DNA of 63,776 nucleotides, counting the filler, from Collodictyon triciliatum (taxonomy: Eukaryota), in the NCBI GenBank assembly GCA_043381765.1. It is 11 parts of 11 records of this genome, joined end to end, with 100 filler letters (N's around TTAATTAATTAA, not from the genome) between each part and the next. Parts side by side here need not be neighbours in the genome. Positions count along the whole stretch, not along the records: positions 13,062 to 19,493 come from JBHJMP010004459.1; 10 more parts are not named here. One strand, given 5' to 3'. How positions within the stretch are numbered: the first letter of the stretch is position 1; each line of letters opens with the position of its first letter. Below are positions 1 to 63,776 of this stretch, piece by piece. Below the pieces are notes generated by a model. It was not told the origin of the DNA, searched no databases, and worked only from the letters and a program-made list of their open reading frames with translations. Position numbers and translations under genes: made by a program.

Positions 1-260
1 AAAGAATAAAAGAAAGAATAAAAGAAAGAATAAAAGAAAGAATAAAAGAAAGAATAAAAGAAAGAATAAAAGAAAGAATAAAAGAAAGAATAAAAGAAAG
101 AATAAAAGAAAGAATAAAAGAAAGAATAAAAGAAAGAATAAAAGAAAGAATAAAAGAAAGAATAAAAGAAAGAATAAAAGAAAGAAAAAAGAATGAAAAG
201 AAAGAAAAGAAAGAAAAGAAAGAAAAAAGATAAAATAAAAAAAGGAAAAAGAAAAAAAAG
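1..260 (+). repeat. (AAAGAATAAAAG)n purine-rich tandem repeat, probably intronic
   Basis: Perfect 12-nt unit repeated from base 1 to about 185, decaying into A/G runs up to about 260. Confidence 0.95.
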
Positions 261-282
261 GAATATTTAGGTACGCACATAC

Positions 283-375
283 CGTTTTCTTCATGCCATA
301 CAGGGCCATTGCCTCTCCTTTGTATTCCTTACTTCCTTCCTTATTATTCTCCATTCCTTTGACAGCAAGATCCAT
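283..375 (-). CDS. Putative first exon of an unknown gene (MDLAVKGMENNKEGSKEYKGEAMALYGMKKT)
   Basis: ATG at 375 opens 31 codons ending exactly at a GTATGT donor (282), followed on the minus strand by a pyrimidine-rich repeat. No family recognised. Confidence 0.35.
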
Positions 376-481
376 GTCCACTCAAGACTTTTGTTCCAGG
401 CGGAGCTGCAGAAGCGATCGGATTTGCTTCAAACAAAGCAGCAGAGCAGCGAAAAGGAAGCTTCATTGTTTCGGGGGTGGG

Positions 482-3400
482 ATGCGTTCCGGCTTACTTC
501 TCGTTTGTCTTTATGATTTATCCCCCTTTTCTTTCAAAGTCTATTGCAGTGACGTTACTTGAATGCGTGTGGGTTGTGACACTGTATAAAACACGCCATG
601 TTCGGTGGACACACCCATCGTCTTCTTTCATATCATGATACCTTTGCCTTGCATAACAGCGACTCTTTTTTTCCTTTTCTTTTTTCTTGTCACAGCTTCT
701 CATCATAGTTTTATATGCACCGCTCGGCAGTGTAGCAGGTTTTCTCCATAAAACAAAACAAAACAAAACAAAACAAAACAAAACAAAACAAAACAAAACA
801 AAACAAAACAAAACAAAACAAAACAAAACCAATAACAAAACCAATAACAAAACCAATAACAAAACCAATAACAAAACCAATAACAAAACCAATAACAAAA
901 CCAATAACAAAACCAATAACAAAACCAATAACAAAAACAAAACATAACAAAACAAAAATATAAAAAAGATAAAATACAACATATTGCAATTCTATATTTT
1001 AATGTAATCACACATATTTCTTAAAATCGTACCATTCAGCTCGTACAGATGGAACATGCGCTACTTACAACATGAAAACATGCCAAGGAGTCTTTTCGAC
1101 GCCTGTTTTTATACCACAGAGTACTTTTCGAAAGACTTTATTTTTTTTATTTTATTATATATATGAAGCTCGAGTCTTATCTTTTAAATTATCTTTATTC
1201 TTGTTTAGACAAAACCCTCAACGAAATCGAGGACGAGCTGATATCTAAACAAGAAATGTCAGCATATGTTTCGTACTCAAGCGTTCAATGTTACAAGGTA
1301 CACTATATCAACATGATACATATATATATATATCTCTATAAACAAGTGTGTTGTAAGCACTAGACGTTTGTGTATATATTTAATAATTAGTCATGCATTC
1401 ATTCATTTATTTATTTCCTGTGATCATTTGATGAGTTTTGCATGCACTTTTCTTATGATCAAAAGGGATTGCTGATTTATCACTGCGGAGTTAACCTGGT
1501 TTCCTGTGACAGTTCGACCGGGGTTGTAAGGACATCGCCGATATGCCTGTGAGATTAGCCTTTTGAACTATGAATAACGTGTCATACTTTGAATCAAATA
1601 CTACGGGTAAAGTGAATACGATATGTTGGATCAGATTAGAAATAATTCATAAAAATAAAAATAAAGTAAAATGAGTAAAAAATATTGAAAACAAAAGAAA
1701 CAAAAGAAAGAAAAGAAAGAAAAGAAAGAAAAGAATAGAAAAGAATAGAAAAGAATAGAAAAGAATAGAAAAGAATAGAAAAGAATAGAAAAGAATAGAA
1801 AAGAATAGAAAAGAATAGAAAAGAAAAATAACAACCTACAACATTCAAAATGAAGAATATAATCGTGTCTCCAGGCATCAGATTTGTTATTGGAATGATA
1901 AGAACATGAATCAGGAAAATTCGTGTTTTTTTTTTTGAGGATAAGCGTAGGTTCATTTGATTTGATTTCATTTCTCTATGTCAAGGTCACAATGCGTCGC
2001 ATTCAAAAGTGTCTGCGGGCCACTACTTCAGGATATAGGATATGATTTTGACTGTGATGAGTCTCAGCTATCTATAGGATCGGAATGCAAGAATATAACT
2101 ATATCAGGGACAAGTACTTCTTATTTTACATCACTTTTTATTTTATTGTTATTTTAAAAAAGATAAACAAATAATACATCACTAGACACTTAAATAAAAT
2201 CCCATGGATTGTCGGTTATGCCGTGGAATATACGAACCAAAAGGGTCAATCAAAAACACTAACATATCACATTCCAGTTGACATACCGAAATGTCCTGAG
2301 CCGAGTCTTCTAACCAGAAAAGACAACCAATCTCCCTGCCAGGCTCGATGTGATGTGGAGTATTACTCAGACCATTACGTACTTTTCATTCATGGCACAA
2401 TTATACATACTCATCGACTTACGACTTGGTCATGCAAGCATATTTCCATTCTTTATTTCTTTTTTTTTAAATAAATATATACATAATTGATGGTAATTAT
2501 TCAGTCGGATGGCGTTTCATTTGCTCTTATCCAAATGCTTAGCATCAGACACTGTATGATTTCGACATCACCATGTCTGTGATATCTTTGGTTAGCTCCG
2601 GATTTGTTTTTACAACGTGGATACTCTTTCGTCACAAACGCACATTCCCGAATTCCATGGTTCGATTATAAACATCATTTTTTTTTTTGGTTTGATGATA
2701 CAACTAATGTAATTCAATTAAATACACACCAGACTTCTTTTTTTTCTAAAAATAAAATAAAATAAAATAAAATAAAATAAAATAAAATAAAATAAAATAA
2801 AATAAAATAAAATAAAATAAAATAAAATAAAATAAAATAAAATAAAATAAAATACTACACTTTTTCTTAGGAGCTATCATTTCTGATTTTCGACCGTCAT
2901 GAATATATTTAACTATTGCAAGTTCATGTTGTATTTATTTCTTGATAGATTGGATACCTTGCAATATGTTCTGTCGGCATTGCGAGTGGGTTTCTCATGA
3001 AGATGCTCCCGTCGAATGAAGTATCTTGTGTAGATACAGTGACTAAAGGTTAAATTAACTATTTCATTTCTTTTCATTTCTTTTCTTTGAAATGTAGAGC
3101 GTTGGCGATATATATCGATGATTCAACTTGTACTAATAAAAGAACACATTAGCCACTGGACAGCTTCCGTTATGTTTTTTGCAGGGTCTTGTATTACTAT
3201 CATATTTTTTTTATTTAAAAAAAACCACCATTCCATTCAATTTTAAATCAAAATTATAAACCTATTAATGGTCTATAATAAGCCATCCATGTTGTCGACT
3301 GGACACTAAATATATATATATATTCACGCATATGACAGGGATTATTCTACATTATTTCCCATTGTCACTTGCGTGCTGGTGGTTATGCGTGGCAGTCAAT

Positions 3401-5704
3401 ATACATCAAATGGTTGTCTTTGAGAACAAAAAGTAAAAAAAGAAAAAAGAAAAAAGTGCAATTAAATAAGTATAAATACAAGTAAACTAAAACCTCATGC
3501 ATTATAACAAAACTGTATACAATACGAAGGCAATGTTTTTATACCTTTTCATCTAAATAGCAGCTAATTCATTTTATGCTCACCATCGCTCTCTGCAGTC
3601 CCAAAAGGCTGCTCAAGTACTACCACTGCTTTGCTTGGGGATTTCCAGCCTTATTGGTCTCCATTGCAAGCTTTGGACAATCTTACGCGTACAAAACAGA
3701 CGCTTTCCCAATGTAATTTATTATTATTATTATTATCATTGTAATTTAAAAAAATTAGAGCTATTTGATTGGGCACTACAGAAAATATTAATACATTATA
3801 CTCATTTCTAAAATTATCACTTTTGGATTAAACGGATATATACTACCTGCTTATATATATGTATGTATATGAAAACTGGATACAGTTGCACTCTGGATAC
3901 TTCCGAAAAGTTGAATGGATTGTTTCTCACATGGGTTTTTGTGTTTGGGTCCATAGGATTGCTTCTGATTACACATGTATCTTTTCGAATATATAAGGTA
4001 TAAAGTGTATATGACGTTGTTTCAAAACATGAAAACGATTTAATTTGCATGCATTTTTTATCATTTTTTTTCTTTCAAGCCATCCTACACTTCTGTTTTG
4101 CTTTCGAGTGTTTATATTCTTTTCTTTTAAACCTTCATTAACCAATTTGTTTATCTATTTACTTTTTTCTTTTTCTTTCATTCATTCATTCATATCATTA
4201 TTATTTTAATCCAGACATTCAGATCAGTGGCAAACTCGGTCAGCGACGGGTCAAGGAACTTTCGAGCCCAGGTAAAACAGAGCAAAGTCGAAATACCGTT
4301 TCTATGCTCATCTTTTACAAATCAATTCACATGTTCTCGAGTTACCTGCAAACAAGAAATAATTATGTCTTTTCGTCAGTTTGAGGTGGTTTTTTCTTCT
4401 TCACATTTATGCAAGCTTGTTTCAAATAATACAGTTTCCTTCCGCAACCAACTTACACATCTGAAATAGGCTCGCAGTTTCATCTTTGTGCTGTACTACT
4501 ATGCTATTTTCTTCTCTCTGCTAATCATGACATACTTCTACAGAGAACACAAGGTTTTTTTCCCCTTACATATGCCTATATGACTAAACGTGGTTAGAGA
4601 ATCCGTTCGATGTCCTTTCTTTACCATACCATTCTTTCCTTATCGAACATCCCTTCAAGTCCTGCATACATGAAATATATATAATGCAAATCCTTTTTTT
4701 TTCTTTTTCACAGATATATTATTTCCACCTGCTGCATTTAACTCAGCAATATTGTTATCTTTGTAGGTATTGTTTTGTTCATCTGCNNNNNNNNNNNNNN
4801 NNNNNNNNNNNNNNNNNNNNNNNNNNNNNNNNNNNNNNNNNNNNNNNNNNNNNNNNNNNNNNNNNNNNNNNNNNNNNNNNNNNNNNNNNNNNNNNNNNNN
4901 NNNNNNNNNNNNNNNNNNNNNNNNNNNNNNNNNNNNNNNNNNNNNNNNNNNNNNNNNNNNNNNNNNNNNNNNNNNNNNNNNNNNNNNNNNNNNNNNNNNN
5001 NNNNNNNNNNNNNNNNNNNNNNNNNNNNNNNNNNNNNNNNNNNNNNNNNNNNNNNNNNNNNNNNNNNNNNNNNNNNNNNNNNNNNNNNNNNNNNNNNNNN
5101 NNNNNNNNNNNNNNNNNNNNNNNNNNNNNNNNNNNNNNNNNNNNNNNNNNNNNNNNNNNNNNNNNNNNNNNNNNNNNNNNNNNNNNNNNNNNNNNNNNNN
5201 NNNNNNNNNNNNNNNNNNNNNNNNNNNNNNNNNNNNNNNNNNNNNNNNNNNNNNNNNNNNNNNNNNNNNNNNNGTGATTGATTTAGGGTCTTTTGCTTCT
5301 CCTGACGTTCAGCACGACAGAAGACACACTCGCCTGCTGGAAGTATTTCCTGACAAGCGGCAGACTCGATTATGACCCACGGCGTTCTCAGAATCCGGCG
5401 TTTGTAAAGTATGATGACGAGGATGACGCTGATGCTGATGATGATTGCGACAAGCATGGAGATGTGTACTTTGTGGATTGTGCTTTGCAATATATACTAT
5501 GAAAAGAAAAAAAAGAGAGTATATGATTGATTGTTTGAATTCCACTCTTTTCTTTTCCCTGTCACGTCTGATTTCTGTGGCAGGCCATACACAGGAAGCA
5601 AGTTGTCCATCCGACTGGCAAGGCTCTTCCGCCCACAGCAGAGCCCGGACCAGGTAGAATTAAGCAGCATGCACACGGACTCCAGCAGAAGCTCCAGCTT
5701 TTAA
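482..5704 (+). CDS. Frizzled/Smoothened-like 7TM receptor with N-terminal cysteine-rich domain (multi-exon, one internal N gap)
   Basis: Spliced translation gives a signal peptide MRSGLLL|LLIIVLYAPLGSVA. The CRD reads DGTCATYNMKTCQGVF..VQCYK|GLLIYHCGVNLVSC..PICL|SQCVAFKSVCGPLL..FDC..SEC (10 Cys), then linker KCPEP..PCQARC. TM region: MSVISLVSSGFVFTTWILFRHKRTFPNS, LCFLQGIILHYFPLSLACWWLCVA, YYHCFAWGFPALLV, GLLLLLTFSTTEDTLACW. GT-AG junctions are in phase. Start and stop exons are less certain. Confidence 0.85.
750..945 (+). repeat. Compound intronic microsatellite (AAAAC)n followed by (AAAACCAATAAC)n
   Basis: Tandem units read directly; lies between exons 2 and 3 of the receptor gene. Confidence 0.95.
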
Positions 5705-6333
5705 AATCACGTCACCGGACCATGCAAAAGATATAAGAATAATAATAAGAATAAAAAGGAAAGAGGGCCTAACAAGAATCACAACTTATACCGCACAGCT
5801 TTGGCAAGTGATTATGCACAACACATATAGAAAAAGAATATATCTTTTCAAAAAAAAAAATAATTAAATAAAGTTAAAATAATCTAAATTGAATGAAGAC
5901 TTTAACTACACATTTCAAGGAATAGTAGTTTTTTTTTTCTTGTTATATTTTCTCTCTCGTTTGGAATAAAGTCTGGAAAAGAAGAAAAGCATGGAAGAAG
6001 ACAGGAAGTCGACTGCTTTTCCTTGTTGCTTTTTCTTCGAAAGCAGTGATGCACAGGCGCATTAGAGAGGAAGAAGATGACGGTCTTTGCGGGGTCTGTG
6101 CGAAAAATGCTTGCGGATTTCATCGACCACAAGGACGGAGGACGAGACAAAGACAACGAGCGTCATGTCTTCGAGCGACAGAGGCACAGTTGAGAATACA
6201 TACTGGAAAAATGGCACATACACTAATCACAGTTTGCAGAGGCATTTGTTAGAAATGAAAGATGTTGAATACATAGTTTTTTGGTGCTTTAATTAATATT
6301 CGAAAATATAATAAAACAAAAATAAAATCCCCC

Positions 6334-6430
<97 letters not shown>

Positions 6431-6530
6431 NNNNNNNNNNNNNNNNNNNNNNNNNNNNNNNNNNNNNNNNNNNNTTAATTAATTAANNNNNNNNNNNNNN
6501 NNNNNNNNNNNNNNNNNNNNNNNNNNNNNN
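6431..6530. other. Artificial contig spacer N44-TTAATTAATTAA-N44. The 12-mer also starts at 13006, 19538, 26070, 32601, 39134, 45668, 52198, 58769 and 62657
   Basis: Identical six-frame-stop 12-mer embedded in Ns, recurring mostly every 6.53 kb. Confidence 0.97.
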
Positions 6531-6695
6531 TATTTGTTTTTTATTTGTTTTTTATTTGTTTTTTATTTGTTTTTTATTTGTTTTTTATTTGTTTTTTATT
6601 TGTTTTTTATTTGTTTTTTATTTGTTTTTATTTGTTGATTTGTTGATTTGTTGATTTATTAAAAATACATGCTATCATAGTGCTTGATTGATATG

Positions 6696-6833
6696 AGAGA
6701 CCACGAGCGATTGGCCCACCTCCGAAACTTTCTTGCTGATGAACTTGGGTCAGTTCTATCAATTGATTTGATTTGCAGGATAGACTCAGCTTTTGCCGAC
6801 CCGACAATTAAGTGGAAGAAACCCAAAAAGTAG
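6696..6833 (+). CDS. Possible last exon(s) of an unknown gene (DHERLAHLRNFLADELG..IDSAFADPTIKWKKPKK*)
   Basis: Coding-like open frame ending in TAG, convergent with VPS33. The 5' part is lost at the spacer. Confidence 0.3.
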   Translation, partial: RDHERLAHLRNFLADELGSVLSIDLICRIDSAFADPTIKWKKPKK

Positions 6834-7120
6834 AATCAGAGTCGAGTGTCGAAGCTCATCCTTTTAAGAGTAATAAACATGGTCGCGCATTTTCACCCCA
6901 ACACAAAACTTTGCTCTATTATTTAATGAGCCCCGTATTCATTTTGCAAAGTACTTTTTTTTTCATGATTTTTGTTGTAAGCTACACTCTTGGTTTATGG
7001 CTTTTGTTTTTCAGCTTTTTCGGTTGAAATCATTTTATTGTCATAGTTTTCTTGTAGGGCTTTTAGATGGGCGATGCAGACCTGTCCCACTGGAGAATGT
7101 TGAGTCTTATCAATCCAATT

Positions 7121-10100
7121 TTACTCTGCGTTAACATTCGCCAGGAAGGGTTCCAAGAATGACTCTCCATTAATCAATTTTGTCGAAGCAATAATGTAAT
7201 CGCGACGAACAGGCCCTGATTAGGATATGAAGTCATATTTTGATAATATTATTTAAACTTTGCTTGACAGTTTGTTGGTTTCGGGGGGGTGCACTCACCA
7301 TCCTCTTGAATCTTTTCCAAAAAGCGCAGACATGAAATCTCTGCGTGAGTCACTCCTCCGATAAAGTAGACAAGGACAACAGAATTCCTTTGCTGTGTTT
7401 GTTCTTCAGGGCGAAAAGACGATAAATAAAAACAACCGATTAAAAAGAATGGCATTAGATTTTTTTTTAAAAAAAAAGAATTGTAACATTGCCAAATTAA
7501 TCTTTATCATAATTGAAGGGCTTGCGCTTCTTTATCCATATACTTCTACTGACGAGGCTGGCTATTTATCTCAATTAACAATCATACTGCCTTCTCTTGT
7601 GGCTGATGGCAGCTGTTGACTCTCCTCGAATAGCGGTCCGGGAAAGCACCGTAGAGCTTCATCCACTTGCTTAAATCCTCCAGTTCTTAGTGCAGCTTGG
7701 ACGAATCGACAGCTAATAGGAGCATATCTAATAATACAAGATTTGGTGATAGTTAAAAAAATGCAAAATCTTAAAGTCTTTGGTAAAAAATGAAGTTGGT
7801 AAATTTCAGACAAAAGGTCAAACTTGATAATGAAAATGTTTTTTTTTTTATCTTCCTTTCAATTTTGTGCAGGATGGTGAAGATGTCGGCTTGATAATGA
7901 AAATGAGAGTGAAAATGAAACTAATAACAAATGCATTCAGATATGATATGGCTAGATTGGAGAAACAAACCCAGCAAAAGCATATGATATATCTTTCTCC
8001 TCTTCCTCCCCTTCAACTAATTTTTTTATATATAAAAAACAAGACAATTATTAGATTAACGCAAATTAATCTTAAAACACATGTAAATATATAAGTTGAA
8101 ATATAAGTTAAATATTTCTCGAGCCCGAGACTAAAACCTGGAATAATAATGACAATAAGAAAACTGTTTAAATATAATCTTGTATATTAAACGTACCCCA
8201 TAGTTTCAGACCTTTGCGAGCAGTATTCCAATTGGAGCGGACCTAGGTGTCGAAATACATTCAACAGAAGCATAGTATCATTCAAATTAGATCAAAGGTT
8301 GTATTTGCAATTGGATAGTTGGCTGCTCATTCGCGGTTCAAGAGTGTGATACCTCATTCTTTTTTAACAATCCAGCCTTCTCGAGATTAGTGAGAGTAAA
8401 CATGTGATGGTATCCATAGGCCTAATATTATTACTACTTTTAAGATAAAATGGGAGTGATTATGACTGCGCACTAGCGATTATTTTAACTATAAAAAACC
8501 CCCCAATTCGTTTATAGTTAAGACGACGTATACTTGAAGGAAATCGCGTCGTATGCTATCAAACGCCTTTTGTTTGAACCCGTTATTAGTTAGGGAGTAT
8601 AGACAGAGTAGGCGCAAAACTCTGGCTATTGGCTCTTGTCGGTGGATACAGTCCTCTAGGTACTCTATTGATGCCTCGTTTCCAGAAACCATGCCTGTGA
8701 GATGTTTTGGAAGAAAAATAAAAATGTTTGTCAAAATAGAGAAGACGCATGAGTCCACAAGAGAAATCGACCTTGTTATTATCTATTTTATTTATCTATT
8801 TATTTATTTTTATCAATTTCTGCAAGATGGTTGTGATTTTGGCTTTGGGGCTATTGACTTTCATTATTTTATTACGCATATACAAACATTGTTCCTGCTC
8901 CAACCGGTAATGGAATGTGCTCTCTTTTGTAATTCCCATGATTTTGTCAGCAATCGATGTATCTAAATATTAAAGCGATACAACTATATTTAATGCTTAA
9001 AAGGATTTCACCAAGAGGAAATTTATTTTAAACAAGGAATAATAATCAAAAAATGCATCGAAATTCGATTATTACGCAGCCCCAAAGATTGATGGTCTTG
9101 TTTCAGAGTTGGAAGCTTTTNNNNNNNNNNNNNNNNNNNNNNNNNNNNNNNNNNNNNNNNNNNNNNNNNNNNNNNNNNNNNNNNNNNNNNNNNNNNNNNN
9201 NNNNNNNNNNNNNNNNNNNNNNNNNNNNNNNNNNNNNNNNNNNNNNNNNNNNNNNNNNNNNNNNNNNNNNNNNNNNNNNNNNNNNNNNNNNNNNNNNNNN
9301 NNNNNNNNNNNNNNNNNNNNNNNNNNNNNNNNNNNNNNNNNNNNNNNNNNNNNNNNNNNNNNNNNNNNNNNNNNNNNNNNNNNNNNNNNNNNNNNNNNNN
9401 NNNNNNNNNNNNNNNNNNNNNNNNNNNNNNNNNNNNNNNNNNNNNNNNNNNNNNNNNNNNNNNNNNNNNNNNNNNNNNNNNNNNNNNNNNNNNNNNNNNN
9501 NNNNNNGCTTTTTTGCTCAATTCTGGTCCAACTTTGCTAAAGCTAAGGTCCCGTATCTAATGTATTTGGATGTATCGTATCAATATAAAAAATTAGAGAG
9601 GATTTCTTTCATCAAGGCCATAACCTCAGAGTAAAGTCTGTCGTTTGAGTTTAAGGGGATTTTAATCTTCTTCTGGCCTGGCTTGGGTTGTATGCCCAAA
9701 TCTTCGGGATCCATATCAACGAAGCCTATAACATAGATGCGGCAAGATAGCATATGTTAAAATATAAGTCTGCAGGAATTATAAGCTCCTCAGAATTACA
9801 AACAAATGAAAAAAATCTACTGAATGCCAATTATAATCATCAATTGGATTCATTACCGTTATTCTTTTTAAAAATTTCATCAATCAATCCCTCATATGTA
9901 AGTTGAGTCATCATCGGCGTCACAAGGTCGATTTCTCTGTCGACAAGAATGAGTGTATCTATTTCTGATGTATGATTCAAGTCATCGGATCCCATTTCTT
10001 TCCGCATCCGCATTATCATATCCAGAACTAGCTATTAGAATACGATGTTGCTTCGTATTAAAAGATAATTTCATTACATGTGATATGGCCGATAAAGAAA

Positions 10101-11510
10101 CGCACCCTTGCTGACGTTCCTTTTCCTTTAATATTGGGAATCAACCCAAAAGTCGATTGTATCTTCATAAGAGACTGCGCCACGTGATGAAGTGATGTCC
10201 TGTCTCCATCCTAGGAGATAAAATGCATTAACTATTGTTGGAAAGAAATACAACAATATGCGTACACGCTAACTGTTACAGGAAATTTGATAAGAAAATT
10301 GCTTAAGCAAAGCATATGTGTTTATTTGTTGGTTGGTTGGTTGTTGTTTTTTTTAGAAGAAGAAAAAGGGAATGGTGAAAAAACGATGATATCCGCAACT
10401 GAATCCATTTATCCCATTATATATCCGACACCTTTGAATGGTTTGATTTGAATTATCGGTGAATATTTTGAATACCAAAGTGCAGTCTCTATAGCTTGAC
10501 TCCAATTCCAACGAAAGAACATCGTCATCGAAGGGGATCAAATCCAGTTGGTAATCAGCTATGTTGATATCTGAAGGGAGGGAAAATATGATTGAACAAA
10601 ATAGGATGGTATAATCATTCGAAAGGTTTCTTTAAAAAAAAATCCCTAAATAGAATGAGTTCATAAAGTAGCAAAGTATAAATTGACCTCCAAAGACACC
10701 CTCCTCTTCCAGCACACTTTTACACAGTAAGGTCTGGCGCGGTACAAATGCCACGGTGTAGATTTTTGAGGGGTCGCTCTTTTGATTTTGTTGAATATGC
10801 TGGGCGATGTATTTCATATAGGCAATCTTTGGGCGAACGATGTAGACCAAACTTTTGCATTCAGTCTCCAGGGGCTCCGGTCCAAGTAGATAAATCTTCT
10901 CGACGCCATGGTCCTAACCATATTTTATCGTGCATACCCAATTAAGTGATGTTGTATAATGAAGGTGCGGAAAGGAATAGAAAATATTCCAGGGAGTTAA
11001 AATAGGACAATTTCACGGTGTGATTATGGAAAGAGGTGTAACCTTTAACATGGATACTTCAGCAATGAGGCCTAGAGGTCCTGATAGCTTGGGGTCGAGA
11101 ACGAGTCCCTTTTTTCCGCGCACCTGTTCGATAAGTATATCGTATTTTAAATGGCCCAGTTACAACTCCCCAAGAGAGGTATTTGGGAGGGAAGGTATGA
11201 CTTTTACGATGGCTACCCTGATATATTACCAACTTTTTACAGCAAAAAAGAAGAGGAAAAAAAGAGGAGGACGAGGAGGAGGAAGATGTGAGTGTGGTTG
11301 GATGAAAAGAATGTATGCCGAATGCAACGTGAACAAGACCTTAGTGTTGGAACCAAGGGTGAAAAAAATTGCACTTACAGAGTCAAGGAGATCCCCAAGA
11401 AGTTTGCGAGAGAAGTTCCGTAGCTCACTGATGGCAATCACTTCATTGGCTAGAGCAGAGGCTCCAGAGGCTGGTGCGGGTGGGGGATTTTGGCTCTGGG
11501 CACCCGACAT
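7121..11510 (-). CDS. VPS33: Vacuolar protein sorting 33 (Sec1/Munc18 family, HOPS/CORVET subunit), multi-exon
   Basis: Exons encode LLDS|VRGKKGLVLDPKLSGPLGLIAE, LVYIVRPK, FVPRQTLLCKSVLEEEGVFG, DLIPFDDDVLSLEL, LILVDREIDLVTPMMTQLTYEGLIDE, RVLRLLCLYSLTNNG, YAPISCRFVQ, VLVYFIGGVTHAEISCLRFL and IIASTKLING, all hallmark Vps33 segments. Confidence 0.95.
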
Positions 11511-13061
11511 CTGTCCCTCTTGTTAGGACAAGGCGGAATAGTATGCGGTTTTCATGGTTGGTGAGAAATCATGCAGACTTCAGAATGACTTAAGTTGAAA
11601 GGAATCAAGAAGGGAATAAGGTGAATGGGATTTGATCGCTCGATCCCACAGAGGTCGTTGGGCTGCTTTTTGGAGAAAGGGGGGAAAGATGCGTCGCTAA
11701 GGAGGTTTGGCGATCAGTCACTAATTTGTTTGAATGGTCTTTCGTTTGACATTTGTTTTTTATTTTTGTTGGTAGGATGTGAGTGAGGCAGGTTCGAACA
11801 GGTTTATCCACCAATGCAGAAAACATTGGTCGATCTGCCGTCTAATTCTCGCGACAAAGAAGCAGCCAGTCGCAGAATGATGCTGGAGGGAGCCCGTATC
11901 GCATCGATTATTTGCGACTGAACCGTCCTTTGGGCTCATCGCCTAGTAGAATGATTATGCTGGACAATCTTTTGGTTTGGCCTTTTGCTGTGATGGCATT
12001 TGACGACCAATCCCTCAATCCCCCTTGAGTCAACCATCAACACCAACTCAAACAGAAATGAAGGAGGTTGGGAGGAGGAGGAAATGACGGGCATTAATAT
12101 GTAATCTGCGAAGAGTTTGACCTCTATTCGAGTTAGTTTATGCGGAGATGCGTACCCTGGCGTGATGATTGCGACGCGGGGTGGAAAAAAATGTGTGTTG
12201 GGATGGGGCTGCTCTACCCTTTCTTTGCCGTTTTGTTCATTTATGGAATATAAAATGAGATTTTTAAAAATACAATATAAATCAATAATAACATTATATA
12301 AGCATAAATACCCGTAGTAACATATAGCTATAATATATATCATGTTATCATATGTCCCCCGTACCGCAGCGAAATGAATTGTGGACGAATGTTTGCCAAA
12401 ATTTACAAAAACTAAAGAATGACCACATGAATTCAATCATTCTGTACAGGAATGGAATAAATATTTGAATCCGCTATTCGAGGGCACTGGAAAGGAAATA
12501 TTTCGGTAGAAAATATTACTATAGACAGATAAAAAAGGGCAAAACTCAGAAAAACTATTTATGGATCTAAACGCATTTTAAAAATGTTTTCCACCTCTCC
12601 TAAAAATGTGTTTGGGACTATAGGCATTTCCCTTCGATTCCGGCCTTCCTTGTGGTTAATTGGGTGTCTTTGTGCATTTCGCTTTGAATCAGACTTTCTC
12701 TCCGCCTCTTCTCCAAGCAACTCCCACGGTCGACGCGCTCTGTCCACCAGGTATGTCTGACCAAAGCCAACCTCACCCAGACAAGCAGAGCAAAGCAAAG
12801 GCAACACCCAATTCTAACAACACGAATCCCCAACTCTCCAGGTCTACAAACCTTCTCTACACCCTCAACCGAAAAACTTAAGCAATGTCCGCACGCGGTA
12901 AGACACAACTTTACAAAACAATATAAAACAAAAAAGAACAAAAGAACAAAAGAACAAAAGANNNNNNNNNNNNNNNNNNNNNNNNNNNNNNNNNNNNNNN
13001 NNNNNTTAATTAATTAANNNNNNNNNNNNNNNNNNNNNNNNNNNNNNNNNNNNNNNNNNNN

Positions 13062-13351
13062 GAGACAACGTCGGTGAGAGACTGACCGCGTGTACGGATG
13101 TGGTTGGAAAACATGCCTTCACGATACTTGTGCTCGTTGGAGTGGGTACTCTCGTTGCTGTTGAGGGTGGGCTCCCGCTTTGTTCCGGTCTGCTCCGGCG
13201 TGTGGGCGGCCGTGGAGGTGGGTCTTTGGAACACAGATGCGGACGCAGACACACTCCCCTGGTGGGAGGACATCTGGTGGGCAGCTTTTTCGGCGATAGC
13301 AGCTTGGCGCGTTACTCTGCGAGTAGCAGATGCGTTTGCCTTTGTTGCCAT
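13062..13351 (-). CDS. 5' end of an unknown low-complexity protein, truncated by the spacer
   Basis: GC-rich open frame from ATG (MATKANASATRRVTRQAAIAEK...) running into Ns. No family recognised. Confidence 0.4.
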
Positions 13352-13516
13352 CGATGTGGTTTTTGTGCAAAATTAAAGAGAGATTTCCCTTGAAATTATA
13401 TAATTCCGATGCAAAGCACGGGCATGAATCCAAATGAAGTATATACCGTGCCAATATACATTTCTTGATTTAAAAATTTGATGAGACCACTCGATACGAA
13501 GATTATGACATCAATT

Positions 13517-16500
13517 CTATTTGATCTTTCCCCCATTTTCATTTTCATATTCCTCTCTTCTGACGTAGGCATCCTGGGGGTAAAAATCTAGTGGATACAT
13601 ATAAATCAAATCAAATTTAATAGGCGAGCATGGTGGAAGCGTCTCAGCTGAGCACAGACTCGGATTGATGAAGTACAAATATCTTCCATTGTCGAAGAAA
13701 CCCGAGCTTATCTCTGTGATGCGTACAATCAAGTCGACGTTCGACCCGAACGGCATTCTGAACCTGTACAAATATCTGCCGTAGATATACTACAAACACG
13801 AATTCATCACATGAGTGCATCAGTGCCCAGTGCATGAATGCATCAACATTCTGTGTGGTTTTGTTTGTGGTTATCTTTATTCTTTGAATGAGACAAAGCT
13901 CTGAAATAAAACCAAAGAGAGAAAGAGAGAACATAGACTCAAAGTGCGAAGGAAAGAAAAGCACCCTCCATATCCACGCACCAGTGCGGCGCATAACACA
14001 AAAAGTCATTTTCCTGCTTGGAGAGCCTTCACTAAAAGAATCAGAGTAAACAAACCACGATGCAGAGTGCCTCCTTAGGCGACGAGAACAACAGCCCCGC
14101 GACCGGGATAGTCGCCCTCGGCCAAAGGCGCACCCACAACGACGCCGGAGCTGAAGATGGCCATGTCAAACCCAAACGCGCTGTTTGGAGGCAGAAAGTC
14201 AGAAGCGACGTTGCGCGTAGCGGAGTACGAGACTCTGTTTGGACGCGACTTGTAGACGGTGAATCCGCGCGTGGGCGAAGGAGCATCGGACGCCTCGCCC
14301 TCAAACACAACAAGGACATCTTCGTAGGCGGCCATGCGATACCCAAAGAGTTGTCCGTCATGCGCTGATGTAGGCGTGAGTGTTTGTGCAAGCGTGATTT
14401 CAGAGTATCCTCGGATGTCAAATACAAAGACTGCTCCGCTCTGGATGCCTGCGTAGCTGTATCCCATGTCCCCGACAATAAGCGACGTTGGAGTCAGAGA
14501 AAAGGACGATGCAAATAGGCTCGACCCAAACCCTGACCCGGTCACGATGCCCTTGAGGCGGAATCCGCTCGGGTCGAACGCATACACGTAGACACTTGAC
14601 GCTCGTGATTCGGGCTTGTTTGACACAGCAGCATGCTGCTCAGACAAGTTGATGGATGTGTAGCTGATATCACCATGCGGAGGGTTGGCTTGGTTGACTT
14701 GCTCCACATGGTAAGGATGCATGCTGATGGCCACGCTCACCCCAAAGTTGTCTCCTGCTTGGCCGTCCGCTGGCGTGATTTTGAAAGGATACAATTCCCA
14801 GCCAGAGTCCGAACCTGGGTTCATCAGGTAAAAGTAGGCGGCACCGGTCTCGAGCCCGTCATCATTCTTTGCATGCGGTGCACCAACCAGCATAAAATAC
14901 ATCAACACATCCAGGGAGGCGCCAAAGAGACCGTCAACTGGCGCAATGGTGTCCCAGGTCGGAGGAAGCACGGTCTTTGTATAGTGGAAGGAGTTGTCAA
15001 CCCACTGGTAGATGTGGATGGCTGCCGAGCTTGCACTTCCGATGGTGCTTGCTGCGCATGAGATGAAAGCATAGTCCCCTCTGACGACAACTTTTTGTCC
15101 GCACTGGGCATCCGCCGTTTCCTCAGGGTTTGATATCTGGCCTATCGGGATGAGTGTGCCTCCAATGTCGAACAAGATGGATACAACGCCGCCATCACAG
15201 GCCAATCCCGGGATGCAGAATGGCTGTCCAACAGCGACAACCGGCCCATCTGCAGAGATAGAGTACCCAAAACCAAACGAGTACGTGTTCTGCGGTGCAG
15301 GTGCAACACTCGCTGTTGTTGAATTGTATTATTTTATGTATTTTTTGTATATGCGATGAGAAGGATTGATAAATAGAAAAGGTTGAATGTGTTGCAATCG
15401 TACAAAATCCCATCGCTTATGACACACGGAGTCAGATTTGATACGGGAATAGGAAACATGAGAAGAAATGAAATAGAAGCAGGGTTGGGGTTTGACTTAC
15501 GGGGTGGTGTCATCTCCTCTTCGCAGTACTTTCCGCCATACCTATTATTGCAAGCACATCGGTCGAAGGCCTCAAAGATACCGTGGTTGTTGCAGATTTC
15601 GAATCCTTTGGTGTAAGAACAATCACGTCCCTGAATGGGTGTAATGTAAATACTTAAGCCTGCATTATTCACGGAATAAAAGCCATCGAGCGTAAAAAGC
15701 AATCTCCAATAATGACCGAGCTAATTTTTTCCTTACAAAGAAGCCCTCAGAGCATATGCATTTCCCAGCGCTGCAAATTCCACTGTAGCTGCAATCAGAG
15801 TTACTCTTGCAAGGAATATTCAAGTAGGCTGAAATCGATGTGGCGTCCGAAGCCGTGTTGCTTCCACAGTCATCATTACCAAAGTGTGACTTGCATCTCT
15901 GGAGAACGAGACACTTCTCGTCCAAGTCTACAACGAGGCCGGTGGACTTTGTCTTGAAAATCCCTACAACGGTGTCGTCGCTCTTTCGAATGATTGGGGA
16001 GCCCGTCAAATCTCCGAAGGCGTTGGTATCCTTTTGAAACCAAGGTTAAAAATAAAGCTTTTGAGAACAATTTATTGCATTTTTGCATCAAACAGTCCTA
16101 TTTAAGAAATCAAATCATCGCTATTTCAAAAAAAAAAGTTTAGAACTGAAGACAAAATTCATTTTTTGTTACATTTATAAAAGTCTAATTACGGTAATGT
16201 AGAATGATCCAAAAGCCTTGTCTCCGCTGGTGCGTGCGTTTCCTTTTTCTGCATACTTTTTTGGCAAGCCATTTGGGTGGCCAATCACCATTATAGACTC
16301 CCCTGTTTCTATCTGTATTTTTAAAATTGACACGATTATGCCAGTGAAATGTTTTGAAAGGAATCTTAATATTTCTTCTTTTCATATGACCTTCGTGGGC
16401 GATATTTTCAAGGGCTTTCGACTCAGAACATGTCTATCTAAGGTTACGATGACGTTCCCGCGTGCGTCCGTGGTGTAAGCCAAGCAAGAATAAACCTTTA

Positions 16501-18552
16501 CTCAGAAAGTATTCGTAAATTATTCATCGCGCTTATCATTGCGACATACGGACTGCTTGCTGACATCGGGTATACATACTTGGTCCGATTTAAAATTTGT
16601 GTGTGGTGAGCCTCTTTCGTCGATGGCGTAGTCAAAAACAAAGTAGGAGCTGCGACACTCAGTCATGTCTTTGATGCTAGTCGGGGACATAAGAATAAAA
16701 TTTAAAATTATACTGCGTATTGGAAATATGTGAAGCATAGAAATGCACATACATTCATCTTAAATGGAATCAATATATTGGGCTTAGCAGAGAACCATTC
16801 TCCGGATGTGGCAATTTGACTCTGTGACACGAGGAATCCGGTGCAGGATGAGACAACCGGCTTTGATTGTATTATGGACATAAACGTTAACAAATTTACA
16901 AAGAGACTACATTTTCTGTAGAAAGTGATGAACTACCTGGTCGCGGAATGGCTGGTTACTGCACACACCCAAGTCTCTGAACTTGCCTTGATAGTTGGCT
17001 ACATATGACCCACCGGCTTTGCGAATAAGCTGATGCTTATGTTGAAAGAAATTGTCAGTGCTAGTTCTATCTGACAAAATGGCGTTGTCCCATGCACTAA
17101 ATTATTGTTAAAAATTATCATATCAATATTTTTTTCAAAAAAAAAAACATACTTGTCTCATGACAGCCACCACTGAACTGCCTAGACCTCGGAGTCTGCT
17201 GTTAACCTTATTCTCTTCCTTCGGTGTGGTGGGAGTATGAACTTCTCTTGATATCTCAATAGCCTTTCGGATAGCTGAGCGAGTTGCTAGATAAAAGTTG
17301 TATGCATCCAGGTTATTGGGATTGCCTATGTTTGCGAAAACAGCCCAGTAGTTAAGTTCTCTATCCACGACAGGGAGATATCCTTGCCATCCGAGACTGT
17401 GCTGCATGCCCTTAGAAGAGCATGGAACTGTTAGGTTTGTAGACTCACAGACAACCCAGTGGAAGTAAGCGTAATGCCATCTGCTATATTCAGGACCCCA
17501 TGTACTATCAGCCACTGGATATGGTGTATAGTCCGTCTCAATCAAGGCAACGGTTTCAGGTTTGACCACTCGGCCAGCGACATATGCTCCAAGGACTCTT
17601 GCATACCAGGTGGGTGTTGTAAATAGTCCTGCGCCCGGTCTTCCCCCAACTTCGTTCCAGTATCTGAAAGGTTGCCCTAGATTATTAGGAATCACAATTT
17701 CCTCATCAACGAGCTGTTGGTATGTTTCCTTTCCTGATGCAAGAACTGCCATCTGTCCGGCAATTAAGTTATGGTGCTCGATGTAGTAGAACTTTGTTCC
17801 AGGGTATCCCACAGGCTGGACGTTACTATCATAGATCTCACGGACGCAGTCAGCAAGGCTGACATCAACGCTCTGATATCATAGTTTCGATGAATTTAAA
17901 GATTAGTATATCTGATTGGCTTTTACACGCTTGTTTTGAAAGGGGGATGGAGTTTACCTCAAAGGACACAGAAAAATTATGAGGTTTGAAATTTGTCACA
18001 AAATGAGAACCATGAAGCAATCTGGGTCTGTAACTCCGTAACCAGAGGTGAAGGAAAGCAGGTGGTGAAGAGTGATCGCAGAGCGCCAGTCGCTGGGATC
18101 TGTGGTCCAGTAATCGATGTACTTGCTGGGTTTGTCGTCCAGGCTCAACACACCACGCTCCACCAGGCGCATAATGACCATGCTACTGATCCATTTACTT
18201 GCACTCCATAAACGTGTTGCGGTGTCGCGTGTGTACCAACCTATCGAATGGAATGCCAAAGGTCTGCGTTACATCTTTTCATGCATGAATACCCAGCATT
18301 ATGCCTTAATCAGAGGATGTTTCCTGTGGCTATAAAATGGAATGTCTTGCCTTTTTCGTGGACAAAGACTTCCCCACGGTCATCTCCAATTATCAACGCG
18401 ATATTTGGAAGCAGGTCATTGTTATCCAGCCGGCGGCGAACTTCGCTCCAGACGTCATCTTCGGCTAGTGATCCGGCGACAGTGACAGAGAGGGCGAGTA
18501 CCCCTAAGATAAGAGCTGCGCCCAATAAACTCTTTATGGATAAAGAGTGCAT
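13517..18552 (-). CDS. Secreted multidomain protein of about 1185 aa: signal peptide, beta-lactamase/PBP-like serine hydrolase, inactive trypsin-like domain, 2 EGF-like repeats, 7-blade FG-GAP propeller, short C-terminal tail
   Basis: Twelve exons, all phase-compatible: 18552-18351, 18240-18011, 17872-17153, 17035-16937, 16860-16796, 16676-16580, 16495-16391, 16312-16193, 16030-15737, 15630-15501, 15312-14090, 13789-13517. Motifs: WSASKW (SxxK), LLSFTSG, PGTKFYY; CTGFLVS, IGHPNGLPK, TGSPII; CSYSGICSAGKCICSEGFFGRDC; FGASL..VGAP..GAAYFY, DNFGVSVAIS. Confidence 0.85.
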
Positions 18553-19284
18553 CCTCCTGATTCTATTGAGGTGAGGATGGTGTGATGTTCAATTATTGAG
18601 AAAAAATGAGAGGACTTGCAGCGGGTGGCCCTAAAGACAGAAAGCTTCGTCTGGTATCTTGGAGGCGGAATAAAATAAAAAAAGAAGCCGATGCTGACAA
18701 AGCGTGAAGTTGATCCGGCATGTATTGTGCTTTTCATCGATGCATCAAGAACATTTGAAGGGTGCATGAGTGCAGACCCGTAAATGGTCTTTCTTGAACA
18801 ATATCTTTGATTCGGAACGGTTTCAAAGCGTTGAAGCAGAGCAGCTTCAGGGCGTGTCCTGCTTCTCCGTGCTTGCATTTGTTCTTTGTCCACATGGTTG
18901 CTTCTGTATATCTTCTTTTTGTGCGCTTGGAACAACACTGAACGGGAATCAATGGTGATAATACGACATTAATCATGCTACAGTTACCCCAGCGAGCCGG
19001 GCTTCAGAATAAATAAACGCGGTCATCCAAGCGCGAGCAGAAAAAAAGAACCGGAATAGGAAGGACCGATGGCTATATATACAAAGAATATATGCGGAAA
19101 TTGCATTTGGAATTTCTTATCTAAATGCGGAACTTATAATAAATATCTTTATTTTGTTTACTCGAATCATGAATATTGTAGAATTTATAATTTTACGGAT
19201 GCCGTTATCAATCACATACAAGAGCTACTGAGTATAAACAGACCTTCTCTTTGCTCTTTGCAGTGTAACGAAAATGGCATCGGG

Positions 19285-19493
19285 TAGACTCACACATTTC
19301 ACAGTTTTCATACAGAGCCTTCCACCGCGCTAGTAGCGGCTCGGGTGTGTTTGGTGGTGGTGATGGGATTCTGCTCTCACAAAGCTGTGCCTTGAAGTTC
19401 GGGCATATGCGATGGATGAGATGCCACATTCCACGCTGCCAGAATCCTTTCGGATGGGTAAGCATATCTGTCCACCATCTCATCGTGAGTGAT
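19285..19493 (-). mobile_element. Possible non-LTR retrotransposon ORF2 C-terminal fragment
   Basis: WW..LTHPK..QRGMWHLIHR...CEMCE resembles the zf-RVT W..+H..CxxC region of LINE ORF2. Truncated at the spacer. Confidence 0.4.
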
Positions 19494-22400
19494 NNNNNNN
19501 NNNNNNNNNNNNNNNNNNNNNNNNNNNNNNNNNNNNNTTAATTAATTAANNNNNNNNNNNNNNNNNNNNNNNNNNNNNNNNNNNNNNNNNNNNCCCCCCC
19601 CCCTCGGTCCTGCACAAAAGTTGAAAGGAAGAATAAAAAAAAATGTATAAACGAGAGATTTATTTTTTCAACCAATAGGCGAATCCCATGAAAAAGGTCG
19701 AGTTGAGAAGAGAAAAGCAAACAGATCAAAAACCAACCTGAAAGCTAATCCAATATCTCAGAGATGTTCTTAAAGTCTACGTTTGAAGGATCTCCATCGA
19801 AGTGATCTTACTGTGGGCAGGGCAACCAGAGATTCAATCGCCTCGAAGCTCCTAGAAAGCATCACAAACTGCATGAGATTGGAATAGAATTCACTTAAAA
19901 TTCTTAGAAACCGCAAAATGACAAATCAGTTAAAGCTTCGATAAAAATAATAATAGAATCAAGGATATTTCATATAGTGTGGATGCATGGCCAACGATGT
20001 TTTGCAACAGAAAGGCTCGGAAATCTGGAAGACCTCAGCTCTCCTTGGCTTGCGAATATTTGTAATTATGAGGGCCCTAAAACCTTTGCAGGAAGGAGGA
20101 ATAGTTGAATATATCGTTATTTGGATATGTAGATGAGTTTTCATGTGTTTTGTGTTTTGGTCGGTTCGTGCGCAACATAACCCAGGGATGATGCTGGGCA
20201 AGACTAGAGCCAATCACATGAAATTTTGCTGAAGGGACTCATCTTTGGCCCGTTCTTGTTTCTTTCATTTTATTTTTATTTGCCAGCTTTTGATAGTCCC
20301 TCTCCACTCGATCAAGTCTTCTGACTTTCTGACATAGGTAAAAGACTTCCTTAGGTGTAAACCTCCGCTTTTTTTAATAGAAAATAAAGGTATGTTTTCT
20401 TATTGTTGTATTAATCAGTTTGCTTGGTCTTATGTTGATCGGTGGTCTTTTTTTTTTTTTGTGTTTTGTTAAAAATAATAAGTGTCCAAGCAAAAGGGAT
20501 TCAATTGATCACTTGTGTTGTGCCGGTCTTTGGCTTTGGTTCTTGACTGATTATGTGGTTGTGTCGACAGAAATGTGCTTGTCAATGGATCTGCTATATA
20601 GACTGGCATACTGGTTTGTTTTAAAGGCTCGGAACAAGTTTTTTTCGCATATAAAGTTGAACCTCTTTTTTGATATTGGAGGACATTGACATAAGGAAAC
20701 TGCAGTATTATTAACTATTCACTATAGAGTGAATAATCCTTCATAGATTTTGTTTTCTAAATATAAACTTTAGTGGCACAGAAAATTCAAAGAAAAATCA
20801 AAGGAAAATGATGAACGGGGCGAAGAGGAAAAAATGGGGCAGGCGTCTCAATTGTTTGAATAAGCGGGTTTTGTGATAGTCTTAAAGCAAATGACACGTA
20901 ATATAAATAAAAGCTAAATTGGAAATGATTCCGTTACTTTTGTGGTATGATTGAATTTGACAAAGTGAGATTTTTTTGTGAGATGCAACATGGATTTGGC
21001 TGGCTTGACTGGTTTTGCCGCGAAATGAAGAAAGATTCATTGATTATGTCTTAACATGTACAATTCATAAGAATTCTACATAATCGGTCGCGAAAATACA
21101 AGATCTATAGATCGTTTCTTCAATTTTTTTCTAACAGCTTTTTGAACAGAGGGAAATATTACATCCGCGCATAATAAAGTGTGTACCTATGAAAGGAATA
21201 TTAATCCTGTCACATTAACATTCACATAATACAAAAGAAAGCACCAAAATATCGCTTTGAACCTGTTGAAGAGAAAAGCACATCGCTCACATCAAATGGC
21301 CCACGTATCGACAATATGCATTCAGATATCTGGTGGAAAGGTATGCAGTCCGTGATCTAAAAAACCAGTGAATCAAAGCACTTTGATATATTTCACTGCT
21401 TACTGTTGCTCTTGAAAGCACTGCAGGCGCATATCGCTATCGGTTTCCAAATTCTAGTTCAATAGCTTGTAAACTATTTCCTTCTTTTCTTTCTTTTTCG
21501 ATAGTTTATTGATCAAACACATCGCCAAAGATGAATACCCTATTATTTTATATGTACTAATTGTTTTTTTTTAAAAGGCTGATATTTGATGCGGGCTTAA
21601 GTGACGCGCACCACCTTTCGAGTATCTTTATTGACCCATTTTGGTGGCATGCAAAACCTAGACTGAAAGCGAAGGCTTATGGTTTGTTATTTTACATTTT
21701 ATATTTTATTTTACTTTAAAAAGGTATATATATGATATTATTGGATATTAAGTAAAAACTATCATTTAATAGAATACTGTTAGAAATCTCTATATTTTTT
21801 TTTTGCGAGTTATTGATTTCACACAATCGTTGTTATTTTTTCGGCTTCATTTCAGTTTATTTGGCATGTTCGAGAAGAGCTTGGTTGGGAATGGGCTGAT
21901 AGAACGCGTGCCGGGGGAGCTTTTGCGAAGGGGTGTATGAGGGCATGGGGGATTTTCCAAGAAGGGCAGACATGGAACAGAAGGGGAACAATTCTGTGGG
22001 GTGTCTTTTTGTGGGGTCGAAGCTCGGCGTAGATATGGTATCTCATTCCTCTCTCACGGAAGCACTCTGTTGGTGACATCTTTTCTTTGAAAGTTGTGGG
22101 ATGTGCTCCGTTGTCCGGCGAAGCACACCCCGGCTAATCTGGATTGCGTATAACTGAGGGCGCAGGAGGAGGGCTCAGGGAACGCGTGATACAGGGCCAG
22201 AATCACACACCGCGCACCCTGTGGGGTTCGAACCGCGTTCACGCAGGTCAGACGCTGTCCCATGCCAGCTGGACTATCTTTATTTTTGGATGTTCGTCGG
22301 GATAGGTAAGATATGTACTATTCGAGTGCAAAAATTAAAAGATGTAATTAATAAATCAAAAGATATTTCAAGTGGGTCTACATATTGAAATCCTTCGTGA

Positions 22401-22560
22401 GCGATGTTGAACTTGAGTCCTTTTCGTTTCATCGTGAGCCAAGTTGGTGCGTTCATTTATGTATTAAAATTCTCTTATTTGACTCAAAATGCACATGCTC
22501 CATACTAAGTGGCTATAGTATTGACAGAATTTGCCTACTTTCATCATGTGCTTTTCACGA

Positions 22561-23344
22561 TTTTTTTCTTTATTCGATTCAAAGTGCAGCGAGGTTATGC
22601 CATACGAAAGAAGTGAGATGGGTGCGCATGGGAGAGAGAAAACGCGAGTAGGAGAAGACACTACCGTGGAGAGGGTAGCACTGGAATGAAGTCAGTGATA
22701 GCGAGTTGGTCAGGTGGGCGTCCCAACTTGTTGATTGGTTGCGTGGGTAGCAGGGGTTGGATGTGCTGTGGGAGATATCGCACAACACATTCCCACATCT
22801 CTCTTCGCTTGCGGTCAGAGTAGCGAAGAATACAGGCGTCTTTCAGCAGGCTGTTCAGGAAGCTGTATTGCACGAGGCTTTCAAGCCTGGATACATTGAT
22901 TTCTCGTTCGGATGAATCATTAGAGCGAGGTAATGCACGCACACCCCATAAGAACCACAGCATATGTCCCCTTGTGACTGTCCAGAGTATTCTAGAGTCG
23001 TGGGTCATTTAGTATTGTCGGCCAAACAGGATGTCAGACGCGCTGAGTCGGTTGGGAGGATAATCAAGCTCAGAGAGCATCTTGTGAGTAGATTCTGTCA
23101 CTTTTTGAGCCAGGAAGCACTTCACAAATATGTGTTCGATAGAGTCATCTCCACTATGGCACATTGTGCATTCTGGAGAGGTCGTTGCTGCATGGACTAC
23201 ACGCGCACCTATCCACAGTTCTCTGTTGGAGATATTGAGAAGTAGGGCGCGGTGCTTCGGGAGTAGCTGAGATATGCGGGCTTGCTTCCAGCTTTTGACT
23301 ATCGGCGGGTCTATAATGCCTATAGTTTCGGCCCAACGACTCAT
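22561..23344 (-). mobile_element. 5'-truncated L1/Tx1-like LINE, 3' end (family A, copy 1), decayed
   Basis: ORF2 C-terminal CCHC knuckle CTMCHSGDDSIEHIFVKC, then LWFLWGVR. In-frame TAA at 23009-23011. Ends with AATAAA and an A tract at about 22561. Closely similar to 59470-59941. Confidence 0.85.
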
Positions 23345-24576
23345 CTTCTCCGGTTTGTAGGATTCGGACTGATGATTTTATATCAAAACAGCTTTTCGAA
23401 TAAAGAAAAAAATATCAAAACAGCTTGGAATATGCCATGGCCATCGAGAATTGCGGATATTTGGGTCTTCATATTAGAATTATATCCAATAGTTATACAT
23501 TTAGTGACATATTTCATGAAGAGGTAAACCCGTTCATTTAATTGAAAATTATTTGCATCCCTGTTTATGTGTTTCTCTGTCTCTTATGAGATTACTTTCT
23601 TTTGTCTATGTCACAGTCGTTATTTTTATTTTCGACTCTTTTTTTTTCTTTAATACAAACCACAATATCTACACTCACAAAAGCAAAGTTTTCTTTCCTC
23701 ATTGTCTTTGATATCTCACAAATTTGTTTCCCAACAAGCCTTTTCCAAAAAAAAAAAGTAATATGTTTAAGTCTCTCCAGAATAATATGTTATTTGTAAT
23801 AGCTCATTGAAGTATGAAGAACGTTTTTGGTAATGCATAGTTAACATATTGGTTATGTGGCACATGCCCTTGATGCTTAAAGATTTTTAGTTGTGTATAT
23901 GTCTTGCTGCTTCATTTGAACGGTACATATCAAGTTTATCCTCTATCCACTTGCTACTTTTGTTTATTTTGTCTTTTTTTATTGGAATAGTAAATAGTTT
24001 TTTTTGCTCAATCAGAGCAAGCATCGCTTTCCTGCCTGATAATCTTGTAGTAATATGAGCTGTAAAGTGGAACGAATCCCCAGAAAAAATATACCCGCAC
24101 TATTATTCGCGTAAATTATATCCATAACGATTGCACATAAAGCACAATTTTTTTCATAATCAAATTTCTGCTTTCTTTAATTTCGTGTGTTTATGTCTTC
24201 ATTTTATGCATATTTTATTGCACTATTGTGTATTCCCTTTTTCTTACAACCATATGTATTGTGCACTCAGCCTTGTTTGTTCCATTACGCTGTCTTCAAC
24301 CTCATTACGCTATTACTAGATTGCTTCTGGTCAGTCGGTCTCGTTTCCTGATTTTTACCTTGATCTGATGACCTTCTTTTATCGCCTTCCACCATTCTTT
24401 GGCTCCCATTGTTTCTCATTCAATCATTTTTGTCTTGTTAAAAGACAACTTTCTATAATCAAAAAAATAAGTAAAATCGATGTATAGACCTTTGCTATAA
24501 CAAAAACTGCTAATAGTTTCCTGTCATGAATGACAATCACTACGCCTATCATGTGATTCTTTTTTAAAAAAAATGC

Positions 24577-24684
<108 letters not shown>

Positions 24685-26125
24685 GGGGATAGGTATGATT
24701 TTCAAAATATTTCAGTCCTTACTTTCATTTTTAATATAATTATGCATTCGCAATATATATGTTAATTAAGTAAATTTTTACAGGGTGTGAGTCCTTTTCG
24801 TTGCCCAGCAAAAGGTTGTCAGCTTGTATAATCAAGTTTAAAAAAATTGGTAAAGAAAACCATTCACCCTCATCGATTCCACTTTTGACAGAAAATAGTA
24901 AACTCTACGATGATTCCATGTTTCAAGCAAAAACTTACAGCATATGCAATTAAACACAATATTTCAAAAAATAATAATATTGAAAGAAAAGGTGGTATGG
25001 TTTAATTGTTAAATATATCCAAATACAACATTCTGCATAAAAATGATGCAGGATGGAAACCTTTCCTATTTATCCAGTAATCATATGAATGGTCGACTAT
25101 GGCATAGCTTCTCACGACATCATCAGGCTTGCCATTAAATTTTAACAAAAATAATGAACAATTATCATGTGTTTAAAAAACCTGGGATTTAGGACATATA
25201 TGTAAAGAAAAAAGTTATGCGTCTTCTATTGTATCTAATATAATCTATTGAAGTGTTTCTCAATCCATCCGTATCATTTTTCATATCCTCCGCCTATAAT
25301 TCTGATGACTAAAAAGTATTACACTGTTTTATTTTGTTTTTTTCTTATCATCTGCGACTATAACTTTTGATACACAGCCAAACAGTAGAAGCAAAACACA
25401 CAAAAAAAAACTCTTTCGTTCGTGCGATTTCTGCTCATCAATTAAAAAAAAAGACTGCTCAAGTGTGTTTTGCTTGTGTTGAGATGCTCATCGCCACCCT
25501 TTCGCGTTTATGTTTAGTATTATAGGCTTTTCTGTCGACATGCTTCGACTTTTGTGTAGTTGTGTGAGCGGTGTTGTGCGACTGTGCCCTTGAAGCTGAA
25601 CGCCGCTGACTTGATTGCCCATGCGTTGTTTGTCATGCATAATTGTACAGAAGACATTCTCCCGCTATGACAGACTGGCAAATACACAACTATATGGATT
25701 GACCTTGCCTACAGTTTCCTCACACAACACAACACAACAAACAAAAAAAATATGACTCATAGAAAAGAAACATGTCGTCTTTGTTGTTTTCTTTTTCTTT
25801 CTGTTTTTATTTTTTCTGTTTTTATTGTTTTTTTTTATTGTTTTTATTGTTTTTTATTGTTTTTTAATTGTTTTTTTATTGTTTTTTATTGTTTTTTATT
25901 GTTTTTTTATTGTATTTTTATTGTTTTTTTTATTGTTTTTTATTGTTTTTTATTGTTTTTTATTGTTTTTTTATTGTTTTTTATTGTTTTTTATTGTTTT
26001 TTATTGTTTTTTATTGTTTTTTTATNNNNNNNNNNNNNNNNNNNNNNNNNNNNNNNNNNNNNNNNNNNNTTAATTAATTAANNNNNNNNNNNNNNNNNNN
26101 NNNNNNNNNNNNNNNNNNNNNNNNN

Positions 26126-26870
26126 TTAAGGGGGGATTTCTTTCGGGGTTTGGAGATGCGCTGCTCTTGGGTCTTGCGATGTACGGGCTTGTCCGGTGTT
26201 GGCGGTGGAGGGCTCGAGTGCGAGGATTCTGAAGAGGAACCGAGATGTCCTTCCATGTCATCGTCGCTATCGCTGTATGCGCGTATCTGCTGTGAGTCTT
26301 GCGGACTCCGGTGTTGCCTGGCCTTGGCTTCCTTGACCCCGCTGCTGCTTGCCTGCTTGGCAGGTATATTCTTTTGCGGAGCTTTTACTTGTCGTTCGTT
26401 GTTCGCGGCTGGCGGACGCTCTTTGAGGATGCGCTTTGGACACTTTTTGCCCATGACCGTAAACTTTGCTGGGAGCTGGTTCTTGTGGCAGAAAGCTTCA
26501 CCACGACTGTGTCTGTGAAGAAGCCTTTGTCCTTTTTGATCTCCACGTGGGTCGGTCTGAACGGCTTCAGCTCCTCACGAAGGAGTTGCGGCCACATGTC
26601 CAGCGGTAGTTGGTAGAGCATCACCGAAGTTTCTGTTAGTTTACTTCTGCTGAAGCTGCTCGTAATATTGATCAACTTACCTGCTTCAGCTTCAGAAGCT
26701 TTCGGACGTTTTCTGCAGTGCGGAAGGCAATCAGGAAAAAGGCCTTCGCTGTCCGGTAAGTGCAATTGGATGGAATCTTCCCAAAGTTTGTTCGCTTTCA
26801 AGAAGGAGGTGAGCGCATCTGTTAGTCTGCGAACTACGGATAAAAAAAAACATTTCGACTTATACAAGAT
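26126..26870 (-). mobile_element. LINE ORF1 (RRM-like) remnant, frameshifted
   Basis: VMLYQLPLDMWPQLLREELKPFRPTHVEIKKDKGFFTDTVVVK / QLPAKFTVMGKKC, followed by a basic, Ser-rich tail. No introns. Aligns by eye with the ORF1-like peptide at about 33450-33700, which lies upstream of an RT fragment. Confidence 0.55.
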
Positions 26871-28223
26871 GGAAGATGCTGAACACCGTAGTATTCATGA
26901 ATTGATGTTGAGGGTTTCAGAGGTAGCTCGTCGCATCGCCCTGACAAATCTACTTTCATCGAAAGCCCGCTGCATGGGTTTGCGTAAAATCTAAAAAAAA
27001 AAAACCTTCACTCTCGACGAGCTCAAATCGACTTATCATAACCCCTTAAAAAAACCTGAGAAAAAAACTGGGTTGGGTCGTCATGCTTCTGTGAGGTTAG
27101 TACTGAGTGGAACTTCAACAAACAACGAACTTCTACTCACACGCTCTGCCCGAGAGAAAGAGCGCGAGCATCTTCGTCTTGGTGCGTTGGCTAAGAAAAT
27201 GGAGACGCGCAAAGGGAATGCTGGTATTTGAAACTTTGCAATAGTGGAAGTGTGAATCCAGAGCCTTATGGCCTTCGTATATTCCACTTGGATCGCAGGT
27301 GTTGTGTGGATGAAAGGATGCTTGCAGCGGTGGCCCTCTCTCCTTGTCATGGTGATGGTGCAGGAGATAAAAGCGACTCAGCCCGTCTTTTGCAGAAAAA
27401 AAATTAAGCAAGGATGATGCGTTTTTTGTGAATTTATTTATTTATTTGTGGATGTTATCGTATATAATATAATGATGTCTCATTTTTTTATCAGATATGC
27501 ATATTTAATTATAAAAAATGCCATAGATATAACGTCATAACGCATCATATACAGATCAACAAATATGGAATTTATATATGTTCTATATTTGTATCGATAA
27601 AATACCATTTAATTTATCAGTTTAATATTAGAAGCTTTTATATTATATAATAAATTTATATATAGTAATAGAGGTTAAATTCTCATGACACTGAGTATTT
27701 TTTTATTTTACTGTGGTGTACATGGTTGGTTCGTGCAGTCTTCGCCCAATTTAGACTACTCAACGGATTAAATACCTATTTGGGTTTGCTTTTGGCGGTT
27801 GAAGATAAAAACGGAAGCCGTTAATCCTAAGGGTGGAAGCAGTGGAAGTCATATCTAACAATGACAAAACTGGTGATGCGAACGATCCCAACAAGCACCC
27901 GAACAAGTTGGCCAACGCGAGGCCAGCAACTCCGAAGAGGTTGTGGCGTGATGTTGCGACCCCATCAGAAAAGCAAACAAGGCCACGCAAACACAGACCG
28001 AGGAAAGCCCGTCCATCGTCCTAATGCTCTGCAACACCTATTGAAAATAAAAAACAATAGCGACAACAAAACAAGGAAGAATCCACTCACAACTCTATAC
28101 GTAAAAAAAAAAAAAGAAAAAAGAAGCTAGCCAACGAAAAGAGACAGAAGATCCTCACCCAACGCCGAGGAACCAAGCGAGTGGGCCATCGTAGAAGCGG
28201 GAGACAGCTTGAGCCGCAGCCAA

Positions 28224-29305
28224 ATGGGAGGAGGCAGCAAAGCAGGGCCCACGCCCACGCAGCCCAGCCTGAGCAGCACAAGCGGGTCACAGAACCTGCC
28301 GGGCAGCCAAGCACTCGCCTCGGGCGGCCAAAGCCCATCGCCACGCGCAGCTCTGCCGCTGAGCACAATGTCTGATCTGCCGCAGCCTTCGCCGTCGCCG
28401 ACATTCGCCCCTGCGCAGGCCTTCACCATGGAAGCGATGCTCTCTGCCGCGCCCTTCCACACGCTCTCAAAGAACCCGGCGCTCAGCACGGCCCTTGTCT
28501 TTCCCCTGCTGCGCTCACACTTCCCGGCTCTTCCGTGGGAAACCACCGGCCGCAAAGCACCGTCGGAGGACATCTCCAAAGCCGCTGCAGACGACGTAAA
28601 TGCCTCGTGCCTTCTCCTGTGGGAGTCTGTGACTATGCAGATTTGTGTCTCTGTTGCACATCGTGTCTTTCTCCCATCTACGTATCTTGCATACTTTCTC
28701 TCCATTCCCCTGTATTTCATTATATTGTCATTCTGTGCAAATCGTAAATGCTGATGTACCTAGTCAGCTGCCAACGCAGAAGGAAAGGATGGAGCGGAGG
28801 TAGAAGTGGAAGAAACCACAAAAGGTACCACTCATCACAACAACCTAACATCTCACTCGTTGGGATTTATTTTTATTTGTGATGTGCACAGCCGTTCACT
28901 AATAATTTTTCAAATATGTTGCCCTGAATCTCACTTTTAATAAATACCTCTTTCCATGCAGCAAAAGGACTGAAAGACAAGGTTAAAAAAATGCTTAGAA
29001 CATCATCAGAAAAGATCAAGTCGCCAGGCAATATTATTTTTCCCGAAACAACACCGCCCTAGTGCATTATTTTTCCCCATCCTTTCCTCCTATATACTTT
29101 GCTCTCCACTACGATAATTTTCCCCAAATTGATCTATATGCTATCTCCATTGATATGTTTTTACCTCATCTAATTACTAATTATTCCAACATAATACCGA
29201 ATATGTATCAGTGGGGACACCTTCCTCCAAGACTGAAGACAAGAAAAACAGAGCATTTGGGTCTCCGATTAAGTAAAAGTCTTATTCAAATCCCAGTTAA
29301 ACAAG

Positions 29306-29391
<86 letters not shown>

Positions 29392-32361
29392 AATCCATTG
29401 ACATCTTTCAAGCATTTATCCTAGCCTCTTTTTGAATAAAGTAATTATAATCCAGGTCGCAAACAAGTGAAGAATTTCCTGCAATCATAGACGAAGATAA
29501 ATCAGAACAAATTATATACGCGCCAGATATCTATGATGATCAGCAAAATCAGGTTTCTTAAAATTTATTGATTCTGGTAAAGCCACGAATGAGATAACGT
29601 TTATGAGCATTTCGAGGGCGTTTTACTTTATAACCATGATTGATTTTTTTCTCTCGTCTAAGCTGCAATCAACATATTTGATACTCCCCCTTCTTTTAGC
29701 CTTCCTTTGTGCTATCCATACACAAATCTGCTTTTCGTTTTCATCTTGATTTTTCTTTATCTAATCTGCCCAACCTCTGAATCAAAGACCGGAAAAAAAT
29801 CCTTGTCTACTTATTTCTTGCGCCATTTTCTCATACGGAATTTATGCAGATTATTCAAGAGCTTTCCAAGAAACTCTCAGAATATGAAACCATCCTGCAT
29901 ACAATGTCTGCATCGTGGACTCATGCTGAGACGGTTGACCGACATGTCAGAAGCCAGCCTGAGTTCGCCCGCACTGGCCTCCCTATAGGTTTCTCTACCA
30001 CAACCCCAATAGATATAAACACGACCACAATCAGCGATGCACACTTTTATGTGTATTCTAAACATACTCGTGTGAAAATCTGTTATGAGTTTATCAACAT
30101 CAACAACATCAACAACATCAACAACATCAACAACATCAACAACATCAACAACATCAATATATTATATTATATTTTATTATTATTTAAAAAGAAAGCATAA
30201 AAATTATTATTCAGCCAATCAAAACAAAAATATATACAGGACCATCCCAATACTCTATCGACCCCATTCTCCAGCAAAAGCAGCATCTTATCGATGTCGA
30301 AAGACTGATGCCTCTTACTATCGAACCTACTGAAAAACTCAGATCCAGAGCACCTTCGTATATTTCCAGATAAACACTCGCAATCTGATGTCCATAATTA
30401 TCGCGCAGACACAAACTTGAGCCATGTATTCAGTTATACGTAATTATGAATTGAATACCTTTCTCTCCTCATGAATTAGGTATCTGATGCAAACAGCGTC
30501 AACAGCGTCAAGAACCCCTAGTTCACGCGCCGAAACAACTCGAAACTTTCTTCGCTCTGGAAGCACCATGCGCTCGAATTCCTGTACGATTATAACCTCC
30601 TTGAAAATATTTTGGATTTTTTAAATTAATAGATATGATATATAGTCGTCTAAACGCTCATTTAACCGATTTTTCGGAATCACACCATATAATTAAAAAT
30701 CACTCTTGAAGGCATGTGCATGCTTTCAAGTTGTTAAAGAAACTAGACAAATATACCACAATCAACTCCTTACGATTACAACTATGATTTTTTAAATAAT
30801 GGATTATGTATGAATACGGACTCGCCACATTACTATTCCCCTTTTCTTCTCTCTTCAATAATATTGTATTTTTTCACTCACAACTACATCCTAGCTTCAG
30901 TCAAGCCCCTGGTTCAATCCACTGAGGTCGACCAAATGGCTGATAGCCTGGCGAAGGGGTCGAATTATGACGCCATTGAGATTTACGGAGGAAAAAAGAA
31001 AGCACGTCACGTATGGATGGAGTCTATGACTAGTTACCAGAGAGAGGTTGAAAAAGCAGTGTTAAAAAAGATGATTTTTAGGTAAGATTTCTTATTTTTC
31101 CAATCAAAATATGATAAAGTAAAAAAAAAAAATACAGTTAAGTTTCCCGGAAGCATAATTTTTGTTTCAATCCCTCCTTCCTTTACTCCAATCACTATCT
31201 TAAAGGATTGCTTGATTGAAATAAACTAGGAGCGATTTCCTAAAGAATCCCCGCTTTGAACCAGAAAAGTCAAAAACATTGAAGCCTGGTCAAGAAATGG
31301 AGCCATTCCCATCTGTAATCCACTTTACAGATTTCCACCCTCATCAAGTATATGAAATCCCGCTTGTCTTGCGCAATATCAGCTCCATCAGCCGGTATTT
31401 CTGCCCGACAGTCGCCACTTCATCGCTAAAACTAAAAAAATAATTCAATTTTTTTTTTTTTAAACAAGAAACTCTTTCTCCCTTGTATCGTAACAAGTAT
31501 ATGAGGTGCCGCATCCCTTAACATAGCCATTCTGTCCCCAACTTACCTCTATCCAAATATTTACACATTAGTCGAGTTCGGGTTCTTCCTCCACGCACGC
31601 CATATTTTTCGGTGACTTTGGCCCGCTATCCAACGGATGATGGGCTTATTGCTCCTGGAATGAAATGTCAATACATGATTCGATTCGCACCTGATAGCTT
31701 CGCTGACCATGAGGTTTTCTTCTTGTCATTAAAGTACCGACTTAACAGGAGTGAAAACAAACCATAGACATCCTCCACATCGCGTCTCTATTCATGTTCT
31801 CTAACTTTGCCCGTTCATTTTTCCCCCTTTTCCTTTTCCTTTCCATTTCTTAAACTCATTAACAGGATGAACTGGCGGTGATTACCGAGAACCATCGTTT
31901 CTGTATTCCTATACATGCAACTCGCCCACCGCCACAGCTTTCACTTCCCACCGTTTTTGATTGCGGTACCTTATGAAACCAAGCCAAAACACTATTAATT
32001 TCCGTATACCTATTCTCGTTACTCTCAGAGTGTATCACCATATTTAAAGCATTATATATCAATACATTCTTTATCAGGAGCGGCATTGATCGGTTCGGTG
32101 AAAACTGTCCAATTCAGCTGTACCAATTCTGGTGGGACCGGAAGCTTCAAGATTTTCCCTGAAATAGTCCCTGTGGATAGTTTGAATCAAACGCAAAATG
32201 ATGAGAATGATGAGCTCATCCTCGAACCTTTTCATATTTCCCCGACAAGCTTCTCTCTTGACCAAGGAGAAAGCACGCAGTTACAAGTGAAGTTCTGCCC
32301 TAACTCACCGCTTATATATGGTCTTCGCTTCCAAATTGCATGCGACAATTGCCAAACCAGG
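28224..32361 (+). CDS. DLEC1: DLEC1/CFAP81 (FAP81) ciliary central-apparatus protein, 5' part; the rest is lost at the spacer
   Basis: Exons from 31230 encode FLKNPRF, VIHFTDF..YEIPLVLRNISSISR|RVRVLPPRTPYF, GLIAPGMKCQYMIRFAPDS, RPPPQLSLPTVFDCG, CTNSGGTGSF and IACDNCQ, which is the DLEC1 ASH-domain signature. The upstream exons (28224-31082) and the start codon are tentative. Confidence 0.85.
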
Positions 32362-32656
32362 TACATTCAACTATTCACACATACATATTCCACAGATATT
32401 CTTTATGATTGACCAATTCAGGGTTCCTCTATTTCTCTTTGTCTTTGTCTTTGTCTTTGTCTTTGTCTTTGTCTTTGTCTTTGTCTTTGTCTTTGTCTTT
32501 GTCTTTGTCTTTGTCTTTGTCTTTGTCTTTGTCTTTGTCTTTGTCTTTGTCTTTGTNNNNNNNNNNNNNNNNNNNNNNNNNNNNNNNNNNNNNNNNNNNN
32601 TTAATTAATTAANNNNNNNNNNNNNNNNNNNNNNNNNNNNNNNNNNNNNNNNNNNN

Positions 32657-32871
32657 AAATCCTTGCGGTAGGTCGCCACCAGACATGATTCCATTCAGAA
32701 AAGCCACTAAGGATGCCTTGACCTCATTAAAGAAAGCAGAGTATATTCCGTTGGGCAGCCAATCCGAACCTGGCGCCTTTCCGTTGTGTAGCGACTTGAC
32801 CACTTTCCACAATTCACCTGCATCTATTGGTGCTATCATGCTGGCTGCTTGCGAGGATGAGGCCTTGGAGC

Positions 32872-32914
<43 letters not shown>

Positions 32915-33710
32915 AGCAGAGCCTTCTGCGAAGACAAAAGGTCGTACTGAATGTCCTTCTTACCACTGGTTTCTGAGGCATCGTTTGCTATAGATTGCAC
33001 AGAGACAGCTGAAGTTGGAGTGTCTAGTATGGACTCGGGAGTTGTGACATCTAAACTGGCTGGTGGGTGTGGTTTGATGGTCATTATCGCGCTGTGTTCC
33101 AGCTCTGTTGTTAAGTTGGCAATTGGGATTTCTTTCCCTAAATATCCCCTCTATTATCCGAATATGATTTGGTGAGGTATCGTGAGCTTGAAGGAGTTGG
33201 TAATCTTGGGAACTGACGATGTTTTCTCCACTTCTTCAGCGAAAGGATTGTGATACTGATATCGCCTCCTCCGTGTTGATTGGTTACTGCTGTGTTGGAA
33301 CCCGAGAAGCGTGTGATAGCATTTTGCTTGATAGTGGTCGCTTGTTAAGTAGCGGTAGGATTGGCGGCAATTTTTTTTTTTGAGTGGTTTGGCCTTTCTG
33401 TCATTTCCTCCTTTGTTGGGGAGAGTTGATGAGATGTCAGACTCTTTGAGGGCGCGTATCCCCACACGACACTGTCTATCACCAATGACGACAAAGGTAG
33501 GTATTTTCCTCCTCTTTTCCTGTTCCTTGTCAAATATGACGAGTGCATCATTCATACATATTCCTCCAGGCTTTATTCAGTTGACTTTGATTGGGGCGAA
33601 GTATTCGCCGCAGGCTTCGAAAACGTCAGTCCAGCTGACGCCCAGCGGTATGTTGGGTAGGTGCTCAATGTTAGTGACCCTTTTGCTAGAACGGGGATGT
33701 ATTGGTGATT
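32657..33710 (-). mobile_element. Decayed, internally deleted LINE: ORF1 remnant plus the start of the reverse transcriptase
   Basis: IDAGELWKVVKSLHNGKAPGSDWLPNGIYSAFFNEVKASLVAFLNGIMSGGDLP matches the GKAPG.DG pre-RT segment of L1/Tx1 ORF2. Upstream lies ORF1-like LPNIPLGVSWTDVFEAC..KIPTFVVIGDRQCRV with stops. Confidence 0.75.
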
Positions 33711-34163
33711 GAGGAGCTGAAAAGACCCCTCTTTAATGAAGGCAGTGGCGTTTATTTATCTTAGGAAAGAGAATCCGAGTCAGAAGGCAGGGCTGTCCAT
33801 CATAAGTGTCACGTCCTTTTCGTAGCACTTTCGGGCTTCCATTACATCTCGCAGTTGCTTGCAGATATTCTTCCGGTTTGAGAAGGCAAATACTTTTTCA
33901 TAACTTGCCACGAAGGCGAACAAAGCAGTCGATTTCATATTTAATTGTTTTTCTTGATATGTTCATACTTGTATTACAAAATGATATTAAACATTACTAT
34001 TCAAAAATTTAGAGATGAACGAATATGTAAAAATCTCGATTGATGCTGAAGTTTTATTGATCGTGATTTGATTGTTTGTGTTTTGCAATTGTTTTCATGC
34101 TACCCTGTCTGCCATCATAACCATACAACCTGCATTTTTTTTTTTTTTTTTTTTTTTGTGTAT

Positions 34164-34206
<43 letters not shown>

Positions 34207-34300
34207 GGTGACGGTTTGATGATATTTTTGTCTGATAAGAGCAAGAAGTTCAGATGTTATTGGCACTACAATCGCATCAATTTGGGGGATATGTATCGAA

Positions 34301-36315
34301 TCAAAATGGGAGCACGCCTGCTGTTTGAAGATGAGAGAAAAAAAGCATATTGTGGAAAGCATATGGAGAATCTGGAGGTGAGTCGCTGGAGTTCTGTACT
34401 TCTTTGTTGTCGGATTGGTATACTGGTTGCGACATTTGCATTCAGATAGGGACAAGTTCACAGCAACCGTATGTTTATCCATATCTCATTATGTTGGTTA
34501 GATGCTAATAATTACCACTCGTGGCTCCTCCACTTTCGATTTTGAGCACAGCATTCACAACTTGTCTTTCCAAACTTTCTTGCATACCCAATAGTTCTGT
34601 GAACAGGAAAATATTTGTCCCATTAATGCGTAAGTACTTTTACATAATAAATAGTGAAACGAGACAAACCCCGTCTCTTGTTCATGGCGCATGGATTCAG
34701 CATGAAAAACTGGAGACGCAATAAACATATATTAAATTACTGTACTAAAATTTTAATGGAACAGTACATTGTTCTCATACCAATTATAGCCAAAAGTGAT
34801 ATCACATTGAAATGACATACCAAGGGTAGTAGAGAGCGCGCCATGGTAGAACCCATCTCCGATATTTTAATCGTGGCAAATGTAAAGAATGGAAGAACAA
34901 TTAAGCCCACGAGTGGTAGGGTCCATCTAGCATAAAACAGGAAAGGAAATGTCGGGGTGTGTTTCGAGTCAAATGATTAGATTTTGTAATAATATGATTT
35001 GAAAATGAGATTTGTATACAGCAGATTAATTACAGCGTACTTCCATGAAGTCTCCAGAAGATAATGAACCACAATGAAGCCCGCAATAGTATAGAGCAGA
35101 TAGACAATTGGTGTCACGACAATTCCAACCATTATTTTATAGCTAGCAACCTAAAATTCAGTGTTACAAGATTTAGTACATATTTTTATAGGGTAAATTA
35201 GAAATATCATATGAAAATTGTGTGTAATCCAAACCACATCCTTTCCTTCTACTTTTACATTAGAAGAGGCCTTCGCAATTTTCATTTCCTTGTCTTACAT
35301 TTTGATTTTAAATTAAGATCCTCAATTTATTGAAATTGCGAAAAAAAAATCATTTATATTAATATTGCAAATCACGAAATTTTTTTTATTAGATTACATG
35401 CTTTCATAGTTTTGACTTACAAGATAAATATCGGGCTAGGAGGAATATCGGAGAGTTCAATATGTATCCTGGAAGAGCTAAGGCGCTGACGATGAGTACC
35501 AAGAGAAATCTAAATTGAAAAAAGCTTGAGCTGAGGCTATGCTTCTTCTGCCAATACAATTTGTAAATTGATGTCACAATGTGAATATCGTTTCGTATAA
35601 GCTCATGAATTCACACCTGTAAAGGAAGTGAAAGAAAGCAAGATAATAGTTTTCGGTGAAGTTTTTTAGCTGCCCCTGCTTAAGGCCGTATCCCGTGAGT
35701 GTATCGTTAAAATCAAGCAGCCTAATTTATCAAGCTGTTTAGTTAGTATACTATAAATTAACATTCATATGATTAATGTTTTAACTGTTTTTAGATCGCC
35801 AACAAATACCTCATCTTGAGCTGAAGCATCTCATCTTGACTCTCTTCCTCTTTCATGGCGGTGGCCAGCATTCGGGTCAGCTGACATCATACAATTTCAA
35901 ACGTTAGATAATATAATATCATCGTTGCAATTTGAACCAAAATAACATGTTACATATTCAATATATTATTTCTCTGATCAAATGAAAAAGCGTTTACGCT
36001 GGCTTGTTGAGATGGTTTTAACTTGCGGTTGGTTGCAGACTTTAATTTTATACACAAATAATAATGTGATATTAATCATATATTACTAATTTGATGAAAA
36101 TATATCAACGGATTATTTTAAAATACATAAATTATAATTAAATGAAAAATGAAAAATGAAATGCATAGACAGATGCTCATTGAATTATACCCACTTGGTA
36201 CAGGCGCCTTGCAAGGTGTACTGCACACAAATCTTCATAAGATGGAGCCGTGACTGTGACCGATTCTAGTCCTTTCTTGGTCAATTCTAACAAGCGACTA
36301 ACGTTATTGTTAGGA

Positions 36316-36364
<49 letters not shown>

Positions 36365-38522
36365 NNNNNNNNNNNNNNNNNNNNNNNNNNNNNNNTATTA
36401 TTATAATTATAATTATTTCGTTTTATTTCGTTTTATTTTAAACGTCAGCTCAAAAGGTCGTTAAATAGTACTTGTAAGCTGCCTTTCTATCAGTGGAGTA
36501 CGATTGAATGAAATCTGAATCGGGCGTAATTTTGATAGGAGTACCAAACTCGATTACCACCTGAGCAGATCACACAATTTTGATATTGGTATTTAAACAT
36601 ATTAAAAGTAATTATATATTTATGAGATTTTATCATGCTTTCACCTGACTGCGGAATCGATGACCTTCAAAATATGTCATGCCACAAGGAACAATTACAG
36701 CGTTTGTATGGTACTTGTCTACAAAACCCAATGACATTGCGGCTATACCAGCCTTAAGTGGAAGAAGTTCCTATTTTTATTCTAAATTTAAAAAGAAATC
36801 CCAGCAGTTTCATTTCAAAATCAAATGTAATTAAAAAAAACAACAGAAAAGCCCATTAAAAGCTTCAAAAAATTTTTTGTCTAAAATCATCCGTAATACA
36901 TCAAACTATTAACATACTGTTCTGTCGTGTGAGCCGCCCTATAATAATAAATTTGCAATAATTTTGGAAAATTAAGTTAATACTCAAATTTACACTATTT
37001 TATATCGGTAAGGTTGATTATGAAACTTAAATGATTATATAGAGGGGATATATTGGGACTTATCGAATAGATACCTCAGGGAAAATCCCTAAACATCCAC
37101 CAGCAGCCAAAGAATTGTATACAGAGTCATACAGCTGCCTTTGGTCCACCTTTTTCAGAAGCTTGCATTTTTTACTGTCCACAGCATGGTCGATGGGTTC
37201 ACTCAGTTGTATTTCAGTATCAGAGATGAGCTTTTTTATCTATTACAAAAATGGCATCATTAATCTTCATAGCTTTGTATTCCAAATAATCAAAAGATTC
37301 ATTCATGTGATGGTATATCACAAAGGAATCATGAAACGCTAAACTTGTTAGATTTAAAAATTAGCGTTACATACGCGACACGGGATATCGACTGAAGGGA
37401 TCATAATTGATCCACCTTCCTCTCCTTCGCTAGTGAACTTAGTCCCAATACCGCTCACAATGTCATTTTGTACTGAGATAGTTCCTGGATAGATGATACA
37501 TTTACATTACTGCATGTATCATACTATTAAAATCAAACAGTGTTATCTTTTTTCTTTTTTCTTTTTTCTTTTTTCTTTTTTCTTTTTTCTTTTTTCTTTT
37601 TTCTTTTTTCTTTTTTCTTTTTTCTTTTCTTTTTCTTTTCTTTTTCTTTTCTTTTTCTTTTCCTTTTCTTTTCCTTTTCTTTTCTTTTCTTTTCTTTTCT
37701 TTTCTTTTCTTTTCTTTTCTTTTCTTTTCTTTTCTTTTCTTTTTTTTATTACGAAGGAAATATCAGTTGGATCATTATTAACAAGACAAGGCAATACTCA
37801 ATCCTACCTGATGCAGTTTTCGCATTGTCTTGCGGTCGAACAACTGGAATGGCGTGCATAGCTCTCCCAAACCACCCTATTAATGGCCGCTTCATGGATT
37901 TTTCAGCGGCAAGAAAGCTAACTATTCTATGATGGGCATGAATAACGAATTTAGTGGTTCTTATTGGATTATTATTTATGCTTAAAGCCTATAAATCGAA
38001 AGTACCTCGGACATGACACTAGAAGGACTAAGGCATCCACAAACTGGTTGAAGTGATTTCCGGCGATTATTGCTCCGCCGCGCGCAGGAATGTTTTCCAG
38101 ACCAACAATTTCGATATTACGGAAGAATATATTAAGAATGATCTGCACACGATACCATCATGTTAGACTAAGTGACACTGAGAGGATAATCGTTATATAT
38201 AAATCTCTTAAATTGCCTGGTAGTTGCAGAATAAGTTAGTGAGTGAGTGAGTGAGTGAGTGAGTGAGTGAGTGAGTGAGTGAGTGAGTGAGTGAGTGAGT
38301 GAGTGAGTGAGTGAGTGAGTGAGTGAGTGAGTGAGTGGGTTGGTGATCATTTCTCCATTGCGCAATACCAACGAAGTGAAGCTCAAATTAGCAATTACGC
38401 ATCGGCATCGTCTCGCTCACCTGGAAAAAGAAGCGCAGAATACGGTATTGCATCGATGGTGAAGAAAGCGGTTCGACCCCATCGGTGGATTCTAGATCGA
38501 CTTTACCCGCTAGCGAAACCAT
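34301..38522 (-). CDS. Glycerol-3-phosphate O-acyltransferase, fungal Sct1/Gpt2 type (PlsC fold), multi-exon
   Basis: IFFRNIEIVGLENIP, GNHFNQFVD (HX4D), FLAAEKSMKRPLIG, IPVVRPQD, GIFPE|GGSHDR, LLPLKAG, IVPCGMTYF.GHRFRS, then hydrophobic C-terminal exons. Exact ends are tentative. Confidence 0.88.
38240..38336 (+). repeat. (GTGA)n intronic microsatellite
   Basis: Perfect tetranucleotide array in the first acyltransferase intron. Confidence 0.95.
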
Positions 38523-39028
38523 CCTAGACTCAAAACTGAAAGTTGCAAGAGGGAAAAGAAAACAACCTTGAGAAATAAGTGTTGCTAGGACTAGAAGGAA
38601 TAATATGAAGGTAGCCAGGCACAAAAGTGACAGTTTAGTATTGCGCTCAGTTTGTATCATTGCTACAATACTTGCGTGTCATTCTCGTCGACAGAAACCC
38701 TTGAGGCGAATTGAAATGTGCCACCACTGCAGCATTGTAAGCAACGTTGGCACCACCGAATATTGCGATAGGGACGGATTTGATGTCTGCACGCGCCCGG
38801 ATATTCGCTTGTACATATGGGGCCGAATGCAACCTAAAATAGGATATTATGCAGGGGAGCGTTGGTTTTCTAATTATTCCAGATAAGTATAAAATGGTGC
38901 GGTTCCATTGGAAGGTTCGTAATTAAAAACACAGTGTGGGTTGAGCCTTGGCTCTTGGGCCTGGTGAAACAATACCTTTTGGCGAAGACCGACGGACAAA
39001 AATCTTGCGTAGATAGACACAATACTTT

Positions 39029-39075
<47 letters not shown>

Positions 39076-39189
39076 ATTTTTAAAAAAAANNNNNNNNNNN
39101 NNNNNNNNNNNNNNNNNNNNNNNNNNNNNNNNNTTAATTAATTAANNNNNNNNNNNNNNNNNNNNNNNNNNNNNNNNNNNNNNNNNNNN

Positions 39190-39752
39190 CAATGTCCCTT
39201 CGCTCAAAACCTGCGCGAAACAGCCGGTGAGATTCTTCGACTGACACTCAAGACGGCTGCGGCTGTTGGCCCAATCCAGGCGATATTTGGGCATCTGCAA
39301 CAGCTGCGTCCAGATGCAAAAACATTCTGGGCAGTAAGCGAGGCCATTTGCTATGGACTATATGGATATCGCGCATATACTCACGCAAAGTAAGATTCAA
39401 CAACCAGCCACCCATTCCTGATAACAGGCTGAATGACATAATACAAATCTCTTTCCTCAATAGCTTTCTTCGTCACCTGCACGTCCTCTACTACTCAGAC
39501 CCTGTGAGAAGAGACATGTGGAAAGAAGCTGAGAAAGAGATTCAACCTCGCCTTATCTCTCTCATGCAAGCACAAGACCCGGGCTACAGGCCAAACTGCA
39601 GGATGCAATTCCTGATTACCGACTACTTCTCCGCCACCCGGCCACCAAGTAGTGTCCATGCAAACAATGACCAGCGAACTAAAGCCAACATTTCTGCCAT
39701 CTTGCACAAAATTGAAAGGAAGAATGATAGTAATAATAATAATAATAAAAAT
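39190..39752 (+). mobile_element. LINE 3' end (family B, related to family A) with an (AAT)n tail
   Basis: LLWTIWISR..QISFLNSFLRHLHVLYYSDPVRRDMW..IQPRL..FLITDYF aligns with family A LWFLWGVR..QYSFLNSLLKDACILRYSDRKRREMW..IQPLL..LAITDFI. Ends in AAT repeats. Confidence 0.75.
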
Positions 39753-39899
39753 TAGTAATCTTAGGGATGGTGTATTTATTTATACGACAGCAGTTTTGTG
39801 AGATGGTTCTTTGTGTCTCGTTTGACCGAGGAAAGATGTTGATCTGACCCTTGCAACATGGGCGGCGAAAGAAAAAAAATAACATGCTAGCAAAAGAGG

Positions 39900-63776: not shown

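Follow-up and report, generated by a model that had tools for sequence, protein, structure and literature searches.

The window, i.e., the whole stretch of 63,776 nucleotides of Collodictyon triciliatum DNA that was analyzed, harbors a minus-strand gene at positions 18552 to 14075, of which the region of interest forms the middle part. The gene comprises 11 exons (Table 1) and encodes a protein of 1,099 amino acids with, in this order, a signal peptide (assigned by inspection), a β-lactamase-family hydrolase, a trypsin-fold domain, two EGF repeats, and an FG-GAP propeller. No membrane anchor was seen in the protein, and the EGF-type Pfam matches in exon 10 were below the cutoff. The first-pass annotation had placed a trypsin-like domain at 15900 to 17200; its motifs are indeed spread over six small exons (17035 to 15737), but the protein runs well outside this interval. 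The flanking S-x-x-K hydrolase, the EGF and FG-GAP domains, and the loss among host-lineage paralogues had been missed in that annotation.

Table 1. Exons of the fused hydrolase gene and the protein features that they encode
Exon	Position	Strand	Content
1	18351..18552	-	Start codon, hydrophobic signal peptide, start of hydrolase domain; followed by GC-AG intron
2	18011..18240	-	β-Lactamase-family domain, intact S80-x-x-K83; Pfam PF00144, E 1.3e-15
3	17153..17872	-	Remaining hydrolase domain with the motif 2 Tyr; linker; start of trypsin-fold domain
4	16937..17035	-	Dead protease domain (C..QPF..Q); acceptor 17035 from RNA joint
5	16796..16860	-	TSGE|C, Glu438 at catalytic His site
6	16580..16676	-	Dead protease domain, FVFDY; both joints in RNA run X1
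7	16391..16495	-	RGNVIVTLDR, Gly484 at catalytic Asp site
8	16193..16312	-	IGHPNGLPKK
9	15737..16030	-	FGDLTGSP, end of trypsin-fold domain, first EGF repeat
10	15501..15630	-	Second EGF repeat and Pro-rich linker; joints in RNA runs X1 and X2
11	14075..15312	-	FG-GAP repeat β-propeller region and stop; Pfam PF14312, E 8.8e-17

The spliced frame is open, and all introns are GT-AG except intron 1, whose position is common to the paralogues L009, L010, L011, and L016, all four of which have a GT donor. RNA contigs, drawn from runs X1, X2, X5, and X6 rather than from the small-share runs X3, X4, X7, and X8, backed 7 of the 10 introns. The joint 17872|18011 was present in RNA runs X1, X5, and X6, of which X5 and X6 appear to be a single data set, and contig X1-6 spans 17153 to 17684 and then joins 17035. 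Intron 4 was placed from paralogue models, and intron 7, which holds a stop, was kept in one RNA contig; the exon 7 motif was also read, by hand translation, in the loose end of an X2 contig. The fusion point lies inside exon 3, where the trypsin-fold domain is represented by its first helix and strand. Since this junction is within a single exon and recurs in L009, L010, and L011 as well as in a transcript-derived protein, an assembly artifact was ruled out. A pseudogene was likewise ruled out by the open frame, the spliced RNA, and a dN/dS of about 0.1.

In the trypsin-fold domain, the catalytic His, Asp, and Ser are replaced by Glu438 (GAA), Gly484 (GGG), and Thr555 (ACG), respectively. P0001, a transcript-derived orthologue with 43% identity across the domain, carries these replacements too. 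The first-pass annotation, which had reported the whole triad as replaced and the Asp simply as lost, was thus borne out, with Gly now specified at the latter site. Alignment of the family motif D-L-D-T-F-G-G-N-S-G-S with D-T-N-A-F-G-D-L-T-G-S in the window revealed losses beyond the Ser-to-Thr change noted earlier: the conserved Asp six residues before Ser is Asn549 (exon 9), and the oxyanion Gly two residues before Ser, found in 88% of intact relatives, is Asp553. Three conserved acidic residues are replaced in total (the Asp six before Ser, Asp577, and Glu604). Besides, the N-terminal activation segment YGxDxR is 91 to 97% conserved in intact relatives, and the fusion linker stands there in the window protein. 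H-D-S occupies the triad columns in 143 of 149 library relatives, and the window domain retains 28 of their 46 near-invariant columns, so the family match is not due to chance. The scaffold, described earlier as kept, includes all six near-invariant Cys residues but not the oxyanion Gly.

Thr stands at the Ser position in all five fused proteins, and the oxyanion Gly position is Asp or Gln in fused proteins. The His position is Glu in the window protein, L010, P0001, and L020, Gly in L009, and Ser in L011; since the Glu is not invariant, its reading as a new base was rejected. Splicing at 16796/16676, flagged earlier as a possible source of the missing residues, gave no restored triad among the splice pairs checked. 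The exact joint occurs in an RNA contig (X1), the 13 open in-frame donor/acceptor pairs listed nearby all fail to yield His, and no open alternative acceptors were found for exons 7 and 9. We also identified 23 positions, several near the old cleft, at which the four closest fused proteins do not vary and whose residues are rare in 147 intact relatives.

The retention of the fold, claimed in the first-pass annotation, agreed with an AlphaFold model for the orthologue P0001 that spanned its trypsin-fold domain and EGF part (mean pLDDT, 87.4; pTM, 0.85) and for which the input alignment consisted largely of active relatives. The model matched S1 proteases at Z 17 to 19 (VIA, up to 19.0) with an rmsd of 2.5 to 3.2 Å, and Foldseek gave an E value of about 2e-9. 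A Pfam profile check was positive for P0001 (Trypsin_2, 36.8 bits versus a cutoff of 27.6), whereas the window's exons, searched singly, gave no Trypsin match. As modeled, the P0001 domain belongs to the two-barrel trypsin fold of clan PA/S1.

The dead domain is under purifying selection, with dN/dS values of 0.107 (bootstrap, 0.07 to 0.16) between the window and L009 and 0.074 (bootstrap, 0.04 to 0.13) between L009 and L010. Its dN was lower than those of the hydrolase and the propeller in both comparisons with L010, in which synonymous sites are near saturation (saturated in the dead domain for the window versus L010). This selection could alternatively stem from a folding constraint on a linker domain, not from a binding surface. 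The fold is kept, the catalytic residues are replaced, and the intact gene is spliced and evolves under purifying selection, which makes the domain a serine protease homologue (SPH).

Of the 11 protease-family members in the genome, which have introns in common, 4 are intact and 7 are dead. The dead and intact host paralogues coincide in seven intron positions and fall into one clade, and a stand-alone hydrolase in the same genome (L016) shares the other introns of the fused gene, indicating that the trypsin-fold domain lost its activity and was fused within the host lineage, among paralogues. This accords with the earlier view of a long-integrated domain with several introns. On account of the same introns and clade, the recent acquisition of a bacterial gene that had already died was rejected. 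That the death of the domain preceded the fusion is only suggested: all seven dead forms grouped at 96/88 with all columns (bootstrap not settled) and have Asp577 changed to Gly, but the grouping collapsed once trait columns were removed, and the propeller tree had no resolution. Two dead paralogues, L015 and L020, stand alone without the hydrolase, and L020 has no propeller up to its contig end; active protease forms with a propeller were also found (P0002, P0009, and L019).

Sequence comparison indicates that the protease domain is ultimately of bacterial type, with mostly Bdellovibrionota as its closest bacterial relatives. Among the best 80 genome loci of bacterial relatives, 62 were from Bdellovibrionota, 10 from Elusimicrobiota, and 1 from a myxobacterium; the kinship with Bdellovibrio-type S1 proteases proposed earlier held, but that with myxobacteria was marginal. 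Because the scan patterns demanded intact motifs, all 80 loci are intact by construction. A branch with a support of 100 separates the 14 eukaryote-type rows from all others, and these rows are nested in no single bacterial group; the phylogeny, put forward earlier as a route to the donor, named no bacterial sister group. P0001 was the sole orthologue found outside this genome, with no further ones among 289 metagenome-scan candidates or among 741 in a shorter-protein search. The host 18S sequence has no mismatches to both Diphyllatea-specific primers, which assigns the host to Diphyllatea.

The N-terminal domain contains SASK at residues 80 to 83, and its PF00144 match is over the cutoff. S-x-x-K and Tyr are intact in all five fused proteins, and S-x-x-K also in L016. 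In the Y-x-N motif, Tyr was found in 20 of 20 aligned rows, and the third position is Glu in the window and varied among relatives. The third motif of the β-lactamase family/peptidase S12 is of the K/H-T/S-G type; the corresponding region reads H-S-L-G in the window, H-S-G-G in P0001 and L010, and S-S-P-G in relatives, in a register lacking a structural anchor. Among NCBIfam models, P0001 matched only LipE (23.6 bits versus a cutoff of 750), and it was far below the cutoffs for class C β-lactamase proper, AmpH, and LipE. The domain is apparently a penicillin-binding-protein-like member of the β-lactamase family/peptidase S12 and is predicted to be catalytic.

Since the dead domain is strongly conserved and fused behind an apparently working hydrolase, it is most likely a binding or scaffold module. 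We propose, with a probability of roughly 55%, that the gene encodes a secreted digestive hydrolase whose dead trypsin-fold domain serves as such a module in a zymogen-like state. A phagotrophic freshwater flagellate may release the soluble hydrolase into the food vacuole or outside, and catalysis, if any, would be carried out by the N-terminal S-x-x-K domain. The trypsin-fold domain would derive from an active protease-EGF(-propeller) gene that already resided in the host and was ultimately of bacterial type. The loss of the triad, the oxyanion Gly, the three acidic residues, and the free N terminus would lock it in the zymogen-like state, and it may, along with the two EGF repeats and the propeller, hold prey material or a partner protein beside the hydrolase.

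Some animal protease homologues act as cofactors or regulators. It is conceivable that the dead domain similarly binds an intact paralogue or its own hydrolase and steers activation or targeting; the 23 positions specific to the closest fused proteins and the intact secreted paralogues in the same genome are consistent with this, but three of the four closest sequences come from one genome, and we regard this role as decidedly unlikely. Another reading, which also seems quite improbable, is that the domain is purely a spacer or prey-adhesion stalk separating the hydrolase from a propeller that does the binding. No recognizable functional residue is left in the domain, and the propeller occurs in active protease forms too; however, its amino acid change is slower than that of the two neighboring domains, and the stand-alone dead forms imply that the dead fold is useful beyond a spacer role. 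A rebuilt active site, with new chemistry by Thr555 and Glu438, Arg483, or Asp553, would explain the consistent Thr and the frequent Glu, but with the general base not conserved and the oxyanion Gly replaced it is extremely improbable.

The dead domain might instead trap protease inhibitors of the prey (cyanobacterial peptides or ecotin-type proteins), and thereby spare the four intact paralogues; what is trapped may then be degraded by the tethered hydrolase. The host is a member of Diphyllatea, cultured members of which are fed Microcystis (10.1101/199125), and cyanobacterial protease inhibitors target trypsins and chymotrypsins of grazers (PMC2873468). Intact and dead paralogues occur together in this genome, for which beetle GH28 pseudoenzymes offer an analogy (PMC6549527 and PMC8213348). 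A decoy should, however, resemble the active cleft, and selection is purifying, with no arms-race sign at the domain level. The decoy role suggested in the first-pass annotation is weakened in its classic active-site sense, since the activating N terminus is replaced along with the oxyanion Gly and the residues of the pocket; we consider inhibitor trapping unlikely. A related, highly improbable idea is that of a detoxifier in a flagellate that eats cyanobacteria: a protease once inhibited by prey peptides became a noncatalytic receptor for them, and the fused hydrolase cleaves the peptides caught, including those containing D-amino acids, such as microcystins. If true, the fused protein would be a first candidate for the enzyme behind the microcystin degradation attributed to Diphylleia rotans, according to a title cited in 10.1101/199125.

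Compared with these alternatives, the binding or scaffold module remains our preferred reading, and the binding role put forward in the first-pass annotation is plausible. Pseudoproteases and dead trypsin-fold domains are common, so a dead domain alone is not surprising; the architectural setting adds the value. This single genome, from a eukaryote lineage that branches deeply and has received little study, holds nearly every intermediate: the intact protease-EGF, the intact protease-EGF-propeller, the dead stand-alone form, the stand-alone hydrolase, and the fused dead form. As these are tied by shared introns, the swap of catalytic duty between two bacterial-type enzymes is traceable and testable. 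Residues for activation, catalysis, and the pocket were lost selectively while the scaffold was conserved, which makes a clean pseudoenzyme case. These proteins are also concrete candidate enzymes for the digestion of bacterial and cyanobacterial prey by Diphyllatea. Among the literature matches listed, which lay mostly outside subscription journals, we found no papers on the fused architecture or on the protease family in Diphyllatea.

The hydrolase shares S-x-x-K and Tyr with the peptidase S12/class C β-lactamase family (CubicO group), and its nearest relatives, some of which are named "CubicO group peptidase," are 25 to 35% identical. Unlike these, it is fused to a dead protease. The peptide-cutting MlrB uses S77-x-x-K80 and Y171 (PMC11070527), a likeness to the window hydrolase in general motifs alone. 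Among bacteria, uncharacterized secreted Trypsin_2 proteases of Bdellovibrionota and Elusimicrobiota are 36 to 43% identical to the intact eukaryote-type P0004; unlike the eukaryote-type members, they are, as far as seen, intronless and have no EGF or propeller. In the PDB, the sequence that best matched the family profile was that of the Bacillus intermedius glutamyl endopeptidase 1p3c (E 9.6e-16). Intact relatives share the G-N-S-G-S motif and the short N-terminal activation segment with V8-type S1B proteases, but they have extra disulfides and the Asp six before Ser, so the family probably differs from that type in specificity. The S1 pocket of the Bacillus enzyme is shaped by its liberated N terminus (PMC11970125), whereas the window domain has neither the triad nor a free N terminus. 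GhTrp, described in the same paper, resembles the window protein in having an inactive pro-enzyme-like trypsin fold within a larger protein that catalyzes through another domain; GhTrp was proposed to be activatable by excision, but excision could not activate the window domain, because its triad itself is gone. The beetle GH28 pseudoenzymes, described in the papers cited above, belong to a secreted digestive family with active and dead paralogues side by side, but they differ in fold and substrate and have no second-enzyme fusion. Among prokaryotes, 42 of 966 serine proteases were recorded as SPHs (PMC2605481). The SPHs of clan PA, such as scabies mite SMIPP-S, haptoglobin, and the HGF protease-like domain, likewise have a trypsin fold with a replaced triad, and all three were among the structural matches (Z 16.9 to 17.6), no better than active proteases. 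In contrast to these animal SPHs, which are S1A, the window domain comes from a bacterial-type S1B-like family and sits between a second hydrolase and the EGF and FG-GAP domains.

Exons joined at splice sites gave the window gene a single open frame (see table) with ten introns of 76 to 188 bases, nine GT-AG and one GC-AG. The motifs quoted in the first-pass annotation span six short exons of this gene model, in agreement with its view that the domain contains several introns. Contigs of four public RNA runs, aligned to 14000-18700, confirmed the joints of seven of the ten introns (2, 3, 5, 6, 8, 9, and 10, that of intron 8 differing by a single synonymous substitution), and the intron 3 acceptor, 17035, was taken from such a joint. 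The contigs of these runs contained no joint for introns 1 and 4. The donor side of intron 7 is backed by one contig of run X2. A loose end of an X2 contig, translated by hand, reads RGNVIVTLD (catalytic-Asp region). One contig of run X1 retained intron 7, with an early stop codon, and had the adjacent intron 8 spliced, reflecting either partial processing or regulated retention. The GC donor of intron 1 is GT in four paralogues at identical position and phase.

Alignment with 149 library relatives, retrieved with the orthologous domain as query, placed Glu438, Gly484, and Thr555 in the columns that we take, by chymotrypsin-type naming, to be the catalytic His, Asp, and Ser. These columns read H-D-S in 143 relatives, are substituted in 5, and are truncated in 1, which bears out the proposal that the whole triad is replaced. 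A doubt had been raised about splicing at 16796/16676; the RNA joint there, completing TSGE/C, is exact, and neither the six frames of 15700-17200 nor the alternative splice pairs examined gave a TAGH- or GNSG-like motif. In the wider family, triad loss thus recurs at low frequency (5/149); the substituted relatives (P0023, P0024, P0131, P0144, and P0120) all lie outside the EGF-type clade.

Among the 143 intact relatives, 46 columns were near-invariant (at least 85% conserved), and the window domain retains 28, including all six Cys and most Gly and Pro residues, as anticipated for the scaffold. Three of the 18 lost columns are mild changes, and 15 are distributed as follows: the N-terminal YGxDxR segment (four), the His motif (two), the Asp (one), the Ser loop, including the oxyanion Gly and the Asp six before Ser (four), and, further downstream, two motifs containing Asp577 and Glu604 (four), which, given where they lie, probably form the wall of the specificity pocket or contribute to activation. 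The top PDB match of the family profile was Bacillus glutamyl endopeptidase, the S1 pocket of which is formed by the freed N-terminus (excerpts of PMC11970125); in the predicted window protein, fusion eliminates such a terminus. The dN/dS of the dead domain was 0.107 for the window gene versus the paralogue L009 and 0.074 for L009 versus the paralogue L010; window versus L010 was saturated in this domain and not computable. In the L010 comparisons, dN was 0.21 and 0.18 in the dead domain and 0.25-0.28 in the hydrolase and in the propeller. The loss of the catalytic residues is real: judged by them, the domain is dead as a protease, and constraint at least equals that on the adjoining domains.

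The window protein starts with a hydrophobic N-terminus, by inspection a signal peptide, followed by a beta-lactamase-family domain (PF00144; S80-x-x-K83 and motif-2 Tyr). A short linker connects this to the trypsin-fold domain, behind which come two EGF repeats and, after a Pro-rich linker, FG-GAP repeats to the C-terminal end, where no membrane anchor was seen. S-x-x-K and the motif-2 Tyr are kept in all five fused proteins. The nearest relatives of the hydrolase are uncharacterised proteins of 25-35% identity (16 matches among 1189 candidates), some named CubicO-group peptidase, and the domain should not be named a beta-lactamase, since it scores far under every NCBIfam cut-off. A complete transcript-derived orthologue from EukProt (P0001, 1083 aa; 1 match among 2185 candidates) has all five parts, with the motifs TSGEC, RGHVVV, and FGDFTGAP and identities of 43% in the dead protease domain and 57% in the hydrolase. 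The P0001 trypsin-fold domain plus EGF pair was predicted with a mean pLDDT of 87.4, from an input alignment of mostly active relatives that favours a trypsin-fold answer; the domain model matched S1 proteases with Z of 17-19, consistent with the suggested retention of the fold.

Two exon searches of the genome gave the identical 11 places, and 10 members were modelled. Four have intact triads (L012, L013, L014, and L019), four are dead with a hydrolase (window, L009, L010, and L011), and two are dead without one (L015 and L020); the eleventh place, L021, holds only a fragment, which has 99% likeness to the window gene and Thr at the Ser position. Three other contigs carry further fragments of 91-99% identity. 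Throughout the protease and EGF part, all ten modelled members have seven introns in common, identical in position and phase. The propeller is present in L019 and L015 and in the library proteins P0002 and P0009, which have intact triads. Both L020 (triad positions E/N/E) and L015 (S/G/S, with propeller) are stand-alone dead forms that still have a signal peptide as well as an activation-like segment at the N-terminus. L016 is a stand-alone S-x-x-K hydrolase with both hydrolase introns of the fused genes, and clusters with the fused hydrolase domains (SH-aLRT 100; quick tree of 21 rows). Because L016 and the protease paralogues share the introns of the fused genes, two resident intron-bearing genes must have been joined within the present exon 3. 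L013 ends in a hydrophobic tail behind its intact protease; L016 has a Ser/Thr/Pro stretch and, in the last exon read by eye, an apparent similar tail, and is possibly GPI anchored.

A tree calculated for 50 of the 160 domains placed the 15 EGF-type rows (100/99), the five fused dead rows (99/94), and all seven dead rows (96/88, with long branches and unsettled bootstrap) each on one side. Without the trait columns (26 rows), the EGF-type group stayed (98/95) and the dead groups did not, and branching in the propeller tree did not settle the order of events. Asp577, 98% conserved, is Gly in all seven dead rows, which suggests a single loss before fusion. Compared with L009, exons 1-8 of the window gene are 69-76% identical, exons 9-11 89-95%, and intron 10 75%, a mosaic suggesting that the 3' part has undergone gene conversion or recombination. 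The propeller exon has many weak matches on several contigs, situated in open frames about 700-2700 aa long; these make up a large FG-GAP repeat family in the genome.

Kinship with Bdellovibrio and myxobacteria had been proposed, and the former stood: among 590 relatives confirmed in GTDB genomes, the best 80 comprise 62 from Bdellovibrionota, 10 from Elusimicrobiota, 1 from Myxococcota, and 7 others or unassigned. Taxon distribution makes a bacterial origin of the family likely; the phylogeny suggested for finding the donor group names neither donor nor direction, because the eukaryote-type rows nest inside no bacterial group. P0002-P0004 and P0009 appear eukaryotic by architecture and tree. 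The assembly 18S matches both Diphyllatea-specific primers of PMC6052632 without mismatch, spanning 1625 bases end to end versus about 1624 expected; this puts the host in the class Diphyllatea, provided that rRNA contig and window derive from one organism. Of the SSU matches at L102 and L103, the 18S is unusually long (2153 bases), and the other, shorter at 1440 bases and on a different contig, may be of organellar or bacterial origin. Four neighbouring places in the window match eukaryotic genes, and two others are probable retroelement remnants.

Coordinates of features in the window and at related places in the genome
Feature	Coordinates	Strand	Remark
Sec1-family gene	about 9840-11530	-	eukaryotic-type
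FAD-linked oxidase C-terminus	13605-13781	+	eukaryotic-type
Window gene	18552-14075	-	1099 residues
First-pass motifs	17035-15737	-	
Intron 1	18241-18350	-	GC donor
Intron 7	16313-16390	-	in-frame length
3' part of mosaic	14075-16030		versus L009:5218-6964
zf-RVT match	23012-23377	-	probable remnant
CFAP65 Ig-like	about 32000-32410	+	weak match, fits flagellate; eukaryotic-type
Frame resembling zf-RVT match	39231-39752	+	probable remnant
OGG1-type glycosylase	47150-48031	-	eukaryotic-type
L020	483-2892		
L015	824-4035		
L016	2189-3935		

The results establish the gene structure, the residue losses, the fold, the selection, and the descent. Regarding location, activity, and ligand, we infer, with a probability of roughly 0.55, that the window protein is a hydrolase that is secreted or works in the food vacuole. 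Its S-x-x-K domain would cleave an ester or amide bond in prey material; a noncatalytic arm, made up of the dead trypsin fold together with the EGF pair and the propeller, would bind such material or a partner. The dead domain might instead take up protease inhibitors made by prey, which agrees with the diet (PMC2873468, in part; Diphyllatea engulf cyanobacteria and algae, according to excerpts of 10.1101/199125) and disagrees with the rebuilt pocket, and we consider this unlikely. A cofactor role, for the active paralogues or its own hydrolase, seems less likely still, and a pure spacer equally so. MlrB is an S-x-x-K peptidase (PMC11070527, in part), and it is quite improbable that the hydrolase with its binding arm is a catch-and-cut enzyme acting on cyanobacterial peptides; new chemistry at Thr555 is highly improbable.

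The window domain is assigned to the trypsin-fold superfamily and the serine-protease-homologue class, and not to the active S1 proteases; several such homologues were among the structural matches of the P0001 domain model. Among the open-access papers listed, supplements aside, we found none on a protein that joins a beta-lactamase-family hydrolase to a dead trypsin domain together with EGF repeats and an FG-GAP propeller, and none on this family in Diphyllatea. As a class, serine-protease homologues are already well known; PMC2605481 gives their number in prokaryotes as 42 and includes a trypsin-FG-GAP protein. Besides, GhTrp, as described in sections of PMC11970125, is a precedent for an inactive trypsin fold within another enzyme.

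Follow-up and report, generated by a model that had tools for sequence, protein, structure and literature searches.

A rare protist gene that joins a beta-lactamase-like serine hydrolase to a trypsin-like domain lacking its catalytic triad, two EGF modules and an FG-GAP propeller

Introduction

Serine hydrolases of the PF00144 type include several groups with solved structures that can be compared with the N-terminal domain of the protein described here. The best solved relative, 5tgf, is an uncharacterised protein that has the S-x-x-K motif and the catalytic Tyr in common with it. The same residues are found in more distant relatives, namely the R61 DD-peptidase (1cef) and the D-amino acid amidase 2dns, both of MEROPS S12, as well as Flp (4gdn), the family VIII esterase EstB (1ci8) and mitochondrial LACTB (7v21). 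As tabulated in PMC9795927, class C enzymes carry Y-A-N and K-T-G boxes, and the table of the same source gives a W-x-G box for family VIII.1/2 esterases. Compared to the 5tgf-type protein and the MEROPS S12 and family VIII relatives, the hydrolase of this study differs in being fused to three other modules.

The remaining modules resemble a core of protease-like domain, EGF modules and propeller that occurs without the hydrolase in other protist transcriptomes. P0122 (749 aa) and P0125 (764 aa) have the layout Trypsin_2-EGF-FG-GAP_2 in the same order with two teneurin-type EGFs, and the protist Trypsin_2-EGF proteins P0132 and P0133 share the protease fold and two such EGFs. All four are uncharacterised and lack the hydrolase, and they keep both an intact triad (TAGHC / D[FY]AVV / GGNSGS) and a YG.DDR motif. 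A trypsin-fold domain that is likewise under selection after loss of its protease chemistry is known from MamO of magnetotactic bacteria, an unrelated bacterial protein that was repurposed for metal binding according to the title of PMC4794232; nothing in the protein studied here points to such a role. We describe a gene of Collodictyon triciliatum in which these elements are combined into an architecture that is real, rare and uncharacterised, although the component families are known.

Results

The window, i.e., the whole analysed stretch of 63,776 nucleotides (filler included), is a chain of pieces of around 6.4 kb joined by N spacers, and the part bearing the gene is gap-free only over 13062-19493. 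The single gap-free contig of the original prediction thus holds for this part but not for the window. The minus-strand, multi-exon gene that had been proposed is indeed present at 18552-14075, where 11 exons separated by 10 introns join in one frame and encode 1099 aa with the expected module order of signal-peptide-like N-terminus, PF00144 hydrolase, V8/Trypsin_2-like domain, two EGFs and seven-bladed FG-GAP_2 propeller:

18351..18552, minus strand: exon 1, with the ATG at 18552, a signal-peptide-like N-terminus (aa 1-30) and the hydrolase start
18350-18241, minus strand: intron 1, GC donor (GCAAGA...AG)
18011..18240, minus strand: exon 2, hydrolase segment bearing LLSFTSG and the nucleophile motif S80-A-S-K83 (S80 = 18205-18203)
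17153..17872, minus strand: exon 3, remainder of the hydrolase with Y174 (17785-17783) and H-S-L-G-W-Q-G (aa 302-308), followed by a Thr/Pro/Lys-rich linker
17152-17036, minus strand: intron 3 (GTATGT...CACTGAC...AG), joining exons 3 and 4
16937..17035, minus strand: exon 4, where the protease-like domain begins
16936-16861, minus strand: intron 4, predicted only
16796..16860, minus strand: exon 5, C-T-G-F-L-V-S...T-S-G-E, with Glu438 (16800-16798) replacing the catalytic His
16580..16676, minus strand: exon 6, protease-like domain
16391..16495, minus strand: exon 7, ..RGNVIVTLDR.., the region without a catalytic Asp
16390-16313, minus strand: intron 7, placed by colinearity with P0121
16193..16312, minus strand: exon 8, ..IMVIGHPNGLPKKY.. 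segment of the protease-like domain
15737..16030, minus strand: exon 9, G-D-L-T555-G-S-P with Thr555 (16006-16004) replacing the catalytic Ser; last stretch of the protease-like domain, then EGF 1 (from Cys620 at 15811)
15501..15630, minus strand: exon 10, EGF 2 (teneurin-type; EGF_TEN E 4.5e-6)
14075..15312, minus strand: exon 11, FG-GAP_2 propeller of seven blades (aa 688-1099), ending in the TAA stop

Several details of the original prediction had to be revised. Its 11 introns and roughly 1185 aa give way to the 10 introns and 1099 aa of the model that fits both the RNA and the orthologue P0121. The gene does not extend down to 13517, as its reading frame stops with TAA at 14077-14075, the C-terminus coincides with that of P0121, and the plus strand at 13605-13784 carries the 3' end of an FAD-oxidase gene that runs convergently (E 8.7e-17). 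The RNA places the end of exon 5 at 16796 rather than at a point further downstream. The claim that every phase matches is correct if intron 1 takes the GC donor at 18350 and fails otherwise; of the donors and acceptors enumerated for this intron, the GC donor alone reproduces the FVHEKG-W/G.TRDT stretch conserved in P0121.

Seven of the ten introns are removed in RNA contigs (4 runs from 3 studies), each with GT..AG ends, and these include all three joints singled out beforehand, i.e., 17153/17035 (with its GTATGT donor and CACTGAC before the AG), 15737/15630 and 15501/15312. The hydrolase-to-protease-like joint 17153/17035 is seen in run X1 only (record 6; flanked by 532 and 61 nt), and the label of this run as RNA is a guess. 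The EGF-to-propeller joint 15501/15312 is found in X1, X2 and X3. Joint 18011/17872 occurs in contigs of X1 and X6, which also cover exon 3. A single X1 contig contains both 16796/16676, which completes a split codon (TG/C) to give TSGEC, and 16580/16495; the same run shows 16193/16030, with a synonymous T>C at 16028, and 15737/15630. In X2 and X3, 15780 is instead linked to 15630 through 43 different letters that replace 15631-15779. Intron 7 is unspliced in the one contig that covers it (X1), and if retained it would place a TGA stop in frame behind exon 7. The RNA contigs do not cover exon 1 or introns 1 and 4, and none of them spans the entire gene.

The same four-module order (PF00144, PF13365, EGF and PF14312) is found in P0121, a transcript-derived "complete" ORF of 1083 aa in EukProt that comes from another eukaryote and is known as a predicted ORF alone. 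It is identical to the window model at 508 of 1080 positions (47%), with coincident ends, no gaps at the junctions and all 26 Cys at matching positions, and it likewise has a signal-peptide-like start, intact hydrolase residues and a triad inactivated in the same way (E / no Asp / T). An exhaustive search of 1.84 billion representative proteins gave no other full-length match, and no description of the fused architecture was found in the literature searched. The novelty that had been claimed therefore stands insofar as the architecture is very rare and undescribed in that literature, but it is not unique given this orthologue and the hydrolase-free core in other protists. Within the exons, 26 of the 41 strain differences are synonymous.

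The predicted match of the N-terminal domain to PF00144 is evident from exon 2 alone (E 6.6e-16; 58.8 bits at a cutoff of 27) and for P0121 (90.8 bits), and aa 21-354 of the spliced protein score 311.6 bits against a profile of 20 standalone hydrolase relatives. All three motifs on which the assignment had been based were found (SASK at aa 80-83, LLSFTSG at 128-134 and PGTKFYY at 168-174). The nucleophile Ser and the Lys of S80-A-S-K83 are present in 20/20 standalone relatives and in P0121, and Y174, the catalytic Tyr of the second box, is Tyr in all 20 relatives. The window protein retains the family-invariant S80-x-x-K83, Y174 and S303/G305/G308, and overall 23/23 invariant or near-invariant columns. 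With 58% identity to P0121, the hydrolase is also the best-conserved module.

The class C boxes Y-A-N and K-T-G are absent from this domain, with a second box of Y-I-E (Y-G-D in P0121) and a third of H-S-L-G-W-Q-G, and the NCBIfam class C models score far under their cutoffs on it as well as on the standalone relatives. W306-Q-G is shared by the window protein, P0121 and 5tgf, whereas among the 20 standalone relatives the Trp column is mostly Ala; its correspondence to the W-x-G of EstB and EH7 lies outside the PDB alignments to esterases, which end before that box. The family profile matches 5tgf over the whole domain (E 8.2e-48) and 1cef, 2dns, 4gdn, 1ci8 and 7v21 over the N-terminal two thirds (E 7e-24 to 2e-10). 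Judged by its sequence, the domain is a serine hydrolase like those of MEROPS S12 and the family VIII esterases, but it does not fit neatly into any subfamily that has been characterised. Given the missing Y-A-N and K-T-G boxes and the uncharacterised nature of 5tgf, its putative catalysis and substrate are read from residue conservation alone. In P0137, P0184 and P0185, relatives of the hydrolase domain share one fused protein with alpha/beta-hydrolase esterase domains, an arrangement suggestive of catalysis. The "bacterial-type modules" of the original prediction are borne out only in part, as relatives of the protease-like domain and propeller are mostly bacterial, but the hydrolase falls into a clade of unnamed environmental sequences that contains none of the 62 named bacterial rows.

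The protease-like domain gives no Pfam match in single exons, but aa 368-695 of the spliced protein score 211.3 bits against a profile of 22 relatives that also spans the EGF region, and Trypsin_2 (PF13365) recognises P0121 with 36.8 bits (cutoff 27.6). His, Asp and Ser of the triad are each present in 22/22 unfused relatives. In both fused proteins, His is replaced by Glu and Ser by Thr, while the Asp column holds Gly/Asn or a gap (three residues long in the window protein); the G-G-N-S-G-S box is altered at three further positions to G-D-L/F-T-G-S/A. The proposal of a dead trypsin thus agrees with the comparison (Glu438 for His, Thr555 for Ser and no Asp), and by the triad criterion the domain is a trypsin-fold homologue rather than a peptidase. 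The disulfide cysteines of this subfamily persist in the window protein and P0121 at each of seven columns inspected (six of them are 22/22 and the seventh 20/22 in the relatives), and the domain is as conserved between window protein and P0121 as the propeller (45% vs 44% identity). The YG.DDR motif at the N-terminus of 22/22 free proteases is lost in the fused pair. In the protease-domain tree, this pair sits on a long stem (1.64) inside a set of six rows with EGF-bearing active proteases (SH-aLRT 99), and P0122, P0125, P0132 and P0133 are its nearest relatives.

Two EGF modules are present as predicted, though the match of the window exons to EGF_TEN (E 4.5e-6) is under cutoffs. Those of P0121 reach 35.6 bits for EGF_Teneurin (cutoff 24.3) and 28.9 for EGF_2 (cutoff 22.1), the EGF of exon 10 aligns with residues that Pfam calls EGF in P0121, and the EGF Cys positions match between the two proteins. 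FG-GAP_2 (PF14312) is found with 61.3 bits (cutoff 23; E 9.9e-17), and seven repeats open with an FG-type motif, in one case written CG. An AlphaFold model of the propeller (pLDDT 84.7, pTM 0.87) has 28 strands that, read by strand order, would form seven blades of four strands each, the blade number that had been expected. The top Foldseek matches are all integrin alpha propellers (E 2.8e-13 to 7e-11, TMq 0.63-0.70), which have a similar seven-bladed FG-GAP fold at only 12-16% identity; in contrast to integrin alpha, the window protein has no thigh or calf domain, transmembrane segment or beta-subunit partner. Bacterial FG-GAP_2 repeat proteins match the propeller at about 25% identity. Strongly hydrophobic 19-residue windows are confined to the N-terminus except for one inside the propeller, in line with the anticipated signal peptide and absence of a transmembrane helix. 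Together with the EGFs and many conserved Cys, this N-terminal segment suggests that the protein is exported.

Discussion

We consider it probable that this one gene of a freshwater flagellated protist encodes an exported fusion protein with a catalytic hydrolase, a dead protease serving as a binding site, and propeller and EGFs for anchoring. That it is a single gene follows from the joints spliced in RNA, including 17153/17035 and 15501/15312, and from the end-to-end match to P0121. Selection on the protein is apparent from the largely synonymous strain differences, the matching Cys and a dead domain conserved like the propeller. In the proposed mechanism, the protein would act outside the cell or in the lumen of a vacuole, where propeller and EGFs would hold it on a ligand or surface and the old protease cleft would provide a binding site. 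The N-terminal domain would then catalyse via an acyl-serine intermediate, on an ester or a D-aminoacyl/peptide bond. The role as a phagosomal effector and the substrates named in the original prediction count only as guesses.

The strongest competitor, which we regard as unlikely but worth keeping in mind, is that the entire protein is a non-catalytic adhesion or receptor protein whose beta-lactamase-like domain merely binds a ligand. An EGF and integrin-like propeller layout is typical of adhesion, one enzyme domain of the chain is already dead, and the hydrolase itself has Y-I-E at its Tyr box, something other than K-T-G at its third box and an uncharacterised nearest structure. Yet Ser, Lys, Tyr and the S-x-G..G..P box show no variation among the 20 standalone relatives and persist in both fused proteins. 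This module also has the top conservation of the chain, and the esterase domains in the fused relatives P0137, P0184 and P0185 suggest catalysis. It is far less plausible that the protease-like domain still cuts via an unusual Thr555/Glu438 pair, making two active enzymes. Thr and Glu do occupy precisely the columns of Ser and His in both fused proteins and the domain is constrained, but the catalytic Asp is gone, the G-G-N-S-G-S box has changed beyond its Ser, and the long stem of the fused pair suggests release from the old constraint. No trypsin-fold enzyme is known to us that relies on a Thr/Glu pair.

There is hardly any room for the view that hydrolase and protease-EGF-propeller are two genes linked by read-through or chimeric assembly. 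Each half does occur separately in other proteins, and the bridging contig comes from one run with no contig over the whole gene. However, the two halves are bridged by a GT..AG splice that is clean and keeps the frame; exon 3 is free of stops up to its donor, and exon 4 carries neither its own start codon nor its own signal peptide. P0121 shows the same fusion in one complete ORF from another organism's transcriptome, and both fused proteins lack the YG.DDR that all free proteases have.

Within the preferred reading of an exported single-gene fusion, an older secreted protease-EGF-propeller protein appears to have gained the N-terminal hydrolase, after which the protease lost its chemistry; that the hydrolase was gained and not lost rests on a small, midpoint-drawn tree. 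More speculatively, and in our view improbable as a complete account, this may have been a swap of catalytic modules in a feeding enzyme that took up a D-peptidase or esterase-type serine hydrolase, with the silenced protease cleft becoming a peptide-recognition site that presents stem peptides of bacterial walls or a polymer of the prey surface while the propeller holds that surface. If so, a eukaryote would here use a surface-targeted hydrolase of peptidoglycan peptides for bacterivory. Should the hydrolase act on bacterial wall peptides or polyesters, it would be relevant to the digestion of prey or polymers by freshwater protists and would extend a large PF00144 clade, functionally uncharacterised so far, by a eukaryotic branch.

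Since the modules all come from well-known families, the protein does not imply a new kind of system. Their combination, however, is apparently undescribed and very rare, with this gene and one transcript-derived orthologue as its only examples among the representatives searched. The fused pair is a clean natural example of pseudoenzyme evolution and turns the fate of an old catalytic domain, once a new one has been fused to it, into a concrete experiment: it is precisely the two proteins with the newly gained hydrolase whose protease chemistry is gone, and the hydrolase-free sister proteins keep the triad.

Gene structure and transcript evidence

The minus-strand stop-to-stop ORFs from 18588 to 14075 bear the expected signatures of a multi-domain fusion:

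17996-18268 (-): PF00144 (Pfam E 6.6e-16)
17135-17878 (-): weak continuation of PF00144 (Pfam)
two minus-strand ORFs: EGF-type matches (Pfam)
14075-15328 (-): FG-GAP_2 (Pfam E 9.9e-17)

RNA joints and frame logic together give a gene of 11 exons and 10 introns that encodes 1099 aa, with its ATG at 18552 and a TAA at 14077-14075. The transcript evidence comes from four public runs (three studies), whose contigs were compared with the locus over 13900-18700. The runs are X1 (labelled RNA by guess), X2 and X3 (both from one freshwater metatranscriptome study), and X6 (a lake metatranscriptome). These contigs contain eight joints that represent seven distinct introns, all of them GT..AG on the minus strand.

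Introns of the fusion gene seen as joints in RNA contigs
18011/17872 (-): X1, X6
17153/17035 (-): X1, with 532 nt and 61 nt on its two sides
16796/16676 (-): X1
16580/16495 (-): X1
16193/16030 (-): X1; two odd letters resolve to a synonymous SNP at 16028
15737/15630 (-): X1
15501/15312 (-): X1, X2, X3

The eighth joint, found in X2 and X3, connects 15780 to 15630 with 43 other letters replacing 15631-15779 and is counted under the 15737/15630 intron. Contigs that lack these seven introns cannot be genomic DNA of the fusion locus, whatever the label of the library. All three junctions named in the original prediction (17153/17035, 15737/15630, and 15501/15312) are present in the RNA contigs, and the modules are indeed joined in one real fusion at the mRNA level. 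RNA cover in the four runs spans the gene outside of 18247-18568 (exon 1 and intron 1), most of 16831-16974 (intron 4), and 14705-14865. Intron 7 (16313-16390, minus strand) is covered by a sole contig that is unspliced, with one extra base at 16351, and looks like a retained intron. It starts with GTC ATA TGA and would place an in-frame TGA directly after exon 7, so that the product of transcripts retaining it would break off inside the dead protease domain.

Two features of the gene model depart from what the ORFs by themselves suggest. The end of exon 5 lies at 16796, where a Cys codon is completed across the intron to give T-S-G-E-C, and intron 1 (18350-18241, minus strand) needs a GC donor (GCAAGA...AG), making it apparently a GC-AG intron. 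Alternative GT donors for intron 1 at 18377 and 18397 would keep the frame but delete residues that are conserved in the orthologue P0121 described below, so the GC donor is preferred. A weak donor, GTTCTC, is used by both intron 2 and intron 5 and is RNA-confirmed.

The gene had originally been drawn down to 13517. However, 13605-13784 on the plus strand matches the C-terminus of an FAD-linked oxidase (FAD-oxidase_C, E 8.7e-17) whose gene is convergent with the fusion gene, and the lowest 560 bases therefore lie outside of the latter and had been read on the wrong strand. An X1 contig carries a loose poly(A) end just past 13931. With only 144 nt between this site and the fusion-gene stop, the 3' UTRs of the two genes probably overlap.

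An orthologous fusion in a second eukaryote

A search of exon 3 against longer proteins gave a single match among 2185 candidates, P0121, at 49% identity. This EukProt transcriptome protein is a "complete" ORF of 1083 aa with precomputed domains PF00144, PF13365, EGF families, and PF14312, and our Pfam scan placed its modules in the same order:

P0121 41-309: Beta-lactamase (E 1.2e-25)
P0121 411-559: Trypsin_2 (36.8 bits, cutoff 27.6)
P0121 609-672: EGFs, with FG-GAP_2 C-terminal to them

The window protein and P0121 align from first to last residue with 508/1080 identical positions, coinciding C-termini, and 3 and 19 gap positions, none of which falls at an exon junction. This end-to-end alignment backs the start and stop codons, the GC donor, and the three introns not cleanly shown by RNA, and at the level of sequence P0121 shows that the fusion is present in a second organism. 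Identity between the two proteins is 58% in the hydrolase, 35% in the linker, 45% in the protease-like domain, 39% in the EGFs, and 44% in the propeller, and each protein has 26 cysteines at matching positions. Between the window and RNA contigs of related strains, 26 synonymous and 15 non-synonymous changes were counted among the 41 exon differences listed, with two differences each in three codons scored separately and a further 41 differences falling outside this count. Together with the matching cysteines, we take this as a sign that the protein is real and under selection. Strongly hydrophobic 19-residue windows are confined to the N-terminus except for one inside a propeller strand, from which we infer, in line with the original prediction, that the fusion protein is secreted or exported.

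Distribution of the architecture

When P0121 was run exhaustively with HMMER against 1.84 billion representatives, 13322 matches resulted, and among the best 150 of these the full length is covered by P0121 alone. Next best are P0122 (749 aa) and P0125 (764 aa), which match over the protease-EGF-propeller part only, while P0132 and P0133 match over protease plus EGF and proteins of ~370 aa over the hydrolase only (17 of the best 150 matches were scanned with Pfam). P0122, P0125, and P0133 are EukProt transcripts, and most of the wider protease family comes from bacteria (Myxococcota, Bdellovibrio, Planctomycetota), with names like V8-like Glu-specific endopeptidase.

The propeller exon, searched against longer proteins, matched bacterial-type FG-GAP_2 proteins only, at ~25% identity and none of them with PF00144. 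That this search missed P0121 means that the word-based searches are not exhaustive; P0121 also lies outside of the best 120 matches of the protease-family search. A first metagenome scan with exon 3 gave 45 pattern matches of which none was confirmed, and a second, alignment-based scan kept 80 hydrolase-relative loci, 0/80 with a protease, EGF, or propeller match in the flanking sequence (up to 8 kb). The ESM Atlas gave no usable match with P0121 as query, and our literature searches found nothing on a joint architecture of FG-GAP, beta-lactamase, EGF, and trypsin domains and nothing relevant on horizontal gene transfer of beta-lactamase-like proteins in protists. Rare and uncharacterised as it is, the architecture consists of familiar parts and also occurs outside of this genome.

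The N-terminal hydrolase domain keeps its signature

Against a profile of 20 standalone hydrolase relatives (P0121 excluded), the spliced window protein scores 311.6 bits over aa 21-354. All 23 invariant or near-invariant columns of this family are kept in both fused proteins (23/23), including S80, K83, Y174, and the box S303-x-G305..G308..P. Two more specific assignments were weighed using a motif table in PMC9795927, in which class C beta-lactamases have a K-T-G box and family VIII.1/2 esterases a W-x-G. Judged by the motifs of this table, a class C beta-lactamase is ruled out by a second box that reads Y-I-E with no K-T-G. A W-Q-G does occupy the place of the family VIII.1/2 W-x-G, but most aligned family members have Ala at the Trp column, and the motif was not taken as proof of a family VIII esterase.

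The best solved relative by profile is 5tgf, an "uncharacterized protein" that matches over the whole domain (E 8.2e-48) and on which a literature search found nothing relevant. It is followed by Flp, R61 DD-peptidase, S12 peptidases, D-amino acid amidase, LovD-type transesterases, and EstB, with AmpC and LACTB further down, and the match of each of these followers is limited to the N-terminal two thirds of the domain. NCBIfam gave far-sub-threshold matches only, to LipE for P0121 and to LipE, AmpH, and LipL for standalone relatives. Within the PF00144 subfamily, P0137, P0184, and P0185 are fused to alpha/beta-hydrolase esterase domains (chlorophyllase-like, carboxylesterase/BD-FAE, and dienelactone-hydrolase), and P0127 and P0252 have two PF00144 stretches each.

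The protease-like domain has lost its catalytic residues

The spliced window protein scores 211.3 bits over aa 368-695 against a profile of 22 protease relatives, of which eight were confirmed as Trypsin_2/Trypsin by Pfam scan and the others were identified by precomputed PF13365/PF00089. These unfused relatives have the catalytic His, Asp, and Ser in 22/22 cases each, whereas the window protein and P0121 have Glu for His and Thr for Ser and lack the Asp, whose column holds Gly or Asn or falls in a 3-residue gap, according to which aligner is used. The N-terminal Y-G-x-D-D-R of all 22 unfused relatives is gone from both fused proteins, and the G-G-N-S-G-S of the relatives has become G-D-L/F-T-G-S/A. 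By its catalytic columns, the "dead trypsin" proposed from the sequence is thus true of both fused proteins and of 0/22 unfused relatives. Both fused proteins retain the Cys of all seven cysteine columns examined in this domain (7/7).

The fused pair, which has a support of 100 and a stem length of 1.64 in a 28-row tree of the protease domain, groups with the EGF-bearing active proteases in a set of six rows (SH-aLRT 99), with the other 22 rows outside. The simplest reading is that the triad was lost in the fused pair, because it is intact in all other rows of the tree. Elsewhere, the active V8-like protease module is paired with CAP (P0244), CUB and EGF_CA (P0275, EukProt), or SRCR (P0309, EukProt), and these combinations suggest that protists have a family of secreted proteases whose modules have been shuffled.

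A FastTree of the hydrolase domain has 153 rows, with 13/147 loci dropped for short ORFs, short matches, or X. It places the fused pair in a 42-row set (support 95) of environmental ORFs and four proteins, with a program warning of a long-branch join beside the fused pair, and all 62 rows from named genomes of bacteria or archaea fall outside of this set. Poly(A) tails (A8 or more), looked for as a mark of eukaryotic origin, end 3/36 of the contigs of the nearest hydrolase relatives. Named genomes with more distant hydrolase relatives include Chloroflexota, Woeseiaceae, Sphingomonadaceae, and Myxococcota.

A propeller with an integrin-like fold

Exon 11 (411 aa) was modelled with AlphaFold from an alignment of 16 rows, with a mean pLDDT of 84.7 and a pTM of 0.87. 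We interpret the 28 strands of the model as seven blades of four strands each, the last of which is closed by the N-terminal strand. The sequence itself shows seven repeat starts of the FG type, with CG in place of FG in the second. Every one of the top Foldseek matches listed for the PDB is an integrin alpha propeller (E 2.8e-13 to 7e-11), with a TMq of 0.63-0.70 to the window propeller at an identity of 12-16%.

A possible division of labor

The fusion, shown at the mRNA level, combines a hydrolase whose signature is intact with a protease fold that is dead yet conserved, with EGFs, and with a propeller of seven blades. Judging from these modules, the protein would be exported, its propeller and EGFs may serve in targeting, the dead protease cleft may have a role in binding, and the N-terminal domain could perform acyl-serine catalysis, with esters, D-aminoacyl peptides, and beta-lactams as candidate substrate classes. 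The most interesting feature of the protein is the pairing of one serine hydrolase that was probably gained with another whose chemistry was lost.

Other features of the window

The window is made of pieces of ~6.43 kb joined by spacers of N44 + TTAATTAATTAA + N44 that repeat about every 6.53 kb, so that features across a spacer need not be genome neighbours:

Spacers: 6431-6530, 12962-13061, 19494-19593, 26026-26125, 32557-32656, 39090-39189, 45624-45723, 52154-52253, 58725-58824, 62613-62712

The fusion gene lies wholly inside the piece 13062-19493, and only that piece is its real context. Apart from 25 other long ORFs of the window that had no Pfam match at E 1e-4 when scanned, we found an 8-oxoguanine DNA glycosylase-like ORF at 47150-48031 (minus strand; OGG_N E 7.5e-21) and, at 31999-32409 (plus strand), an ORF that fits a flagellated eukaryote by its CFAP65 Ig-like domain (E 3.2e-6).
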